Origin: Candidatus Staskawiczbacteria bacterium RIFOXYD1_FULL_32_13
GTDB lineage: Bacteria > Patescibacteriota > Minisyncoccia > Minisyncoccales > Staskawiczbacteraceae
Length of the DNA: 46,821 nucleotides
Direction of reading: 5' to 3'
Assembly: GCA_001820485.1 (NCBI GenBank)
Contig: MHPU01000026.1
Span: 17,873-64,693, forward strand
Shown here: one piece after another, positions 1 through 46,821 of the stretch
Layout of the letters: each line of letters begins with the position of its first letter
How positions within the stretch are numbered: position 1 is the stretch's first letter
The notes under the pieces: generated by a model
The model's database searches: none
Seen by the model: only the letters and a program-made list of their open reading frames with translations
Told to the model about the DNA's origin: nothing
Made by a program: the position numbers and the translations under genes

Positions 1-591
1 TCTAATATAAGAACTTAATGCATTAGCTAAATGGCTTTTATCTTTTTCATGAATATCTTGTTTTTTATCATCTCCTAAATAACTCTTTCTTCTTTCCTGT
101 TTCTTTGTATCTGTAATTTTATTTGCTAATTTTAATGAAAATTCAGCAGAAGTTTTTAAAATAAAAGTGCAATCTGGCTTAGGTATTTTAAACAAACCAT
201 ACTCTAAATTATATAACCAATTTACATATTTTCTCCAACTTTTTATATTTTTTATTTTTCCTCCTTGGTGACCAATATTTGAAACTAAATATCTATCCGA
301 TATTACAATTTTACCTTCATTTAGCCACTTCCTAATTTTAAAACTAGCATCGTATCTATCACAAGCATAAAAAATTGAAGCAACATAAGGACCAACATCC
401 TTAGCCTCTCCATATTTACCAATTAAATATTCATCTACTAAACCAGACGATTTTTCTCCGTGCTGTGGAAAGTCTATTTTCTCAACTTTATAACCTTTAT
501 TATTTAAATATTCACTTAAAAGCTTTGTCTGTGTTGATTTACCGCCACCATCAATTCCTTCAAATACAAAAAATTTACCTTTTTTAGCCAT
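1..591 (-). CDS. tmk: Thymidylate kinase (C-terminus runs off the window edge)
   Basis: Not in the ORF track. Minus-strand ATG at 589-591 gives MAKKGKFFVFEGIDGGGKSTQTKLL... with a P-loop, plus ISDRYLVS (DRY-type motif). The frame stays open to position 1. Confidence 0.85.
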   Translation of the reverse strand, partial: MAKKGKFFVFEGIDGGGKSTQTKLLSEYLNNKGYKVEKIDFPQHGEKSSGLVDEYLIGKYGEAKDVGPYVASIFYACDRYDASFKIRKWLNEGKIVISDRYLVSNIGHQGGKIKNIKSWRKYVNWLYNLEYGLFKIPKPDCTFILKTSAEFSLKLANKITDTKKQERRKSYLGDDKKQDIHEKDKSHLANALSSYIR

Positions 592-1132
592 AAATTTTAT
601 CAATTAATTCTTTAATTTTTATATAAAATTCTTCCTTTGTGCCATTGTTTTCTATTTTATAATCAGCACGCTGAGCAATAGACAAAATTTGTTGTTCAGC
701 TTCAGCCCCGCACAATTCTAAAAATTTTTCAAATGGCACATCGTCATCAGATTTTTCTTTACGCAAAATAACTCTTTCCCATCTTTTTTTTATATCTGCA
801 GTCACATAAATTAGCTTACCGCCAATATTCATTAAAGCATCAAAATCAGCTGGCCTTCTTACGCCATTTAAAATAATTATTCCTTCAGAAATATTACTTA
901 TTTTTTTCACTAATGCTTTTACTAAAATATCTCCTCCAAATCTTTCACGTAATACAGAACTTAGCCACTGTTGATCTTCACGTTTTATGTCATCAGAAAA
1001 AATTTTTAAAGCTTCTGTCAAACCATCGGAAAACCTTAAAAAATGAACATTTTCATAATTTTCTTTTACAAAGTTACAAAAAGTATCTTTTCCAGAACCA
1101 ATTTCACCCACCACACCAATTATTTTTTTCAT
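584..1132 (-). CDS. P-loop nucleoside/nucleotide kinase-like protein (substrate unknown)
   Basis: N-terminal Walker A GVVGEIGSGKDT. Single-domain ~180 aa size. Its stop overlaps the tmk start and it sits in a nucleotide-metabolism cluster. Confidence 0.55.
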   Translation of the reverse strand: MKKIIGVVGEIGSGKDTFCNFVKENYENVHFLRFSDGLTEALKIFSDDIKREDQQWLSSVLRERFGGDILVKALVKKISNISEGIIILNGVRRPADFDALMNIGGKLIYVTADIKKRWERVILRKEKSDDDVPFEKFLELCGAEAEQQILSIAQRADYKIENNGTKEEFYIKIKELIDKIYG

Positions 1133-1136
1133 TATT

Positions 1137-1763
1137 TTATTTACTTAATATTACATTTTCTAATTCTTTTAAATTGCGCACTAAATAATCAGGATTTAAT
1201 AATTTTAATCTATCTTCAGGATAAAATCCCCAGGTAACAGCTACTGTTTTAATCCCAGCAATTTTACCAACTTCAATTTCATGATTTGTATCGCCAATAA
1301 AAACAGTTTCTTTGGGCTTAAATTTATTTTTCGAAATTAAATTGTGTATCTCTTCTGCTTTATCATGAACTTTACAAAATACATCCCTAAAAATACCTGT
1401 AAGTTCAAATTTCTTAATTTCTTGCAAAAGCGTTTCTGGTGGATCTGAACTTAAAACTGTCATCTCAATTCCATTTAATTTAAATTTTTTTATAAGTTCA
1501 ACTATGCCTGGATAAACTTTCGCTAGCGGACAATTATTATCAAAAATTGCCTGATAATAAATTTTTTGTTCTTGGTCTAAAGTCATATTTGGATAATATT
1601 TATTCCAAAATTTCATATATGGTTGCTCCCAATTTTGCCTCATTTCCTCAAGTTCAATTCTTTGCCCTCCAAGATTTTCAAACATTTTATTTACCACCCA
1701 AACATGATCATCAACAGCATCTTTAATTACCCCAGACCAATCAAAAATAATATTCTTAATCAT
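1137..1763 (-). CDS. HAD-superfamily hydrolase (phosphatase-like)
   Basis: Motif I variant IIFDWSGVIKD, motif II VLSS and motif IV FIGDTNHE. Typical ~210 aa length. Confidence 0.7.
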   Translation of the reverse strand: MIKNIIFDWSGVIKDAVDDHVWVVNKMFENLGGQRIELEEMRQNWEQPYMKFWNKYYPNMTLDQEQKIYYQAIFDNNCPLAKVYPGIVELIKKFKLNGIEMTVLSSDPPETLLQEIKKFELTGIFRDVFCKVHDKAEEIHNLISKNKFKPKETVFIGDTNHEIEVGKIAGIKTVAVTWGFYPEDRLKLLNPDYLVRNLKELENVILSK

Positions 1764-2383
1764 TTTAAATTTTTTAAATATTCTTCATAAACTACTTTCA
1801 TCCAAGGACTGTAACTTAAATTATTTTCAATTTCTTTTAGCTCAAAAAGCTTACCCTCCATCTTGTCTGTTTCTATAACATTTATATCTAAACTATCGCC
1901 TACAAAGTGAAACACCAAACCCAAGTGCACTTTTTCTACAGGGCCAGAATCATCGTTTATTATACCAACTAATTTTTTTTGTAGTAAATTACCCTTGAAA
2001 TCCACTTCTTCTTGCCATTCACGCATCATGCCTTGATCCAAAATATTTTTATCAGAAACAATATCATCTTTATTTATATGTCCGCCTATTCCAAGCTGAT
2101 AATTATTGTTTACCAATCTCTGCTCACCAGCATTAGCTAAATATTTATATGCAAAAAACTTATCTTCAAAACTAAATAAAATATATGGAATTATTTGCTG
2201 GTAACTATTGTCCTCTTCTACATCACCCCTTCTTTTAAATTCATAGTTTTTGTTTATTAAATCAAGATAATATTCTAAATTATCTTTTTTAAGCCCCTGC
2301 CAAATCCCTTCCTTAAAAATAATATCAGACTTTACCACTAAAACTTTTTCATCATTTTTATCCATAATTTTATTGATTTTCAT
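1760..2383 (-). CDS. Nudix-like hydrolase (weak)
   Basis: GIGGHINKDD...GMMREWQEEVDF resembles a Nudix box (G..E..REUxEE). Overlaps its neighbours as in an operon. Confidence 0.4.
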   Translation of the reverse strand: MKINKIMDKNDEKVLVVKSDIIFKEGIWQGLKKDNLEYYLDLINKNYEFKRRGDVEEDNSYQQIIPYILFSFEDKFFAYKYLANAGEQRLVNNNYQLGIGGHINKDDIVSDKNILDQGMMREWQEEVDFKGNLLQKKLVGIINDDSGPVEKVHLGLVFHFVGDSLDINVIETDKMEGKLFELKEIENNLSYSPWMKVVYEEYLKNLK

Positions 2384-2867
2384 ATTTTTCTACAGATTCA
2401 TCTAATACCACCAGCTCCACTCCAGCATTTTTTAAAAGCTCTAATGATTGTGCATCTGCATGATATCTTTTTTTTGCGACAACTTTTATTATGCCGACTC
2501 TAATAATCCTCATCGCACAATTCCAGCATGGAACCATTTTACAATAAACCGTAGCTCCCTCAAGCTTAATTCCATCTTTGGCACATTGCAAAATTGCATT
2601 TTCCTCAGCATGTAAGGTCCTTACACAATGCTGTTGTTGATGACCATCTTCATAAATAACCGTCCTCATTAAATGTCCAATCTCATCGCAATGTGCTTGT
2701 CCTGGGGGAGCTCCAATGTAACCTGTAGCCAATATTGTGTTGTGTTTTGACACAATTAAAGCACCACTTCTAGCTCTATCGCAACTCCCTCTACTTCCTA
2801 TTGGATCAACTAAATTTAGAAAATATTCATCCCAAGTAGGACGAACATATTTTATTTCTTCTGCCAT
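2370..2867 (-). CDS. dCMP deaminase (ComEB/CDA zinc-dependent deaminase family)
   Basis: Zinc-binding motifs HAEENAI and PCWNCA. About 165 aa. Confidence 0.85.
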   Translation of the reverse strand: MAEEIKYVRPTWDEYFLNLVDPIGSRGSCDRARSGALIVSKHNTILATGYIGAPPGQAHCDEIGHLMRTVIYEDGHQQQHCVRTLHAEENAILQCAKDGIKLEGATVYCKMVPCWNCAMRIIRVGIIKVVAKKRYHADAQSLELLKNAGVELVVLDESVEKYENQ

Positions 2868-2894
2868 ATTTTTAATAAATTAATTATAATAATT

Positions 2895-4001
2895 TTATTT
2901 ATTTGTAATATCCATAACTGCAAGCTCAAGTGGCAATTGCATAATAGAATTATATTTCATTTTAGTTTCTGCCTCAATAAAAATTTCTAACATATTTTGG
3001 ATATCTTTTTCCGCAAGTGCTGATATTTGCAAATTTATTTTCTCAACTTCTTTTTCTGAAAGCCCAGAATTTTGTAAATTTAAAAAGTTTGAATTAATTT
3101 TCAAAAGCATTGCTTGTCTTAAATAAAAAACTAAAGTTTTTGCAAATTCCTGCAAATCAACTCCGCTATCTACCATTGAGTTTAGATAAACAAGCGCCTC
3201 TTTGGCATTCTTTTGCAAAAGAAAATCCATAAATTGCGAAATTTGTACCACCTCAACAATTCCTAATAGTTCTTTTATTTCTTCTGTTTTTACTAATTTA
3301 TCCTTTCCGCAAAAACTAATACATTGATCAAGTAAAGTTTCCGCATCACGAAATGATCCGCGCGAGTTTAAAGCTATTAATGGCAAAACCGTATTTTCAA
3401 ATTTAATATTCTCTTTTTTTCCTATAAATTCTAATTTTTTTATAATTTCTGTGACTTGCAATCTTTTAAAATCAAATCTTTGACATCTTGAAATAATTGT
3501 AGGAAGCATTTTATGGGACTCCGTAGTAGCAAGTAAAAATATTGCATGAGCTGGTGGCTCTTCAAGAGTCTTAAGTAAAGCATTTACAGCTGATTTGGAA
3601 AGCTGGTGGCATTCATCAATAATAAATATTTTATATTTAGATTTTACTGGAGCAAATTTTATACCATCAATTAACTCCCTTACATCGTCCACCCCAGTGT
3701 GCGAAGCTGCATCAATCTCAAGCAAATCAATTGACTTACCAGCTGATATCTCCAAACAAGAATCACACTTGTTGCATGGTTCAAAAGAAGATAAATCATT
3801 GCAGTTTACAGCTTTAGCAAAAAGACGAGCTATAGAAGTTTTTCCGCTTCCTCTAGGCCCTGAGAACAAATAAGCGTGAGAAATATTCTTCCTTAAAATT
3901 GAATTAGTTAAAGTTTGCACAATATGATCTTGACCAATAATTTCTGCAAAACTCTGAGGTCTATATTTTCTATATAAAGCTATATTATTCATTTTTTTCA
4001 T
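2895..4001 (-). CDS. dnaX: DNA polymerase III subunit gamma/tau
   Basis: Walker A GPRGSGKTS, DECHQLS box and sensor SRCQRF. N-terminal YRPQSF..IIGQ is typical of DnaX. Confidence 0.9.
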   Translation of the reverse strand: MKKMNNIALYRKYRPQSFAEIIGQDHIVQTLTNSILRKNISHAYLFSGPRGSGKTSIARLFAKAVNCNDLSSFEPCNKCDSCLEISAGKSIDLLEIDAASHTGVDDVRELIDGIKFAPVKSKYKIFIIDECHQLSKSAVNALLKTLEEPPAHAIFLLATTESHKMLPTIISRCQRFDFKRLQVTEIIKKLEFIGKKENIKFENTVLPLIALNSRGSFRDAETLLDQCISFCGKDKLVKTEEIKELLGIVEVVQISQFMDFLLQKNAKEALVYLNSMVDSGVDLQEFAKTLVFYLRQAMLLKINSNFLNLQNSGLSEKEVEKINLQISALAEKDIQNMLEIFIEAETKMKYNSIMQLPLELAVMDITNK

Positions 4002-4057
4002 TTATTATAAATTACCTTATTTATATATTTTAACAAATTTATAAAACATAACAAGTA

Positions 4058-4086
4058 TTGACTTTATCAATCAATTAAATTATAAT
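4058..4086 (+). promoter_or_regulatory. Near-consensus sigma70-type promoter (TTGACT-17 nt-TATAAT)
   Basis: TTGACT at 4058-4063, an exact 17-nt spacer and TATAAT at 4081-4086. It points opposite to all flanking genes. Confidence 0.65.
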
Positions 4087-4092
4087 TCAATA

Positions 4093-4224
4093 ATTCACAC
4101 CGGCAATGTTTCACGGCTCATCTGAAGACCAAAGTCTGCCCTTAACCTGATGGAAGATTCGAAACTTCTGGTCTATATCAAACATTGCTATAGGACTTAC
4201 CGCTTGGTAAGTCCTTCTTTTTTT
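4093..4224 (+). ncRNA. Orphan small-RNA candidate (~130 nt), identity unknown
   Basis: Bounded by the promoter above and an intrinsic terminator: stem AGGACTTACC/GGTAAGTCCT (4192-4215), then TCTTTTTTT. Internal 9-bp helix GCAATGTTT/AAACATTGC. GC-richer than its surroundings. No plus-strand ORF follows it. Confidence 0.5.
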
Positions 4225-4231
4225 ACAAAAA

Positions 4232-4819
4232 CTATTTTTTAAATACAAAAAATTTATCTCCGCAAAAGTTCCAAATACCGGCTAAAACAGCTGAAATTAG
4301 AACGCTTAGTTTTTCCCAAATTACAAATAAAACTCCAAATTGAGGACTTATAACTTTTGTTAAGAAATAAAAAACTAATACATCAATTGTCAAACCAATT
4401 AAATTAGTTATTAAAAACTTTGTAAATTCTTTTTTTGATACACCTTCTTCATTTTTTTGAAAAGTCCAAAATTTATTACCAACATACTTTATTATAATTG
4501 CTAAAATAAAAGAAAAGGTTTTAATTATGATAGAGCTTAACAAATATAATTGCGGAAAAATCCAAGCTAAAAATAAAAAGGATTTTAAATCAACAATAGT
4601 GGCAAATACACCAACTAAAACATGCTTTCCTGCTTGGAAAACAAATAAATATTTTTTACCAATATTCTCAACTAATTGCAAGCAGAGTATTGAAGCAGCG
4701 GGTAAAATTAAAAATAAAATCCAACCAAAAATCCCAAGACTAAATCCATAAAAATTATTAATTAATTCAGCTACCAAAATCCCACAGAGTATTGAGAATA
4801 TTACATCAAACTTCTTCAT
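4232..4819 (-). CDS. GtrA-family membrane protein
   Basis: Multi-TM protein with two GtrA-like motif repeats, GNKFWTFQK and CGDKFFVFKK. Confidence 0.6.
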   Translation of the reverse strand: MKKFDVIFSILCGILVAELINNFYGFSLGIFGWILFLILPAASILCLQLVENIGKKYLFVFQAGKHVLVGVFATIVDLKSFLFLAWIFPQLYLLSSIIIKTFSFILAIIIKYVGNKFWTFQKNEEGVSKKEFTKFLITNLIGLTIDVLVFYFLTKVISPQFGVLFVIWEKLSVLISAVLAGIWNFCGDKFFVFKK

Positions 4820-4836
4820 ATTTATATTATAATAGC

Positions 4837-5433
4837 TTATCTATGAAAGCCCAAGTCCGCTGGATTACCTGCACCAGAAATTAATTCTATTGCTCCCCCA
4901 TTTGCCTCAAATTGATATCTTAATTTTTTAACTTCATTTGAGAGCTCTATTGTTTCTTTGGGCAAATTATCTTTTTTAATATAACCTTTTGACCAAAAAT
5001 CAATTACTAATTTACTATCTCCAAAAATATTTTTTATATTATCTTTTATAGCAATTTCTAAAGCATATTTACAGGCCAATAATTCTCCAAAATTATTAGT
5101 TATTCCTTTTTCCAGTAAGCAAAATCCCCTATTATTTATTTTTTCTTTTGGCAAAACCTTGCTTAGTAAGCTTTTACCATTTTTATCTGTAACAGAAATT
5201 TCTACGCCATTGCCAGCCCCAGTGCCTGCATCAAAATAAATGCCATCTTTTACTGACAGGCGCTTTATTTCATATTTTGCCCCTAGCGACAGCCATAATT
5301 CTGCTTCCTCTTTTTTTACAAAACCTTTAAACTTTGCTCCTAACTTTCCAGAAACTAATTTCTGGCAATCTGGCCAATTATCAGTTACCCCACTCTTTCC
5401 ATTTACTAAATATGCATAAAATTTATTTTTCAT
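4837..5433 (-). CDS. Ribonuclease H with N-terminal hybrid-binding (viroplasmin-like) domain
   Basis: N-terminus FYAYLVNGKSGVTDNWPDCQKLVSG..AKFKGF..EEAELWL. RNase H core residues appear in YFDAGTG, NNFGELLAC and IFGDSKLVI. Confidence 0.7.
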   Translation of the reverse strand: MKNKFYAYLVNGKSGVTDNWPDCQKLVSGKLGAKFKGFVKKEEAELWLSLGAKYEIKRLSVKDGIYFDAGTGAGNGVEISVTDKNGKSLLSKVLPKEKINNRGFCLLEKGITNNFGELLACKYALEIAIKDNIKNIFGDSKLVIDFWSKGYIKKDNLPKETIELSNEVKKLRYQFEANGGAIELISGAGNPADLGFHR

Positions 5434-5437
5434 AAAG

Positions 5438-6529
5438 TTATCTTCTAGATTTGATACTTTGTACTATTCCCAAACTTATAAAATTTGCTATAAGTCCAGA
5501 CCCACCATAGCTTATAAATGGCAAATAAATTCCAACAACTGGAAAAACCCCTATATTCATTCCAATATTAACTGTAAATTGTATAATTAGCATCAACACG
5601 AAACCAACACAAAAAAGTCTAGCAAAATTTGACTGAGATTCTATTGAAATCTTTAAAATTCTCCAAACAACATTCAAATAAAGCAAAAATAAAATAATTA
5701 CTCCGATTATTCCCCACTCTTCTGCTATTACAGAAAATATAAAATCTGTATGTGGCTCTGGCAAAAAACCATATTGAACCTGAGATCCATTTCCCAATCC
5801 TTGACCAAAAATCATACCAGATCCAATTGCAATTTTTGTTTGATTTTGACTCCAAGAGCCGCCCAAAGGATCATAAGGAAATACAAATGACAAAACCCTG
5901 TCTCTTTGATAATCTTTAAGTAAAAACTGCCAAGCAAGACCAGAGGCTAAAATAAAAATTAAAAATAAAATTAAAAAGTGTTTTAATTTAATTCCAGAAA
6001 CAGACAAAATTCCAGCCCACATTAAAACCAAAACCATAACCCCTCCTAAATCGGGTTTTATAAAAATTAATAAAGCTGGCAAAAAAACATAAAGTCCAGA
6101 AAATATAATATGCCTAAATTTATACATTTCAACATGTCTCATTGAAAAATATTTTGCCAGCAAAATTAATAAAATTATCTTAGTAGGTTCTATTGGGTCT
6201 AAAGAAAGACCACCAATTTTATACCACCCCCTAGTTCCTCTTATATCTGGAGCAAAAAAGTGAAGACCTGCTAAAAGTACCAAACATATAAAATAAAAAG
6301 ATAAAATTAAATAAGAATTATTTCTAAAAATTCTGTAATCTAAAAAACTTATCAAAATCATTAAAAAAAATCCAACAGCAAAAAATATAATTTGCTTTGT
6401 TAAATTAGAAAAATCTTCGCGAGCAACACAAGTACTATAAATAGCAAGCAAACCAAAACAAACTATCAGCACCACTGAAATAATCAAATTCCAATCCAAC
6501 TTCCTTAAATAACTAGTTAATAATCCCAT
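5438..6529 (-). CDS. FtsW/RodA/SpoVE-family (SEDS) peptidoglycan polymerase
   Basis: About 10 TM segments. Conserved C-terminal LPFISYGGSGL and the PEPHTDFIFS motif. Confidence 0.85.
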   Translation of the reverse strand: MGLLTSYLRKLDWNLIISVVLIVCFGLLAIYSTCVAREDFSNLTKQIIFFAVGFFLMILISFLDYRIFRNNSYLILSFYFICLVLLAGLHFFAPDIRGTRGWYKIGGLSLDPIEPTKIILLILLAKYFSMRHVEMYKFRHIIFSGLYVFLPALLIFIKPDLGGVMVLVLMWAGILSVSGIKLKHFLILFLIFILASGLAWQFLLKDYQRDRVLSFVFPYDPLGGSWSQNQTKIAIGSGMIFGQGLGNGSQVQYGFLPEPHTDFIFSVIAEEWGIIGVIILFLLYLNVVWRILKISIESQSNFARLFCVGFVLMLIIQFTVNIGMNIGVFPVVGIYLPFISYGGSGLIANFISLGIVQSIKSRR

Positions 6530-6581
6530 AAATTAAAGCAAAAAAATAATACAAACAATTAAAAAAATAAATTACATAGAT

Positions 6582-6620
6582 TATAACATCCTTACAAACT
6601 TGAGTATTTAAGGGTGTTAT
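6582..6620. promoter_or_regulatory. Copy 1 of a ~39-bp operator/promoter-like repeat, upstream of the ftsW/rodA-family gene
   Basis: Core ACAAACTTGAGTATTTAAGGGT (6594-6615) is identical to 6970-6991. On the minus strand it is followed by TGTTATAAT (extended -10). Confidence 0.5.
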
Positions 6621-6628
6621 TTGCGTTA

Positions 6629-6937
6629 TTACGTGACTTCCCTGAACGCCTTTAGAAAATCAACAAAAATTTTACCATAAGGCGAAAGCGTATGTTCAAC
6701 ATATCTTCCTTTATGTTTTTTGTTAATTAAGCCCGCAACAAAAAGTCTTCTAACATGCTCGCCTATTGTTTTTTCATTTGCCTCAAGTGTCTCAATAATT
6801 TTCTCAAGAGTTATACTTTCACTTTTATCAATCAAAAGCAAAATCTCAATTCTGTAATGATTAGCCAAACCCTTTAAATGTCGTTCTAGTTGACTCGGTG
6901 ATTTTAATTTTTTAGTATTTTTCTTTTCTTCAATCAT
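6629..6937 (-). CDS. ArsR/SmtB-type winged-helix transcriptional regulator
   Basis: About 100 aa. LANHYRIEILLLI...TLEKIIETLEANEKTIGEHVRRLFVAGLI is typical of an HTH_20/ArsR layout. Confidence 0.65.
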   Translation of the reverse strand: MIEEKKNTKKLKSPSQLERHLKGLANHYRIEILLLIDKSESITLEKIIETLEANEKTIGEHVRRLFVAGLINKKHKGRYVEHTLSPYGKIFVDFLKAFREVT

Positions 6938-6957
6938 ATAATTTATTATAACACATA

Positions 6958-6996
6958 TTACACACCCTCACAAACTTGAGTATTTAAGGGTATTAT
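6958..6996. promoter_or_regulatory. Copy 2 of the ~39-bp operator/promoter-like repeat, upstream of the ArsR-type gene
   Basis: Same 22-bp core at 6970-6991. The minus strand again carries TGTTATAAT just before the ATG at 6937. Confidence 0.5.
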
Positions 6997-7020
6997 ATCC
7001 TAATTTTATGACGAAATTTG

Positions 7021-9072
7021 CTATTTTAACATTTTTAAGAATTCTTCTTCAGAAACTATTTTTACTCCTAATTTTTCAGCTTTTGATAGTTTAGATCCAG
7101 CCTCAGCTCCTGCTACTACAAAACTGGTTTTATTAGATACTGATTCTGAAACATCGCCCCCTAATTCTCTAATTTTTTCCCTAGCAATATCACGAGACAT
7201 TGATTCTAAAGCACCAGTAAGTACGAAACTTAAGCCCTTTAATATCTCTTTCCTCCCATTAGCTTCCTGTTTTTTTATCTTAACTGCTTTCTCTAATTTA
7301 TTTAAAAACTTTATATTATCTTTATCGCTAAACCACTCTACAATTGATTTTGCAACAACTGGGCCTATATTTAAAACATTTTCTAAATCTTGTAATTTAA
7401 CGTTTCTTAAATTTTCAATTGATTTAAAAATTTTTGCCAAGTCAATGGCTGTTTCCTCTCCAACATTGCGAATTCCTAAAGCATATATAAATTTTGATAA
7501 AGTAATTTCTGATCTTTCTTTAATGGATTTTATTAAATTTTCTGCAGATTTTTCTCCAAATCTCTCAAGTCCTTCCAAATCCCCCTCTTTTAAAGAAAAA
7601 ATATCTGAAGGATCAGAAACTAAAGCTTCATCTAAAAGCCTATTTATAATTTTAGGGCCTAATCCCTCAATATCAAAAGCAGATTTAGAAACAAAATGAT
7701 AAAAATTCCTACGAGTTCTAGCAAAACATTTTGCATTAGGACAAAATAATATAATCCCTGTTTCTGACCCGCCTGCATCGCTACGCGAAACATTGCGGGC
7801 AGGTTTTTGTAACTTAGTCCCGCAAGCTGGACAAATTTCTGGCATTTTAAAAGATTTTTCTTTTCCAGTTCTTAATTCTGTTAGAACTCTGATAATATCT
7901 GGAATTACATCCCCAGCCCTTCCAACAATTACAGAATCTCCAATTTTAATACCCAATCTTTTTATTTCATCTTCATTGTGCAAAGTGGCTCTTGTAATTG
8001 TAGCTCCAGAAATATTAACTGGTTTTAAAACAGCAACCGGTGTGATTGCTCCAGTTCTTCCGACTTGAACTTTTATGTCTTCTACTTCTGTTGTAGCTTG
8101 AATCAAAGGAAATTTAAAAGCAATGCCTGCACGCGGAGCTTTACCTATAACTCCAAGTTTTTCAAAAATTTCATTGTTATTTACTAATACAACTATCCCA
8201 TCAATTTCATAACCTAAGGAAACTCTATTTTTTTGCCAATAATTATGAAAATGAAAAACTTCTTCTAAATTCTTGCAATATTTATTATTTTTATTTGTTT
8301 TAAATCCTAAATTTTCTAAAATTTTATGCTTATCCTCATGAGTCTTTTGACCCCAGCCTTCGCCAAGGCTACGGTGGGCAGGCAAAATTAAATCGTAAGC
8401 ATAAGAGTCCAACCTTCTTTCTGAAGTAACTTTTGGGTCAAGTTGTCTTACAGATCCTGCAACAATATTTCTTGGATTAGCATACAATGGCAGGCCCCTT
8501 TGCAATTGAAGTTTATTTATATTTTCAAACTCTTTTTTTGAAATAAAAGCCTCGCCTCTAATTGTTAAATTTTTTTTGTCTTTTATATTAAGTGGGATAG
8601 CTTGAATTGTTTTTAAATTTTGTGTTATATCTTCTCCAATTGCTCCATCTCCCCTAGTTGATCCTGTTTTTAAAAATCCATTTTCATAAATTAATTCAAT
8701 TGCTAAACCATCAATTTTTAACTCACAATAAAAATCAATTTTTTGTTTTTCTTTTTCTGTTAAAAGTTTAGAAAATCTATCTTGCCAAGACTGCATATCT
8801 TCCTTTGAAAAGGCATCATTAAAAGATAACATCCTTTCTTGATGCTTTATTTTTTTAAATTCTTTTTGAGCTTCTCCACCAATTCTTTGAGTTGGAGAAT
8901 CTTTAGTCATAAATTCTGGGTTTTCTTGCTCCAAATCAAAAAGCTCTTTTTTAAGAGAGTCGAGCGCTGAATCTGAAATTTCTTGTTTATCTTTTACATG
9001 ATAAAGATATCTATGATAATTAATCAATTCCTTTAACTTTTCTATTCTTTTTCTTATTTCTTGTTTGTTCAT
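7021..9072 (-). CDS. ligA: NAD-dependent DNA ligase
   Basis: Adenylation motif ELKIDGLA (KxDG), Zn finger CPACG...CPNAKC, HhH region and C-terminal BRCT (LSFVLTGAL). Confidence 0.95.
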   Translation of the reverse strand: MNKQEIRKRIEKLKELINYHRYLYHVKDKQEISDSALDSLKKELFDLEQENPEFMTKDSPTQRIGGEAQKEFKKIKHQERMLSFNDAFSKEDMQSWQDRFSKLLTEKEKQKIDFYCELKIDGLAIELIYENGFLKTGSTRGDGAIGEDITQNLKTIQAIPLNIKDKKNLTIRGEAFISKKEFENINKLQLQRGLPLYANPRNIVAGSVRQLDPKVTSERRLDSYAYDLILPAHRSLGEGWGQKTHEDKHKILENLGFKTNKNNKYCKNLEEVFHFHNYWQKNRVSLGYEIDGIVVLVNNNEIFEKLGVIGKAPRAGIAFKFPLIQATTEVEDIKVQVGRTGAITPVAVLKPVNISGATITRATLHNEDEIKRLGIKIGDSVIVGRAGDVIPDIIRVLTELRTGKEKSFKMPEICPACGTKLQKPARNVSRSDAGGSETGIILFCPNAKCFARTRRNFYHFVSKSAFDIEGLGPKIINRLLDEALVSDPSDIFSLKEGDLEGLERFGEKSAENLIKSIKERSEITLSKFIYALGIRNVGEETAIDLAKIFKSIENLRNVKLQDLENVLNIGPVVAKSIVEWFSDKDNIKFLNKLEKAVKIKKQEANGRKEILKGLSFVLTGALESMSRDIAREKIRELGGDVSESVSNKTSFVVAGAEAGSKLSKAEKLGVKIVSEEEFLKMLK

Positions 9073-9082
9073 AATATTTAAT

Positions 9083-9883
9083 CTACTGACCTGTTATTGG
9101 AAACTTTATAGATTCTCCACAATTGTTAAATATATCACAAGCCTTGATATAAACAAAATAATAACCATCTTGTAAACTCCATGTTCCTGCATAACTGTCT
9201 TCTACTCCCTCAGGTAAAATAAGCCATACAACATCAACATCTGGATCATTTGGATTATTAGAATTCCTAATATGTGCTTTTACACTTAAAGGATCTACCC
9301 CATCTATATCAATAACATCTGCTGAAATTACAACTAAACCTGCAGAATACATAGCTAATGGGTTATTTATAAAAGGATTTGAGGAAGATAGATCCTTATT
9401 TGCAATTTGTAAATTAATAGCTCTACTTGTATTTTTATAAAATCCTTTAACAGAAATATCTAAATTATAATAATCTCCATTAGGAAAAATTGTTGCTAAA
9501 GTTTCAAAATAAAGATTATTCTGAACATCAATAACGGTTTTATAAGAAACTCTACAACTTCTACAAAAATTACAATCTTCTCCTTCTGCGACACAATTTT
9601 GACAATCAGCTGGGAGGCAAGAATTGCATATATTACATACTCCACTAGCCACTCCTTCAGGGAAACTTGGAATTTTTTGTCTACTATAATATAAAGTTTT
9701 TTCAACACCAGAATCAGCCATATAAAATGCCACTAACGAATCTCCTAAATTTCTAATTTCTTTAAACTCATTTACTAAAATAGTGCTCAAACCCAAAACA
9801 ACTGACAAAATTGCTGTCATTATAAAAAATACCATTAATAAAGAAATTCCTGCCTGCGCAGTCAGGTCTTTTTGCTTTTGCAT
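9083..9883 (-). CDS. Pilus-associated Cys-rich protein with PilX_N-like hydrophobic N-terminus
   Basis: N-terminal GISLLMVFFIMTAILSVVLGL. Cys block CNICNSCLPADCQNCVAEGEDCNFCRSC. It is the last gene of the minor-pilin run. Confidence 0.4.
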   Translation of the reverse strand: MQKQKDLTAQAGISLLMVFFIMTAILSVVLGLSTILVNEFKEIRNLGDSLVAFYMADSGVEKTLYYSRQKIPSFPEGVASGVCNICNSCLPADCQNCVAEGEDCNFCRSCRVSYKTVIDVQNNLYFETLATIFPNGDYYNLDISVKGFYKNTSRAINLQIANKDLSSSNPFINNPLAMYSAGLVVISADVIDIDGVDPLSVKAHIRNSNNPNDPDVDVVWLILPEGVEDSYAGTWSLQDGYYFVYIKACDIFNNCGESIKFPITGQ

Positions 9884-9895
9884 ATTTAAAAATAT

Positions 9896-10507
9896 TTATC
9901 TTATATTTATATTCCTCTGAGATACTGTTGTTTGAATTTTAATCGGCTGGCTAATTAATTCTACAAGCTCAGCATCTAAAAGAATGGTAATTCTAGATTG
10001 GATATCATCTGTTTCAGAAGAATAAGTAATAGTTCCACCACCTACATTACTATTAATTATAAATCTTAAAGAATTTATTTTTATTTTATTTGAAGTTAAT
10101 GCTATTGGTGTTTCTAAATCTCTTGCTACCTTTAAAATTGCTGGTTTTGATAAATCAGCTTCATCTTTATCTAAAAAGAATTCCTGACAAATATTATTAT
10201 CTGATTGATTTATAAATTTTATACCTAAATATTCACCACTACCTGCAGTATCTTGTCTTGTTAATAAAAAATTCCTTCCCTCAGCACCCAAACAATCTCC
10301 TGTTAAATCACGTCCTGCCATTCTCATTGATTTACTCATATATTCTAAAGCATAACTTAATTGACCATAAAGTCCTTGTCTGGCTAATATTCTTCTCTGT
10401 TCTAATATAGCTGAAACAAAAAGACTAGCAGAAATACCTGATATAACTAAAAGAACACTCATCGATACCAACAACTCTATTAAAGTAAACCCTTTTTGAT
10501 ATTTCAT
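9896..10507 (-). CDS. Minor (pseudo)pilin, prepilin-type N-terminal cleavage/methylation domain
   Basis: MKYQKG|FTLIELLVSMSVLLVISG. I prefer the ATG at 10507 over the track start at 10522 (TTG), because it gives a short leader and no overlap. Confidence 0.75.
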   Translation of the reverse strand: MKYQKGFTLIELLVSMSVLLVISGISASLFVSAILEQRRILARQGLYGQLSYALEYMSKSMRMAGRDLTGDCLGAEGRNFLLTRQDTAGSGEYLGIKFINQSDNNICQEFFLDKDEADLSKPAILKVARDLETPIALTSNKIKINSLRFIINSNVGGGTITYSSETDDIQSRITILLDAELVELISQPIKIQTTVSQRNINIR

Positions 10508-10512
10508 ATATT

Positions 10513-11079
10513 TTAATACCAATTATATAAAAATTCCTCTATTTGCGCAGAAAATTGACTTCCCTTATATTCCCAAGTTACCGATGCAATAACTCTTATA
10601 ATATCATCTCCAATAAAATAATCATCAGAGCCAACAGGAAAAACATCGTCTGACCCAGAAGGGTCATGAAATCCACTAATAGTAATTTTTCTCTTAAAAA
10701 TTGTCTGAGAATAATTTCCTGAATTATTATAAGAATAAATATTATTACTATCAATATTTAAAAATCTACCTTCGTTTATATAAGGAATTAGCTGACCACC
10801 AGATTCTACATTGTAATCAACTTCGAAATCACATCCTGTCAAGCAGTTACCATTATCAATTCTTTCTAACCAATTTCCGGTATTTTTAACCCAATTATCA
10901 TCTCTAATATTTTTTGCTATTTCCATTCCTTCTTGAGCTAGATAAAAAGCAGTTAACTTATAGGGATAATTATTTGCTTGCTTTGACATATCAAAAAAAA
11001 CTCCATAAATAACTATAGTTCCTACAATTAAAATAAATATAGCAATTATAGTTTCTATTAAAGTAAACCCTTTTGACAT
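10513..11079 (-). CDS. Minor (pseudo)pilin
   Basis: MSKG|FTLIETIIAIFILIVG class III signal. Confidence 0.75.
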   Translation of the reverse strand: MSKGFTLIETIIAIFILIVGTIVIYGVFFDMSKQANNYPYKLTAFYLAQEGMEIAKNIRDDNWVKNTGNWLERIDNGNCLTGCDFEVDYNVESGGQLIPYINEGRFLNIDSNNIYSYNNSGNYSQTIFKRKITISGFHDPSGSDDVFPVGSDDYFIGDDIIRVIASVTWEYKGSQFSAQIEEFLYNWY

Positions 11080-11104
11080 AAAAAATATTTAATAAATATT
11101 AAAA

Positions 11105-11671
11105 TTAATACCATATTAAACCTGACTTATTTACATATATTGTTCTTGTTGTTTCGGGTTTTGACTCTATGGCAATAACAATTTCTACTGTGTCTGTGCC
11201 TTGTAATAAATTTGTTATTGTAGTATTAAAATTTGGAGGAGCAAAATTAATGCTCAATCTACTCGTTCCATTGTGTATTTCTTTTATTATTATACCTGGT
11301 TCAGGCAAACTTAAATCAATTTCTTTCGAGACAAAATCTTCATTAACATTATATTGCCTATCTCCATCAATATCAGCATAAATAATATATTTTTTATTCC
11401 CCAAGACAGCTGAATCAAAATAAACTCCATATCCTTTGGGATAAATTATTTCTCCATTTGATAATGTTTCAAAAGATCCTGAACTACTTTGACTTTGAGC
11501 AGTTTTTAAATCTTGCGAAATTATATGGACAGCTCTACTCAAATTTAATTGCAGTCTAATACTTGGGAAATCAGCCACTATTACTGCAGAAAGAATAGAA
11601 ATAATAGAAATAATAACAATAATTTCAATTAAAGTAATGCCTTTATTTTTATTTAATATTTTATATTTCAT
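11105..11671 (-). CDS. Minor (pseudo)pilin (GspH/FimT-like position)
   Basis: MKYKILNKNKG|ITLIEIIVIISIISILSAV. The ATG at 11671 abuts the pilD stop (11674). The track's longer start would overlap pilD. Confidence 0.7.
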   Translation of the reverse strand: MKYKILNKNKGITLIEIIVIISIISILSAVIVADFPSIRLQLNLSRAVHIISQDLKTAQSQSSSGSFETLSNGEIIYPKGYGVYFDSAVLGNKKYIIYADIDGDRQYNVNEDFVSKEIDLSLPEPGIIIKEIHNGTSRLSINFAPPNFNTTITNLLQGTDTVEIVIAIESKPETTRTIYVNKSGLIWY

Positions 11672-11673
11672 TT

Positions 11674-12561
11674 TTAAAATAAAACTAAATTTAAATACCA
11701 AGTAACTATTTTTTCTCCCCAAAACATAGCCAAAAATGTACCAAAAATTAAGAAAGGACCAAATGGAATTTCACTCTTTGAATTTTTTTTTTCCAAAATC
11801 ATCAACATTATACCTATTATAGCACCAAAAAAGAAAGATAAAAATAAACCAACTAGAATATTTGGAAATCCCAAGATAAGTCCTAATAAAATTGCTAACT
11901 TAACATCGCCAAATCCCATCCATTTTCCTTGTGAAACAAGCCAAATAAAAAAGAAAAAACCAACTCCGATTAAAACTGCATAAAAATAATTAAATAATAG
12001 AGCAGAAATTCCAAAATTTAAATTCCAAATCACAAACAAATCCCAATTTCCAAAACTCAAAAATTCTAAAATACGATAAGCTAGTGCGATTATTATAGCT
12101 GGAAATAAGACATTGTCTGGAATTAAATAATGCTTTAAATCATAAACAAAAATTATTATTAATGAAGAGGCAATATAAAACCAAAATATTAAAGCCACTA
12201 TCATTCCTGCGAAAGCGGAAGGCCAGAGTTCTTGCGCTAATCCATGATTCCCAATTAAACTAGAAATGATACTAGACTTATTGAAAATTAACAAAAATAT
12301 TAGCCCAGTTGCCAATTCTACAGCTGGATATTGCCAAGATATTTTTGCCCTGCAATATCTACACTTCCCAAGTAAATATAAATAACTAAAAACCGGAAAT
12401 AAATCTTTCCATATCAACTTATGTCTACAACTAGGGCAAAAACTTCTACCTTCTAAAAAACTTTTTTCTTCTTCAGTTCTATATATAACCACATTCAAAA
12501 AACTACCAATACACAAGCCCAATAAATAAACAAATAAATAAATTAAAAATTCTAAAATCAT
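11674..12561 (-). CDS. pilD: Prepilin peptidase (A24 family)
   Basis: N-terminal CPSC...CRYC zinc motif. Catalytic Asp motifs appear in FGDVKL and the PFGPFL region. Polytopic membrane protein. Confidence 0.85.
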   Translation of the reverse strand: MILEFLIYLFVYLLGLCIGSFLNVVIYRTEEEKSFLEGRSFCPSCRHKLIWKDLFPVFSYLYLLGKCRYCRAKISWQYPAVELATGLIFLLIFNKSSIISSLIGNHGLAQELWPSAFAGMIVALIFWFYIASSLIIIFVYDLKHYLIPDNVLFPAIIIALAYRILEFLSFGNWDLFVIWNLNFGISALLFNYFYAVLIGVGFFFFIWLVSQGKWMGFGDVKLAILLGLILGFPNILVGLFLSFFFGAIIGIMLMILEKKNSKSEIPFGPFLIFGTFLAMFWGEKIVTWYLNLVLF

Positions 12562-12623
12562 AAATTATTCTAGCTACAAATACTAAAATCTAAATTCTAA
12601 TTATTTAATTATACCAAAATTTA

Positions 12624-12658
12624 CACAAAAAAACACTCCCTGTTTAATAGGGAGTGTT
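12624..12658 (-). terminator. Intrinsic terminator after pilA
   Basis: Perfect 10-bp stem AACACTCCCT/AGGGAGTGTT (12632-12658), followed on the minus strand by a T7 run. Confidence 0.8.
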
Positions 12659-12680
12659 TTAGCTATATTTTAATCATTAA

Positions 12681-13106
12681 TTAGGCGTCTGCTGCGCAAT
12701 CTGCTGTTGCTGCTTCACAATCTGCTGTAGCTCCTTTATATCCTGTACTATCAACACACCAGTTTGTTCCATCATTTAATTCTGCCTCTATACAAAATGC
12801 CCCTCCAACAGGAGCACCTGTGGAAATTTGAACAGATTGAGCTTTTCCAGTGCCATTTGCTCCATCAATAGCTGTTAAACCAGCTGCAAAAGTTGCATCT
12901 GCATCAACCCCTGTATAGACACTGCTATGACTATCATACCAAGCCGCAGCAATTGTTACCATATTTGCCATATTTCCTTTAATTGAGGCATCTTTACCTT
13001 TAGCTATATATTGCGTTACATTAACCAATACTACTGCAGCTAATACTGCAATAATTGCAATAACAACTAACAATTCAATAATTGTAAAACCTTTTGATGT
13101 TTTCAT
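12681..13106 (-). CDS. pilA: Major type IV pilin
   Basis: MKTSKG|FTIIELLVVIAIIAVLAAVVL. Small Ala/Gly-rich globular part with C-terminal Cys residues. It has its own terminator. Confidence 0.85.
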   Translation of the reverse strand: MKTSKGFTIIELLVVIAIIAVLAAVVLVNVTQYIAKGKDASIKGNMANMVTIAAAWYDSHSSVYTGVDADATFAAGLTAIDGANGTGKAQSVQISTGAPVGGAFCIEAELNDGTNWCVDSTGYKGATADCEAATADCAADA

Positions 13107-13258
13107 ATTTTTATTTTTAATTAATTATTTTTTTAAGATCTTAAAAAAAATTTACTACTAATTCTCGACCTTTTTAATTTTTTCTTTATTTATTATAATA
13201 TTTACCAATAAATCAAGCAATAGTATGCCTGTGGATAACTCTTGTGCTACGCACTCTC

Positions 13259-14467
13259 TTACATTCCTCCTAAAGTACTATAAAGTGGAGATAAAACAGA
13301 AACAGCTAAAAAGGCAACACAAATTCCCAAAAATATAATTAAAACTGGCTCTAAAAGAGCAGTAAATGTATCAACATCTCGTTTAATCTCTTTTTGATAA
13401 AAATTCACTATTTCTAATAAATTTTTATCTAATTTACCAGTATCTTCACCAACTTGAATCATTTGTACTACAAAAGAAGAAACATATTTAGGATATTTTT
13501 TTAAAGCAGAGCTAATTTTTTCGCCTTCTAAAACACTTTTTTCAGTTTCTGCTATTATTTCTTTATAAGTAATATTTTCAATTGTATCTTTTGTAATTTT
13601 TAAAGCTGTAACAATTGACAGTCCTGCTGAAATCAATGTTGAAAGATTTTCTGCAAATTTCACAAGATAAGTTTTTTGAAAAAATTCTCCTATTAAAGGA
13701 ATTCTTAAAGATAAAAAATCATATTGTTTCTTACCGTTTTTAGTTTTTAAATAATAGAATATAAATCCTATTAAACCAAAAAGGATTAATATAAAAACCC
13801 ACCAGTAAATTGATAAAAAAGCATAAAAATTAAGCATGAGTACTGTAAAAAATGGTGGTTTTGCAGGCGATTGTTTTACAAGCTCAATTAGCTTTGGCAT
13901 AACTACGACCATAACAATTCCCATAACAACAACTAATACTGAAATAACAAAAACCGGATAAATCATTGCACTTTTTATCTGAGAATTTATATCTGCCTCT
14001 CTTTCTAAATGGCGCGAAAGATAATCTAAAGATTCTGAAATTTTTCCAGAAGCTTCACCGCTTTTCATTAAATTTATAAAAAAAACATTAAAGACCTCAG
14101 GAAAAGCTGAAAAAGCTTCTGACAAAGAATTACCTTCGTCCACCAATTGAGAAATTTTTATAATTTTTTCTTTAAAAAATTGTTTTTTTGTTTGCTCAGA
14201 TAAACTAGCCAAACTTTGCACAACAGGTACGCGAGACTCCAATAAAACAGCCAATTGCCTAGAAAAAATAGCTAAATCTTTTTTAGATACTTTATTAAAA
14301 AAACTTATATTTTTACCAGAAAAAATACCCTGCTTTACTTCAACTAAAGAAGTTGCAAAAATATTATATTTAGAAAGAATATCAACAGCAGCTTCTTTCG
14401 AAGAAGCTTCAATAACTCCGCTCTCTACTGAACCTTCTTTGGACCTTGCTTTATATTTATATTTCAT
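13259..14467 (-). CDS. pilC: Type IV pilus platform protein (GspF/PilC family)
   Basis: About 400 aa with two T2SF repeats and three TM segments. Lies adjacent to pilT. Confidence 0.85.
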   Translation of the reverse strand: MKYKYKARSKEGSVESGVIEASSKEAAVDILSKYNIFATSLVEVKQGIFSGKNISFFNKVSKKDLAIFSRQLAVLLESRVPVVQSLASLSEQTKKQFFKEKIIKISQLVDEGNSLSEAFSAFPEVFNVFFINLMKSGEASGKISESLDYLSRHLEREADINSQIKSAMIYPVFVISVLVVVMGIVMVVVMPKLIELVKQSPAKPPFFTVLMLNFYAFLSIYWWVFILILFGLIGFIFYYLKTKNGKKQYDFLSLRIPLIGEFFQKTYLVKFAENLSTLISAGLSIVTALKITKDTIENITYKEIIAETEKSVLEGEKISSALKKYPKYVSSFVVQMIQVGEDTGKLDKNLLEIVNFYQKEIKRDVDTFTALLEPVLIIFLGICVAFLAVSVLSPLYSTLGGM

Positions 14468-15532
14468 TTATCTTAATAAATTTCTAATTTCTGCAGGATT
14501 ATAAGAATAGTCTACCGCATCTTTTAAAGATATTTCTTTTTTTCTTACTAAATCAACCAATGCCCTATTGAAAGAAATCATTCCTTCTTTTGAAGATGTT
14601 TCGATAACAGATGGTATCTCATGTGTTTTATTTTCTCTTATCAAAGTAGATACTGCAGTATTACATATTAAAACCTCACAAACAGGAATAAATCCCCCTT
14701 TAATCCTTGGAATTAATCTTTGAGAAACAATGCCTAAAAGAGAAGAAGCTAATTGAAATCTTATTTGATTTTGCTGGTCAGCTGAAAAAACATCAACAAT
14801 TCTATGAACTGTTTGAGAAGCAGAATTAGTGTGCAAAGTAGCAAAAACCAAATGTCCTGTTTCAGCTGCTGTGATTGTAGTTGATATAGTTTCTAAATCT
14901 CTCATTTCCCCTACCATAATAACATCTGGATTTTGCCTAAAAGTAGCTCTTAAAGCATTAGTAAAACTATGCGAATCTTGTCCTATTTCTCTTTGTTCAA
15001 TAACTGCTCTGTCTGGTTCATAAATATATTCTATTGGGTCTTCAATAGTAATTACATGCAATGATCTTGTGTGATTAATTTCATCAATTAATGCAGCTAA
15101 TGTTGTTGTTTTTCCTTGGCCAGAAGCTCCTGTCATTAAAACAAGTCCTTGATTTTTACTAGTAAATTCATGCAATACAGGAGGTATACCTAATTCCTCA
15201 ATTGTTCTTATTGTATATGGTATAAAACGTAACGCCATGCTTATATTATCCCTTTGAGAAAATACATTAACTCTAAATCTACTCTTCCCATCATAATCAT
15301 AAGAAAAATCAATTTCTTTTTCCTCCAAAAACTTTTTCTGTATATTTTCTTTCATAATAGAAAAAGCATATCCTTTTGCATCATCTGAATTAATAATTTT
15401 TTCTCTTGTTAATGGAACTAGCTGACCTGTTATTCTTATCATTGGAGAATGCCCTACAGACAAAATCAAATCAGATGCCTGTTCTTTTATTACTATTTCT
15501 AAAAATCTTCTAAATTCTTTTAAATAATCCAT
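14468..15532 (-). CDS. pilT: Twitching-motility retraction ATPase
   Basis: Walker A GASGQGKTT, Walker B/Asp box IMVGEMRD and His box GHLVFATLHTNSA. The ~350 aa size fits PilT. Confidence 0.85.
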   Translation of the reverse strand: MDYLKEFRRFLEIVIKEQASDLILSVGHSPMIRITGQLVPLTREKIINSDDAKGYAFSIMKENIQKKFLEEKEIDFSYDYDGKSRFRVNVFSQRDNISMALRFIPYTIRTIEELGIPPVLHEFTSKNQGLVLMTGASGQGKTTTLAALIDEINHTRSLHVITIEDPIEYIYEPDRAVIEQREIGQDSHSFTNALRATFRQNPDVIMVGEMRDLETISTTITAAETGHLVFATLHTNSASQTVHRIVDVFSADQQNQIRFQLASSLLGIVSQRLIPRIKGGFIPVCEVLICNTAVSTLIRENKTHEIPSVIETSSKEGMISFNRALVDLVRKKEISLKDAVDYSYNPAEIRNLLR

Positions 15533-15546
15533 ATTTTTATAAAAAA

Positions 15547-15912
15547 TTAATTAAGTATTTTTTTAACTTCTTCTGTTATTTGACTTGGCGTATTTTCTGT
15601 TTTAGTAAGATATTTTACTATATTATATATTGATCCCTTCTCTAAATCTTCTTTTTGAGAAAGTGCAGACAAAACTATTATTTTTAAATCCTTTAAATTT
15701 AATTCTTCTCTAACTATACGCAAAACTTCCCACCCTGAAATTTTAGGTAAAATAATATCTAACATTACTAAATCTGGGCTTAATTCCTTTATTTTATTTA
15801 TAGCCATTTGTCCATCTGAAGCTACTGTTACATTAAAACCAGCTACAGTTAACTGTTTTGTATAAATATCGATTAAAAAACTATCATCCTCAACCAAAAG
15901 TATATTTTTCAT
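15547..15912 (-). CDS. Stand-alone response-regulator receiver (CheY-like)
   Basis: ILLVEDD, phospho-acceptor context LVMLDIILP and a conserved late Lys. 121 aa with no output domain. Confidence 0.8.
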   Translation of the reverse strand: MKNILLVEDDSFLIDIYTKQLTVAGFNVTVASDGQMAINKIKELSPDLVMLDIILPKISGWEVLRIVREELNLKDLKIIVLSALSQKEDLEKGSIYNIVKYLTKTENTPSQITEEVKKILN

Positions 15913-15922
15913 ATTTTTTAAA

Positions 15923-16441
15923 TTATTTTGTAAAACCTAATTTATTATTATTTTTCTTTGATTTTTCATCATCCAAAAGTAAACCTAGAATATTAAATAT
16001 ACTTTTTATCTTTGAATCATATTTATTTTCCATTTCCATAATTTTTCTTTGTAAAGATTCATTGGTTGCCAACAATTCACGAATTTTCATGAAAGTCCTC
16101 ATAATCTGTATATTAACTTTTACTGCTTTCTTACTTTTTAAAACACCTGATAGCATCGCCACGCCTTGTTCTGTAAATGCTAATGGCAATTTTCGCAAAC
16201 CCATCTTTTCAGATTTGGATATCACAATTTGTGACATCCAATTTTTCACTTCTTCTTTATTTAGCTGGAACATAAAATCCTCTGGAAATCTATCAATGTT
16301 TCTTTTAACTGCCTGATTCAAAGTGCTCGTTTTGACATCATAAAGTTCAGCAATATCTCTATCAAGCATTACTTTTTTATTCCTAATAATATAAATCTTA
16401 CTGACGATTATTTCTGATGGAATTATTAAATTCTCTGACAT
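15923..16441 (-). CDS. ORF6N-domain DNA-binding protein (phage antirepressor-like)
   Basis: IRNKKVMLDRDIAELYDVKTSTLNQAVKRNIDRFPEDFMFQL matches my recollection of the ORF6N/KilA-N-type domain. Confidence 0.65.
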   Translation of the reverse strand: MSENLIIPSEIIVSKIYIIRNKKVMLDRDIAELYDVKTSTLNQAVKRNIDRFPEDFMFQLNKEEVKNWMSQIVISKSEKMGLRKLPLAFTEQGVAMLSGVLKSKKAVKVNIQIMRTFMKIRELLATNESLQRKIMEMENKYDSKIKSIFNILGLLLDDEKSKKNNNKLGFTK

Positions 16442-16479
16442 AATTTAATTAAAATTATTTTCTTTTTCTTTTTCCATTT

Positions 16480-17703
16480 TTAATCTGCGTCAATAAAAAA
16501 TGTATCAAATGTTTTTATTATTTGCTTAATTTCTTCAACTTCTTTTGTTATTAAATTACTTTCAGAATTATTATTTAATATGATAAAATCGGTTTCTCTA
16601 TTTTCTCCTGATTTTCCAAATATATCTATAAAATTTAATTTTTCTGTTAATTTTTCTCGATTAATCGTTGATACTTCTTTACCTTGCCTAGGATGACTAA
16701 TAATCATTATTTCAATTCCACGAAACTGTTTCTCTGTCAACAATTTTGGATTTTGAAAAATAAGCAATGGTCCATTACAATTATTTTGACAATTTATATA
16801 GTCATCTAATGATTGATCGTTCCATAAACTATTTATTATATTATAATTTTCCCAAGATTCAGGATATCTCATCGTAAATCCATATTGATAATTAACATAT
16901 ATTTTCCAATTAGATACTAATTGTTTAAAATATTCTTCTTGCTGCTTTAACTTTTTATATTCATTGTAAGAGTATAAATTGTATATTACAATTCCCAATA
17001 TTACGATTAAAAAAAGTATAATAACTATAATAGTGCTAATAAAAATAATTTTATTCTTTTTAAAGATTCCGTAAAATAAAATACTTAAAATAAATATTAT
17101 GCCGAAAATTATATTCAATATATATGAAAGTACTAATAATACATCATCACTTGACCCAAAAATAGTTAATATTACAATAATTGGGAGTAAGATAAGAAGT
17201 ACTATATTGATTATAGATAATCTTTTTATTTTAATATCTTGAGATATGCCTCTGCTCAATAATGTTTCCCAAAACCATCCTAAAAATGCTCCTACTAAAC
17301 TGTACGACAATAAATGAATCAAATGAACCCACAGGACGCCACCTTTTTCAATGATTACAAATGTTAATATTAGTGGTGTTAAAAAAATTCCCAAAAGCTC
17401 GAGATCTCTAAAATAAAAAACAATAATACTTCCCAATAAAGAAAAAATAAATCCAATTACCGCTCCTTGTTGCCACATTTTTAATTTAATTTTACTGCCT
17501 CTTATTTTATTAATGACGACAAAAATTATATCAAATAATAATCCTGCAACAACACCAAAAATTAAATAATAACAAGTCAAACCTATTATTACAGGTGGCT
17601 CTTCGCTTATTGGTCCAGTGTGTACTAACGAATAAAAAATAGACGCCATAATTCCAAAAAATAGACCAACAATTCCAAATTTTGACCAATAACTTATTTT
17701 CAT
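16480..17703 (-). CDS. Polytopic membrane protein with C-terminal soluble domain (unknown function)
   Basis: Many hydrophobic segments over ~240 aa, then a polar domain (YGFTMRYPESWENY...). Confidence 0.5.
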   Translation of the reverse strand: MKISYWSKFGIVGLFFGIMASIFYSLVHTGPISEEPPVIIGLTCYYLIFGVVAGLLFDIIFVVINKIRGSKIKLKMWQQGAVIGFIFSLLGSIIVFYFRDLELLGIFLTPLILTFVIIEKGGVLWVHLIHLLSYSLVGAFLGWFWETLLSRGISQDIKIKRLSIINIVLLILLPIIVILTIFGSSDDVLLVLSYILNIIFGIIFILSILFYGIFKKNKIIFISTIIVIILFLIVILGIVIYNLYSYNEYKKLKQQEEYFKQLVSNWKIYVNYQYGFTMRYPESWENYNIINSLWNDQSLDDYINCQNNCNGPLLIFQNPKLLTEKQFRGIEIMIISHPRQGKEVSTINREKLTEKLNFIDIFGKSGENRETDFIILNNNSESNLITKEVEEIKQIIKTFDTFFIDAD

Positions 17704-17714
17704 ATTTTTAAAAA

Positions 17715-19439
17715 TTATTTTTCTGCTGTTGCTCTTTCTATTTCTTCTATTGTTGTTTCACCTTTTAAAACTTTAACAATTCCTTCTTGCTCCATTGTAA
17801 GCATTCCTTGTTTTTGTGCAATCTTAAGGATTTGTGTATCTGTAGGGTTTTTTATAATAACCTCTTTTATTTCTTCTGTAATTTCTAAAACTTCATAAAG
17901 ACCAATTCTCCCAGCATAACCTCTAAAACCGCAAACTTCACACCCTTTAGACTCATAGATAACAAAATCTTCTTGATCTTGAATTTGCTCTTTAGCAAAG
18001 ACGGGCATACTTTTGATTCTTTCAATAATATATTTTTTTATTTTATCATTTGGTTTTGTTTTAACTCTACAATTTTTGCATAAAGTCCTCACTAATCTTT
18101 GTGAAATTGCAACTCTTAAAGTTGATGGTATTAAAAATGATTTTACCCCCATATCAATAAGTCTTGGAACAACTCCAGAAGAAGAATTTGTATGCAATGT
18201 AGACAAAACAATATGCCCAGTTAAAGCAGCATTAATTGCAAGGCCTGCTGTTTCTTCATCTCTAATTTCTCCAACCATAATAACATTTGGATCTTGTCTT
18301 AAAATCTGTCTTAAACCAGATGAAAAACTATACCCAATTTCTGGCTTTACCTGAGATTGGTTAACTCCATCAATAGAATATTCTATAGGATCTTCAAGAG
18401 TAACAATATTAACAGAATCTTGATTTAAAATATTCAAAAGAGAATATAATGTTGTTGATTTTCCAGACCCAGTAGGACCTGTAGCTAAAATTAAACCATA
18501 AGGCTTTTTAATAGCATTTTTTATTATTTCTAAATTTCTTCCCCTAATACCCATATCCTCAAAAGATCTAAGTCCCACGCCAGAATCTAAAATTCTAATA
18601 ACAACTTTCTCTCCATAAAGAATTGGAAATGTAGCTACCCTAAAATCAACATTTTTTTTATTAATTACAGCTGAAAATCTACCATCTTGAGGTACTCTAT
18701 TTTCATCTATTTTTAACCCAGCTACAATTTTAATTCTAGTTACAACTGAAGCATGAACGCTTAAAGGTAAAAAAAGGCTTGAATATAAAATTCCATCTTG
18801 CCTAAACCTAATATTTAATTTATCTCTACATGGCTCTATATGAATATCAGAAGCTTTATTTTCAATAGCATGACGCAAAATCACTAAAACCATTTTTATT
18901 ATTGGTGCCTCCTCTGCCAATGTCTTTGGAGCTAACTTTTCCTCTAGAGTATCTTTCTTTTTTTCCATTTTCCCTATTTCTATTTCTTCAATAGCTTTTC
19001 TTGTTTCTTCTTTTAATGTTCTACGCTGATTTAAAATATTTTTGAAATTCGTTATAGTAATTAAAAATACTTTATATTCAAAATTTTCTTGACGAGCTAA
19101 AAATCTTAAGGCATTTTGAGCTGGTATATTCTCAGGATAAGGCATCCCAACTTCAACAACTTTATCTTTTCTAGATAGAGGAACCATTTTATAATTTATT
19201 TCTGCTTCTTCTGGCATTATTTCTAAAACCTCTTGCAAAACATCTTCTGGCTTAACTTTTCTAAAAGGAAGGTTTAATATTTTACTTTTTATTTCAAAAA
19301 GCTTATCTTCTGTAATAAGCTTTTTTTCCAAAATTAGCTCCTCTTCTGTTTTTTGAGTAGATGCAATTTCTTTTTCAAAATTATCCTTCTCCTGTTCGCT
19401 TAATATAGCTTCTGCAAATAATTCTTGAAGTATTTTCAT
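17715..19439 (-). CDS. pilB: Type IV pilus assembly ATPase (GspE/PilB family)
   Basis: Walker A GPTGSGKSTT, IMVGEIRD, GHIVLSTLHTN and a C-terminal tetra-Cys (CKNC...CEVC). N-terminal GspE_N-like region. Confidence 0.9.
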   Translation of the reverse strand: MKILQELFAEAILSEQEKDNFEKEIASTQKTEEELILEKKLITEDKLFEIKSKILNLPFRKVKPEDVLQEVLEIMPEEAEINYKMVPLSRKDKVVEVGMPYPENIPAQNALRFLARQENFEYKVFLITITNFKNILNQRRTLKEETRKAIEEIEIGKMEKKKDTLEEKLAPKTLAEEAPIIKMVLVILRHAIENKASDIHIEPCRDKLNIRFRQDGILYSSLFLPLSVHASVVTRIKIVAGLKIDENRVPQDGRFSAVINKKNVDFRVATFPILYGEKVVIRILDSGVGLRSFEDMGIRGRNLEIIKNAIKKPYGLILATGPTGSGKSTTLYSLLNILNQDSVNIVTLEDPIEYSIDGVNQSQVKPEIGYSFSSGLRQILRQDPNVIMVGEIRDEETAGLAINAALTGHIVLSTLHTNSSSGVVPRLIDMGVKSFLIPSTLRVAISQRLVRTLCKNCRVKTKPNDKIKKYIIERIKSMPVFAKEQIQDQEDFVIYESKGCEVCGFRGYAGRIGLYEVLEITEEIKEVIIKNPTDTQILKIAQKQGMLTMEQEGIVKVLKGETTIEEIERATAEK

Positions 19440-19453
19440 AGTTTTAAAAAATT

Positions 19454-19879
19454 TTATTTTTTTAGAGGTGGCGCAATCACTTGCTGATAATAAATATTAA
19501 ATGGATTTTCTCTTCCAAGACTCTCTCTTTTTAATTCTATACTAGATAATTTAATTTCTTCTAATTTTATAACAGCCGCAGACTCGGAAACAGCTGTGAT
19601 TTTACCAGAAACTATTTTATCTAGCTCTGACATTGCATTATAAGTAAAAACATATTCAATTGCCTCTAATTGATTTAACTCTTTTAATCGTTCAGAGTCC
19701 AAAATAGAAAAATCTATATTTATATTAGGTTTCTTAAAAACTTTTTCCGCAGGCATTGCTTCTGGTTTCATTAAAAAAACAAATAAAATAATAGTAAGCA
19801 ATAAAAGCAAGAAAAATCCTGCTATTAATGAGAAGAATAAAATTTGCTTTTTTTTAGGTGAAACAAAGACTATTGCCAT
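19454..19879 (-). CDS. Membrane-anchored pilus-locus protein (PilP-like position; hypothetical)
   Basis: One N-terminal TM segment. Positioned between the pilO-like gene and pilB. Confidence 0.35.
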   Translation of the reverse strand: MAIVFVSPKKKQILFFSLIAGFFLLLLLTIILFVFLMKPEAMPAEKVFKKPNINIDFSILDSERLKELNQLEAIEYVFTYNAMSELDKIVSGKITAVSESAAVIKLEEIKLSSIELKRESLGRENPFNIYYQQVIAPPLKK

Positions 19880-19891
19880 AACTTTTTTAAA

Positions 19892-20440
19892 TTAATATGA
19901 ATGAGTTTTTATTTCTAATAAAAATGAATGATTTTGCATTGATTTATTTGCTCCTCCAATTAAATTAGGAGAAGAACCAAAAGAAATGTTAATTACTTCA
20001 AATAAACTAGCAGATTTTTCTAAAGAAAAAAGAAAGTTTTTTAAAGCACTATAATTGCCGTTTATATTTAAAGAAAATGATACCTCTTTGACAGCGTCCT
20101 TAGCGCTTATAGCTGAAGCTTTAGTAAAAAATAAATCTTTTACAATTAAACCACTTTCAGAGGTTTTTTTCTGCAAAAAATAAACTAAGGGGGCAAGCGA
20201 TGTAATATCCGGAAGAGCTGTATCGATTTTGTTTAAACTTTCTTTTCGTCTCTCTAATTCATTAGATATATTTAAAATCTCTGCATAATAAGCATACTTA
20301 GCATTGTATTCTGCTTCTTTCAAAGCAACTTCTGTTTGTAAATTCTTAAATTCTACATACTTTGGAAAAACAAAAAACCAAATTAAAGCAACCGTAGTAA
20401 ATAAAATTAAAATTGTTATTAAAAAACGACTAATTGCCAT
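19892..20440 (-). CDS. PilO-like pilus assembly protein
   Basis: N-terminal TM segment plus coiled coil (EVALKEAEYNAKYAYY). Gene order pilM-N-O. Confidence 0.5.
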   Translation of the reverse strand: MAISRFLITILILFTTVALIWFFVFPKYVEFKNLQTEVALKEAEYNAKYAYYAEILNISNELERRKESLNKIDTALPDITSLAPLVYFLQKKTSESGLIVKDLFFTKASAISAKDAVKEVSFSLNINGNYSALKNFLFSLEKSASLFEVINISFGSSPNLIGGANKSMQNHSFLLEIKTHSY

Positions 20441-20454
20441 AAAAATTTTATTTT

Positions 20455-20991
20455 TTAATAATTAGATACAAATAAAATAGGATCTAAATCAACGGTTATA
20501 CTAAATTTAATTTTCCCTGAATCCCACACAGAAGAATTCAAAATAGATATTTTTTTTACAAACTCATTTTTTTCAAAAGTAGAGATTTGCCTGCTTAAAA
20601 TATCCATATTACCCGATTCTCCAGTAAGAATAATTTTATTTTCTCTTTCAGATAAATTAATTCTAGAAAACCATACTTCAGGTAAAGTTTGGCTTTCTAA
20701 AAATGCAAAAACATTTGAAGTTGATTTATGATTGTTTAAAAATTTTGTATAGTCTGCAATTTTTTTTTGATACTTAAAAATAATTGCTTCTTTTTCTTTC
20801 TGCTCTGCTGTTCCAATTTGAAGCATTGAATCTTCTAAAACTTTGACTCTCTCTTTTTGAGAAGATATTTTAATTAAAAAAATAAAATAACACAAAATAG
20901 AAGATACTAAAAGAGATATTGCAACATAAAAAACAATATCAGAAAAAAGACTTTTCTCTTTAGTAAATTTTGATATAGAGTTTAAATCCAT
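20455..20991 (-). CDS. PilN-like pilus assembly protein
   Basis: Single TM segment after a short cytoplasmic N-terminus. Immediately downstream of pilM. Confidence 0.5.
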   Translation of the reverse strand: MDLNSISKFTKEKSLFSDIVFYVAISLLVSSILCYFIFLIKISSQKERVKVLEDSMLQIGTAEQKEKEAIIFKYQKKIADYTKFLNNHKSTSNVFAFLESQTLPEVWFSRINLSERENKIILTGESGNMDILSRQISTFEKNEFVKKISILNSSVWDSGKIKFSITVDLDPILFVSNY

Positions 20992-21108
20992 AATAATTTG
21001 CCTAATGGCCTTTCAAAATTAAATCTATTAAAAATTTTAAAGCGATTATATTATTTATTATACAATAATATAATAATTACAACAAATATTTAATTCACAC
21101 CTATATTT

Positions 21109-22194
21109 TTATTTCTTGTTATTATTTTTTAAACCTCCAAGAGCAACTCCAACTGCTACAGAAAAACCAGGTCCCATTTTTTTTAAATTCTCTTCAAGTA
21201 TAGGTGGGTACAAAAAATCAGAAAAACAATTTGGAAGCACTACCTTTTTTCCAAGACTTTCTTGAAAATATTCTTTCAAACCAGGTAAATTTGCAGTTCC
21301 ACCAGTTAAATAAATTTCTTCTACTTGCTTTTGTTCTCTTAAAAAAAACTCATTTGAAATATTTTTAATCTCCAATAAAAGTGGATCTATTAAGTAATAC
21401 AATGTTTTAGTTATTTCTTTATCTAAAGAAATAAGCCCTTTCTCATTTTTTAATTGTTCCGCTTTATCATTCGCAAGCCCCAAAGAAGATGCAATGGCAT
21501 AAGTTAATTGGCCTCCAGCAAAATTAAAACTATAACTCTTTTTTAAATCTCCATGGTCTACAACATTAATTGTAGTACTTTGAACACCAATATCAACTAA
21601 ACAGATTACTTTTTTTGTATCTTTAATCAAAGCTCTTGTAATAGCTGTTGCTTCAGCCTCTAACGCATACAATTCTAATCCTACTCCTTCTGCTACTCTT
21701 TTATAACCTTCAACAACTTGATTTGGAATTGCAATTAAAAATATTCTAATATTTGATTTTTTGTCCCCAGGAGTTCCACCAATTACTTTCCAATCTAAAG
21801 TTGTTTCTGAAATTGGCAAAGGTATATATTGAGGAGCATGATATTTAACAGCATCTGGAATCTCTTTTTCTGTCATTGGAGGCATTTCAAAAGAAATACA
21901 AAAAGTTGAATAATCAGGTACAGAAAAAATTACAGCCTTAGTTTTTATTCCAGTTTCTTCTAAAATTGCTTTAATAGCTCTTGAAATAAAAAAATCTGAA
22001 AGCATATAACTTGCTCCATCAAAAGTACGAAAAGGCTCTTCTTCTTTATAAAGAGAAACTGATTTTATTTCCCCATAATTTTCTAATGTTTTTCCACCTC
22101 CCCATTTTGAAATCTCAACAACTTTTATTGAAGCTGTTCCTATATCAATTCCTATTATTCTTTTTGGGAAAAACAATTCAAAAGGATTCCACAT
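21109..22194 (-). CDS. pilM: Type IV pilus assembly ATPase-fold protein PilM (actin-like)
   Basis: IIGIDIGTASIKVVE phosphate-1 motif, and DIGVQSTTINV plus LTGGTANLPGL actin-fold motifs. Confidence 0.85.
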   Translation of the reverse strand: MWNPFELFFPKRIIGIDIGTASIKVVEISKWGGGKTLENYGEIKSVSLYKEEEPFRTFDGASYMLSDFFISRAIKAILEETGIKTKAVIFSVPDYSTFCISFEMPPMTEKEIPDAVKYHAPQYIPLPISETTLDWKVIGGTPGDKKSNIRIFLIAIPNQVVEGYKRVAEGVGLELYALEAEATAITRALIKDTKKVICLVDIGVQSTTINVVDHGDLKKSYSFNFAGGQLTYAIASSLGLANDKAEQLKNEKGLISLDKEITKTLYYLIDPLLLEIKNISNEFFLREQKQVEEIYLTGGTANLPGLKEYFQESLGKKVVLPNCFSDFLYPPILEENLKKMGPGFSVAVGVALGGLKNNNKK

Positions 22195-22235
22195 ACTATA
22201 ATTTTTAATTTAAAATTTTTAATTTTTACTTACCC

Positions 22236-22263
22236 TTGACACAAGCTTGTTATCTGCTATAAT
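22236..22263 (+). promoter_or_regulatory. Near-consensus promoter (TTGACA-16 nt-TGcTATAAT)
   Basis: TTGACA at 22236-22241 and an extended -10 TGCTATAAT ending at 22263. Divergent from pilM. Confidence 0.6.
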
Positions 22264-22267
22264 TAAA

Positions 22268-22359
22268 ATGTGCTTGTGGGGCGTCAGCCCTATTCGGCTA
22301 ATACATAAGCCGAAGGCAGGCATAACAAAGATATCCCCTAAACGGGATGTTTTTGTTTT
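22268..22359 (+). ncRNA. Orphan small-RNA candidate (~90 nt), three-way-junction fold, identity unknown
   Basis: Helix UGUGCUUG/CAGGCAUA encloses hairpins GGGC-GUCA-GCCC and UUCGGCU-loop-AGCCGAA. Terminator ATCCC/GGGAT plus GTTTTTGTTTT (22333-22359). No downstream plus-strand ORF. Confidence 0.5.
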
Positions 22360-22364
22360 AATTT

Positions 22365-22841
22365 TCAATCTTCATCGGGATTTCCTTTCATTGTTGGAAA
22401 CATTTTAATATCACGATACGAACTTGTAGCCCAGTCAGGAATTATGCTCCAAAAATGAGCTGATCCATCACCAATTTTCCTAATTATCACTTTTATTTTT
22501 CTTGTATCAATTATAGCAATAATCCCCCAATATTTCACTACTTTTGTTTTTCTAACTCTTTTCTTAAAACTTTTAAAATCAAATTCTTTTAAACTTTCCT
22601 CAAATTCCTGAAAAGTAGTAGATAATCTTACCAATTTTATAGCAAGTGGTAAAAGTTTAAATCTCAAAATTTGTGATGATTTTTCCCTTTCAGACCTAGA
22701 CCCCTTAAAAATTATATGATTAAATCCCTCAGCTGAAAAGCATATTTCTTGCGAAAGTGCAGGAGAGAAAATTTTACTAACAGAATTATAGAATTTTTGA
22801 CTATCTTCTCTTAATTTTTCGTAGTTTGATAAATCTTCCAT
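22365..22841 (-). CDS. Hypothetical protein
   Basis: Intact 158-aa ORF in genome-typical AT-rich composition. I recognise no motif. Confidence 0.45.
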   Translation of the reverse strand: MEDLSNYEKLREDSQKFYNSVSKIFSPALSQEICFSAEGFNHIIFKGSRSEREKSSQILRFKLLPLAIKLVRLSTTFQEFEESLKEFDFKSFKKRVRKTKVVKYWGIIAIIDTRKIKVIIRKIGDGSAHFWSIIPDWATSSYRDIKMFPTMKGNPDED

Positions 22842-22896
22842 AAATAACCTATTTTGTATTTTTATTTTAAGTTAATACTCATTAACCTAAATATTT

Positions 22897-24591
22897 TTAT
22901 ACAACTTCTTGTTGATAACAACTTTCACAATACACAATCTCTGGTATATCTGGTGCATAAGAAGTTTTAATTGCCCCTCCACATTTAGCACATTTCCGGT
23001 CAAAAATTTTCATTGAATTTAATTGAGCAATACGAGCATAATCTCGACAAAGTGGACATTTCAAAGGAATGGGAATATTCATTTTCTTATAAAAATCTAA
23101 TTCCATTTTTATAATTTTATAGTTTCTACCACATAATTCGCATTTTAAAATCTCTTTAACAAGTTCATCGTTAATATCTTTTATATGTTCTAAAACTTTA
23201 ACTGTTGCTTCAACATATTCTTTTGAATCTGAATCACGCCATAAAAATCCTTCTTTAATTACCTGTTCCTTAGTCAACGGGAACCACTCAAAAGCAGTAG
23301 ATTCATTATAAATCCATGGCGACATTTCTGGCGGCAACATTTCACCATAAAAATATTTTCTACCTAATGCATCAATATATGGTGCTTCTTGCATTTGTTT
23401 TTTAATTCGTTCAACAAGATCAAAATATTCTTCTTTAGTATACTGCTTATTTAATATACAATATTCCCCTTTTCTAACTCCAACACAACCAAACAAGTTT
23501 CCCGAGTTGTGGCAACCGAAACAATATTCAATATCATGTGCACTGTAATTCCACGAACCAAATTTATTATTATTAGATCCTAAGCCAGTCCAAGTACACT
23601 CATAAACCCACTCCGCCCCGTCTCCAAAAAAAGAAAAATCATAACATTTTGCAGCAGGTCCATCTTTAAGAAACTGACAAAATTTTAAATCTTCACCATT
23701 ATTAAATAAATAAGAATCATGAACATTTTTTGAGTTAGAAATGTATTCCCCTGATACATCAAAATTTTTCCTTCCTGAAAAAGCTTTTCTTGGCTGAGTT
23801 TTCATGAATTCTTTTACTTTTGCTTTAAAATCATTTACAGATTTTATAGTTCCAAAATCGAAAGATTCAAATATTTTTCTATAATCCTCTTTTGAATATT
23901 GCTCATTAAAAATACAATATTGTTTATTTCTTAAATTAATACACCCCAAACAGCTAGAGCATCCTGATAAATCCCTTGAAAACCAGACATTTTGACATTC
24001 CTCACAATTTTCAGAATAAAAAACACTGTAACTTTTATTTATCCTTATTGAATCATAACAAAGTTCCGAATGGTTTAAGAAAGAGCAATCAAAAGAGTTT
24101 TTGCCATCAACAATAGTATTTAAATAAGCAGAATCTTCACCACCCGTAATCCTAAAACAAAGATAACAATTTTTAAGATAAGAAGCAGCATTACAATAAT
24201 CACTATCAACCATAGTAGCATGAGCAGTGTAAAGCGATGGCAGTGGAACAGTTTTTAGCAACTCATAGTATTGCTCAAAAAATGATCTTGAAAAATCATA
24301 ATCTTTCCCATAATCTTTTGGGTCCCATTTGTCAGACCACCAAATATCCTGACGATACATTTTGTGTGGCGAGCTAGGATGATGTGTGGTAATAAGCATA
24401 TCTCCTGTAAAGTCGCATTTTCGTTTATACAAAATTCTATACCCTTGCCAATTTAGTCTTCTTTTTAAACGACACTCCGGACAAAAAGTTGGTGCAGGTA
24501 CTTTCATTTTTTCGTAGAATGCAAAATCGTCTGGCTCAATTACAAAGTCCTTTTTACAGTTTTGACAATTTTTTGTTTCTGCACTATTCAT
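22897..24591 (-). CDS. Cys-rich zinc-ribbon repeat protein (paralog A)
   Basis: N-terminal CQNC..FYEKM..CPECR and C-terminal CELCG..FYKKM..CPLCR zinc-ribbon pairs. Internal repeats CxxCxxCxNLRNKQYCIxNxQYSKEEY. Alignable end to end with 25935..27614. Confidence 0.6.
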   Translation of the reverse strand: MNSAETKNCQNCKKDFVIEPDDFAFYEKMKVPAPTFCPECRLKRRLNWQGYRILYKRKCDFTGDMLITTHHPSSPHKMYRQDIWWSDKWDPKDYGKDYDFSRSFFEQYYELLKTVPLPSLYTAHATMVDSDYCNAASYLKNCYLCFRITGGEDSAYLNTIVDGKNSFDCSFLNHSELCYDSIRINKSYSVFYSENCEECQNVWFSRDLSGCSSCLGCINLRNKQYCIFNEQYSKEDYRKIFESFDFGTIKSVNDFKAKVKEFMKTQPRKAFSGRKNFDVSGEYISNSKNVHDSYLFNNGEDLKFCQFLKDGPAAKCYDFSFFGDGAEWVYECTWTGLGSNNNKFGSWNYSAHDIEYCFGCHNSGNLFGCVGVRKGEYCILNKQYTKEEYFDLVERIKKQMQEAPYIDALGRKYFYGEMLPPEMSPWIYNESTAFEWFPLTKEQVIKEGFLWRDSDSKEYVEATVKVLEHIKDINDELVKEILKCELCGRNYKIIKMELDFYKKMNIPIPLKCPLCRDYARIAQLNSMKIFDRKCAKCGGAIKTSYAPDIPEIVYCESCYQQEVV

Positions 24592-24641
24592 GTTTTTAAA
24601 TTAACTCCTGTTTATGTTATTATACAATAAATAATACAATT

Positions 24642-25433
24642 ATGAAATATCAAAAGCTTGTGAATAACTCAAAAGATTTTTTACTGGACTTGCTGTTCCC
24701 CAAATTTTGTTTAAGTTGCCAAAAAGAAGGAACTTATTTGTGCCAAGACTGCCAACATCTTTTAGAAATTTCTGAATATAATTATTGCCTTTGCGAGAAA
24801 AATCCAGTTAAGATTTTTGGTAATCAAGTAAATGATCAAACCATTCGACAAGCTCATGGCAAGTGCTCTAGTTGCCAAGATAAAAAATTAGACGGTCTTT
24901 ATTTTGCACTTCCCTACAAAGAGAAAACTTTAACTAAAAAACTTATAAGAAATTTTAAATACAAACCTTATATTAAAGAATTAGCAAAACCTTTAGCAAA
25001 AATATTAATAGAACATTTTATTTTAACTAAAAAAAATATCAATGATGTTTGGGAAAATTCTGTTTTAATTCCTGTGCCTTTATATATAAAAAAACAAAAA
25101 TCTCGTGGTTACAATCAATCGGAAGAGCTTGCTAAAGAATTATCAAAAATTTTAAAAATCCCGGTTATTTCTGATTGTTTAATAAAAATAAAAAATACAG
25201 AATCACAAATGAAACTAAAAAAAGCCGAAAGAGAGAAAAATTTATTAAATGCTTTCACAATAACAAAAAACTGTGCGACATCGGAAGTCGCACAGTTTAA
25301 AAACAAAAAAATATTTTTAGTAGATGATGTTTACACTACAGGAGCCACAATGCAAGAGTGCGCTAAAGTTTTAAAAAATGCCGGAGCCAAACAAGTTTGG
25401 GGTATAACAATTGCCCGCGAAGAGTACTCTTAA
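24642..25433 (+). CDS. comF: ComF-family phosphoribosyltransferase-fold competence protein
   Basis: N-terminal CLSC...CQDC zinc finger and PRTase motif FLVDDVYTTGATM. Confidence 0.8.
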   Translation: MKYQKLVNNSKDFLLDLLFPKFCLSCQKEGTYLCQDCQHLLEISEYNYCLCEKNPVKIFGNQVNDQTIRQAHGKCSSCQDKKLDGLYFALPYKEKTLTKKLIRNFKYKPYIKELAKPLAKILIEHFILTKKNINDVWENSVLIPVPLYIKKQKSRGYNQSEELAKELSKILKIPVISDCLIKIKNTESQMKLKKAEREKNLLNAFTITKNCATSEVAQFKNKKIFLVDDVYTTGATMQECAKVLKNAGAKQVWGITIAREEYS

Positions 25434-25457
25434 TTCGCTCACACAGGTATGAGCGAA
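25434..25457. terminator. Hairpin between convergent genes (bidirectional terminator candidate)
   Basis: 8-bp stem TTCGCTCA/TGAGCGAA. It lies directly after the comF stop and before the stop of 25458..25880. Confidence 0.5.
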
Positions 25458-25880
25458 CTATATTTTCTCAACAGTTTTCCAATCACCATCAACCCAGAGC
25501 ATAATTACTTCTACTCCCAGATTGAAACCTTCCACGGTTTTTTTAGCTAATTGTAAGTGATTTATTTGCTCTTGTTTTTCTGTAGGATTTCCAGCACAAC
25601 CAAAATGCCCCACAATTGCCACTACTTTTGAGCCATGATGATGAGTTGAAATTTCAACTCTTTTTTTTATGTTTGCAATAATTAAAGAATCAGAATTATC
25701 AGCCAACCCTTCGACTCGCTCGGCTCGCTCAGGTTTTGCTAAAATCTTATTTGGACCAGGCTCAGTTACCATATCCACATAATCTACGCTATAATTTGTT
25801 TTCATATAATCTTTTACTGCATCTTGAACCCTGCCATCCATACAATTTATAACACATGCAAATTTTTTATCTGATAACAT
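25458..25880 (-). CDS. Beta-carbonic-anhydrase-like (CxDxR ... HxxC) small protein
   Basis: CMDGRV and VGHFGCAG resemble the beta-CA zinc ligand motifs. Only 140 aa, so function is uncertain. Confidence 0.4.
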   Translation of the reverse strand: MLSDKKFACVINCMDGRVQDAVKDYMKTNYSVDYVDMVTEPGPNKILAKPERAERVEGLADNSDSLIIANIKKRVEISTHHHGSKVVAIVGHFGCAGNPTEKQEQINHLQLAKKTVEGFNLGVEVIMLWVDGDWKTVEKI

Positions 25881-25934
25881 ATATTTTTTACCTGCCTACC
25901 GGCAGGCAGATTTTTAATAATAATTTTTATTTTT

Positions 25935-27614
25935 TTATGCTATTTTAGATTGATAACATTCAAGGCAAGCAATTTTCTCAAAACCAAGCTCTGGGCTGTA
26001 ATAATGCTCAATGTCTTTTTTGCAAAAACAACAATTTCCTTTTTGCAAAGTTATCATATGACTAAATGGTTTAAATCGATCTAAAGTACGCCAATCAAAA
26101 TGCCTGCGTGGCAGTGGTATACCGTGCTCCTTATAAAATGCCAATTCATCTTTTGTAATATTATAACTTAATTTTGTTTCAGGACACAAAATGCGCTGCT
26201 TTGTAATATCATCTTGAACCTGTTCAATGCTATCTGGCAAATCATTAGCTGAAACAATGCTTTCATAATGTTGCTCTATTGACTCATCCCATTTGGTGCC
26301 AAATTTTATAGCTTCTTCTTTTGTCATAGGAAACATCATATTAGCTAAAGACAAATTATATCCGCAGTAAGCTGAAGACAAAGGCCAAAACTTTCCCCAC
26401 TCTCCTCTGCTATTCATATCAGCTTTAATTTTCTCAACTAAACTTTCATATCCTTCTTTGGAATATTGTTTATTTAAAATACAATATTTTTTCTTTCTCA
26501 TTCCCACACAACCAAAACAATATTCGCATTCTTCACAATTATCTAGATAAACAGAATATCTACACGAAGTAGTATATAAATTACATATATTACCATATGC
26601 CCCAAATTGATCCATTGCACCCAACACGCATTTTTCACATTGAAAAGCGCCAACTGAATCAATTGTTTCCTTGTTGCCAAATCCCCTAAAAATATGCCGA
26701 CAATTTTCTGATTCTTGTAAAAAATAAGACCTGTAACAATTTTTATCATTTTCAAGAAAATTTCCAGAGGAGTTTGCTGTCTTAGAGTTGTAATCTTGTC
26801 TGTGAACAGCATCCTGCCCAATATGTTGCCAAAATTCTCTCTTTAACTCATCAACCACTTTTCTTGATTTCAAGTTATATTCTTTTAATTTATTTTCATA
26901 TTCTTCTTTAGAATATTGCTGGTTTAAAATACAATATTTTTGATTACGCAAATTCCAGCACATAAAACAATTTTGACAGTTCCTACAGTCATACAAAAAT
27001 AAGCTATCCATGCAATCACGCGAATTAAAAGAATATTTTAAATTATAGCTTTTAAAACAATATAGGCAATCGAATGAACGCTCTAAATCAAAACAAAAAG
27101 TTAGATCAACAGAATTCTTACACCTTACCAACCGATATCCATAAATATTAGACTCAGACCATCCAACCGATCTTGTAAGATATTGATCCTTTGATTCCCA
27201 AACATCGTCGGCCCAATCACAGTTTGTATTTTTAGCTCCAACTTGATGGGGGTGTGGAACTTTTGATTGAAGCTCAACAAGCTGGTCAATAAACGGATAT
27301 GAAGCATCATAATCTTTTCCGTATGATAATGGTTCCCAAGCATCAGAAACAAATTCCGAACGATCATAAATTGGAAAAAGCACAGACTCGGAAAGAACAG
27401 TTATAATTGTTTTTCCACTCAAGGCTGACTTTGTAATTCTAAATTTTCCATTCACCCAAAAGGCCAACAGATATTTGAACCTACATTCTGGGCACATTGT
27501 GGGCATTGGCAAATCCATTTTTTCGTAAAACGGAATGTCATCTGCCAAAATATCAAAACTTTTATTACACTTTTCGCATTGTTTTGTTACTGGATTCATA
27601 AAATTTTTTATCAT
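25935..27614 (-). CDS. Cys-rich zinc-ribbon repeat protein (paralog B)
   Basis: CEKCNKSFDILADDIPFYEKMDLPMPTMCPECR. Internal CFMCWNLRNQKYCILNQQYSKEEY and CFGCVGMRKKKYCILNKQYSKEGY. Same architecture as 22897..24591. Confidence 0.6.
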   Translation of the reverse strand: MIKNFMNPVTKQCEKCNKSFDILADDIPFYEKMDLPMPTMCPECRFKYLLAFWVNGKFRITKSALSGKTIITVLSESVLFPIYDRSEFVSDAWEPLSYGKDYDASYPFIDQLVELQSKVPHPHQVGAKNTNCDWADDVWESKDQYLTRSVGWSESNIYGYRLVRCKNSVDLTFCFDLERSFDCLYCFKSYNLKYSFNSRDCMDSLFLYDCRNCQNCFMCWNLRNQKYCILNQQYSKEEYENKLKEYNLKSRKVVDELKREFWQHIGQDAVHRQDYNSKTANSSGNFLENDKNCYRSYFLQESENCRHIFRGFGNKETIDSVGAFQCEKCVLGAMDQFGAYGNICNLYTTSCRYSVYLDNCEECEYCFGCVGMRKKKYCILNKQYSKEGYESLVEKIKADMNSRGEWGKFWPLSSAYCGYNLSLANMMFPMTKEEAIKFGTKWDESIEQHYESIVSANDLPDSIEQVQDDITKQRILCPETKLSYNITKDELAFYKEHGIPLPRRHFDWRTLDRFKPFSHMITLQKGNCCFCKKDIEHYYSPELGFEKIACLECYQSKIA

Positions 27615-27654
27615 TTTCCATATTTTTTTATTTTTAATTTTAATAATATTAATT

Positions 27655-28962
27655 TTAGAAACTAAATTTCTCCCAATGTATATTAATATTATTTACTCCT
27701 AATTTTAAAAGCTGACTCTTTAATTTTATCATAAATGATGTGGGCCCACACAAAAATATTTCTTTATTTACAAAACCATTACTTAATTCTACAATTTTAT
27801 CTGCTGTGATTTGCCCTTTTTCTTCAGAGAACCAAGGCATTAATCTAAAAGACTTATTATTTTTTTCAATTTCTAATAATTCATCAAGTAAAATTGCTTC
27901 TGATTTATTTTTAACACAATAATATAGATCTGCTTTTTGATTTACATTGCCCAATCTTAAAGATCTTGCCATACTTAAAAATGGCGTTATTCCAATACCT
28001 CCCGCAATCCAAATTTGATTTTTATCTTTAAATTCTGTATAAGAAAATTTTCCAAAAGGACCTTTAATAAAAGCCTTCTCCCCCACTTTTAAATCTTTTA
28101 TTTTAGAACTATAATCTCCCAAAGACTTTATATTAAGCTCAATATTTTCTTTCTGAGAAATGGACGATACTGTAAATGGATGACTTTCAGAACTAATTCC
28201 TTTGCTTAAAAATCTCACAAAAACAAATTGACCTGGCATAAATTTTAAAGCATTTGATTTTGGAGATAATTCAATTTGTGTGATATTTTCAGTTAACTTA
28301 TTTACTTTACTTACATAATATTCTAAACCTTGAAAAAAAATTTTATCTGCCAGCAAATTATACAAACTTAAAGCTAAGGCAAAAAATGAAAATCCTAACA
28401 TATAATATCTTAAAAATAAATCCCTTGAAATATCACTTTCTATCATAAAACTATGCAAAACTGCGAAAATAAAAGCTAAGATCAAAAATCTATGAGAAAA
28501 AAGCCAGATTTGGTACTTTAACTTTATATAAAGCGTCAAAATTATAAGTAAAATCATTAAAGCTAAAGCATAAATCCCAAAGCCAATAGCATCAAACCCT
28601 CGTGGGATAAAAAATATTACAGCTGAATTTAAAGAAAATTGCAAGTATTCAACTACCAATAATAAAGGATGAAATAAAATTAAACAAAAACCAATAGCTC
28701 CAATCTTGCTATGAATATTTAAAGCATCTGGAAGACCAAAAAATATTTTATCTATAAATTTAAATTTACTACCAGTTATCAAACTTAAGGCAAACAAAAT
28801 CATCCCTAAAAGGCCTGTAATTTGCCCCAAACTTGTAGCTATAGCTCCAATATCAGCAAATCTAGAATTCAATGGTACAATAAAAAACCATCTTAAAACC
28901 GGTATTAGCACTAAAACCATAATTAAAATCCATCCAATATTTTTTTTAATATAATTATTCAT
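27655..28962 (-). CDS. Ferric-reductase/NOX-family membrane flavocytochrome-like oxidoreductase
   Basis: N-terminal 6-TM domain with paired His residues (HSKIG..FH; SHRF..LH). FAD motif HPFTVSS and NAD(P) motif GGIGITPF. Confidence 0.75.
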   Translation of the reverse strand: MNNYIKKNIGWILIMVLVLIPVLRWFFIVPLNSRFADIGAIATSLGQITGLLGMILFALSLITGSKFKFIDKIFFGLPDALNIHSKIGAIGFCLILFHPLLLVVEYLQFSLNSAVIFFIPRGFDAIGFGIYALALMILLIILTLYIKLKYQIWLFSHRFLILAFIFAVLHSFMIESDISRDLFLRYYMLGFSFFALALSLYNLLADKIFFQGLEYYVSKVNKLTENITQIELSPKSNALKFMPGQFVFVRFLSKGISSESHPFTVSSISQKENIELNIKSLGDYSSKIKDLKVGEKAFIKGPFGKFSYTEFKDKNQIWIAGGIGITPFLSMARSLRLGNVNQKADLYYCVKNKSEAILLDELLEIEKNNKSFRLMPWFSEEKGQITADKIVELSNGFVNKEIFLCGPTSFMIKLKSQLLKLGVNNINIHWEKFSF

Positions 28963-28997
28963 TTTTTATATTTATTATTTTACTACATTTAGCAGGT

Positions 28998-29026
28998 AAA
29001 GAAAAGGCGCGTTGCAAAAGCGCGCC
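28998..29026 (-). terminator. Intrinsic terminator after the 62-aa ORF
   Basis: GC stem GGCGCG/CGCGCC (29006-29026), followed on the minus strand by TTTTCTTT. Confidence 0.65.
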
Positions 29027-29028
29027 CA

Positions 29029-29217
29029 TCACTTCTCATCTTGTTTCCCTTTACGGCTATAATGTGTAATTATAACCTTTTCTTCCTCTCCCTCAGGAAG
29101 CTCCTCTGTTCTAGGCCATGGAGTTTTCCCTTGAGACTCATTTTTTTCATAAAACTTCCTAAGCCTATCCACTCTAGCAGGATTATGTGGCCGTGCTTCA
29201 TCTCTTGCTTTTGCCAT
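29029..29217 (-). CDS. Small charged protein (62 aa), unknown function
   Basis: It has its own palindromic operator-like site upstream and a terminator downstream. Its composition is GC-richer than the genome. Confidence 0.4.
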   Translation of the reverse strand: MAKARDEARPHNPARVDRLRKFYEKNESQGKTPWPRTEELPEGEEEKVIITHYSRKGKQDEK

Positions 29218-29270
29218 AACAAGCTCCCTACAAAAGTATAAAAGAACAAAAAAACAATTTATTTCACTTT

Positions 29271-29290
29271 AGGTTACCATATGGTAACCT
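29271..29290. promoter_or_regulatory. Perfect 20-bp palindrome (operator candidate)
   Basis: AGGTTACCAT|ATGGTAACCT, 54 bp upstream of the 62-aa ORF start. On the minus strand it sits just downstream of a TATAAA element. Confidence 0.5.
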
Positions 29291-29454
29291 GATATTTTAT
29301 AATTAACTACGCGATATATGATAAATAACAAATAATATATAAATTTAATTTAATTTATTTTAATTTATTGTTTTACTTTACCTCTTTTGCCTTACAAATT
29401 CAACCCTTCGATTCACTTCGTTCACTCAGGGCAAGGCAAATAAGAAATGCAAGC

Positions 29455-29477
29455 AAAAAGGAAAGCAAAATGCTTCC
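29455..29477 (-). terminator. Intrinsic terminator after the 53-aa ORF
   Basis: On the minus strand: GGAAGCA-UUU-UGCUUUCC, then TTTTT. It is preceded by a second 8-bp hairpin, CACTCTGG/CCAGAGTG (29483-29505). Confidence 0.55.
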
Positions 29478-29530
29478 CTTGCCACTCTGGCAATATTCCA
29501 GAGTGACCATTTTTTTCTCTCACCCCTACT

Positions 29531-29692
29531 CTAGGAGCGACGTTGACGCCGTGGCTTCCTGCCACGACGCTTCGAGGGTTGGGACAAATACGTCCCATCC
29601 TTAAGTCCGTAAAATTGCGCGTACGACACGGGACGGAATGTCCCCCGACGAGTCTGCAAAGACCCGACCCTTCCAGAAACCCTCGCCATCAT
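29531..29692 (-). CDS. Small Arg-rich protein (53 aa), below the ORF-track size cutoff
   Basis: AAGGAG at 29697-29702 precedes ATGATG. Translation: MMARVSGRVGSLQTRRGTFRPVSYAQFYGLKDGTYLSQPSKRRGRKPRRQRRS, stop TAG at 29531-29533. It has its own promoter and terminator. Arg is encoded mostly by CGN, unlike the rest of the window. Confidence 0.4.
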   Translation of the reverse strand: MMARVSGRVGSLQTRRGTFRPVSYAQFYGLKDGTYLSQPSKRRGRKPRRQRRS

Positions 29693-29793
29693 AACACTCC
29701 TTGCTCTTTTTTCTTCCTTGAAACTTGGTTTGCTAGGCGCTTTCTTGCACCACAGCGGAAAAAGAAACTCACTTAAGGAAATTTACAATTTAG

Positions 29794-29822
29794 ATTATAA
29801 ACTTTCTTAAAAGGATTTTCAA
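29794..29822 (-). promoter_or_regulatory. Near-consensus promoter (TTGAAA-17 nt-TATAAT) for the 53-aa ORF unit
   Basis: Read on the minus strand, TTGAAA is at 29822-29817 and TATAAT at 29799-29794, with an exact 17-nt spacer. Confidence 0.55.
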
Positions 29823-29887
29823 TATCTATAACTTAATTATATCATAATAAAATAAACCTGTCAATAGTCAAGCCTATTTTTACAATA

Positions 29888-30889
29888 TTATTTTACTAGA
29901 TTCTGAGGATTACCAGAAATAAAATTATTTATGTTTTCTACTGTTGTATCTAAAATTCTTTCCAAAGCTTCTTGGCTATAAAAAGCAATATGAGGAGTAA
30001 AAACTACATTGTCTTTATTAAGAAGCTCGTGATCTCGCATTATTTGGCCAAAGTATTCGGCTTTTTTAGGATCTGATAATAATTGTTTTTCTTCTTTAAT
30101 TAATTCCTCACCTTCTAGTACATCAAGACCAACACCTGCTAATATTTTTTTATCTAAAGCTTCAATTAAAGCTTGAGTATCTACAATCCCCCCTCTTGAT
30201 GTGTTAATTAAAATTGCTCCTTTTTTAATTTTTTTAATTGAATCTTTATTTATTAAATGATGAGTATTTTCATTATCCGGAACATGCAAAGAAATTATAT
30301 CAGAATTTGCTAAAACTTCAGGTAAAGAAGCGTATTTAAAATGCAACACTTCAGCTAAAAAATTATCTGGTTTTGAATCATAAGCTAAAACATGCATACT
30401 AAAACTTTTAGCAATTCTTATTACATGCATACCAATGTTCCCTGCTCCAACAATTCCTAGAGTTTTTCCCTTTAAATCAAAGCCTTTTAAACCTTCTATT
30501 GAATAATCTTGTTTTAAAGTTCTTACATAAGCTTTATGCACATTGCGAGATAAAGCTAAAATCAATGCAAAAGTATGTTCAGCTACAGTATTTTCACCAT
30601 AATAAGGCACATTGCAAACAGTAATTTTTTTATTTCTACATTCTTTTACATCTATATGGTCAAAACCAGTTGATCTAGTTGCCAACATTTTTAAATTTGG
30701 CAAACTATTAATAATCTCTTTATTCATTTTAGAATAAATAAATATAGAAATTATATCAAATTTTTCTGATTTTTTAATATCAGTAAAATTAAAAGTATCT
30801 TGAAAAAATTCTAAATTATTATTTTTTAACTTCTTTTGTAAATATTTCTTTTCCCAATCTTTAATCTCAAAAAATGCAATTTTGCTCAT
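29888..30889 (-). CDS. D-isomer-specific 2-hydroxyacid dehydrogenase (D-lactate dehydrogenase-like)
   Basis: NAD motif GIVGAGNIG. Catalytic R/E/H contexts TSRGGIVD, LDVLEGE and FTPHIAF. Confidence 0.85.
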   Translation of the reverse strand: MSKIAFFEIKDWEKKYLQKKLKNNNLEFFQDTFNFTDIKKSEKFDIISIFIYSKMNKEIINSLPNLKMLATRSTGFDHIDVKECRNKKITVCNVPYYGENTVAEHTFALILALSRNVHKAYVRTLKQDYSIEGLKGFDLKGKTLGIVGAGNIGMHVIRIAKSFSMHVLAYDSKPDNFLAEVLHFKYASLPEVLANSDIISLHVPDNENTHHLINKDSIKKIKKGAILINTSRGGIVDTQALIEALDKKILAGVGLDVLEGEELIKEEKQLLSDPKKAEYFGQIMRDHELLNKDNVVFTPHIAFYSQEALERILDTTVENINNFISGNPQNLVK

Positions 30890-30921
30890 GTATATTTAAT
30901 ATATTAATTATAAATATATTG

Positions 30922-30993
30922 TGCCCTCGGTAGGAGTCGAACCTGCATTACAACGTCCGCAACGTTGCGTCCTATCCATTGAACGACGAGGGC
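30922..30993 (-). tRNA. tRNA-Arg (anticodon GCG by manual fold)
   Basis: Minus strand GCCCTCG..GTTC-AATGGATA-GGAC..CAACG-TTGCGGA-CGTTG..GCAGG-TTCGACT-CCTAC-CGAGGGC-A. Cloverleaf with one C-A mismatch in the T stem. No encoded CCA. Confidence 0.75.
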
Positions 30994-30996
30994 TAA

Positions 30997-31018
30997 ATTC
31001 TGCGTAGAGGATTAAACC
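30997..31018. repeat. Degenerate direct repeat of the tRNA-Ser(GCU) 3' end plus trailer (att-remnant candidate)
   Basis: ATTCTGCGTAGAGG(----)ATTAAACC compared with ATTCTGCGGAGAGGGTGGGATTTGAACC at 38760-38787. The first 14 nt match 13/14. It lies 3 nt from the tRNA-Arg 5' end. Confidence 0.5.
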
Positions 31019-31112
31019 AAATTAGAACCTCTATTGAGGAAGAAATCCAATCCACTATTTAAAATCTTATCATAAAATCAATAAGAAAGAAAATTGATAT
31101 AATTTTTTTTGA

Positions 31113-31631
31113 CTATTTACCAACCAATTGACAGTTTCCATCTCTAAATTTATTACCAGCTATTATTTTTTGCATTTCTTCAGAATTAAAATCATTCCCA
31201 TTTTTAAATACCTCATCAAGAGCTTCTTCTTCACTAAGACTATGTATCCTTCCAAGAATAAACTCCTCTGTCGGTCCTTGAAGTGATAGTGTTACGCCTA
31301 TAGGAACTTCACTAGAAATATCTTTTTGCTCTATTTTATCAGCTTTTAATGCCTTTAAAAATGTTTGACCTTTAGAATAACCGAATAAAAATAATCTTTC
31401 TGCTTCATTTGTATCATTAATATGCGAAGCCCAAACTGAACAAGAAAAAGCACCCCACATCTGAGATCCCATTATAGCATATTCTTTTGAGCTTAATGTA
31501 AGAGCAGTATTTTTTTGTTCAAAATTTGTTATTTCAGAACTCGGACTCTTATAAAACGATAACCAAACACTGCTAACAATTATTGCTGTAATAGAAATTG
31601 CCACTACTATTTCGATTTTTTTGGATTGCAT
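31113..31631 (-). CDS. Membrane-anchored hypothetical protein
   Basis: N-terminal TM segment (IVVAISITAIIVSSVWL). No recognised motif. Confidence 0.4.
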   Translation of the reverse strand: MQSKKIEIVVAISITAIIVSSVWLSFYKSPSSEITNFEQKNTALTLSSKEYAIMGSQMWGAFSCSVWASHINDTNEAERLFLFGYSKGQTFLKALKADKIEQKDISSEVPIGVTLSLQGPTEEFILGRIHSLSEEEALDEVFKNGNDFNSEEMQKIIAGNKFRDGNCQLVGK

Positions 31632-31723
31632 AAATTATAAAAAGCTTAATTTAATAATTTAGATATATAAATCTAAATAAAATAAAGCTTATATTTAAGA
31701 TTAAATTTTATTCACTTAATAAT

Positions 31724-32224
31724 TTAATTTATTTTTCTAATATTTATAGCTTCCTCCACCGCGTCAGAAATATATTTTGAAATCCATTCATATCTTTCTT
31801 TGCTATTTTCCCCAGAAGGATTATAACATTTTACAATAGATGATAATTTTCTGCCTGTATTGCCATAGCCTATATAATCAAATGGATTATCGCCTCTTTC
31901 AGTAATAAATCCTTTACTATTTTTTAAACCATGTATGTATATTCCAACAACGCCCATTCCCTTATCCCATGACTTTATTATTTCATAATTTATCCATTTT
32001 CTATTTGCAGTTTGATTCCCAACAAGAACAATTGTACATGATCTATAATCCATTTGATTATTTATCCACCTCTTAATTGCTTCATCTTTACCTGCTTTAA
32101 TTTTCTCCCAATCATTATCAGGTGCTGGCTTATTTCCCTCAATGACGCCTATATTGCGAACCATTGATGCACGCCAACAATCAGGGCTATAGTGAAAACT
32201 ATAAAATACTTGTCTTTTTGCCAT
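31724..32224 (-). CDS. TIR-like domain protein (DUF1863/MTH538 type, Thoeris ThsB-like)
   Basis: MAKRQVFYSFHYSPDCWRASMVRN..., TIVLVGNQTANRKWINYEI (conserved Glu) and GDNPFDYIGY. This pattern matches my recollection of ThsB-type TIR proteins. Confidence 0.7.
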   Translation of the reverse strand: MAKRQVFYSFHYSPDCWRASMVRNIGVIEGNKPAPDNDWEKIKAGKDEAIKRWINNQMDYRSCTIVLVGNQTANRKWINYEIIKSWDKGMGVVGIYIHGLKNSKGFITERGDNPFDYIGYGNTGRKLSSIVKCYNPSGENSKERYEWISKYISDAVEEAINIRKIN

Positions 32225-32228
32225 ATTT

Positions 32229-32630
32229 TTAATTTATTAAATATGTAATTAATATCATAATAAAAATTAATACACCATAAAACCACAATAATGTAGAAGA
32301 AAACATTGAATATGCCCAACTATTTCTATCTATACTTTTATATTTTTCTATATCCATCGAAAAATCAATATCCTTTTCATTTAATTTCCTAACATGATTA
32401 TATAAAGATCTAAATAATCTCTCTTGTGAAAGAAAATAACCATCAAGAATCCAAAATACAATAACTATTAAATACGCAATAAAAATATATTCTTTATTTA
32501 TAGGTTGTGTAGACCATGCAAAAAGAGCAGTAATAATCGTTATAACCCAACCTTTCAAGAAAAATAAATTACCAGCCATTCTATCTATAATGTTTTGTAT
32601 AAACTCTAAATGTTTTTGTTTGTTTTCCAT
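32229..32630 (-). CDS. Small 3-TM membrane protein (candidate effector; SLATT-like is a hypothesis)
   Basis: Amphipathic N-terminus HLEFIQNIIDRMAGN. TM segments at about residues 22-40, 48-67 and 111-131. FWILDGYFLSQERLFRSLYNHV follows TM2. Its stop is 4 nt before the TIR gene ATG. Confidence 0.5.
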   Translation of the reverse strand: MENKQKHLEFIQNIIDRMAGNLFFLKGWVITIITALFAWSTQPINKEYIFIAYLIVIVFWILDGYFLSQERLFRSLYNHVRKLNEKDIDFSMDIEKYKSIDRNSWAYSMFSSTLLWFYGVLIFIMILITYLIN

Positions 32631-32926
32631 AAAATAAAAAGTATTTTATAATATTTATTAACTTATATAAGTATATTTTATCTTATATTATTCTACTTGT
32701 TTTATTATAAAAATACAAATTATAAAGCTTTATAAGTGGCTTATAGGGCTTTATCTTAAATTGGCTTGCTTTCTTTTTATCCTTTGTTATTAGATAAATT
32801 ATAAAATTTATAGGTACACCCTCTAATCTTAAAAAATGCTGTTATATATGTTATAAAAATATACTTAAGAAAACTCAAAAAGGCATAGACAATCTAGAGA
32901 ATCTCTAATAGTTAAGAAGTCTTTGC

Positions 32927-32950
32927 AAAAATCGGCTTAAGCCGATTTTT
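32927..32950. terminator. Perfect 24-bp palindromic hairpin with A/T tracts (bidirectional terminator)
   Basis: AAAAATCGGCTT|AAGCCGATTTTT. It overlaps the stop codon of 32937..33218. Confidence 0.65.
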
Positions 32951-33218
32951 GTTTCTTTTCGTTTAACCAATAAATTGCATAGCTAATAAGCCCGACATCA
33001 ATAATCAATTTAATGCCATTATACCTGCTATGACACAAACCATCGGGTTCTTGGCTTTGTGATAAATACCCCGCTAGATCACTATTTTTTTGTTCTACGG
33101 CAGTTTGCAACATAATATTACAGACAGAATTTTTTTCATGCACATCATAAAAACCCCAAACAAGGTGAACAATAGAGCTTGTTAAAATAGTAATATAAAA
33201 TAATTTATTCCAATTCAT
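32937..33218 (-). CDS. Small membrane protein (93 aa), unknown
   Basis: Hydrophobic N-terminal and C-terminal segments. Preceded by a long, structured, GC-richer leader. Confidence 0.4.
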   Translation of the reverse strand: MNWNKLFYITILTSSIVHLVWGFYDVHEKNSVCNIMLQTAVEQKNSDLAGYLSQSQEPDGLCHSRYNGIKLIIDVGLISYAIYWLNEKKQKSA

Positions 33219-33526
33219 ATTTAGTAAAATTTACTAATAATTATACAAATTGTCGCCTTTCGACCTAAACAAAAAGGGACAACCTTACTTCTGGTCGCCC
33301 CACAATTTTTGCCCCAAAGGGTTCCAATCATGAGCAGTTTCAGGTTGCCCCTTATTACTCGTGATTGGAAAACACAAAAACAGACCTCTTTGGGAAATAT
33401 AAATTGTAGAGCGACACTTTTAATATATCACACAAATAAATCCGTGTAAAATCAAAAATTATTTTAATCATTTTCTTTATTCAAATATTTTCTTTGTGTT
33501 CGTTATCTTGGGGGGAAAATCGTGAC

Positions 33527-33592
33527 GACTGCCGATAGGCGGTCGTTTGTCTGCCGATAGGCAGACGTTTGTCTGCCGATAGGCAGATAATA
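33527..33592. repeat. Three tandem 22-bp iteron-like units, each a CTGCC-GATA-GGCAG hairpin
   Basis: GACTGCCGATAGGCGGTCGTTT / GTCTGCCGATAGGCAGACGTTT / GTCTGCCGATAGGCAGATAATA, with an exact 22-bp period. Confidence 0.8.
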
Positions 33593-34324
33593 TGAGTTGC
33601 AGTAGCTTAAAAAACACTTTGCTTTGCTTAATTAATTAAGGCGAGGGGTGTATCCACCCTTCGCCACGATTGCCCCCAACAAAAGCCAGCCAACGCATTA
33701 TTTTACAATCACTATTTAAAAGAGAAAATCCTAAAAGGAAATTTTTATTTTATTATTCTCTTATAAATAGTGATAGACTTTTTTTGTTGCCGAAAAACGC
33801 TTGATTGAAAAATAGGCAACCAGAAAATATCACACAAAATCGCTTCGCTATCAAATCACGCTGAAGCGCCATTTGATTTTTTATGTGATATTTTCTGCCT
33901 TTTTTTCAATCTTCGCTTTTCTCAAAGATTTTTCCTCTTACAGAGAAAATTCTTTCAGAAATTTTCGGCTAATCAAAAAAAATCCCTGCAAAATAAACGC
34001 CAACAGCATTAAAAAATATATCCGATTATCGCATATATTTTTTAAGATCTGCTGTTGGCTTGCTTTCTCTCCACCTTGACCCAATACATCTATGCCTTTA
34101 AAGGGCTATTATAAAGGCATAGAATGAATGTATTGCGTCAAGGTAGTAGAATGGCTGGCTTTTGTTGGGGGCAATCGTGGCGAAGGGTGGATACACCCCT
34201 CGCCTTAATTAATTAAGCAAAGCAAAGTGTTTTTAATTTCAATGTTTTAACCCACCCTACCAGAATTAAGGCATTAAAAATATTTTTAATTACAAGTGTT
34301 TTTTAAGCTACTGCAACTCATATT

Positions 34325-34364
34325 ATCTGCCTATCGGCAGACAAACGACCGCCTATCGGCAGTC
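34325..34364. repeat. Two inverted-orientation copies of the 22-bp iteron-like unit (right arm)
   Basis: TCTGCCTATCGGCAGACAAACGACCGCCTATCGGCAGTC is the reverse complement of left-arm units 2 and 1. Confidence 0.8.
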
Positions 34365-34495
34365 GTCACGATTTTCCCCCCAAGATAACGAACACAAAGA
34401 AAATATTTGAATAAAGAAGATGACGGAAAAAATATGTTTTCAAATTATATGATAATCGTATAGACCAGGGGGAGGATACCAATGGGGCAACTTTA

Positions 34496-34524
34496 TTGAC
34501 AATTTATCTTTAAAATAGAATAAT
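34496..34524 (+). promoter_or_regulatory. Promoter candidate for the plus-strand module
   Basis: TTGACA at 34496-34501, a 17-nt spacer and AATAAT at 34519-34524 (alternatively TAGAAT). It sits upstream of the AbrB-like gene. Confidence 0.45.
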
Positions 34525-34550
34525 AGAGGCAAATAAATCAAAATAGTAAA

Positions 34551-34877
34551 ATGTTAAAAATTCGTAAATTACAATATATTGGGAAACAATATCTTTTAAA
34601 TGTGCCAGTTGAAATAATAAAAGAGGCAAAATTTAAAAAAGGCGACTATTTAGAGATAATGCAAGGCCAAAATAGCAACTTTTCTATTAGAAAAATTGCT
34701 GAAAATGATACACCAAGGGTAAAGGTAACCCTAGAATCGCTTAAAAATGAAGCTGTTGCCCTTGCTGGATTAATAAATGCCTTAAGATCTGCCCTGCCGT
34801 CTGCCGAGTTCTCGTTCCGGTTGGCTCAATTTTCTCATGTTCAAGCGAAAATAAGAAAATTGGAAAAGAAGAAGTAA
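34551..34877 (+). CDS. AbrB/SpoVT/MazE-type DNA-binding protein
   Basis: N-terminal KLQYIGKQYLLNVPVEIIKEAKFKKGDYLEI follows the swapped-hairpin (looped-hinge helix) pattern. Confidence 0.55.
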   Translation: MLKIRKLQYIGKQYLLNVPVEIIKEAKFKKGDYLEIMQGQNSNFSIRKIAENDTPRVKVTLESLKNEAVALAGLINALRSALPSAEFSFRLAQFSHVQAKIRKLEKKK

Positions 34878-34907
34878 AAAATATTAAAAAGTAATGAAAA
34901 AGTAAAA

Positions 34908-35669
34908 ATGGCTATTAAAATTAATGCAGAAAACCAGAAGACAAAGGATTTTCTTGCATATATTGTTAAAAATATTGCTAAAAAACAAAGTCTTAAACAA
35001 TATGACGAGGTTTTAGTTGAAATACAAAAAGGCAAAACGCCTTTTCCTGAATTTAAGAAATATGATCATGGGTTGGGCAGTGACTATGACGCTTTAGAAA
35101 TGCAATGGAAGTCAAATCCAAAGTATAATGAAAAAGCAATCTTAATAGCTAAATACCTAAACGAAAACTTTGAGAATAGTGCAATTACCTCAACACCGAA
35201 ACAAGATAAAAATAAACCACTAACTTTTATAATTACGATTGTTATTAGTAACCCTTTTGAAATTTTAAAAATATATCAAAAATTAAATACTAAAAATGAA
35301 CTAAAAAAAATAATATTAAAAAATGAAAAACAGAGCAATAAAGATATTTCTAAAATTGAACTATATCTTAATCAAATCGGTGATTTATGGAGAGAACCAA
35401 AAATCAAATATTGTTATCATATGGGAGAAAAAAATGATAGGCATAAAATTTTTCGTTACCTTGTAGAAAATAAGGGATACCAAAATACTAATGATATTGC
35501 ATGCTTTCTTGGCGATAAAAAAGAGCAAGTTATAAGGACAGAAATAAAAAAAATTAAAGATAAAGCATCATATTTTCTTAGTATTAAAAACTCTGATTTA
35601 ATAGAATCTAGGAAAGGGAGCGGTTATAAAATAAACCCAAAATATCATATAAAAATAACAATTCTCTGA
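34908..35669 (+). CDS. Hypothetical protein with C-terminal OmpR/CadC-like winged-helix
   Basis: The C-terminus IFRYLVENKGYQNTNDIACFLG...VIRTEIKKIKDK...LIESRKGSGYKIN resembles a trans_reg_C domain. Confidence 0.35.
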   Translation: MAIKINAENQKTKDFLAYIVKNIAKKQSLKQYDEVLVEIQKGKTPFPEFKKYDHGLGSDYDALEMQWKSNPKYNEKAILIAKYLNENFENSAITSTPKQDKNKPLTFIITIVISNPFEILKIYQKLNTKNELKKIILKNEKQSNKDISKIELYLNQIGDLWREPKIKYCYHMGEKNDRHKIFRYLVENKGYQNTNDIACFLGDKKEQVIRTEIKKIKDKASYFLSIKNSDLIESRKGSGYKINPKYHIKITIL

Positions 35670-35704
35670 TATTCCCCTGCTCATGTTAATAAGTTTTGCT
35701 TATT

Positions 35705-35732
35705 ACAGCTCTATTTGAGCTGTTTTTTGTTT
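35705..35732 (+). terminator. Intrinsic terminator
   Basis: ACAGCTC-TATTT-GAGCTGT followed by TTTTTGTTT. Confidence 0.7.
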
Positions 35733-35789
35733 ACAAAAGATATCAAAGGATGATGTAAGGAATAGGTAATAATTTGGTAAAACTACGGC

Positions 35790-35978
35790 ATGCTATCAAA
35801 AGAAGCCATTGAGCAATACAAAAAAATCTACAGGAATGCTTATAATATTGAGCTGAATGAAAACGAGGCCACAGAAATGGCCAACGATCTTTTTGAATTT
35901 ATGCGAGCAGTTTATTTGCCTACAGGCGAAGAGGAATTAATAACAACACAAGAAAATGGAACAAAAAATACAAATTAG
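35790..35978 (+). CDS. Small helical protein (62 aa), unknown (excisionase/RDF role not excluded)
   Basis: Intact ORF that overlaps the next gene by 23 nt. Confidence 0.35.
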   Translation: MLSKEAIEQYKKIYRNAYNIELNENEATEMANDLFEFMRAVYLPTGEEELITTQENGTKNTN

Positions 35979-36249
35979 TGAAATTCAAATAGTACCCATT
36001 AAACCACAAGAGGGGCTGATTGCTTTTGCTTCTTTTGTTTTAGATAAAAAATATTATATTGGCTCGGTTGCTATTTATACTAGACTTAATGGCGAGGGTT
36101 TTCGGCTTGCCTACCCAACTAAAAAGATTGGCGACAGAGGTATTAATATTTTTTATCCTATAAATTCTGAAATAGGCAACGCAATAGAAAAAGAAGTAAA
36201 TAAAAAAGTTAATGAAATATTTTATGAAAGAACAAACAAGGCAATTTAG
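35956..36249 (+). CDS. SpoVG-family nucleic-acid-binding protein
   Basis: IQIVPIKPQEGLIAFASFVLDKKYYIGSVAIY...FRLAYPTKK...IFYPINSEIGNAIEKEV aligns to the SpoVG pattern (..AfASitLD..fvv.dirv..G..G.fvamPs.k......i.hPIns..r..i). Confidence 0.7.
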   Translation: MEQKIQISEIQIVPIKPQEGLIAFASFVLDKKYYIGSVAIYTRLNGEGFRLAYPTKKIGDRGINIFYPINSEIGNAIEKEVNKKVNEIFYERTNKAI

Positions 36250-36997
36250 CCAACTATGGGATGATGGAATAAAGTCAGGAATTGTGGGAAAAATAGGAAC
36301 GCAAGTTTTCGCCTTGTTAGTGGTTTTAGCACCATTTATGAATGAGCGTGGCGAGTGTTATCCAACAGAAAATACTCTCGCATTCATTCTACATAAATCT
36401 ATACCCAGCATTATTAAAATGGTAAGTAAAGCTAAAAAGACAATTTATAATGGTGAAGCAGTTTTGAAAGTTAGGCAACAAAAAAGAGTAGACAATGGCA
36501 AAATATTATGGGGGAGCAATTTTTATACTATTTCAAAATCTATAAGAAGTGATCTATTAAGTCGTTATGTTTCCGTAGATAAAAACTTATCTACGGAAAA
36601 TAAAAGCAATTTGAGATCAAAAACACTATTACCGCCAATATCTTTTCCGCCTACGGAAGAAGTATCAACTAACGATAGCCGTTCGTTAAACCATATATTT
36701 ACGAACGATAATAAAAAATCGCTCATAAATATAAATGGCTATAACGAAATTTCCCTAATGGAATTTAGAAAAACAATAAAAAACGAAGTTGATATGAAAT
36801 GTTACGAGATAGCAGAATGGCTTGGCGAAAAAAATATAAATTTTATCCTTAGCGCTTTAAATGATAATAAGTGTGGAATGCACGGCATTGAGCATGCATA
36901 TAGAAAAGTTAAAGATTATGTTGGTGATGGCAATGTGAAAAGCAAACCCAAACTTTTTAATTGGCATATTCAGAATTATAAAAAAGGGAAAAGATAA
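36212..36997 (+). CDS. HTH-domain protein, plasmid/phage replication-initiator-like
   Basis: FALLVVLAPFMNERGECYPTENTLAFILHKSIPSIIKMVSKAKK resembles the HTH_36-type N-terminus of replication/replisome-organizer proteins. Confidence 0.45.
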   Translation: MKYFMKEQTRQFSQLWDDGIKSGIVGKIGTQVFALLVVLAPFMNERGECYPTENTLAFILHKSIPSIIKMVSKAKKTIYNGEAVLKVRQQKRVDNGKILWGSNFYTISKSIRSDLLSRYVSVDKNLSTENKSNLRSKTLLPPISFPPTEEVSTNDSRSLNHIFTNDNKKSLININGYNEISLMEFRKTIKNEVDMKCYEIAEWLGEKNINFILSALNDNKCGMHGIEHAYRKVKDYVGDGNVKSKPKLFNWHIQNYKKGKR

Positions 36998-37040
36998 ATA
37001 TTCATATTGCATTTTAAAAAGTAATAGTGATATAATAAAA

Positions 37041-37153
37041 TTGTTGAGGATAATTCGCTTGGAAAAGGTATTTTATTTATAAAATAGAATATTAAAAGGG
37101 GCTGAAACGCGAGTTATCCTCAACAAATAACTTTTTCCGTTTCAGTCCCTTTT
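37041..37153 (+). promoter_or_regulatory. Interleaved inverted repeats (A-B-A'-B') in the recombinase leader
   Basis: A at 37041-37058 pairs with A' at 37109-37126 (17/18 matches). B at 37094-37109 pairs with B' at 37138-37153 (15/16 matches). Both mismatches are G-U on the plus strand. Confidence 0.5.
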
Positions 37154-37178
37154 AGTATAGTAAAAATAAAATAAAATT

Positions 37179-38801
37179 ATGAAACAATTTAATGAAAGAA
37201 TAAATTATATTTTGTATGCTCGCAAATCTTCTGAAGAAGATAATCGGCAAATGCTTTCGCTAGATTCACAAGAGGGCGAATTAAAAAAAATTGCTGAAAG
37301 AGATAATTTAGAAATTATTAAAATATTCCGCGAAGCACGCTCGGCAAAAGAGCCATACAATAGACCAATATTTTCTGAAATGGTAAAAATGATTGAAGCA
37401 GGAAAAGCTAACGGGATTTTATGTTGGAAATTAGACAGATTATCTAGAAATGCTGTTGAGGAAGGAATAATCAAACACTTATTACAGAAAAATAAAATCA
37501 AAATCATAAGAACGCCCGACAGAGATTACAGGCCAGAAGATAACGCATTAATAGCTTCTGTTGAGTTTGGCATGGCTAATCAATATATTAGAGATTTAAG
37601 CGTAAATGTTAAAAGAGGACTAATAAGCAAAGCTGAAAGTGGATTATTCCCCAACTTTGCACCACTTGGATATTTGAATAATCCACTTGATCCAAAAGGC
37701 AGAAAACAAATTATAAAAGATCCCGAAAGGTTTGATTTAGTGCGTAAAATGTTTGACCTTGTTTTAAGTGAGTACAGGACACCTGTGGAGGTTTGGCGAA
37801 TAGCACACAATGACTGGAAAATGAAAAATCCAAAAGGTAAATTAATTAGTCGATCAACTACTTACCGAATACTAACCAATACTTTATATTCTGGAATCTT
37901 TGAATTTCCTGTTGGCAGTGGAAATTGGCATAAAGGAAAACATGAGGCAGTTATAACTATTGAAGAATATGACAAAATACAAATTATTCTAGGCAAGAAA
38001 GGAAAACCCCGACCACACAATCATATTTTTGCTTTTACAGGATTAATGAAATGTGGAAGTTGTGGGGCTACAATTACAGCAGAGCAGAAAATAAAAAGGC
38101 AGAAAAATGGAAACATACATCAATATACTTATTATCACTGCACTAAAAAGCTAAACCCTAATTGCATTGAAAAGTATATTGAAGAAAAAATATTAATTAA
38201 ACAAATTGTAAATAAAATTGATAAAATTAGTATAAGCCCAGAATTTCACGCTTGGGGGCTTGATTGGCTTAAAAAAGATATTCTAAAAAATATATCTTTG
38301 AAAAACAAAATAATAAATAGCAGAGAAAAGCAGATTGCAGAAATTGAAAAACAATCGTCAGAATTATTAAATCTTTTACTTAGAAAAATTATCAGCGAGG
38401 AAGATTATCAGAATAAAAAAAGTGAACTAGCAAAGGAAAAGGCAAAACTTGAAATTACGGGAAATAATAATAATGACAAAATACAATTACTATTTGAGAA
38501 AACAGCAGAATATTTTGATCTTGCCAAAGACGCCAAAAATGAATTTCTTAATGGCGACATTAATAAACGAAAATGTATTGTTACCAAACTTGGCTCGAAC
38601 CCCTCAATTTCAGAGAGAATATTCAGTATTTGTATCAAAAAAGCCCTTTTGCCTTTTGAAAACATATCAAAAGAGATAAAGGGTATTTATGACAGGTTAG
38701 AACCTACGAAAATCACTATAAATAGTCGGGAACTAAACAAGCTATATGCAAAAAATCTCATTCTGCGGAGAGGGTGGGATTTGAACCCACGAGCCCCATG
38801 A
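37179..38801 (+). CDS. Large serine recombinase (integrase)
   Basis: Resolvase-type N-terminus YILYARKSSEEDNRQMLSLDSQ (Ser nucleophile), a recombinase domain, zinc ribbon CGSCGATITAE...YYHC and a coiled-coil tail. The last 36 nt lie inside tRNA-Ser. Confidence 0.85.
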   Translation: MKQFNERINYILYARKSSEEDNRQMLSLDSQEGELKKIAERDNLEIIKIFREARSAKEPYNRPIFSEMVKMIEAGKANGILCWKLDRLSRNAVEEGIIKHLLQKNKIKIIRTPDRDYRPEDNALIASVEFGMANQYIRDLSVNVKRGLISKAESGLFPNFAPLGYLNNPLDPKGRKQIIKDPERFDLVRKMFDLVLSEYRTPVEVWRIAHNDWKMKNPKGKLISRSTTYRILTNTLYSGIFEFPVGSGNWHKGKHEAVITIEEYDKIQIILGKKGKPRPHNHIFAFTGLMKCGSCGATITAEQKIKRQKNGNIHQYTYYHCTKKLNPNCIEKYIEEKILIKQIVNKIDKISISPEFHAWGLDWLKKDILKNISLKNKIINSREKQIAEIEKQSSELLNLLLRKIISEEDYQNKKSELAKEKAKLEITGNNNNDKIQLLFEKTAEYFDLAKDAKNEFLNGDINKRKCIVTKLGSNPSISERIFSICIKKALLPFENISKEIKGIYDRLEPTKITINSRELNKLYAKNLILRRGWDLNPRAP

Positions 38802-38851
38802 CAGGGCGCAGGTTAGCAACCTGCTGCTTTGAACCGCTCAGCCACCTCTCC
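38766..38851 (-). tRNA. tRNA-Ser (anticodon GCU), long variable arm
   Basis: Minus strand GGAGAGG-TG-GCT-GAGCGGTTCAA-AGC-A-GCAGG-TTGCTAA-CCTGC-(variable arm)-GTGGG-TTCAAAT-CCCAC-CCTCTCC-G. No encoded CCA. Confidence 0.85.
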
Positions 38852-38952
38852 AAAATTTATTTAATAATGCCTTATTTTTTGCATTTATTCAAGTGGTAAT
38901 ATTTGATTTTAAATATTTTTATGATAGTATAATTATAAGTAATGCATAAACT

Positions 38953-39037
38953 GGAGGAGTCCTATAGCGGCTATTAGAACAGTCTTGAAAACTGTGACCT
39001 CGTAAGGGGTTCGTGGGTTCGAGTCCCACCTCCTCCG
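38953..39037 (+). tRNA. tRNA-Ser (anticodon UGA), long variable arm
   Basis: GGAGGAG...ACAGT-CTTGAAA-ACTGT-(ACCTC-GTAA-GGGGT)-GTGGG-TTCGAGT-CCCAC-CTCCTCC-G. Confidence 0.8.
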
Positions 39038-39081
39038 CCGTAACTTTTGTTCATTCATCACTTTTGAAAAAGGAGCATTTC

Positions 39082-39375
39082 GTGCCAAGAAAAAGAAGGA
39101 TCACGTATTGGTGTGACTTTCACCAAAAACAAGTTCCCCAGAGAGAAAAATGCAAAAAATGCGATCCTCGCAATTGCTTTTATCTGGTGAAGCTCTCAAG
39201 AAAATACCAGAGAAGCAAAAAGTCAACACGACATCATTGCGGTAAAAGAAACAAAAAACCCAATGAGAACAAATTCTGCGTTCTCGGAGGGAAAATGCAA
39301 TTTCGAATTGGCCACTGGGAAAGGTACCAGCGAAGGGCCTATAAACAAAAACTTAGAATCGATATCCGATTCTAA
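39082..39375 (+). CDS. Small basic Cys-containing protein (97 aa), unknown
   Basis: AGGAG at 39071-39075, 6 nt before an in-frame GTG. VPRKRRITYWCDFHQKQVPQREKCKKCDPRNC... The track's ATG at 39013 lies inside the tRNA. GC-richer than the backbone. Confidence 0.35.
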   Translation: MPRKRRITYWCDFHQKQVPQREKCKKCDPRNCFYLVKLSRKYQRSKKSTRHHCGKRNKKPNENKFCVLGGKMQFRIGHWERYQRRAYKQKLRIDIRF

Positions 39376-39392
39376 CACATGTAAAAACCAAG

Positions 39393-39418
39393 AGGGCGGC
39401 TCAATCTGGAGTCGCCCT
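39393..39418. terminator. 10-bp GC hairpin between convergent genes
   Basis: AGGGCGGCTC-AATCTG-GAGTCGCCCT with T-rich tracts on both sides at a short distance. Confidence 0.5.
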
Positions 39419-39446
39419 AAATCATTTATTTTTTATAAAAAATTAA

Positions 39447-40799
39447 CTAACTTCTCTCCCCCAAAACAACTTCTATAAAAATTTCTTTACCATCACGAAA
39501 AATTTTTAAATTTATTTTATCATTTGGATTATATTTTTGAATAATTTTTGACATTGAATTTTCTTGCGTAATTTTTTCACTATTAATCTCCAAAATTAGA
39601 TCATTTTCTTTAAGCCCAGCTTTTTCTGCTGAAGAGCCAGCAGTAATTGCTACTTCACCTTTTTCTCCTTTTAAAACCAATGCACCATAATCATAAGATA
39701 ATTTATATTTTTCTTTTATTTGTTCATTAACTAAAGAATATCTTACGCCCAAAAATGGATAAGTAATCTTATTTGTAGCTATTACTTGAGCAATATCTTT
39801 TTTAGCTCTGTTTATTGGAATTGCAAAACCAATACTATTTGCACCCTGAGCCATTGCAGTATTTACACCAATCACTTCTCCTTTTAAATTAAGTAAAGGT
39901 CCTCCGGAATTTCCCGAATTAATAGCTGCATCTGTTTGAATAATATCTTCTAAAACTTCTGAAAATCCACTTGAACCAAAAGCAGAAATTGTTCGACTCA
40001 AACCAGAAACAATTCCCACAGAAACAGTATTTCTAAATTCACCCAAAGCATTTCCAATAGCTATAGCTCCCTGACCAATTTGAATTCCAGCAGAATCTCC
40101 TAACTTAATAGCTGGAAATTTTTCTCCATTCTGAGAAGTAATTTTAACAATTGCTAAATCTTGGACTGGATCCAAAGCTAAAACCTTAGCAATATATTTT
40201 TTACCATCATTTGTTAAAACAGTATATTCTGCATCTTTATCTATAACAACATGTTTATTTGTTAAAACTAAACCATCATCTGAAACAATAAATCCCGATC
40301 CCCCACCAATTTCCTTTTTCTCTGTTCCTTTTTGTTTGTATTGTGGGATCTGAATATCAAAGCCAGGACCAAAATCAAAAAATGGAGAATCAAATTCTTC
40401 AAATGGATCTGTAAAATATTGTTCATAAACAGGCATATTTTTAGATATTATAATACTAACTACAGAAGGTGAAGTTTGCTTAACTGCATCAATAATTGCT
40501 TGTTCATAAGAAATTGGCGAAACATAAAAAGTTGCTTGTTTCTGGACCAACTCTTGTTTTTGAGCTAAATTTTCATTTTTTATTTTCTGTAATTGGTTTT
40601 CTATTGGTGCTAAAAAACTTTTTATTTGACTGTCAAAATATTTTGGAAAATATGCTTGTACTAAAAAACCCATTGCAATAATTACAACTATAGCTAAAAA
40701 AACGCCCCAAATTACTCTGTTTTGCAGAACTTTTATAAATTTATTTATAATTTCTTTTATTTCTTTTAAATTGACTTGTGGTTGATCATAAATATTCAT
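39447..40799 (-). CDS. HtrA/DegP-family serine protease with PDZ domain
   Basis: Catalytic triad contexts TNKHVV, DLAIVK and GNSGGPL. C-terminal PDZ-like domain and an N-terminal TM anchor. Confidence 0.85.
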   Translation of the reverse strand: MNIYDQPQVNLKEIKEIINKFIKVLQNRVIWGVFLAIVVIIAMGFLVQAYFPKYFDSQIKSFLAPIENQLQKIKNENLAQKQELVQKQATFYVSPISYEQAIIDAVKQTSPSVVSIIISKNMPVYEQYFTDPFEEFDSPFFDFGPGFDIQIPQYKQKGTEKKEIGGGSGFIVSDDGLVLTNKHVVIDKDAEYTVLTNDGKKYIAKVLALDPVQDLAIVKITSQNGEKFPAIKLGDSAGIQIGQGAIAIGNALGEFRNTVSVGIVSGLSRTISAFGSSGFSEVLEDIIQTDAAINSGNSGGPLLNLKGEVIGVNTAMAQGANSIGFAIPINRAKKDIAQVIATNKITYPFLGVRYSLVNEQIKEKYKLSYDYGALVLKGEKGEVAITAGSSAEKAGLKENDLILEINSEKITQENSMSKIIQKYNPNDKINLKIFRDGKEIFIEVVLGERS

Positions 40800-40915
40800 A
40801 GAAAATAAAAAACAAAATACAAAAACTAAAATGCAAAATTTATCAATCTTGAATTTTAAAATTTATATTCTGAATCAATTTAAAATATTACGATATCTAT
40901 TAGAATATTTTTTTA

Positions 40916-42289
40916 TTAAATATTTTCTAAAATTTCTGCCATTGCAGAATTTGCTAAATCTTTTCTTTTTATAATTCTTGGATCTGAAGTTTGATTGTCC
41001 TGTCTATCGTCTACAAATTCTCTTGCAAGACCCAAAGCATTCATATTCAGCAAAGAATGTGTTCCACCAACAACTTCATTAAGTTCTGGTATTGTGGCGT
41101 CTGGATTATCAGCTTGCTTTAATTTTGCGATATCCCTCATAACTTTTTCTGTTAAAGGAAGGTTTGTAACAGTACTTGATCTACCGACCCACCACTGAAA
41201 ATTACCACCAACTTCTATTTTACTTAACTGCTCTGCAGTAAACTGCTTTTCTGCTAATATTTTTACAGTTTCCCATGCTAATTTTTTGCCTTCATCTGTA
41301 TTTTCTGCTTTATTAGTTTCACCACCCTGTCTTAAAACCTTTATTCCAGCTTCAGGAGAAGTCATTACTTTTGTAAGTGCATCAACTCCAAAATCCTTTG
41401 CCAAGCCCACAAGTCCTTTTTCGTCCAATCCCAATGGTTCTATTACTATTAAATCATTCAACGAGCCTTCAAATTCTGAATCTTTTGATATATCAATTGC
41501 AGCTTCAAGAGCAATACCAGCTCCAGCTGAATACCCCATAAGATTAAAACTTTTCTCCAAACCAAGTTGTTTTATCAGTTCCTTAGTTATTCTTGCATGT
41601 GGCTCAAAATTACCATTTTTGCTTAAAATCTCTGCTAAATTTTCTGGTTTTTTAACTTGTTCTTGCTCTAAGTGCATTGGTACATAAATTTTTTGTCCAG
41701 CCAAAGCCATAGACATTGCTGCACATCCATTCATTTGAGCGTTTGATCTTATACCACCCCAAAAAACATAAGGCACTCTGTCGTCTTTTTCAGATTCCTT
41801 GCCCACTGGATCTTGCTCATATTCTGATTTTTTTCTTAAATCTAAAACAGTAACTGGAATAGAAAATTTACCATCTTCTGTCTCTACCTCAACTACCTCT
41901 ACATTTTCTTGCATTTGTTTTTCCAGCTCATCAAGATTTCTTTCCATTTGTTTTGCCCTACTGCGAATTTCTTTTAATAATTCTTTTTTACTGGTTGTGT
42001 TTTCTCCTCTTTTTTCAGCATCTTTTATTTCTTTTCTTAAAATTCTATAAGCTTTAAATATTTGTCCTCTTTCAAAACGAGTAGATTCACCTCTTTCTGC
42101 ACCTCCAGCACTTTTTCTATTTTCCAAATGTTCTTTTGTAGGTTTTTTAGTTTGATATTCAGCAACTAGTTTTTCTCCAAGCGACTTACGCAAAAAAACT
42201 TGCTCTAACTCCTGAGCCTCTTTTTGCCTTTGCAAAATTTCCTCCTCTGACTCTATATCTCGATCCCCAAAACCACTTTCTATGCTCAT
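40916..42289 (-). CDS. Alpha/beta-hydrolase-fold protein with N-terminal coiled-coil region
   Basis: Nucleophile elbow GYSAGAG (GxSxG). Charged coiled-coil N-terminal third. Confidence 0.45.
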   Translation of the reverse strand: MSIESGFGDRDIESEEEILQRQKEAQELEQVFLRKSLGEKLVAEYQTKKPTKEHLENRKSAGGAERGESTRFERGQIFKAYRILRKEIKDAEKRGENTTSKKELLKEIRSRAKQMERNLDELEKQMQENVEVVEVETEDGKFSIPVTVLDLRKKSEYEQDPVGKESEKDDRVPYVFWGGIRSNAQMNGCAAMSMALAGQKIYVPMHLEQEQVKKPENLAEILSKNGNFEPHARITKELIKQLGLEKSFNLMGYSAGAGIALEAAIDISKDSEFEGSLNDLIVIEPLGLDEKGLVGLAKDFGVDALTKVMTSPEAGIKVLRQGGETNKAENTDEGKKLAWETVKILAEKQFTAEQLSKIEVGGNFQWWVGRSSTVTNLPLTEKVMRDIAKLKQADNPDATIPELNEVVGGTHSLLNMNALGLAREFVDDRQDNQTSDPRIIKRKDLANSAMAEILENI

Positions 42290-42313
42290 ATTTTAAAAAT
42301 AATTAATAATATT

Positions 42314-43348
42314 TTATTTAAATAAGGTTTTGGCTTCGTTCCATATTTCTGGCCTATCTTGAGTTTCGCGCATCCAATACCACCACTCTACTCCCCACAA
42401 ATAATGAGAGCTTAAACCAGAATTTTTGGCATATTCAATATTTTTTTTAAATTGTTCTAAATTCATAGTTTTTTCTTGCTCTGCAATGTCTACATCATAA
42501 AATGGCTTATGCGCCCAAGGCTCTGCTTGTAATTCAACCCCAATAACTTCTTTGCCAAATAAAGTTTTTATAATTTGAGCTTTTCTATAGTAAAATACTG
42601 GAGGAAATGGATAAGAACTATAAAATCCTGGGTTTTTTATAGGAAAGCCAAAGCTTGAAATATTTACCCAAGCTTTTCTATACATTGTTGTACCTACAAC
42701 ATCACCAATTTTCCCTGCATTAATCCACCAATTTAATTCACCTGAATCAGAAATCATAATTTGTCTTGAAGAGTCAAGTGATTTTACCAATTCCACTTCT
42801 TTTTTTAATAATTCTTTATCATTATAATACCAATTTGGACATTCTCCAAATTTAAGCAATGGCTCATTCTCTACTTGCCAATAAGATATTGCTTTTGAAT
42901 TTTTATATCGCAAAACAACTTCTTTTATATATTTTAGCAATTCTTCCTTCTGTTTTTCTATAGACAAATTGCTCGCCCATTTTGGATCATGACATTCTGG
43001 CCATCTACCAGTTTTCATTCCTAAAACAAAAATAATTTTAACATTATTTTCTTCTGCTGTCTCTATTTGCCAATCAATGTCATCAAAGAAATATTCCCCT
43101 TGTTTCCCTTCAACAAAATCCCATTGAGTGTGAATTTTAATATTTTTTACGCCCAAGTCTTTTATTAAAGCTAAATAATTTTCTTGCCAATTAAGTTTTA
43201 ATGCCTCAGACTGCATTTGTGAAAAATCAACTCCCCAAGTAATATTATTTTGCCTTGGCGCAGAACCAACAAAAAAATAACAAAAAACAACCAAAACAAT
43301 AACAACGATTACACCTAAAATTATTATAATCATTTTTTTAATTTTCAT
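42314..43348 (-). CDS. Membrane-anchored glycoside hydrolase (clan GH-A TIM-barrel-like)
   Basis: N-terminal TM segment. WQVENEP (NEP acid/base motif) and a later E in VIGVELQAEPW. Confidence 0.55.
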   Translation of the reverse strand: MKIKKMIIIILGVIVVIVLVVFCYFFVGSAPRQNNITWGVDFSQMQSEALKLNWQENYLALIKDLGVKNIKIHTQWDFVEGKQGEYFFDDIDWQIETAEENNVKIIFVLGMKTGRWPECHDPKWASNLSIEKQKEELLKYIKEVVLRYKNSKAISYWQVENEPLLKFGECPNWYYNDKELLKKEVELVKSLDSSRQIMISDSGELNWWINAGKIGDVVGTTMYRKAWVNISSFGFPIKNPGFYSSYPFPPVFYYRKAQIIKTLFGKEVIGVELQAEPWAHKPFYDVDIAEQEKTMNLEQFKKNIEYAKNSGLSSHYLWGVEWWYWMRETQDRPEIWNEAKTLFK

Positions 43349-44370
43349 TTTAATTTAACTAAATTTTTAATAAAATACTCTGATGATTTTTCCCATGAAA
43401 AGTTTAAAGCATACTCTCTACATTTTGTACAATCTATTTCAAGACATTCCATAGATGCTTTTTTTAAATCTTTATCTAATACTCCAATATCTTTTGTAAC
43501 TAAAACATCTAAATCCATAACATTATGCCCTGCGACAGGAAGAGAGCAGGCAAGAGCTTCCACAATAGCTAGGGGAAATACATCAGTCAAAGAAGGAAAT
43601 ACAAAAACATCACAAACAGACAGAAAATCAACTAATTCCTGTCCCATTTTATATCCAACGAAAATGTTTATTTCGCCATATCTTTTCTCTAAATTTTTCC
43701 TAATTGGACCATCACCAATAACTAATTTTGTACCAGGTAAATCCAACCTTAAAAACTCCTCAACATTTTTTTCTTTTGCAATTCTACCAAAATATACAAA
43801 AATTGGCGAGGCAAAATTATATCTTTCTTTTATGTCTGAATTAATATTTTTTACAAATAAATCTGTATCAACTCCAAGTGGCCACAAAAATACATTCTTA
43901 AAACCCCTATTTTCAAAATTTTTCTTTAAATTTTCAGTGATTGCCATAACTGCATTACTTTTGTTGTGAAACCAACGTAAATATATAAAAATTAAATCAG
44001 AAAAAATTTTGATATTTACTCTTAAATAATGTTTAATATAAATTTGAAAATTAGTATGTTGAGAAGTAGTAAACTTTAATTTGTTTTTTAAGCATACAGA
44101 TCTAGTTGCTAGACCAATTGATCCTTCAGTAAAAATATGAATATAATCAGGATTCTCAATTTCAATTATTTTTTTTATTTTACTTTTGCAAAAAAGAGAA
44201 ATTTTAATTTCTGGATAAAATGGAGTAGGCATAGAAAAATATAATCCAGGATGTAATACAACAACTTCAAATCCCCTTTTTTCAAGATGCTCCTTCATTT
44301 TTTCAACACATTTTACAACGCCATTAACTTGCGGAAACCACGCATCTGTAGCTAAAATAATCTTAGACAT
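43345..44370 (-). CDS. Glycosyltransferase family 4 (GT-B)
   Basis: C-terminal FPSLTDVFPLAIVEALACSLPV (E-x7-E type motif). N-terminal DAWFPQVNGV. Confidence 0.75.
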   Translation of the reverse strand: MSKIILATDAWFPQVNGVVKCVEKMKEHLEKRGFEVVVLHPGLYFSMPTPFYPEIKISLFCKSKIKKIIEIENPDYIHIFTEGSIGLATRSVCLKNKLKFTTSQHTNFQIYIKHYLRVNIKIFSDLIFIYLRWFHNKSNAVMAITENLKKNFENRGFKNVFLWPLGVDTDLFVKNINSDIKERYNFASPIFVYFGRIAKEKNVEEFLRLDLPGTKLVIGDGPIRKNLEKRYGEINIFVGYKMGQELVDFLSVCDVFVFPSLTDVFPLAIVEALACSLPVAGHNVMDLDVLVTKDIGVLDKDLKKASMECLEIDCTKCREYALNFSWEKSSEYFIKNLVKLK

Positions 44371-44395
44371 TTTTATATTTTAAATATTTATATTT

Positions 44396-45322
44396 TTAAA
44401 TTTTTTTCTTAAACCAGTTTATAGTTTTTGCCAAACCACTTTTAAAATCATATTTTGGTTGCCAACTAAAAGTAGTTTTTATTTTAGAGAAATCCAAACA
44501 GCTTCTTTGAAGCTCGCCAATATTTTCCGGACCATGAATTTCTTTACATTCAGAATTTGTTGATTTTTTAATTTCTGAAAAAATAAAATTTACATCTGTT
44601 TCTACTCCGGTTCCTACATTAAAAATTCCTGTTTTGCTACTTTCCATTGCCATCTTGCAAGCCAAAACAACATCATCTACAAAAACATAATCTCTGGTTT
44701 GTCCTCCAGAGCCGTTAATAACCACTTCCTTTTTTGCTAGCATCTTATCAGTAAAAATTGCCACAACACCAGCTTCTCCTTTTGGATTTTGCCTTGGTCC
44801 GTAAACATTAGCCAATCTTAAAACCACAAAATTTAAACCAAAAGATTTAAAATAATAATTCAAATACTTTTCCACAGATAATTTAGCAATTCCATATGGA
44901 GATTCAGGAATTTCAGGCGAATTTTCAGAAGTTGGTATAATTTTAGCATCTCCATAAATTGTTCCACCAGATGAAGAAAATATAACTTTTTTAACATTGA
45001 AATTTCTGCAATTCTCTAAAATATTCAAACTTCCCAAAATATTTGTTTTAGCATCAGCAATTGGGTCTTTAACAGAGTCTCTTACATTTATTTGAGCAGC
45101 TAAATGGAAAACAATATCTATATTTTCTTTCGCAAAAACTTTAACAATTTTTGCATCACAAATATCCATCTTATAAAACTTAATCCTTTTATCCAAATTC
45201 TTTTTACTACCAGATGACAAATTATCAATCACAATCACATTATGACTTAATTCCAATAATTTATCTGCCAAATTACTTCCAATAAAACCTGCTCCACCTG
45301 TAATTAAAATATTTTGCTTCAT
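44396..45322 (-). CDS. NAD-dependent sugar-nucleotide epimerase/dehydratase (GalE-like SDR)
   Basis: GGAGFIGSN Rossmann motif and catalytic YGIAK (YxxxK). Confidence 0.85.
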   Translation of the reverse strand: MKQNILITGGAGFIGSNLADKLLELSHNVIVIDNLSSGSKKNLDKRIKFYKMDICDAKIVKVFAKENIDIVFHLAAQINVRDSVKDPIADAKTNILGSLNILENCRNFNVKKVIFSSSGGTIYGDAKIIPTSENSPEIPESPYGIAKLSVEKYLNYYFKSFGLNFVVLRLANVYGPRQNPKGEAGVVAIFTDKMLAKKEVVINGSGGQTRDYVFVDDVVLACKMAMESSKTGIFNVGTGVETDVNFIFSEIKKSTNSECKEIHGPENIGELQRSCLDFSKIKTTFSWQPKYDFKSGLAKTINWFKKKI

Positions 45323-45323
45323 A

Positions 45324-46670
45324 TTATTTACTAGTTTTTAGTTTATTTTTTCCTGTAATTATATTTTCTATGTTAAAAACCCCTTTTTTTTCTATTTCCA
45401 CAAAACCTTGCATTGCCATTTCTGCAAAATCACCGGCATTTAACAAATCAAATAACCATTCTGCTGTATATTTTGGATTTTCTTGCGCAGTTCCAGCTCC
45501 AATATGCAAAAGCCATTTTTTATTGAAGTCTTCTTGTGATCCTATTGTTGGAGCAATAATAATTGGAATTCCAAAACCAGCATAAAAAGACAACTCAGAA
45601 GGTTTTGTCCATAAAATATCTGTTTTTCTTAAAGCTAAATTAAATTTTTTAAAATATTCAATAATATTCTCTGCTGATAAAATCTGGACAAAGCCATCTA
45701 ATTTTAATCCCGCCACTTCATTTTCATAATATTTTTTTAATTCTTTTCTAATGCCAACAGAAATAATAATTTTTATTTCTTTTGCTTTAATTTTTTCTTT
45801 TAAACTATTAATTGCTTGAAGTCCTATTTCTTTCTGAGCCCCTGCTCCACCAACAGAAAATAAAATAGTTAATGGATGGTCTGATTTTTCAGGAAGTTTT
45901 CCCAAAAAATCTTTAATTAAAGGAGCATATATTTTTCTGTATTTACCCATTGGATCTAAATTTAAAAGACGAAAGGCCATGTCCGTTTTTACAATTTCTA
46001 ATTTTTCTGTGCCTAAATTTTCTTTTGGTAATGGATAACCAGATAAAAAAATATTTTCGGACTTTACCCCATAAAGTTTTAATCTGTCTCTTACCCAAGT
46101 ACAAGGTGCAAAATATTTAATTCTACTCATTTCAGGATTTAAAGGCACCCAAGCTCTGTTTGCATCTGCATCACAAACAACACAATAAATATCTTCCAAA
46201 TAATTAAAAGACTCTGCCATAAAAGCTGGTGTGAAAAAAGTTGAAACTATTGGTAAAGGATCTTGCTGAAATCTTTTTATCAAATCCTTGCCCCATCCCC
46301 TACTGATAAGATAAAAGTTGCTTTTTACTCCAAAACTTGGACCTGACAAATCTCTTTTTGGATAATAATTTAATATTTTTTGAAATTTGTCCAAAAATCC
46401 AAAAATAAATTCTCCAATAAAAGGAATTTTTTTAAATCTTGAAATAAACTCATAAATGATTCTGGTTCTTTGCCAAATATTTCTATCTTTTTTGGGAATA
46501 CCTTCGTAATGATTAGCATTTATAACTCTTTCATTTGGAGCTAAATCTCTTAAAGGAAAAGCTGTTCTTTGATGTCCATAGCCCATATCAGCTGACACAA
46601 TCCAAGCTTTTGAACCTATTTTATTTATTTTTTGTTCTTTTATTTTTTGTTCTTTTATTTTTTTTATCAT
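45324..46670 (-). CDS. GT-B glycosyltransferase (MGDG-synthase/UgtP-like, tentative)
   Basis: WIVSADMGYGHQRTA resembles the N-terminal motif of GT28/MGDG-synthase-like enzymes. The N-terminus has a duplicated KEQKI. Confidence 0.45.
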   Translation of the reverse strand: MIKKIKEQKIKEQKINKIGSKAWIVSADMGYGHQRTAFPLRDLAPNERVINANHYEGIPKKDRNIWQRTRIIYEFISRFKKIPFIGEFIFGFLDKFQKILNYYPKRDLSGPSFGVKSNFYLISRGWGKDLIKRFQQDPLPIVSTFFTPAFMAESFNYLEDIYCVVCDADANRAWVPLNPEMSRIKYFAPCTWVRDRLKLYGVKSENIFLSGYPLPKENLGTEKLEIVKTDMAFRLLNLDPMGKYRKIYAPLIKDFLGKLPEKSDHPLTILFSVGGAGAQKEIGLQAINSLKEKIKAKEIKIIISVGIRKELKKYYENEVAGLKLDGFVQILSAENIIEYFKKFNLALRKTDILWTKPSELSFYAGFGIPIIIAPTIGSQEDFNKKWLLHIGAGTAQENPKYTAEWLFDLLNAGDFAEMAMQGFVEIEKKGVFNIENIITGKNKLKTSK

Positions 46671-46714
46671 ACCTTATTATACTATTTTTTTTAATTTTTT
46701 GTAATACCTAAATA

Positions 46715-46821
46715 CTAATAACTCCAGCTTAAGTCGCCTTTATCAGTAGTGATTTTTAAAATCTTTAAACCTTTTTCAATTTTTAAAATTCTAATTAAAA
46801 TGTCTTTACCTGTTATTTTTG
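46715..46821 (-). CDS. C-terminal fragment of an unidentified protein (gene starts beyond the window)
   Basis: Open minus-strand frame ...KITGKDILIRILKIEKGLKILKITTDKGDLSWSY, stop at 46715-46717. Confidence 0.3.
   Translation of the reverse strand, partial: KITGKDILIRILKIEKGLKILKITTDKGDLSWSY

What the first reader, a model, noticed from the sequence alone, without database searches (positions are those of the whole stretch)
30994..38851. 7.8-kb island between tRNA-Arg and tRNA-Ser(GCU), bounded by an intact and a decayed copy of the tRNA-Ser 3' end
At 38760-38787 lie the tRNA-Ser 3' acceptor/T-arm and 6 nt of trailer: ATTCTGCGGAGAGGGTGGGATTTGAACC. At 30997-31018, just 3 nt from the tRNA-Arg 5' end, there is ATTCTGCGTAGAGG----ATTAAACC. 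This is the classic signature of an element that integrated into a tRNA 3' end and displaced the original end. It implies an ancestral tight tRNA-Ser/tRNA-Arg tandem. The interval holds everything that looks accessory: the ThsB-like pair, small membrane proteins, the giant palindrome, plus-strand plasmid/phage-like genes and the recombinase. A 14-mer with one mismatch, GC-rich in an AT-rich window and sitting exactly beside a second tRNA, is unlikely to be chance.
Basis: partly seen in the sequence, partly recalled or inferred. Interest (0 to 1): 0.7.

Follow-up and report, generated by a model that had tools for sequence, protein, structure and literature searches.

The report
Serine-integrase defence island in tRNA-Ser
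This is a real 7.8-kb mobile island carrying an anti-phage gene pair, inserted at the 3' end of a tRNA-Ser gene by a large serine integrase rather than the usual tyrosine type, and the integrase gene itself spans the attachment site, so insertion replaces the end of the enzyme with tRNA-encoded residues.

Summary
ATTCTGCGGAGAGG lies at 38760-38773, across the tRNA-Ser(GCU) 3' end. A 13/14 copy lies at 30997-31010, 3 nt from tRNA-Arg.

The interval is a 7,763-bp integrated element. Its 540-aa large serine recombinase (LSR, 37179-38801) ends 37 nt inside the tRNA.

The boundaries rest on comparison, not on the repeat (p about 0.1 alone):
- A 95-98% identical element sits at tRNA-Ser(GCU) of another host, and identity collapses inside the tRNA.
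- A relative (L130) shows the unintegrated arrangement, with LSR joined directly to cargo.
- 62 of the 120 closest homologues end in tRNA-encoded residues. 22 end in a conserved native tail, L-D-x-V/I-R-T.
- That tail is encoded at 30997-31062, in frame with the shared core.

So the left copy is not a decayed, displaced tRNA end. It is the element's own attP arm. It carries a mimic of the tRNA T-arm (ATTAGAACC against ATTTGAACC) placed exactly 5 bp further from the core, as described for serine integrases.

Cargo is a TIR plus membrane-protein defence pair (PDC-M50). No empty site or circular junction was found for this exact element.

Verdict: new variant of a known kind, moderately interesting.

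The parts
30921..30993 (-). tRNA-Arg(GCG). This is the chromosomal left flank. Its first ~13 nt would form part of the B arm of the ancestral attB.
   Evidence: ARAGORN, Rfam. It is not part of the element: in the unintegrated relative L130 the sequence left of the core is recombinase coding sequence.
30997..31029 (+). attR. It holds the shared core ATTCTGCG (30997-31004), an inner motif TAGAGG (31005-31010) that resembles the tRNA acceptor strand, and a T-arm mimic ATTAGAACC (31021-31029).
   Evidence: The mimic lies at positions 16-24 after CTGCGT. The tRNA motif lies at 11-19 after CTGCGG in attL.
30997..31062 (+). Detached 3' end of the recombinase gene. It reads ILRRGLNQIRTSIEEEIQSTI*, the native C-terminal tail that would be joined to 37179-38767 in the excised form, giving a predicted 548-aa enzyme.
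   Evidence: It is the best of 3077 six-frame peptides against an HMM of native tails built from 17 homologues. It is colinear with the L120 tail and with L130 4204-4272. Chimera translated.
31113..31631 (-). 172-aa protein with an N-terminal hydrophobic segment. Function unknown. Cargo.
   Evidence: ORF. No Pfam, PADLOC or PHROG match.
31724..32224 (-). 166-aa TIR-domain protein (ThsB-like; PADLOC candidate system PDC-M50, component B). Cargo.
   Evidence: Pfam PF08937 E=1e-26. PADLOC ThsB 1e-67 and PDC-M50B 8e-65.
32229..32630 (-). 133-aa membrane protein (PDC-M50, component A), the partner of the TIR protein. Cargo.
   Evidence: PADLOC PDC-M50A 4e-50. phrog_19896 1e-39.
32937..33218 (-). 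93-aa small membrane protein. It appears to belong to the backbone, because a 93-aa counterpart sits at the same position beside the inverted repeat in L130.
   Evidence: 22% identity, same length and same N-terminal hydrophobic segment.
33225..33420 (-). Strongly structured, relatively GC-rich leader or non-coding region between a promoter-like site and the 93-aa gene.
   Evidence: MFE -67.1 kcal/mol, z = -5.2. Promoter-like site at 33450-33422 (-). No Rfam match.
33458..34433 (.). Large inverted repeat. The arms are 33458-33692 and 34152-34433, around a 459-nt centre. Each arm carries 22-nt tandem units (CTGCCGATAGGCxGxCGTTTGT). It sits between the divergent cargo and core gene sets and is probably an origin or regulatory region.
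   Evidence: Arm sequence is conserved in L121 and L129. Contigs of five different relatives (L121, L122, L123-L125, L129, L130), and several short contigs of this element (L009, L010, L012, L013, L016), start or end here. The orientation of the centre does not vary among L005, L008 and L011.
34551..34877 (+). 108-aa protein, the first gene of the conserved core module. I read its N-terminus as AbrB/SpoVT-like by eye; this was not confirmed by any profile.
   Evidence: Conserved in L122, L129 and L130. No Pfam match. The best promoter-like site in the region, TTGACA-17-AATAAT, lies at 34496-34524.
34908..35669 (+). 253-aa core protein of unknown function.
   Evidence: Counterparts of 240-276 aa sit at the same position in L121-L126, L129 and L130.
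35790..35978 (+). 62-aa core protein. It is a candidate recombination directionality factor on size and position only.
   Evidence: Counterparts of 57-66 aa in L121, L124, L126, L129 and L130. No family match.
35956..36249 (+). 97-aa SpoVG-like core protein.
   Evidence: PF04026 E=2e-7. Conserved across the relatives.
36212..36997 (+). 261-aa DNA-binding protein, possibly a replication initiator.
   Evidence: phrog_12720 'DNA binding protein' 7e-11. Weak HTH_36 match. Counterparts hit HTH_36 in L123 and L124 and weakly hit Phage_rep_O in L122.
37179..38801 (+). Large serine recombinase, 540 aa in this integrated form. The last 10 residues (RGWDLNPRAP) and the stop codon are encoded by the antisense strand of tRNA-Ser.
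   Evidence: Pfam Resolvase, Recombinase and Zn_ribbon_recom domains. phrog_95 integrase 7e-71. Foldseek matches to the SPbeta, Bxb1, phiC31 and LI integrases. ORF coordinates.
38760..38787 (+). attL. It holds the shared core ATTCTGCG (38760-38767), then the tRNA acceptor strand and T-arm, including ATTTGAACC (38779-38787).
   Evidence: The near-identical variant L120 diverges right after ATTCTGCGG. L128 and L129 diverge within the tRNA body.
38765..38851 (-). tRNA-Ser(GCU), the target gene. Its mature sequence is intact.
   Evidence: ARAGORN. Rfam 61 bits.

Best explanation
The interval 30997-38767 is a small integrative element of about 7.8 kb from a CPR (Patescibacteria) bacterium. It has no phage structural genes and no conjugation genes. 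It is inserted at the 3' end of tRNA-Ser(GCU) by its own large serine recombinase (LSR).

Shown:
- The element has a conserved core on the plus strand: genes of 108, 253, 62, 97 (SpoVG-like) and 261 aa (DNA-binding, possibly Rep), followed by the LSR.
- A large inverted repeat with 22-nt tandem units lies between this core and a variable cargo slot on the minus strand.
- Here the cargo is a TIR plus membrane-protein defence pair.
- attP lies inside the 3' end of the LSR gene.
- In the free form the LSR ORF runs across attP into the cargo-side end of the element and ends in a conserved tail (L-D/N-x-V/I-R-T...).
- In the integrated form the same ORF runs into the antisense strand of the tRNA and ends in tRNA-encoded residues (RGWDLNPRAP here).

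Inferred:
- Recombination took place within the 8-bp shared core ATTCTGCG, to the left of the G/T difference at 38768/31005. This core spans the tRNA trailer, the discriminator and position 72.
- The mature tRNA is therefore untouched.
- The ancestral attB was tRNA-Ser followed after 9 nt by tRNA-Arg.
- The enzyme's zinc-ribbon domain reads the T-arm sequence T(T/C)GAACC in attB. It reads an element-borne mimic (TAGAACC) 5 bp further out in attP. This is the published rule for serine integrases.
- The conserved '(V/I)-R-T' of the native tail is, at least in part, that DNA site read as protein (GTT/ATT AGA ACC).
- Related elements carry other defence systems in the same slot, and near-identical recombinases are joined to different cargo-side ends. 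The slot is therefore probably reshuffled by recombination at att sites.
For: 1. The recombinase is an LSR. It has the Pfam domains PF00239, PF07508 and PF13408. A phmmer search finds the SPbeta integrase. Foldseek matches full-length SPbeta, Bxb1, phiC31 and LI integrases at E down to 1e-20.

2. The right boundary is real.
- L128 and L129 carry a 95% identical element (98-99% near the junction) up to ...ATTCTGCGGAGAGGGTGGGA.
- Beyond that point the tRNA-Ser(GCU) body is clearly diverged (my estimate from the A2 alignment is roughly two-thirds identical), and the neighbouring genes differ (Dus, Pif1).
- Homologues at 49-78% identity all end inside a tRNA on the opposite strand: Ser(UGA), Ser(GCU) or Gln(UUG).

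3. The left boundary is real.
- The native-tail HMM was built without this element's cluster. Its best hit among 3077 six-frame peptides of the window is 30997-31059, in the frame that continues ATT CTG CG.
- The tail of L120 (LSR 98% identical, native tail) aligns colinearly with 30997-31063 (p about 0.005).
- L130 4204-4272, immediately downstream of its LSR, is 77% identical to window 31022-31093.

4. The unintegrated arrangement exists. In L130 the order is core, LSR with native tail, then cargo (a CBASS cyclase and a 2TM effector). Both contig ends run into the same inverted repeat.

5. An independent complete island gives the same picture. In L126 the same HMM places attR at 2261-2284, between housekeeping genes and the cargo (an LmuB-like ATPase and a type II restriction-modification system). 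A 7-bp core CTGCGGG lies at both ends.

6. The pattern holds across the family. Of the 120 best homologues, 62 have tRNA-derived tails and 22 have native tails. Native tails sit on short contigs (median 4.7 kb against 12.1 kb; Mann-Whitney p=0.0012).

7. The 5-bp offset holds.
- The 7-mer T-arm motif starts at position 13 after xTGCGG in five tRNA-Ser attL arms, and at position 10 in the tRNA-Gln arm.
- The mimic starts at position 18 in four attP-type arms, and at 15 in the L126 attR.
- The rule is given in PMC3783163.
Against: - No empty attB and no attP junction was found for this exact element.
- Every contig read that carries the identical 2-hydroxyacid dehydrogenase (24 contigs), LSR (24) or 172-aa protein (24) shows the integrated arrangement.
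- Two exact-pattern scans of the JGI metagenome collection found nothing. That collection also failed to return a JGI contig known to contain the pattern, so this negative result is weak.
- The 14-mer repeat alone is not significant under generous multiple testing.
- There is no compositional contrast with the flanks.
- The crossover dinucleotide, any directionality factor, replication from the inverted repeat and the circular topology are all inferred rather than shown.
- L130 is a linear contig. Its ends indicate closure through an inverted repeat but do not prove it.
Confidence: 0.87

Rival explanations
1. A classical tRNA-targeting island carried a copy of the tRNA 3' end, replaced the original end on integration, and pushed the original end to 30997-31018, where it has since decayed (a 4-nt deletion plus substitutions).
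For: The geometry is right: an intact tRNA at one end and a tRNA-like fragment in the same orientation at the other. The sequence TAGAGGATTAAACC does resemble GAGAGGGTGGGATTTGAACC.
Against: - No tyrosine integrase is present. The only recombinase is an LSR.
- The fragment continues in frame into a conserved recombinase tail that is shared with unintegrated relatives.
- Its homologue in L130 is physically joined to the LSR gene rather than to a chromosome.
- A T-arm mimic at a +5-bp offset recurs in independent elements. Random decay would not produce this.
- L120 diverges from the tRNA immediately after GCGG.
Confidence: 0.04
2. Only the right half (34.4-38.8 kb: core genes plus LSR) is or was mobile, with its other end at the large inverted repeat. 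On this view the minus-strand TIR genes are ordinary chromosomal genes and the 14-mer at 30997 is a chance match.
For: Many assemblies break at the inverted repeat. The 14-mer alone has p about 0.1. Cargo and flanks have the same GC content.
Against: - The recombinase tail is encoded at 30997-31062, not at the inverted repeat.
- L130 and L126 have cargo between attP/attR and the inverted repeat in the same layout.
- Contig breaks at a >200-nt inverted repeat are expected for de Bruijn graph assemblers. L130 begins and ends with the same 30-mer in inverted orientation.
Confidence: 0.03
3. The island is a fixed, no longer mobile remnant in this population. The prophage-form recombinase, having lost its native C-terminal helix, cannot excise the element. 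This concerns present activity and is compatible with the origin described in the best explanation.
For: No empty site or circular junction was seen among the contigs read from several samples. The integrated form is predicted to lose the terminal helix (pLDDT 56 against about 90). One assembly (L005) has the TIR gene broken into fragments. Orphan tail relics without a recombinase exist in L121.
Against: All core ORFs and the catalytic residues are intact. A 95-98% identical copy in a different host species indicates recent transfer. A 98% identical recombinase occurs with a native tail on separate short contigs. The contig look-ups read only the longest 24 contigs each, so the test has low power.
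Confidence: 0.3
4. The C-terminal exchange is a passive by-product. The tail is conserved only because attP's outer binding motif happens to lie in the coding sequence, and the enzyme works equally well with any tail.
For: The conserved codons GTT/ATT AGA ACC coincide with the TAGAACC mimic. tRNA-derived tails vary in length and sequence and show no sign of selection. 36 of 120 homologues end within a few residues of the LLR motif.
Against: AlphaFold places the crossover in the middle of a confidently predicted helix (527-542, pLDDT about 90), which is lost in the integrated form. Arg is kept through a synonymous AGA-to-CGA change in L120, and hydrophobic positions beyond the DNA motif are conserved. 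In phiC31 the extreme C-terminus contacts the directionality factor (10.1101/2025.05.02.651858). In Mx8, a tyrosine-integrase case, the equivalent change alters activity (PMC6070905).
Confidence: 0.55

Closest known systems
Serine-integrase prophages and elements (phiC31, Bxb1, A118/LI integrase, SPbeta SprA)
   Same: Same domain order: resolvase domain, recombinase domain, zinc ribbon and coiled coil. Short shared core. attP and attB arms share an inner motif, and the outer (zinc-ribbon) motif lies 5 bp nearer the centre in attB (PMC3783163).
   Different: At most 30% identity to any integrase in 50,697 phage or 72,556 plasmid records, and the C-terminal ~110-200 residues of the query lie outside the listed matches. 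The target is a tRNA 3' end rather than a protein-coding gene. attP lies inside the integrase ORF. The carrier is a 7-9 kb element with no virion or conjugation genes.
tRNA-targeting genomic islands with tyrosine integrases (the Islander signature)
   Same: A tRNA gene at one end, a short tRNA-like repeat at the other, the integrase gene next to the tRNA, and accessory cargo in between.
   Different: A different enzyme family. [quoted passage not shown] No tRNA segment is duplicated or displaced. The tRNA-like stretch at the far end is an attP arm with an offset motif.
Myxophage Mx8 IntP/IntX and SSV-type integrases (integrase ORF spans attP)
   Same: attP lies within the integrase coding sequence, so integration gives the gene a new 3' end (PMC6070905; PMC4383910). 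From my own recollection, not checked here, Mx8's attB sites also overlap tRNA genes.
   Different: Those are tyrosine recombinases. SSV integrases are split in two. Here only the last ~18 residues of a serine recombinase are exchanged.
Tycheposons of Prochlorococcus
   Same: Small integrative elements with a recombinase and replication genes, carrying variable adaptive or defence cargo. A minority (27 of 937) encode a large serine recombinase (10.1101/2020.12.28.424599).
   Different: A different host phylum and different backbone genes. I could not establish from that text whether the LSR-bearing tycheposons use tRNA sites or have attP within the recombinase gene.
PADLOC candidate defence system PDC-M50 / Thoeris ThsB
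   Same: The 133-aa and 166-aa cargo proteins match PDC-M50A and PDC-M50B, and ThsB TIR models, over their full length.
   Different: No ThsA-like partner is present, so this is not a canonical Thoeris system.

Membership tests
Large serine recombinase (serine integrase) | N-terminal resolvase-type catalytic domain with the conserved Ser and Arg residues | tested here: met
   PF00239 E=9e-19, residues 11-155. Y13, R15, K16 and S17 are invariant in 41 homologues.
Large serine recombinase (serine integrase) | C-terminal recombinase domain, zinc ribbon and embedded coiled coil | tested here: met
   PF07508 and PF13408. The AlphaFold model has long helices at 354-458 after the ribbon. Foldseek aligns 526-551 columns to SPbeta and Bxb1 integrases at E 1e-14 to 1e-20.
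Large serine recombinase (serine integrase) | Short att sites with a small common core, and the outer DNA motif shifted 5 bp between attP and attB | tested here: met
   The core is 8 bp here and 7 bp in L126. The motif lies at 11-19 against 16-24 in the window and starts at 10 against 15 in L126. The start is 13 against 18 across nine further arms. This is an in-silico result only.
Large serine recombinase (serine integrase) | Two-base staggered cleavage at a central dinucleotide, and excision dependent on a directionality factor | not testable with these tools
   The dinucleotide can only be placed within ATTCTGCG, to the left of the G/T difference. No directionality factor was recognised; the 62-aa ORF is a guess.
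Tyrosine-integrase tRNA island (Islander type) | An integrase of the tyrosine recombinase family on board | tested here: not met
   No ORF of the island matches a phage-integrase domain.
Tyrosine-integrase tRNA island (Islander type) | attP carries a tRNA fragment that regenerates the gene, and the original fragment is displaced to the far end | tested here: not met
   The shared core covers only the trailer, the discriminator and position 72. The far-end sequence is homologous to recombinase tails, not derived from the host tRNA.
Integrases whose ORF spans attP (Mx8 / SSV type) | The crossover site lies inside the integrase coding sequence, so the prophage encodes an altered protein | tested here: met
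   540-aa integrated form against a predicted 548-aa free form. The tails of 120 homologues fall into native and tRNA-derived classes.
Integrases whose ORF spans attP (Mx8 / SSV type) | Tyrosine recombinase chemistry | tested here: not met
   This is a serine recombinase.
Temperate phage / prophage | Capsid, terminase, tail or lysis genes | tested here: not met
   The only PHROG hits are an integrase, a DNA-binding protein and one family of unknown function. The family is essentially absent from IMG/VR.
Thoeris defence system | A ThsB TIR protein together with a ThsA effector | tested here: not met
   A ThsB-like protein is present and no ThsA is found. The gene pair fits the candidate system PDC-M50 instead.

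The most novel reading that the evidence does not exclude
The exchange of the recombinase's C-terminal helix on integration may be a built-in state switch for a serine integrase. On this reading the free-form enzyme (native helix) is the integration-competent form. The prophage-form enzyme (tRNA-encoded, disordered tail) has altered activity or altered interaction with a directionality factor. The element would then 'know' whether it is inserted. This would be the serine-recombinase counterpart of Mx8 IntP/IntX. It would operate in a large, uncharacterised clade that targets tRNA genes by reading the T-arm, in bacteria where mobile elements are barely described.
Probability: 0.25. Interest if true: 0.75.

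Novelty: new variant of a known kind. Interest (0 to 1): 0.6.

Why it matters
- tRNA genes are the textbook target of tyrosine integrases, and the authors of the Islander database stated that serine integrases were not known to use them. Here a whole clade does: at least 62 of the 120 nearest homologues, mostly from uncultivated Patescibacteria-type bacteria.
- The sequences explain how this could work. The near-universal T-arm sequence can serve as the zinc-ribbon-domain motif of attB, and the element carries a copy of it 5 bp further out in attP.
- This gives a ready set of natural attP/attB pairs with predictable, conserved targets, which is of interest for integrase engineering.
- attP overlaps the integrase's own reading frame. 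The same bases are at once a protein-binding DNA site and the code for a terminal helix, and the enzyme changes on insertion. This offers a testable route to state-dependent control of directionality.
- For CPR biology, the elements are small shuttles that place different anti-phage systems into the same slot next to a tRNA gene: a TIR pair, CBASS, restriction-modification and a Lamassu-like ATPase.

Tried and rejected
- **Synteny through the left flank.** I used the 2-hydroxyacid dehydrogenase to look for an empty site in species genomes. The gene is scattered across bacteria and archaea at 50-76% identity, and no tRNA lies nearby in the seven loci checked (the two best hits, at 76% and 74% identity, plus five CPR-labelled loci). 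This used the only genome-contig scan.
- **Four-junction pattern.** A degenerate 34-nt pattern matching attL, attR, predicted attB and predicted attP found nothing in the JGI metagenome collection. The pattern is correct. The collection evidently lacks this organism.
- **Tandem pattern.** A tRNA-Ser(3') N0-30 tRNA-Arg(5') pattern also found nothing.
- **16-mer in IMG/VR.** It gave 22 hits, consistent with chance.
- **Recombinase in IMG/VR.** The single sequence gave no hit. The profile gave only shorter, unrelated LSRs.
- **Exact look-ups.** Look-ups of the dehydrogenase, the LSR and the 172-aa protein showed only the integrated arrangement.
- **Direct repeats in L126.** A 13-mer search found nothing. 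The boundary was found only through the tail HMM.
- **Invertible switch.** The centre of the inverted repeat has the same orientation in all spanning contigs.
- **Composition.** GC content does not mark the island.
- **Promoter and terminator scan.** The counts equal the shuffled expectation.
- **Rfam.** Nothing was found in the island except the tRNAs.

Full report
**1. What is in the sequence**

ARAGORN and Rfam place tRNA-Arg(GCG) at 30921-30993 (-), tRNA-Ser(GCU) at 38765/6-38851 (-) and tRNA-Ser(UGA) at 38953-39039 (+). The 14-mer ATTCTGCGGAGAGG at 38760-38773 comprises 6 nt of trailer, the discriminator and the 7-nt acceptor 3' strand. ATTCTGCGTAGAGG lies at 30997-31010, 3 nt from the tRNA-Arg 5' end. 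No other copy with up to 2 mismatches exists in the window.

On its own the repeat is weak evidence. I allowed any 14-mer around the tRNA end and searched 10 kb. A match with at most 1 mismatch then arises in about 11% of simulated sequences. GC content does not distinguish the island from its flanks (30.4% against 30.0-30.1%). The case therefore has to rest on other evidence.

**2. Gene content**

From left to right the interval holds the following:
- Minus strand: a 172-aa protein of unknown function.
- Minus strand: a 166-aa TIR protein (PF08937; PADLOC ThsB and PDC-M50B).
- Minus strand: its 133-aa membrane partner (PDC-M50A).
- Minus strand: a 93-aa membrane protein.
- A large inverted repeat, with arms at 33458-33692 and 34152-34433 carrying 22-nt tandem units.
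- Plus strand: proteins of 108, 253 and 62 aa.
- Plus strand: a 97-aa SpoVG-like protein.
- Plus strand: a 261-aa DNA-binding protein.
- Plus strand: a 540-aa large serine recombinase (LSR) at 37179-38801.

The LSR has resolvase, recombinase and zinc-ribbon domains. A sequence search finds the SPbeta integrase. A structure search with the AlphaFold model finds full-length SPbeta, Bxb1, phiC31 and LI integrases. There is no tyrosine integrase and no phage structural gene. The LSR stop codon lies 37 nt inside tRNA-Ser, so its last ten residues (RGWDLNPRAP) are encoded by the tRNA's antisense strand.

**3. Source**

Identical proteins occur on groundwater (Rifle) metagenome contigs and in assembly GCA_000989435.1. 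A preprint cites that assembly among CPR genomes, as Parcubacteria, though its labels are partly crossed with a WWE3 genome (10.64898/2026.07.13.738296).

**4. The right boundary**

LSR homologues at 49-78% identity all end inside a tRNA gene on the opposite strand:
- tRNA-Ser(UGA) in L121 and L122
- tRNA-Ser(GCU) in L123 and L124
- tRNA-Gln(UUG) in L126

L128 and L129 carry an element 95% identical to the window over 37024-38899 and 34363-34912. In alignment A2 the two are almost identical up to ...ATTCTGCGGAGAGGGTGGGA. After that point the tRNA-Ser(GCU) body is clearly diverged (my estimate from the alignment is roughly two-thirds identical), and the neighbouring genes are different (Dus, Pif1). 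The same element therefore sits in the same tRNA species of two different hosts. That shows both mobility and the position of the junction.

**5. The left boundary and the key finding**

The C-termini of the 120 best homologues fall into classes after a conserved ...Y-S-Q-x-P-x-L-L-R:
- 62 continue with residues such as G-W-D-S-N-P-R-P, which is the translation of the reverse complement of a tRNA T-arm.
- 22 continue with a different, conserved tail, L-(C/L)-D-(N/D)-(V/I)-R-T-(C/W)-(L/I).
- 36 stop within a few residues or could not be classified.

Native-tail proteins sit on short contigs and tRNA-tail proteins on long ones (median 4.7 against 12.1 kb, p=0.0012).

P0001 is 98% identical to the window's LSR. 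It diverges exactly after ATTCTGCGG into a native tail.

An HMM of 17 native tails was built without that cluster. Searched against all 3077 six-frame peptides of the window, it gives its best hit at 30997-31059 (+): ILRRGLNQIRTSIEEEIQSTI. This is in the frame that continues ATT CTG CG.

The L120 tail aligns colinearly with 30997-31063. L130 4204-4272, directly downstream of its LSR, is 77% identical to window 31022-31093.

So 31005-31062 is element DNA. It is the detached 3' end of the recombinase gene. Joining 37179-38767 to 31005-31062 gives a 548-aa protein with a native tail.

**6. The unintegrated arrangement and an independent island**

L130 (LSR 55% identical, native tail) has this gene order: core genes, LSR, then cargo (a 239-aa protein, a CBASS cyclase, a 2TM effector and a 93-aa protein). 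Its first 30 nt are the reverse complement of its last 30 nt. Both ends therefore run into one inverted repeat. This is the window's island permuted at attP.

L126 is a complete integrated relative at tRNA-Gln. The same HMM puts its attR at 2261-2284, between housekeeping genes and the cargo (an LmuB-like ATPase and a type II restriction-modification system). CTGCGGG lies at both ends.

The layout 'attR, cargo, inverted repeat, core, LSR, attL/tRNA' is therefore general, and the cargo slot holds different defence systems.

**7. How the site is read**

In serine integrases the inner motif of each half-site sits at the same position in attP and attB. The zinc-ribbon motif is 5 bp nearer the centre in attB (PMC3783163; confirmed by cryo-EM in 10.1101/2025.05.02.651858).

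In the window:
- The attL right arm has ATTTGAACC at positions 11-19 after CTGCGG.
- The attR right arm has ATTAGAACC at positions 16-24 after CTGCGT.
- The inner six bases are nearly the same (GAGAGG and TAGAGG).

Across the family:
- In L126 the 7-mer motif starts at position 10 in attL and at 15 in attR.
- The 7-mer starts at position 13 in five tRNA-Ser attL arms.
- It starts at position 18 in four attP-type arms.

The codons GTT/ATT AGA ACC of the conserved V/I-R-T are this DNA motif.

The G/T difference at 38768/31005 places the crossover within ATTCTGCG. The mature tRNA is not altered. The ancestral attB is predicted to be ...GGGCTAAATTCTGCGGAGAGGGTGGGATTTGAACC..., which is tRNA-Ser followed after 9 nt by tRNA-Arg.

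**8. Consequence for the enzyme**

AlphaFold with 41-sequence alignments gives these results:
- The native form has a terminal helix at residues 527-542 with pLDDT about 90. The crossover point (R530) lies inside this helix.
- In the integrated form, residues 526-540 are predicted as coil, with pLDDT 56 for residues 531-540.

Whether this matters for function is not known. Two precedents are relevant. Integration of Mx8 gives its tyrosine integrase a new 3' end and an altered specificity (PMC6070905). The extreme C-terminus of phiC31 integrase contacts its directionality factor. The alternative is that the tail is conserved only because it overlaps the DNA site. I give this alternative slightly more weight.

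**9. What was not found**

No empty site and no circular junction was found for this exact element. The negative scans are weak, because the collection scanned did not return a JGI contig that contains the pattern. No close relative of the host with conserved gene order was found.

**10. Comparison with what is known**

The enzyme is a member of the large serine recombinases. Every feature testable in silico is met.

It is not a classical tyrosine-integrase tRNA island. Two defining features were tested and not met.

It works like Mx8 and SSV in having attP within the integrase gene, but it belongs to a different enzyme family.

The clade is remote from integrases of cultivated phages and plasmids (at most 30% identity) and is nearly absent from IMG/VR. 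The Islander paper stated that serine integrases were not known to target tRNA genes (PMC4383910). The tycheposon preprint reports a few LSR-bearing elements. I found no description of tRNA T-arm reading or of an attP embedded in the LSR gene, but my literature search was limited.

**11. Verdict**

The finding is real and its boundaries are correct. I rate it a new variant of a known kind, with interest 0.6.

Noticed in passing
window 33458-33692 and 34152-34433 (centre 33693-34151): A large inverted repeat whose arms carry 22-nt tandem units, each with a small palindrome (CTGCC GATA GGCAG). The left arm is 47 nt shorter in the window than in L008 and L011, so the unit copy number varies. Contigs of five different relatives, and several short contigs of this element, start or end here. 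It may be an origin with iterons, or a shared operator for the two divergent gene sets.
   Followed up: partly
window 33225-33420 (-): A very stable predicted RNA structure (-67.1 kcal/mol, z = -5.2). It lies between a promoter-like site (33450-33422) and the 93-aa gene and includes a terminator-like hairpin at 33301-33276. There is no Rfam match. It may be a leader, an attenuator or a small RNA of the element.
   Followed up: partly
L121 5697-5763 (-) and L121 12918-12941 (+): Two orphan recombinase-tail sequences with no recombinase attached. The first (RRGLDQIRTYIEEEVESLQ*) is 85% identical to window 31002-31053 and lies about 620 nt downstream of tRNA-Ser(GCU). The second (IVDDVRTYF) lies one gene away from tRNA-Gly. 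Each has one or two small genes between it and the tRNA. They look like relics in which the core was lost and the cargo stayed behind.
   Followed up: partly
L120 (whole contig, 1904 nt) against window 37.0-38.77 kb and 30997-31063: Identity falls from about 98% to about 60% exactly at the att core. Near-identical recombinases are therefore joined to different cargo-side ends. This is consistent with cargo exchange by recombination at att sites, for example between tandem or co-resident elements.
   Followed up: partly
L005 3013-3938 (equivalent to window 31724-32630): In one assembly the TIR gene and its partner are called as four short fragments (60, 42, 53 and 109 aa). This is either pseudogenisation of the defence pair in that population or an assembly error.
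   Followed up: no
window 37070-37177, against L008 9753-10001: A 40-nt imperfect inverted repeat lies just upstream of the recombinase start. L008 has about 66 nt more than the window in this intergenic region.
   Followed up: no
window 29888-30889 (-) and loci L018-L097: The 2-hydroxyacid dehydrogenase next to tRNA-Arg has 50-76% identical relatives scattered across CPR bacteria, DPANN and other archaea, Omnitrophota and Acidobacteriota, with no conserved neighbourhood. It appears to be a widely transferred gene.
   Followed up: no
L123 12032-13448 and L124 11356-12772: A reverse transcriptase (RVT_1) sits next to a bAvd-like gene, the hallmark pair of a diversity-generating retroelement, a few kb from the island in that host.
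   Followed up: no
L121 3991-4968; L126 14922-17567: A LAGLIDADG/HTH protein is inserted between the divergent tRNA-Ser genes in L121. A DnaB gene containing an intein with a LAGLIDADG domain lies in L126.
   Followed up: no
window 38765-39039: tRNA-Ser(GCU) and tRNA-Ser(UGA) are divergent neighbours 101 nt apart with similar 3' halves (50 nt, 76% complementary). Relatives of this element use either one as target (Ser(UGA) in L121 and L122). In the window only the GCU gene is occupied. Its trailer begins CAG, completing the CTGCGG core, whereas the UGA gene's trailer begins CGT.
   Followed up: partly

Follow-up and report, generated by a model that had tools for sequence, protein, structure and literature searches.

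In this study, we used computational analysis to characterize a pair of adjacent genes in the window (the whole stretch of DNA that was analyzed, 46,821 nucleotides), and we conclude that the two very probably make up a type V Thoeris system directed against phages, that is, a predicted membrane effector, ThsF, gated by the signal of a TIR protein, ThsB. The architecture of the pair is not new, having been catalogued earlier both as the PADLOC system PDC-M50 and as type V Thoeris. As a discovery, the case is therefore a small one: the architecture, its role in defense, and a signaling mechanism were reported in 2025, and the gene itself stands in the table of that report.

Assignment of the gene pair

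An earlier note on this DNA had described two co-directional open reading frames (ORFs) 4 nt apart, a ThsB-type TIR gene and a small membrane protein gene without a canonical ThsA. Both ORFs are found at the coordinates it gave, on the minus strand and with the motifs it named; the 133-aa ORF lies upstream, and the 4 nt between its stop and the start of the 166-aa ORF are positions 32225-32228 (Table 1). The AT-rich stretch upstream of thsF is presumed to be the promoter region of a thsF-thsB operon; a scan for σ70-like promoters there gave sites no more numerous than in shuffled sequence, and no promoter was assigned. At the far end of this stretch, a hairpin (32925-32952) reaches into the 3′-terminal part of the upstream ORF (93 aa; stop codon, 32937). 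The 172-aa ORF downstream of the pair (31113-31631) was considered as a third gene of the system; it has no family matches and is dissimilar to the 174-aa gene found at the equivalent position in Ratteibacteria loci, and thus was not counted as part of the system.

Table 1. Features of the gene pair and of its surroundings in the window, with the parts of the ThsF protein given in residues
Feature	Position	Strand	Description
thsF	32229..32630	(-)	Predicted type V Thoeris effector, 133 aa; from ORF, PADLOC PDC-M50A, and homology to validated ThsF
thsB	31724..32224	(-)	Single-domain TIR protein of ThsB/DUF1863 type, 166 aa; from Pfam, PADLOC, and PDB matches
Intergenic region upstream of thsF	32631..32936	(-)	AT-rich, ORF-free, 306 bp; presumed promoter region
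tRNA-Arg(GCG)	30921..30993	(-)	Left edge of insertion-like region; ARAGORN, Rfam
Large serine recombinase	37179..38801	(+)	540 aa; right edge of insertion-like region; Pfam Resolvase (8.9e-19), Recombinase, Zn_ribbon_recom
tRNA-Ser(GCT)	38765-38851	opposite to recombinase	Overlaps 3′ end of recombinase gene
ThsF N-terminal helix	∼1-21 (residues)		Cytoplasmic (predicted)
ThsF TM1	∼22-40 (residues)		Membrane-spanning helix
ThsF TM2	∼47-67 (residues)		Membrane-spanning helix
ThsF loop	68-110 (residues)		Cytoplasmic (predicted)
ThsF TM3	∼110-132 (residues)		Membrane-spanning helix

Three independent measures of its sequence—Pfam, PADLOC, and solved structures—agree in identifying the 166-aa product as a TIR protein of the ThsB type. 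It matches Pfam PF08937 (ThsB_TIR) at 1e-26 and 93.7 bits (cut-off, 21.2 bits), the PADLOC ThsB1 model PDLC00433 at 1.1e-67 and, over its full length, the PADLOC model PDC-M50B at 8.2e-65. Sequence matches to solved structures include PDB 8wcf (7e-38) and the ThsB structures 9b7d and 6lhy (9e-27), and the YEI active-site motif is aligned between the window protein and both 8wcf and 9b7d. The translation contains VFYSFHY, VLVGNQTANRKWINYEI and GDNPFDY, and the conserved active-site glutamate is E81, within NYEI. The closest tested relative of window ThsB is the TIR protein of type XI Thoeris, with which it shares 45% identity and the TIR cluster 2661146773; it is 42% identical to the type I ThsB of Bacillus cereus MSX-D12, and none of the three type V ThsBs that have been tested resembles it to a meaningful degree.

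The link to a named system comes from a preprint of December 2025, in which Yirmiya et al. defined Thoeris types V to XI, type V being composed of ThsB and ThsF, a “DUF2270” protein with three membrane-spanning helices (bioRxiv 10.64898/2025.12.03.692087). Table S1 of that work labels IMG gene 2627664495 as “DUF2270 - Type V” and places it in TIR cluster 2661146773 (bioRxiv 10.64898/2025.12.03.692087). In a substring check, residues 4-154 of window ThsB were exactly the TIR sequence of this gene; on this match, the window thsB, or an identical copy of it, is already catalogued as a type V ThsB. The authors of the preprint themselves warn that their effector labels, which were taken from cluster representatives, are noisy (bioRxiv 10.64898/2025.12.03.692087). 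Because of this noise, and because we found no match to PF10028, the Pfam family of DUF2270, we checked the identity of the effector directly against a validated ThsF.

The validated system of Bacillus thuringiensis DAR 81934 was recovered by a search with its ThsB sequence (100% match, P0271). In this locus (L012), the ThsB gene (3001-3759) is followed by a 141-aa gene (3773-4198), which is ThsF, and genes for a UvrD-type helicase and an OLD-family TOPRIM ATPase lie just downstream of it in a Gabija-like arrangement. Over 131 aa, the window membrane protein and the B. thuringiensis ThsF share 48% identity (BLASTP, E=5e-41), and the two match the same PADLOC model, PDC-M50A (PDLC04686), at 3.8e-50 over the full length for the window protein and at 1.8e-48 for the B. 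thuringiensis protein. Based on this homology and on the common model, the window membrane protein is ThsF. On a Terribacillus plasmid, moreover, a 45%-identical ThsF homologue adjoins a ThsB of the B. thuringiensis type.

The PADLOC search that the earlier note had proposed as a check thus matched both proteins, one to PDC-M50A and the other to PDC-M50B, each at full length. The PDC systems of PADLOC were predicted by “guilt-by-embedding” in known defense systems (Payne et al., bioRxiv 10.1101/2024.01.29.577857), and PDC-M50, as it stands in PADLOC-DB v2, is a predicted candidate system without a proposed mechanism (bioRxiv 10.1101/2024.01.29.577857). Literature searches on PDC-M50 and 8xMP returned nothing relevant. 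Judging from the models that the window and B. thuringiensis proteins share, PDC-M50 and type V Thoeris appear to be one system under two names.

Like the type V systems described so far, the window pair is a two-gene operon of a TIR protein and an effector with three transmembrane (TM) helices, with relatives in defense-island or mobile contexts. It differs from them in that (i) the gene order is thsF-thsB, whereas it is thsB-thsF in B. thuringiensis; (ii) its ThsB belongs to a TIR family other than those of the three tested systems; and (iii) its host has a CPR/Patescibacteria-type genome and is not a Bacillus. With type I Thoeris, the pair has in common a ThsB of the DUF1863/ThsB TIR family; unlike type I, it comes without a SIR2-SLOG ThsA and with a small membrane protein as the predicted effector, so that killing would proceed through membrane damage and not through NAD+ depletion. 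That no canonical ThsA lies nearby was borne out, as an effector of the SIR2, SLOG, or Macro kind was absent from the other ORFs that were scanned: the ThsA, SIR2, and Macro models of PADLOC had no match at E≤1e-5 in the 47 other window ORFs of at least 90 aa, and Pfam scans of the island ORFs and of the genes flanking the island revealed no ThsA, SIR2, or Macro domain. Nor was a ThsA merely lost here, as in related genomes, too, we found no ThsA adjoining the pair. Type XI Thoeris, composed of ThsB and a HIT hydrolase, resembles the window pair through its TIR protein and differs from it in the effector, which is a soluble HIT hydrolase and not ThsF.

Architecture and conservation of ThsF

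The 133-aa protein had been described as a 3-TM protein, and both hydropathy and structure prediction agree. Kyte-Doolittle analysis gives hydrophobic segments at residues ∼22-40, 47-67, and 110-132, corresponding to three TM helices, and the AF2 monomer model is entirely helical (residues 2-40, 46-82, and 112-132; mean pLDDT, 83). The N-terminal helix and the loop between TM2 and TM3, which carries eight Lys/Arg residues, are placed in the cytoplasm by the positive-inside rule, and the predicted topology is accordingly N-in, C-out.

We computed residue conservation over 59 diverse members of the ThsF family. All residues conserved in at least 80% of the family are present in window ThsF except S22, a position that is leucine throughout the subclade to which the window protein belongs. 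The conserved residues comprise K4, H7, Q12, R17, and N21 in the N-terminal helix; F23, K26, G27, and W28 at the start of TM1; F59, W60, and D63 at the end of TM2; and E70, R71, R74, Y77, D89, and F90 in the loop that follows, with R17 and E70 invariant family-wide. Between the window and B. thuringiensis proteins, the N-terminal helix is 52% identical and the loop 44%, which makes these segments conserved to the same degree as the rest of the protein.

General-purpose searches were of little help in naming this family. A Foldseek search of the ThsF model against the PDB gave nothing at E≤0.001, the hits being generic helical hairpins only, which are uninformative. In hmmscan at E≤1, PF10028 (DUF2270) matched neither window ThsF nor its Terribacillus homologue, nor did it match the validated protein of B. 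thuringiensis; sub-threshold matches to it were present in 6 of 22 family members, the best of them (E=0.0044) still below the cut-off. The sub-threshold noise was spread over several Pfam TM families (DUF3278, DUF3784, DUF2270, and 8xMP). Given that the Pfam scans returned sub-threshold noise only, membership in the ThsF family was rested on homology to the validated ThsF. The name “DUF2270” appears to be a remote-homology label, seemingly derived from a more sensitive profile comparison than a plain Pfam scan.

The earlier note had likened the membrane protein to SLATT effectors, a likeness that holds as an analogy only: none of the Pfam SLATT models matches window ThsF at E≤1, and the families listed at E≤10 for the 22 scanned members of its family do not include one. 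Type VII Thoeris has SLATT effectors and uses canonical cADPR as its signal (bioRxiv 10.64898/2025.12.03.692087). What type VII and the SLATT effectors of CBASS share with the window pair is the logic by which a nucleotide-derived signal activates a small, oligomerizing TM effector; ThsF differs from them in that it has no SLATT match, spans the membrane with three helices, and lacks a separate soluble domain for sensing. In some ThsF relatives, such as P0138, a SLOG cluster-2 domain (PF18163, LD_cluster2, 1.7e-15 in P0138) is fused to the ThsF module, and this fusion to a nucleotide sensor supports the view of ThsF as a signal-controlled effector module.

Distribution and genomic setting

Homologues show that neither gene of the pair is a chance ORF, the ThsF family alone amounting to more than 1200 clusters at 90% identity and to 4963 clusters at 50% identity (E≤1e-3). 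Its tie to ThsB was assessed in 80 ThsF loci from GTDB species-representative genomes, 77 of which have a ThsB-type TIR gene adjacent to ThsF on the same strand. In 70 loci, a same-strand ORF, mostly immediately downstream of ThsF, matches window ThsB; in seven others, a different TIR protein (six of 218-228 aa and one of 123 aa) occupies the ThsB position, and the two of these that were scanned, one per kind (loci L065 and L040), both match ThsB models in Pfam and PADLOC. The remaining three comprise one locus at a contig edge and two with a truncated or disrupted ThsF (L083 and L096). The membrane protein gene is thus a conserved neighbor of ThsB genes, in keeping with the reading of the earlier note, and ThsF is almost an obligate partner of ThsB.

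The phylogenetic breadth of these 80 loci is considerable, as they include Patescibacteria, Ratteibacteria, Gammaproteobacteria, Betaproteobacteria (including Nitrosomonas europaea), Actinomycetota, Planctomycetota, Chloroflexota, Myxococcota, and one archaeal MAG. The subtype seen in the window, a ThsB1/type XI-like TIR protein together with ThsF, is widespread in CPR/Patescibacteria and in many other phyla. Both proteins are 60-80% identical across phyla, which suggests horizontal transfer, and the spread of the thsF-thsB pair is consistent with it. In the archaeal MAG (L020), ThsF is 67% identical to window ThsF, and ThsB only 35% to window ThsB. The partners of ThsF fall into at least four ThsB families, namely, that of the window, one of 222-228 aa, one of 123 aa, and that of B. 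thuringiensis. Conversely, when plasmids were searched by tblastn with the B. thuringiensis ThsB, some of the matches had type I or type II neighbors and not ThsF, indicating that one ThsB family serves several effectors.

Mobility is also visible in the surroundings of the pair. Eight loci from metagenomes or MAGs, which stand for two distinct contexts, have a ThsB_TIR gene directly after thsF and restriction-modification genes and serine recombinases as neighbors; in loci L001-L004, a large serine recombinase adjoins the ThsF-ThsB pair. In the window, the pair sits in an insertion-like region of ∼7.8 kb that lies between a tRNA-Arg and a tRNA-Ser gene and ends on the right in a large serine recombinase (Table 1), so that the tRNA-flanked island of the earlier note was recovered together with a recombinase. 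The rest of the region consists of small ORFs without family assignment and a SpoVG-like gene. GC content does not distinguish the region from its surroundings, no convincing direct repeats flank it, and Rfam found nothing credible in the ORF-poor stretches at 28900-29950 and 33150-34600. The genes on either side are of housekeeping types (a 2-hydroxyacid dehydrogenase, an HtrA-like protease, type IV pilus genes, and DNA ligase).

An identical locus is present in assembly GCA_000989435.1 (contig LBOJ01000004.1), and contigs with an identical ThsF protein occur in many samples (44 blocks in the index), with the same neighborhood in the four loci shown. Close homologues come mostly from Patescibacteria/CPR MAGs; together with the GCA_000989435.1 locus, this agrees with the earlier guess of a CPR-type genome.

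Proposed mechanism and the nature of the signal

Our view of how the pair would work draws on the experiments with the Bacillus systems. The type V ThsB of B. thuringiensis makes 3′cADPR only upon infection, added 3′cADPR is toxic only to cells that carry the Bacillus type V system, and Tad1, a sponge for 3′cADPR, substantially lowers the defense that this system provides (bioRxiv 10.64898/2025.12.03.692087). Protection against phage was observed for two Bacillus type V systems, and the type V system of Vibrio cholerae gave none in Escherichia coli (bioRxiv 10.64898/2025.12.03.692087). In an AF3 model, the Bacillus ThsF appears as a channel-like ring of seven protomers, with basic pockets where neighboring protomers meet (bioRxiv 10.64898/2025.12.03.692087).

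By analogy, infection would lead window ThsB to convert NAD+ into an ADP-ribose-derived signal by means of its conserved glutamate, E81. ThsF would reside in the inner membrane and assemble into a ring-shaped homo-oligomer, with two segments facing the cytoplasm, the N-terminal helix, which is conserved, and the basic loop that follows TM2; these segments, whose conserved residues include K4, R17, K26, E70, R71, R74, and Y77, probably form the pockets between protomers in which the signal would be bound. Binding would open or disrupt the membrane, and both the infected cell and the phage would be stopped, that is, by abortive infection. The idea of the earlier note that a TIR-derived signal gates a small membrane effector is supported to this extent, in that the architecture is that of type V Thoeris and the window TIR protein is in Table S1 of the preprint. 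We infer that the window locus is active. As for the identity of the signal, we see the chances of its being 3′cADPR as about even.

This reserve reflects a possible, if doubtful, alternative, in which the ThsB clade of the window (cluster 2661146773, which also contains the type XI protein) makes a signal other than 3′cADPR, to which its ThsF subfamily is tuned; 2′cADPR, canonical cADPR, or another ADPR derivative could take this role. The nearest tested relative, the type XI TIR protein with its 45% identity to window ThsB, yielded none of the known TIR-derived signals (bioRxiv 10.64898/2025.12.03.692087), and a type V variant from Bacillus sp. 1NLA3E was not activated by 3′cADPR (bioRxiv 10.64898/2025.12.03.692087). 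The lack of meaningful similarity between window ThsB and the tested type V ThsBs points in the same direction, as does the pairing of ThsF with at least four ThsB families. Yet the type I ThsB to which window ThsB is 42% identical is a maker of 3′cADPR, and the probable pocket segments of window ThsF, compared with the 3′cADPR-responsive ThsF of B. thuringiensis, are conserved to the same degree as the rest of the protein. For the subtype as a whole, we would only tentatively propose that the combination of a ThsB1/type XI-like TIR protein with ThsF may signal through a molecule other than 3′cADPR, possibly the product of the type XI clade. If this were true, the 133-aa protein would represent a minimal receptor, and its ligand a new immune signal derived from ADPR.

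The assignment of the two roles could, in principle, also be reversed, with the TIR protein as an NAD+-depleting NADase effector and the membrane protein as its sensor, anchor, or regulator. TIR NADase effectors are known from CBASS, Pycsar, and pAgo systems, and the authors of the type V work warn that TIR proteins in unverified configurations might deplete NAD+ (bioRxiv 10.64898/2025.12.03.692087). We nevertheless regard this reading as very unlikely, since type V ThsB alone made 3′cADPR on infection and external 3′cADPR was toxic only with the system present, since fusions of the ThsF module with a SLOG sensor domain exist, as would be expected for an effector, and since the occurrence of one ThsF with many ThsB families that are unrelated to each other fits a shared effector whose sensor-synthases can be exchanged. 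To the notion that the pair is an inert passenger—a horizontally gained, non-functional remnant on an integrated element of a reduced genome, as the insertion-like region between tRNA genes with its serine recombinase and the degenerate ThsF copies elsewhere (L083 and L096) might suggest—we give hardly any credence, because both ORFs are full length with their conserved residues in place (including E81 of ThsB and R17 and E70 of ThsF), the 4-nt operon spacing is retained, and the identical ThsF protein recurs on contigs from many samples, in the same neighborhood in the four loci shown.

With the pair read as type V Thoeris, the value of the analysis lies in annotation, as it equates PDC-M50 with type V Thoeris. 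A plain Pfam scan cannot reproduce the “DUF2270” label, so that ThsF will escape annotation pipelines that work without the DefenseFinder or PADLOC models. In CPR genomes, the commonest partner of ThsF is a ThsB of the window-type clade, and the window provides an example of what its sequence suggests to be an abortive-infection-type system on a recombinase-bearing island of a reduced CPR genome.

Surroundings of the Thoeris pair in the window

The large serine recombinase (540 aa; 37179-38801, + strand) ends inside a tRNA gene: the 3' end of its ORF, at 38801, overlaps tRNA-Ser(GCT) on the opposite strand, and a tRNA-Ser(TGA) follows beyond it. This arrangement suggests integration of an element into the tRNA gene or close to one; no att repeats were identified. 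Between the recombinase block on one side and the Thoeris block (thsF and thsB) on the other lies a 1.3-kb ORF-free gap that holds a large nested inverted repeat at 33458-34433. This region, which includes a tandem 22-mer, has a GC content of 0.37 (versus ~0.28 nearby) and no Rfam match. Its possible identities include an invertible segment, a MITE-like element and a site for a recombinase.

Elsewhere in the window, a stretch of ~900 bp (28962-29888) contains only short overlapping ORFs; its GC content, likewise 0.37, is above that of its surroundings, and searches of it for tRNA and tmRNA genes and for credible matches in Rfam came back empty. Among the window ORFs there is also a strong match to the PADLOC model PDC-S05 (4.3e-61) and one to Pfam ORF6N (4.8e-35), both of which, as assigned by motif search, probably belong to the ORF of a 172-aa protein. 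If these matches are indeed its own, the window would hold, ~15 kb away from the Thoeris pair, a second candidate for defence, one that consists of a single gene.

Features of the window and degenerate ThsF copies in other genomes
Feature	Source	Positions	Strand	Remarks
172-aa protein	window	15923-16441	-	ORF6N-type motif (…RFPEDFMFQL…)
Inverted-repeat arms	window	33458-33692 and 34152-34433		~235 nt, 95-100% complementarity
Inverted-repeat core	window			between arms, ~459 nt
Tandem 22-mer	window	33529-33572		in inverted-repeat region
tRNA-Ser(GCT)	window	38765-38851		overlapped by recombinase ORF
tRNA-Ser(TGA)	window	38953-39039		beyond tRNA-Ser(GCT)
Degenerate ThsF	L083	2456-3004		fused or frameshifted; high-GC Planctomycetota MAG
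Degenerate ThsF	L096	2501-2794		truncated at 97 aa

ThsF with different partners and in longer proteins

Several unrelated ThsB families partner ThsF (loci L040, L053, L054, L057, L065, L080, L097, L045 and L020). They comprise the 166-aa type of the window, types of 145 aa and 123 aa, a type of 218-228 aa whose C-terminal half is rich in Cys, and the B. thuringiensis type of 252 aa. Gene order varies as well: in five loci (L027, L077, L081, L085 and L086) the ThsB ORF with the best match is upstream of ThsF, ThsB-like ORFs flank ThsF on both sides in L048, and two ThsB genes follow a single ThsF in L045. Two further loci, L083 and L096, look like decayed systems, since their ThsF copies are degenerate and no TIR ORF adjoins either of them.

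The ThsF module also forms the C-terminal part of three longer proteins from the ThsF homologue search. One of these (P0138) carries an N-terminal SLOG cluster-2 domain (PF18163, 1.7e-15); another (P0135), for which a Pfam scan gave no match, has an N-terminal region that resembles it, as judged by eye. The third (P0178) begins with an 8xMP "octameric membrane protein" domain (PF24838, 1.6e-27). Because the validated B. thuringiensis ThsF itself aligns to 8xMP weakly (E=0.012) yet over its full length, there is a hint in these alignments that ThsF and 8xMP may be distantly related.

ThsB of the B. thuringiensis type beside other Thoeris parts

On plasmids of Bacillus cereus and Priestia (loci L009 and L010), close homologues of the type V ThsB from B. 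thuringiensis adjoin other Thoeris parts. In L009 the neighbours are TIR genes together with one gene of the SIR2 family, and in L010 they are one TIR gene and one gene with a macro domain; no ThsF ORF lies downstream of the homologue in either locus. The B. thuringiensis-type ThsB family is therefore used by other Thoeris types as well, within multi-Thoeris islands.

Follow-up and report, generated by a model that had tools for sequence, protein, structure and literature searches.

The stretch of DNA analysed here, 46,821 nucleotides long and called the window in what follows, carries a non-coding region of about 1 kb made of nested hairpins, inside a small integrated island of a groundwater candidate-phyla bacterium. 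The island, of about 7.8 kb, lies between a tRNA-Arg and a tRNA-Ser gene. Its right end is tRNA-Ser(gct) (38765..38851, minus strand, found by tRNA and Rfam scans), the target of integration, and the open reading frame of a large serine recombinase (37179..38801, plus strand; Pfam Resolvase, Recombinase and Zn_ribbon_recom; phrog_95 integrase, 7e-71) stops 37 nt inside that tRNA gene. Its left end is probably at 30997..31012 (plus strand), where the repeat search found a direct repeat, abutting tRNA-Arg, that matches 14 of the 16 nucleotides of 38760-38775; this was the sole match when a remnant of tRNA-Ser was looked for. The palindrome is placed between defence cargo on one side, PDC-M50A (133 aa) and a PDC-M50B/ThsB-like TIR protein (166 aa) identified by profile search (31724..32630, minus strand), and, on the other side, a backbone made of an AbrB-like gene, a gene of no known family, a SpoVG-like gene, a slot for a replication initiator and the recombinase. 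The two gene sets are divergently oriented and, according to a consensus scan, both flanking operons have promoter-like sites of their own outside the arms of the palindrome.

The first gene of the backbone (gene 1, 34551..34877, plus strand) has an AbrB/MazE-like N-terminal domain and, from the comparison of homologues, is the hallmark of the island family; among 1.84 billion representatives, its own family forms about 20 clusters at the 50% identity level. It is preceded by a sigma-70-like promoter (34496..34524, plus strand, TTGACA-17-AATAAT, 11/12 in the consensus scan), outside the arm, with conserved C6 and TTATATGATAAT motifs upstream. Gene 2 (34908..35669, plus strand) is kept across the island family and met no family in profile searches, while gene 4 (35956..36249, plus strand) is SpoVG-like (PF04026, 2e-07). 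Gene 5 (36212..36997, plus strand) occupies a variable slot and resembles a winged-helix replication initiator (phrog_12720, 7e-11). Its 261-aa product has a predicted structure of pLDDT 59, for which Foldseek returned only generic winged-helix matches (E >= 0.02), with the N-domains of plasmid initiators 4pql and 4pt7 at ranks 4 and 10 of that list; a profile search of PDB gave no match. In relatives the same slot holds DnaD-like (3e-50), Rep O-like (4e-14) or phrog_270 (1.6e-9) proteins, and the initiators found in the family are of theta or phage type. The label 'Rep-like' given to gene 5 by an earlier note, made from the letters of the window, is fitting as regards the winged helix and the clear initiators or loaders of relatives. 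No Rep_1, Rep_2 or Rep_trans protein, and no relaxase or primase, was found among the island proteins with Pfam, PHROGs and NCBIfam. The view that this is an integrated plasmid-like element agrees with a serine recombinase ending in tRNA-Ser and with that slot, which, being filled with an initiator or loader in every relative, indicates that the island is replicative. Gene 5 and the recombinase had no relatives in the viral_contigs set, and a scan of metagenome_contigs with the gene-5 alignment yielded one short contig only, already known. These comparisons delineate a small family of islands of groundwater Patescibacteria-like bacteria that integrate next to tRNA-Ser and carry a large serine recombinase, an initiator gene and defence cargo.

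The palindrome itself consists of two arms and a core. Repeat search and gapped alignment give a left arm at 33458..33692 (or from 33467) and a right arm, in a 272-bp form, at 34152..34433 (or to 34423), neither assigned to a strand; they are inverted copies of each other, almost perfect reverse complements as originally described, with inner 83 nt that are 100% complementary. In the gapped alignment nothing sets them apart except one 22-nt unit, one 69-nt segment and, close to the outer end, one mismatch. The unit, CTGCCGATAGGCAGACGTTTGT, is present in three copies in the left arm and two in the right; the tandem array of the left arm (33529..33594, plus strand, TRF score 104) is made of units each containing the dyad CTGCC-GATA-GGCAG, which has 9 matches in the window for 0.03 expected. 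The 69-nt segment (34235-34303, no strand) is proper to the right arm and the window's left arm is without it; this indel is bounded on both sides by direct repeats, AAAAACACTT. At 34327..34362 (minus strand) the right arm has two dyad units, which occupy the position of GC hairpins in relatives, as judged by sequence comparison. The left arm further contains a GC-rich hairpin, GGCGAGGGGTG-TAT-CCACCCTTCGCC (33640..33665, no strand, read in the sequence), with a mirror copy at 34179-34204. On both sides, moving away from the core, one meets the arm hairpin GGCGAAGGGTGGATACACCCCTCGCC, then TTAATTAATT. AT-rich stretches adjoin the 22-nt units.

Between the arms, the core (33693..34151, 459 bp, no strand) is unique sequence forming an array of long imperfect hairpins, seen in both DNA and RNA folding. 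The five hairpins of the original description were found again at their places by repeat search and folding, none with a strand: H1 (33708..33774), H2 (33803-33911), H3 (33918-33961), H4 (33999..34059) and H5, whose inner part at 34082-34135 extends to 34067..34151. Nesting goes deeper than had been proposed, since a domain around H2 and H3 (33775..33985, no strand) is closed by helices at 33775-33796/33962-33985, and a further closing helix pairs 33698-33707 with 33987-33996. The helices have 17-48 near-perfect base pairs. The folding energy of the core as DNA is -111 kcal/mol, as compared to -42 +/- 4.8 for shuffled sequences (z -14.5), and as RNA it reaches z -11.9 and -14.7 for the plus and minus strands; in a sliding scan of 300 nt, the palindrome region is the most structured part of the 46.8-kb window. 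It was also right to see no credible reading frame there: the sole one of at least 60 aa is a 68-aa frame starting with TTG (33873-34079) that runs across hairpins.

A structure of this kind immediately raises the question of a chimeric inverted join made during assembly. Many contigs end inside the arms, in locus L007 (related loci being numbered with an L) a run of N coincides exactly with the deviation of the window's left arm, and the window's form of that arm was met in no other assembly of those compared. Against this, assemblies of different samples in NCBI, JGI, ENA and Logan repeat the junctions between arm and core, core and arm, and arm and flank with 99.9-100% identity, and no fewer than 10 independent ones from the window's population contain the arm/core junctions. 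The structure is covered from end to end by two scaffolds, and in diverged relatives the homologous structures have repeats so short that an assembler would not be misled by them. The palindrome is real, and an artefact can hardly be taken seriously any more. The arm lengths of 225 and 271 bp reported in the earlier note hold for the window, but in other assemblies of the population (L005, L006 and L009) the arms each measure 272 bp and are 271/272 identical, within a symmetric structure of 1,003 bp. These symmetric arms, together with the N run of L007, suggest that the asymmetry of the window is a strain variant or a product of gap closure. Many contigs break within the arms, and in practical terms the module is a recurrent source of contig breaks and of orientation ambiguity in these metagenome-assembled genomes.

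Searching for arm and core sequences elsewhere had a double outcome. No match to 33300-34550 was found by blastn in PLSDB plasmids and INPHARED phages, and the exact pattern of the arm hairpin was not found in genome_contigs; homologous modules, for their part, are present in relatives. There, inverted repeats of 22-28 nt close an array of hairpins of 370-385 bp (z -14.5 and -19.1), at the same locus, in lineages where gene 1 is only 35-50% identical. Outside H5 the sequences of these modules are unalignable, and yet the hairpin architecture is kept. The module thus consists of inverted repeats, 22 bp long in some relatives and 272 bp here, closing a segment of 370-460 bp filled with long imperfect hairpins, and the palindrome of the window is best explained as a locally expanded form of this module, which the comparison indicates to be a conserved non-coding component of the island family.

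H5 is the sole part of the module with a sequence kept across lineages: the hairpin retains the base TCTCCACCTTGACC...CAAGGTAG and, at the loop edge, a TATAAT. In the window, TCTCCACCTTGACC (34068-34081) pairs with GTCAAGGTAG (34137-34146); the two blocks, of 14 nt and 10 nt, are identical in the window, in L036/L037 and in L033, and one position is changed in each block of L040 (TCTCCACCTTGACT, CAAGGTAGAA). The interior of the hairpin varies between lineages and pairs in every case. In each of the four cases (window, L036/L037, L033, L040) the loop has at its 5' edge, on one and the same strand, a TATAAT (minus strand, 34113-34108, in the window) or TATAAA, oriented into the core, away from the exit across the nearest repeat. 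It is separated from TTGAC or TTTAC by 22 nt in the window and L036, which amounts to 17 helical bp once five bulged nucleotides are left out, and from TTGA by 7 nt in L033 and L040. A search of viral_contigs for the H5 pattern returned nothing.

The core exists in both orientations. It is opposite in L033 and L040, about 87% identical to each other and with inverted repeats of only 22 nt, and it is flipped in L015, which belongs to the same population as the window, relative to nine other assemblies; the flip in L015 may be the choice of an assembler, because arms of 272 bp are longer than both the k-mers and the reads. The proposal that the palindrome is a substrate for recombination is hence supported, and the presence of the same type of module in both orientations in related islands points to a conserved, flippable cis-element. 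It is tempting to go one step further and to see a phase-variable switch, where transcription from the TATAAT of H5 would be directed by flipping of the core either towards the defence cargo or towards the backbone operon, toggling the state of the island. As in fimS, hin/gin or the invertons of Bacteroides and Clostridioides, inverted repeats bound an intergenic segment of a few hundred base pairs, here between divergent gene sets; H5 has conserved hexamers resembling -10 and -35 elements, and a serine recombinase is encoded in the island. Attenuation could come from the GC hairpins that lie on the exit paths. However, unlike in those systems, the arms are up to 272 bp long and the segment is filled with hairpins, an extreme content that a switch leaves unaccounted for, and there is no adjoining small invertase: the recombinase is 3 kb away, and the palindrome has no similarity to the att regions beyond chance. 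The sequences of the repeats are not kept between lineages despite a conserved recombinase family, which argues against dedicated site-specific inversion. In duplex DNA the spacing between the -35 and -10 elements would be 22 or 7 nt, no gene would be reached by a transcript before it had traversed about 400 nt of hairpins and further hairpins beyond, and the flanking operons have their own promoter-like sites. All in all we consider such a switch unlikely.

The principal reading of the earlier note was that of a replication origin. In its classical, iteron-type version, the gene-5 initiator would bind the 22-nt dyad repeats while the AT-rich, hairpin-containing core melts. The two or three tandem units of each arm, the AT-rich stretches beside them and the size of the region, larger than any other non-coding stretch of this initiator-encoding island, are all in line with this idea, and the layout brings to mind oriV of IncQ plasmids (RSF1010), which combines iterons with a large palindrome carrying ssiA and ssiB, where hairpins prime both strands, and which needs RepA, RepB and RepC. 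In both, a large inverted repeat and stretches rich in GC or in AT adjoin tandem repeats of about 20-22 bp, in a symmetric layout that would tolerate inversion, but the island has no RepA, RepB or RepC, and what would be iterons are not repeats in relatives: their position holds three different GC hairpins in L036, and two dissimilar ones in L033 and L023. Moreover, the lineage of L025-L030 keeps genes 1 and 2, the initiator and the recombinase around an intergenic region of 153 bp with one hairpin of 113 nt, and has its own dyad pair within gene 5. Homologues with the same gene module but a palindrome reduced to that hairpin are therefore part of the family, if not homologues lacking any such structure. 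Finally, the upstream region co-varies with gene 1 and not with the type of initiator: within each of the pairs window/L031 and L010/L024, near-identical upstream regions precede non-homologous gene-5 proteins. Sites resembling DnaA boxes are not enriched (168 matches in the window for 197 expected), and at the palindrome only the ends of the arms match. The single hairpin of L025-L030 and an upstream region that tracks gene 1 make a classical iteron origin unlikely, and we regard an origin depending on the island's initiator as very improbable.

One could then surmise that the cluster has no function of its own. Gene conversion between its arms, or template switching, would maintain and extend it, or it would derive from an old foldback insertion; the intergenic spacer would tolerate it, and only the base of H5 and the GC hairpins would act as operators. 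Arm length does vary from 22 to 272 bp in the family with arms 271/272 identical within one copy, indels occur at direct repeats, one lineage has lost everything except its 113-nt hairpin, and there is neither another copy nor a signal of coding or of an RNA family. This reading has to face the persistence of the architecture at the same locus, with z of -14 to -19 in lineages with so divergent a gene 1, and the conservation of the H5 blocks and of the loop hexamer. As for the foldback element put forward as an alternative, a mobile one should leave several copies and target-site duplications: no further copy of a MITE or foldback was found in the 46.8-kb window, the fetched loci, plasmids, phages, genome_contigs or viral_contigs, and the ends of the arms fade into mismatched flanks without a direct repeat. 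A functionless palindrome thus seems distinctly unlikely to us. Several other candidates were discarded. A hairpin telomere (target of a protelomerase) does not fit, as the 459-bp unique core splits the arms and no protelomerase gene is present in the island; the defining gene or layout is missing for an integron attC array, for ends of the IS200/IS605 type and for a CRISPR-like array. The intergenic region of the Ff filamentous phages, with packaging signal and strand origins, is likewise about 500 nt of non-coding DNA organized as five hairpins, but the island lacks inovirus genes (Zot-like ATPase, coat, gpII), which excludes it from that group, and long inverted repeats enclose the module.

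Structure kept while sequence drifts is also what would be expected from a large structured RNA. The locus might be a self-contained gene whose transcription uses the strand complementary to TCTCCACCTTGACC and stops at the GC hairpin and U/A-rich tract that each arm contains. That strand folds better than the other in three lineages (-187.7/-155.1, -135.0/-121.7 and -168.8/-147.6) and has more G-U pairs, 26 as compared to 15; the predicted RNA folds are strong, as we have seen, and hairpins persist through sequence turnover, with compensatory changes in the short GC hairpins of relatives that are about 87% identical; between the cores of L036 and L037, substitutions cluster in one hairpin and are not clearly compensatory. 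The succession of GGCGAAGGGTGGATACACCCCTCGCC and TTAATTAATT on both sides would suit termination, and a self-contained gene would tolerate inversion. The asymmetry between strands is modest (8 single mismatches as compared to 3), could stem from a mutational skew and is suggestive only. Yet, at gathering score, the covariance models of Rfam 15 match only tRNAs in the window, the sub-threshold matches being generic hairpins of miRNA type. Helices with so many near-perfect pairs resemble DNA palindromes and would be substrates of RNase III. No convincing promoter is available either: the consensus scan passed none within the arms and only weak ones (9/12) in the core, and a start at the TATAAT of H5 would leave the conserved H5 out of the RNA. 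Such a gene, too, is distinctly unlikely.

Our preferred explanation, a tentative one and still with more doubt than assurance, is that the module would act in cis, as DNA, as a hairpin-extruding site for priming or for polymerase entry. While the excised island replicates, its hairpins would be extruded or single-stranded, and would be used as an entry or priming site by a host enzyme, RNA polymerase or primase, much as happens with single-strand initiation sites, sso or promoters of the Frpo type. H5 would be the recognition hairpin, presenting a TTGAC-like box in the base of its stem and a TATAAT exposed in its loop, at 17 helical bp in two lineages, and recombination between the arms would keep them identical while flipping the core. 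Because hairpin signals are strand-specific, flipping would change the strand that presents them. The module is dispensable and not tied to a type of initiator, and this fits an accessory site relying on host factors. Also in favour of this explanation are the better folding of one strand in three lineages, the compensatory changes in the short GC hairpins and the presence of an initiator or loader in the slot of every relative.

The loops of sso carry a conserved hexamer, CS-6. These sites are recognized by host RNA polymerase, are dispensable and modular and function in one orientation only, the hairpin of ssoA, with its conserved RSB, being primed by the polymerase (PMC5703833). The likeness of the present module to ssoA and ssoU of rolling-circle plasmids lies in a palindrome, imperfect and non-coding, whose length is a few hundred nucleotides and where structure is kept over sequence, with a conserved block at the base of a hairpin (RSB there, the base of H5 here) and a conserved hexamer in the loop. 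It differs from them in that the island has neither rolling-circle Rep nor dso, the motifs of H5 are others (TCTCCACCTTGACC, TATAAT), no sequence similarity to known sso is apparent, and the core, found in both orientations, exceeds them several times in size and lies between long inverted repeats. Frpo hairpins of the leading regions of conjugative plasmids rebuild -35 and -10 boxes in single-stranded DNA (PMC9849209), which is how TTGAC in the stem of H5 and TATAAT 17 helical bp away might operate in two lineages, but the spacing of 7 nt in L033 and L040 departs from this arrangement, TATAAT is in the loop of H5 and not in the stem, and no conjugation genes or oriT are known in the island. 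The single-stranded stage is itself presumed; the island encodes no HUH or rolling-circle Rep, relaxase or primase, and its initiators are of theta or phage type. The existence of the core in both orientations, the modest asymmetry of strands and the outcome of the consensus scan also weigh against an entry or priming site. A further elaboration, very doubtful in our opinion, would combine this site with the flipping of the cassette: an array of hairpins recognized by a polymerase in a strand-specific manner, a pre-melted site for a promoter or primer with a -35 box in a stem and TATAAT in a loop, would then be a phase-variable single-strand origin or promoter. To our knowledge, this combination has not been described for any mobile element. 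Inversion would, if this were true, be a stochastic on/off switch for replication and establishment of the island, or for expression from single strands.

The mobile elements of the bacteria of the candidate phyla radiation are, as far as we know, almost uncharacterized and, as these organisms cannot be grown alone, their cis-acting sites must come from comparison. The present analysis defines a small family of islands, which appear to integrate at tRNA-Ser, to be competent for replication and to carry defence cargo, and it defines within them a conserved, invertible module made of hairpins only, where structure is constrained and sequence is free. Should this module be an entry site for a host polymerase, or else a switch, it would tell us by what means islands of such small size may replicate, or change state, with no machinery of their own.

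Within a gene-free stretch of 1.33 kb (33219-34550), a repeat search and gapped alignment recover 33458-33692 and 34152-34433 as inverted copies of each other. According to the gapped alignment, the left arm holds one additional 22-nt unit and the right arm alone holds a 69-nt segment (34235-34303) flanked by AAAAACACTT repeats; a single mismatch completes the differences. G+C content rises to 39% in the arms, ten points more than in the window overall, and a sliding scan of 300 nt places the top structure-prone site of the window at the palindrome (z about -4.5). Folded as DNA, the 459-bp core between the arms reaches -111 kcal/mol, while shuffles give -42 +/- 4.8 (z -14.5); the hairpins that the earlier note had read in it are found at their positions, and extra closing helices deepen the nesting. 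Core RNA folds are comparably strong on both strands, and it is here that a structured RNA has to be considered as the nature of the module, a reading we regard as unlikely. Just outside the left arm, the minus strand of 33276-33450 displays a promoter-like TTTACA-17-TATATT with TG and, about 120 nt on, a terminator-like hairpin, the interval being free of ORFs; it may be a small RNA. Far from the island, a chromosomal intergenic spacer contains CTGCCGGTAGGCAG (25892-25905), one mismatch away from the arm dyad CTGCCGATAGGCAG.

This palindrome is a real structure, not an artefact, a possibility to which we give next to no credence. Exact-protein look-up retrieved over ten contigs belonging to the population of the window, at 99.9-100% identity, from NCBI (GCA_000989435.1, GCA_001820355.1, GCA_001820375.1, GCA_001822145.1), JGI, ENA and Logan. 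The majority of these contigs end within the arms, as expected when an inverted repeat exceeds the k-mer length, and two scaffolds, L005 and L006, span the whole structure. While its reality stands, the 225/271 arms first described are an unusual form: L005, L006 and a third contig, L009, have 272 bp in both arms (271/272 identity), and a fourth, L007, has a run of N precisely where the left arm of the window deviates, so that the structure, in its true and common form, measures 1,003 bp and is symmetric. The asymmetry of the window is either a strain variant or a product of gap closure.

In this window of 29.7% G+C, housekeeping genes (among them NAD-dependent DNA ligase and a T2SSE-type secretion ATPase) lie nearly all on the minus strand, and about 7.8 kb are bracketed by tRNA-Arg (30921-30993) and tRNA-Ser(gct) (38765-38851), the gene of a large serine recombinase (37179-38801, plus strand) ending 37 nt within the latter. 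A 14/16 direct repeat, ATTCTGCG(T/G)AGAGG(A/G)T, abuts tRNA-Arg at 30997-31012 and returns at the recombinase end (38760-38775), probably marking the boundaries of a 7.78-kb island. To the left of the palindrome, the minus strand of 31724-32630 encodes PDC-M50A-like (3.8e-50) and PDC-M50B/ThsB-like TIR (1e-67) proteins, a candidate two-gene defence system, replaced on the same side in the relative L025 by an MvaI_BcnI restriction-modification pair. To the right, all on the plus strand, follow gene 1 (34551-34877, AbrB/MazE-like N-terminus), gene 2 (34908-35669, without family match), the backbone genes for a 62-aa and a SpoVG-like protein, gene 5 (36212-36997, a winged-helix protein, phrog_12720, weak HTH_36) and, last in the backbone, the recombinase. 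The spacer 36998-37178 between these two, into which L005 has an insertion of about 50 bp, displays nested hairpins and an inverted DnaA-box-like pair, TTATCCTCA (37045-37053 and 37114-37122); its possible roles are the actual origin, linked to the initiator, or a regulatory site for the recombinase. Beside tRNA-Arg, the non-coding 29380-29760 has about 52% G+C and a minus-strand RNA fold z of -5.4; even a threshold of E <= 0.1 gives no Rfam match, and no tmRNA is called. This stretch is a candidate for a structured RNA that lacks annotation. A relatively GC-rich, structure-prone segment (39001-39450) contains a Lys/Arg-rich 120-aa GTG ORF (39013-39375) of doubtful coding status, overlapping the end of tRNA-Ser(tga).

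Gene 1 belongs to a very small family, represented by about 20 clusters at 50% identity among 1.84 billion representatives. Contexts were obtained for nine lineages, one annotated Candidatus Falkowbacteria, and gene 1, gene 2 and a serine recombinase are common to every one; the recombinase ends in or at a tRNA-Ser wherever the contig extends that far. The ORF terminates in the 3' part of the tRNA gene (38765-38801 in the window, gct; L023 4672-4813, cga; L031 4271-4403, gct), its final codons therefore coming from the integration target; L025 and L026 have tRNA-Ser(gga) at the matching position (L025 about 13581-13669). The gene-5 slot is filled by non-homologous proteins: DnaD-like loader in L024 (1533-2186, 3e-50), Rep O-like in L031 (1893-2486, 4e-14), phrog_270 in L025 (11303-11833, 1.6e-9) and HTH_36 type in the window. 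Replication initiators have undergone non-orthologous replacement within an otherwise collinear backbone, and these matches mark the islands as replicative, as the earlier note had guessed.

Its further suggestion of a replication origin fares poorly in the classical, iteron-type form, which we find improbable. Relatives L025-L030 keep the gene module with an intergenic region of only 153 bp, a single 113-nt hairpin (z -14), and a 20-bp palindrome pair within gene 5; upstream regions are near-identical before different initiators (window versus L031, L010 versus L024); and DnaA-box-like sites show no enrichment. The module is thus accessory and independent of the initiator. The '22-nt iterons' themselves are the window counterpart of short GC-rich hairpins, two or three of which occupy the core-to-gene 1 interval of every lineage, ahead of a C6 motif, TTATATGATA(A/G)T and the promoter. 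Their sequence varies by lineage, with compensatory double changes between relatives about 87% identical (AGCGCC/GGCGCT versus TGCCCC/GGGGCA).

Contigs of L010, L023, L024, L031/32 and L041/42 end 130-260 bp upstream of gene 1, where an arm would start. Complete, assembler-proof modules were found in two lineages, L036 (a perfect 28-nt inverted repeat enclosing a 371-bp core) and L033/L034 (a 22-nt repeat enclosing 385 bp), their cores packed with nested hairpins (fold z -14.5 and -19.1). At the left end of L036 (1-47), degraded Illumina adapter is joined 8 nt outside the inverted repeat, and both L033 and L034 begin exactly at the outer end of theirs; this could reflect low coverage, variable left cargo or a physical DNA end. 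Relatives align with the window at H5 alone, the core hairpin next to the right arm (34067-34151), whose blocks TCTCCACCTTGACC and CAAGGTAGTA recur unchanged in the window, L036/L037 and L033, with one substitution each in L040 (TCTCCACCTTGACT, CAAGGTAGAA). What is kept includes a C.A mismatch, which becomes a G.T wobble when the opposite strand is read, and the interior, wholly different in each lineage, is yet paired in each. Each of the four carries, on the complementary strand and at the 5' border of its apical loop, a TATAAT hexamer (in L040, TATAAA); a stem-base TTGAC/TTTAC box lies 22 nt from it in the window and L036, 5 nt being bulged to leave 17 helical bp, and 7 nt from it in L033 and L040. 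The palindrome is a lineage-specific expansion of a conserved hairpin array closed by repeats, with arms that range between 22 and 272 bp; in this array, H5 excepted, pairing rather than sequence is conserved.

This array inverts. L040 and L033 are about 87% identical and collinear right of the module; yet in L040 the H5 end of the core adjoins gene 1, on the plus strand, and in L033 it lies at the far end, as reverse complement, a difference that cannot be an assembler's choice. Such a choice could, given 272-bp arms, account for the JGI contig L015 (85.6 kb) of the window's own population, where, judged against the right flank, the core is turned round; in nine other assemblies of that population it is oriented as in the window. 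A programmed switch, though rather doubtful, is to be weighed here. Both flanks have promoter-like sites of their own outside the arms. The same arm diverges by about 8% between window and L031, while the two arms of a copy are near-identical, and must therefore have been homogenised; that the palindrome does nothing beyond maintaining itself seems to us unlikely too.

We tentatively favour a DNA-level cis site, active when its hairpins are extruded or single-stranded, which might possibly let host polymerase or primase enter the excised replicon, H5 serving as recognition hairpin. Such an entry site fits the layout of ssoA, which H5 resembles in its conserved base plus loop hexamer (PMC5703833), and the promoter-in-hairpin logic that it shares with Frpo (PMC9849209); dispensability of the module fits as well, and it is one and the same strand that folds better in each of the three lineages, which points to a strand-specific role. 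Against an entry site, neither a rolling-circle Rep nor any sign of a single-stranded stage was found, and inversion, which this core undergoes, would be incompatible with an sso.

No known family fits the module when checked against Rfam, plasmid and phage databases, and sso, inverton and MITE criteria. Its ingredients are known, inverted-repeat-bounded invertible segments and hairpin origins; what is new is their combination, together with the host group. The module is a robust, odd and conserved element in poorly known organisms.

Follow-up and report, generated by a model that had tools for sequence, protein, structure and literature searches.

A large serine integrase gene that ends inside a convergent tRNA-Ser(GCU) gene of a Candidatus Staskawiczbacteria genome: probable attR of a 7.8-kb element with attP in its integrase reading frame

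The large serine recombinase gene that runs into a convergent tRNA-Ser(GCU) gene in Candidatus Staskawiczbacteria bacterium RIFOXYD1_FULL_32_13 most likely marks the attR of a 7.8-kb element, which was inserted at the 3' boundary of this tRNA by its own large serine integrase. The analysis covered a stretch of 46,821 nt of contig MHPU01000026.1 (hereafter the window, to which all positions refer; Table 1). According to the mechanism that we propose, attP would consist of the last integrase codons, with the conserved coding end ..YAKNLIL as P arm and a P' arm that encodes a short tail (RGLNQIRTSIEEEIQSTI, followed by a stop) and bears a mimic of the tRNA T-arm (TTAGAACC). attB would be composed of the tRNA trailer (B arm) and the acceptor and T-arm DNA (B' arm), and the zinc ribbon of the integrase would read the near-universal T-arm, which lies 5 bp nearer to the crossover in attB than the mimic does in attP. 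Integration would spare the whole tRNA body, exchanging the trailer only, and would fuse the integrase ORF to antisense tRNA, with the old tail staying at attL next to a tRNA-Arg gene; excision would restore a protein of 548 aa.

The anatomy of the junction is directly visible in the DNA. It had been predicted that the recombinase ORF stops 36 nt inside the convergent tRNA gene and that its last 12 codons lie on the antisense strand of the acceptor stem and T-arm, and ORF, Rfam and ARAGORN coordinates confirmed both points. The overlap amounts to 36 nt by Rfam and 37 nt by ARAGORN, and its 11 sense codons plus stop, which form the C-terminus of the 540-aa protein (..LILRRGWDLNPRAP, stop), are the antisense of discriminator, acceptor 3' strand and T-arm. 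The chance of 11 antisense tRNA codons without a stop is roughly 0.5 and such a run is not improbable alone; what stands above chance is the recurrence of the overlap across homologous loci, not the single read-through. The G+C content of the window is about 30%. Contigs identical to it were found in Rifle-type groundwater metagenomes and in GCA_000989435.1, the host being a bacterium of the candidate phyla radiation (CPR).

Table 1. Features of the island, its proposed ends and the integrase/tRNA junction (positions in the window).
Feature	Position	Strand	Remarks
tRNA-Arg(GCG), host flank	30922..30993	-	ARAGORN, Rfam
Proposed attL (B arm, core, P' arm)	30980..31032	+	attL/attR alignment
Proposed attL core ATTCTGCG	30997-31004	+	
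Putative tail remnant of excised-form integrase, ILRRGLNQIRTSIEEEIQSTI and stop	30997..31062	+	integrase frame, beside tRNA-Arg
Proposed integrated element	31003..38766		7763 bp
Putative P' T-arm mimic ATTAGAACCT	31021-31030	+	GAAC G at +22, 5 bp further out
172-aa ORF	31113-31631	-	
PDC-M50B, ThsB-like TIR protein	31724-32224	-	Pfam, PADLOC
PDC-M50A membrane protein	32229-32630	-	PADLOC
93-aa ORF	32937-33218	-	
Structured non-coding region with inverted repeats/iterons	33250-34433		
108-, 253- and 62-aa ORFs	within island		
SpoVG-like protein	35956-36249	+	
HTH DNA-binding protein	36212-36997	+	
Large serine recombinase (integrase) gene, attR form	37179..38801	+	540 aa; ORF and translation
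Box U2, GGCTCGAACCC	38592..38602	+	codons GSNP (GSNP/GSNL in family); GAAC G at -169 from discriminator
Box U1, GGTTAGAACCT	38695..38705	+	codons RLEP; GAAC G at -66 from discriminator
Proposed attR (P arm, core, B' arm)	38741..38790	+	attL/attR alignment, family logo, spacing
Proposed attR core ATTCTGCG	38760-38767	+	
Integrase/tRNA overlap	38766..38801		11 integrase codons (RRGWDLNPRAP) and stop, antisense to tRNA 3' end
tRNA-Ser(GCU), intact	38766..38851	-	Rfam RF00005, 61 bits; ARAGORN 38765..38851
B' T-arm box GGATTTGAACC	38777-38787	+	GAAC G at +17 from discriminator

A homologue search with the integrase gave 2738 matches, the best 120 of which were used for a comparison of C-termini, and a scan with one genome per species yielded at least 580 related loci, mostly in Patescibacteria, of which 80 were fetched. 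The nearest named relative of the integrase comes from a Candidatus Staskawiczbacteria MAG. A convergent tRNA overlaps the end of the integrase ORF by 10–124 nt in at least 47 of the 80 species-level loci, and the overlapped tRNAs comprise 13 identities (Ser, Gln, Asn, Lys, Leu, Arg, Ile, His, Trp, Gly, Glu, Met, Ala). Wherever the locus was anchored on the T-loop (43 of 43 loci), the discriminator falls on codon position 1, i.e., one reading frame is used. Since the overlap recurs in the same frame at so many tRNA identities and loci, it does not appear to be chance read-through. Distant paralogues (24–35% identity) in the same loci also end within convergent tRNAs, some of them in another frame.

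The tails of the proteins follow the same boundary. Among the best 120 of the 2738 homologues, a conserved ..Y(S/A)Q(S/N)PxLLRG precedes three classes of C-terminus: 62 end with W/Q/R-DSNP, DSNL or DLNP, which is the antisense T-arm GGTTCGAATCC in one frame, about 33 reach a stop 1–4 codons past the boundary, and about 21 carry a distinct conserved ..L(D/N)x(V/I)RT(C/S/W).. sequence. This comparison had been set beforehand as a check, and homologues without a tRNA were found to carry a different tail (..LD-VRT..) and not the same residues. For example, a 98%-identical integrase on short contigs of a Staskawiczbacteria MAG (L001/L008) departs exactly past ..ATTCTGCGG and continues into CLLDKVRNYFEQNPND and a stop, with no tRNA present. 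Chromosomal genes with an attP-type tail (L059, L073, L087) are found in tandem arrays, in which a second integrase adjoins the tRNA. The contigs L111-L113 were considered as circular attP forms and dismissed, as their termini do not overlap and truncate genes.

A partner att site had been anticipated within 30990-31030, and an attL core together with an in-frame alternative tail was indeed found there. Positions 30997-31010 (ATTCTGCGTAGAGG) match 38760-38773 (ATTCTGCGGAGAGG) and lie 4 nt from the 5' end of tRNA-Arg(GCG). With the core plus a shifted GAAC as search criterion, this site was the sole candidate in the 37 kb upstream (core with one mismatch in 12, GAAC at the shifted position). 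By translation, the remnant tail at attL belongs to the ..L(D/N)x(V/I)RT.. class, as in attP-type homologues. Two further expectations, namely that the crossover lies in the 3' end of the recombinase gene itself and that excision changes the C-terminus, are consistent with these data: the tails switch at the core shared with attL, the alternative tail stands in frame at attL, and the tRNA-less homologues carry the other tail. The integrase ORF would accordingly contain attP and acquire another C-terminus upon integration, and excision would replace RRGWDLNPRAP with RRGLNQIRTSIEEEIQSTI, giving the 548-aa integrase. Prior to insertion, the gap between tRNA-Ser and the downstream tRNA-Arg was probably 8–9 nt. 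In the present arrangement, tRNA-Arg is located downstream of the minus-strand genes of the element.

Junctions of like design, either attL or tandem junctions, occur in six further loci (L014, L023, L025, L067, L071, L073). Moreover, a contig of run X19 shares the left end of the element from 31002 onwards as well as the segment 33266-33528, but differs in its cargo and lies beside a tRNA-Ser(UGA) gene in a different organism; this contig fixes the left boundary independently and indicates past mobility. Searches of JGI metagenome contigs gave 0 matches for an empty site (tRNA-Arg and tRNA-Ser(GCU) 3–30 nt apart) and 0 matches for the excised form (reconstructed P-P' junction), and the island was present on all 24 contigs examined that encode the flanking 2-hydroxyacid dehydrogenase. 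The junction search was confined to assembled (Logan) contigs, where the AT-rich sequence leads to many spurious joints. The island was seen in all populations sampled, and its present-day mobility is therefore putative.

An explanation by coincidence would be that the ORF simply meets no stop before the neighbouring tRNA, that the island ends elsewhere or was placed otherwise, and that the overlap is unrelated to att. Such a read-through could account for the 11 stop-free codons, for stop positions that vary within the tRNAs, for the low confidence of the integrase tail in the structural model and for an excision product that was not seen in the JGI metagenome contigs. It is, however, difficult to reconcile with the same-frame juxtaposition at 13 kinds of tRNA, with tRNA-less homologues whose tail changes exactly at the boundary, or with an alternative tail in frame at the opposite island end, and we regard it as very unlikely.

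The position of the crossover can be narrowed down by comparing attL with attR. In the window, both are identical from -6 to +1 relative to the discriminator (ATTCTGCG, 8 nt); the corresponding blocks span -3 to +3 in L014 (7 nt), -3 to +6 in L025 (10 nt) and -1 to +2 in L071, and the tRNA-Asn group is identical to its own attP forms from -3 to +4. As -1..+1 is the only stretch common to the identity blocks of the four clean attL/attR pairs, strand exchange would take place at the tRNA 3' boundary, and in the window we infer a crossover within TGCG (38764-38767), at or beside the discriminator. The TG at -2,-1 is conserved to 85–95% in P arms and is present in three of four B arms.

The original prediction had further assumed that the element itself supplies the 3' portion of the tRNA, and this part was not supported. 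A crossover well inside the tRNA, with the 3' acceptor/T-arm provided by the element as in tyrosine-integrase islands, would fit an intact tRNA that overlaps an element-encoded gene, and the AGAGG retained in attL past one mismatch could be taken as a faint echo of the acceptor stem. Nevertheless, attL keeps only 8+5 nt of match: it diverges from the tRNA from discriminator +2, with identity ending one base into the acceptor stem. In addition to the narrow intersection of the four pairs, no displaced second copy of the 37-nt tRNA end was found in the window when up to 3 mismatches were allowed, and attP-type forms bear the shifted T-arm mimic and no tRNA 3' end. We consider this origin of the tRNA end highly improbable. 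With an exchange at the 3' boundary, the tRNA body would be host DNA and constitute the B' half-site, to which the element adds only the 3' trailer and, where it is encoded (L019, L073, L079, L081), the CCA.

A shift between the two forms of the half-site was directly observed. The GAAC G lies at +17 in the tRNA (B') and at +22 in every attL/attP form examined, and the spacing from the in-gene box U1 (see below) to the next box, a measure that needs no anchor, amounts to 83/82 bp in 19 attR forms, as against 88 bp in seven of seven attP forms. In the LI integrase system, the zinc-ribbon (ZD) motif occupies positions 16–24 in attP and 11–19 in attB (Rutherford et al., PMC3783163), and the outward shift by 5 bp in the family of the window appears to match this LI-type displacement between attP and attB. 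By analogy, the T-arm box is presumably read by the zinc-ribbon domain of the integrase. Since the 5-bp-shifted T-arm mimic sits at this very place, the ‘VRT’ of the alternative tail could most simply be a translated GT(T/C)(A/C)GAAC, i.e., a DNA site rather than a protein motif. The P and B arms depart from the usual dyad symmetry of att sites: the P-arm logo contains only AAA(A/G)TCC and TG, a mirrored GGTTC is absent from the P arms at the expected distance in the family logo, which leaves the P' box without a mirror copy, and the B arms are unrelated host DNA with no common motif.

Further copies of the T-arm-like motif are located inside the integrase gene. There are 49 copies of the nearly palindromic box GG(T/C)T(A/C)GAACC(T) in the 39 × 260 nt that precede the crossover, compared to 10 copies in 705 kb elsewhere, and the window features two of them inside the ORF, U1 and U2. 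Their spacings are 103 bp (U1 to U2), 83 bp (U1 to the tRNA T-arm) and 88 bp (U1 to the attP mimic). Synonymous codons are frozen in this part of the gene (TTA 22/24, GAA 30/30, CCT 27/29, AAA 27/27, TCG 27/30, AAC 31/31, CTC 25/29), and codon homogeneity over expectation reaches 2.06 in the last 34 codons vs. 1.19 in the gene body (Mann-Whitney p = 0.001). Furthermore, U1 is shifted by one base in some homologues and then reads VRTS instead of RLEP. Because synonymous sites are frozen and U1 is read in two frames, selection on the U1/U2 motifs therefore acts at the nucleic-acid level.

Our leading guess for U1 and U2 is that they represent putative accessory binding sites of the integrase. 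In res-type systems, the recombinase needs additional binding sites beside the crossover site for its reaction; U1 and U2, with their fixed distances and frozen synonymous sites, may be of this kind. The ideas that U1 and U2 are mirror images of P-arm motifs or form another att centre were rejected, as the distances misfit. The tail swap may have a functional consequence as well, and we tentatively put forward the rather doubtful idea that accessory sites and tail swap together sense integration, with boxes that would share the helical phase of B' and be offset from that of P' by half a turn, controlling directionality or the expression of the integrase without a conventional directionality factor, while one scaffold reads the T-arm. 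If true, integration sensing through U1/U2 would add a level of control that is not known from large serine integrases, and one integrase scaffold would read the universal T-arm and be retargeted among tRNAs via acceptor-stem contacts only. Among the island proteins, no candidate for a recombination directionality factor was recognised with Pfam, PHROGs or PADLOC.

At the protein level, the integrase clearly belongs to the large serine recombinases, although it is only distantly related to known ones. Its Pfam domains appear in canonical order (Resolvase PF00239, E 8.9e-19; Recombinase PF07508; Zn_ribbon_recom PF13408), and PHROGs assigns it as integrase, with a weaker second match to ‘DNA invertase’. 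In an alignment of 30 homologues, Y13, R15, S17, R87 and R90 (catalytic: R15/S17), the DRLxR motif and four cysteines (C292, C295, C321, C329) are invariant. An AlphaFold (AF2) model with a pLDDT of 77.5 features a coiled coil/long helices at residues ~354–458, and the tail (residues ~508–540) is of low confidence. Foldseek retrieved full-length SPbeta, Bxb1 and PhiC31 integrases and the Listeria LI LSR-DNA complex (E 1e-19 to 1e-11) at identities of 12–18%, and PDB matches by sequence/structure include the catalytic domains of TP901-1 and TnpX. LI/A118, Bxb1, PhiC31 and SPbeta SprA have their catalytic, recombinase and zinc-ribbon domains in the same order and likewise contain a coiled coil.

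The system likewise shares short att sites, a minimal identity of attP and attB and a motif 5 bp further out in attP with canonical serine integrases. Unlike these, the integrase of the window appears to target a tRNA 3' boundary and to hold attP in its ORF, resulting in two alternative tails, and its family has P/B arms without a mirrored motif and two extra motif copies in the gene. The attB sites of Mx8 also overlap the 3' ends of tRNA genes. For the Mx8 tyrosine integrase, attP was described to lie within the int coding sequence, where integration creates a new int 3' end (PMC6070905). While both systems have attP in int, Mx8 uses an unrelated tyrosine enzyme with Holliday junction chemistry, and in the window the new tail would be a translation of antisense tRNA DNA; a functional effect of the altered tail was demonstrated for Mx8, whereas the alteration in the window is deduced from nucleotide sequence. 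Islander-type tRNA/tmRNA islands likewise occupy a tRNA 3' end, with the integrase at the tRNA-proximal edge and tandem accretion at one tRNA, but they bring their own copy of the tRNA 3' part and leave the displaced fragment as direct repeat, whereas the window has no displaced fragment and an identity of 8 nt.

Serine integrases were stated as not known to target tRNA genes (PMC4383910), and a serine recombinase at a tRNA gene was called rare, with phage phiRSM1 (tRNA-Ser 3' end) and eight Mycobacterium AICEs (tRNA-Leu) as examples (PMC3218068). These likewise combine a serine recombinase with a tRNA gene; no report of an in-ORF attP, a T-arm mimic or a many-tRNA family was found for phiRSM1 or the Mycobacterium AICEs. 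The phiRSM1 enzyme is small and resolvase-like. In the open-access literature, we found no account of a serine-integrase family that has attP at the end of its own ORF, of a mimic of the T-arm, of such a range of tRNA identities or of boxes inside the gene.

The insertion of large DNA into genomes relies mainly on serine integrases, which need a pre-installed landing site, and tRNA genes have been viewed as targets of tyrosine integrases with rare serine exceptions. Here, one scaffold reaches the 3' boundary of at least 13 tRNAs without damage, apparently via the near-universal T-arm, and the family might be a source of integrases for sites that are found in every genome. The at least 580 loci in species-representative genomes, mostly of CPR bacteria, constitute a natural experiment in re-aiming the specificity of serine integrases. 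They also show how small islands with defence cargo move in CPR bacteria, a group in which little is known about mobile elements. Finally, a conserved protein motif that would be a DNA site translated in passing bears on the annotation and interpretation of C-terminal conservation.

Apart from the integrase, the island carries the genes listed in Table 1, including PDC-M50 A+B, a candidate defence pair according to PADLOC. Its large serine recombinase is the only recombinase, as no tyrosine recombinase (PF00589) was found in the island of the window, and no Rfam RNA families were found in the island either. Both the GC skew and the coding strand are reversed at about 33.3–38.8 kb. The 235-nt inverted repeats at 33458-34433, with their iteron-like 22-mers, raise the question of whether the enzyme mainly serves as invertase or resolvase for these repeats or for a plasmid form, with the tRNA adjacency being secondary; assemblies break at the repeats, and the weaker PHROGs match would agree with this role. 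The five contigs that span the repeats, however, all show one orientation, the protein has the full architecture of an LSR integrase, and these repeats are missing from other islands of the family, which keep the tRNA junction, all of which makes such a role extremely unlikely.

Six delimited islands of 7.5–9.7 kb have the integrase as sole common gene, and cargo found elsewhere includes a methylase-Mrr fusion, a Cas4/RNase H-like protein, a weak Phage_CRI-like Rep and an extra tyrosine integrase. A viral origin was dismissed: the element is not filed as phage, and relatives are almost absent from IMG/VR, which holds only two integrase relatives at ≥35% identity. One attP-form gene is located in a phage-like contig. 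The attL sites of L023 and L067 contain long copies of the int 3' end, which lie outside the prediction of the simple model; for L023, a deletion between the P' and U1 boxes was considered as origin of the copy and rejected, as the sequence to the left of the copy misfits. In L023 and L025, a tyrosine integrase gene adjoins the large serine recombinase gene.

The habit of ending in a tRNA extends beyond the clade of the window's integrase, since distant paralogues also end inside convergent tRNA genes. Five of the fetched loci carry a second large serine recombinase gene with 24-35% identity to that of the window, and the tRNAs concerned are those for Arg (L011), Tyr (L026), Asn (L059 and L087) and His (L075). 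Some of these paralogous recombinases read the T-arm in another frame, giving GFEP or GIEP. In the window itself, an inverted repeat of 50 nt (38765-38814 vs. 38989-39038, 76%) pairs the two divergent tRNA-Ser genes (GCU and UGA) with each other; it was rejected as an att feature and reflects plain tRNA-to-tRNA similarity.

Further loci with related integrases feature unusual attL sides (see table below). In L023, the start of the integrase 3'-end copy coincides exactly with box U1, a T-arm-like box inside the integrase ORF, and the copies found in L023 and L067 may have been left behind by another element that previously occupied the tRNA in question. Moreover, an internal tRNA-His fragment (GAACCCGTAACGAGAGTGCCAC) was observed at 2700-2760 of L071, a tRNA-His island, about 60 nt left of the attL core, a hint that this tRNA gene had already undergone a rearrangement in the past. 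In two tRNA-Lys islands (L023 and L025), a tyrosine integrase and an excisionase-like gene directly adjoin the serine integrase on its upstream side.

Features of the window's element and of related loci, with coordinates in the respective sequence
Feature	Sequence	Position	Strand	Remarks
Candidate anti-phage system PDC-M50, two genes	window	31724-32630	-	PADLOC
G+C-rich non-coding stretch	window	33250-33460		unusually stable predicted fold
Inverted repeats	window	33458-33692 and 34152-34433		~235 nt; spacer 33693-34151
Exact integrase 3'-end copy	L023; L067	2022-2100; 4070-4135		50-80 nt; left of attL core
Tyrosine integrase (PF00589) and HTH_17 excisionase-like gene	L023; L025	8349-9930; 8340-9924

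The PDC-M50 pair is cargo of the window's island and consists of a membrane protein (A, 133 aa, E 4e-50, PADLOC) and a ThsB-like TIR protein (B, 166 aa, E 8e-65; 1e-67 against the ThsB1 model). The non-coding stretch may encode a structured RNA or function as a site in cis. Its predicted fold reaches -75 kcal/mol (z = -6.7) on the minus strand and z = -4.7 on the plus strand, an Rfam search of the stretch gave no match, and the variant element of run X19, a sequencing run whose contig carries the window's left end beside another tRNA, retains 33266-33528 with one mismatch and has different cargo.

The inverted-repeat region (33458-34433) looks like an iteron- or origin-like part of the element. 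Its arms are 95-100% complementary and contain 22-nt tandem units (CTGCCGATAGGC(G/A)G(T/A)CGTTTGT), the copy number of which varies from assembly to assembly. Four of six metagenome contigs break at the repeats, and all five contigs spanning the region present it in one orientation.
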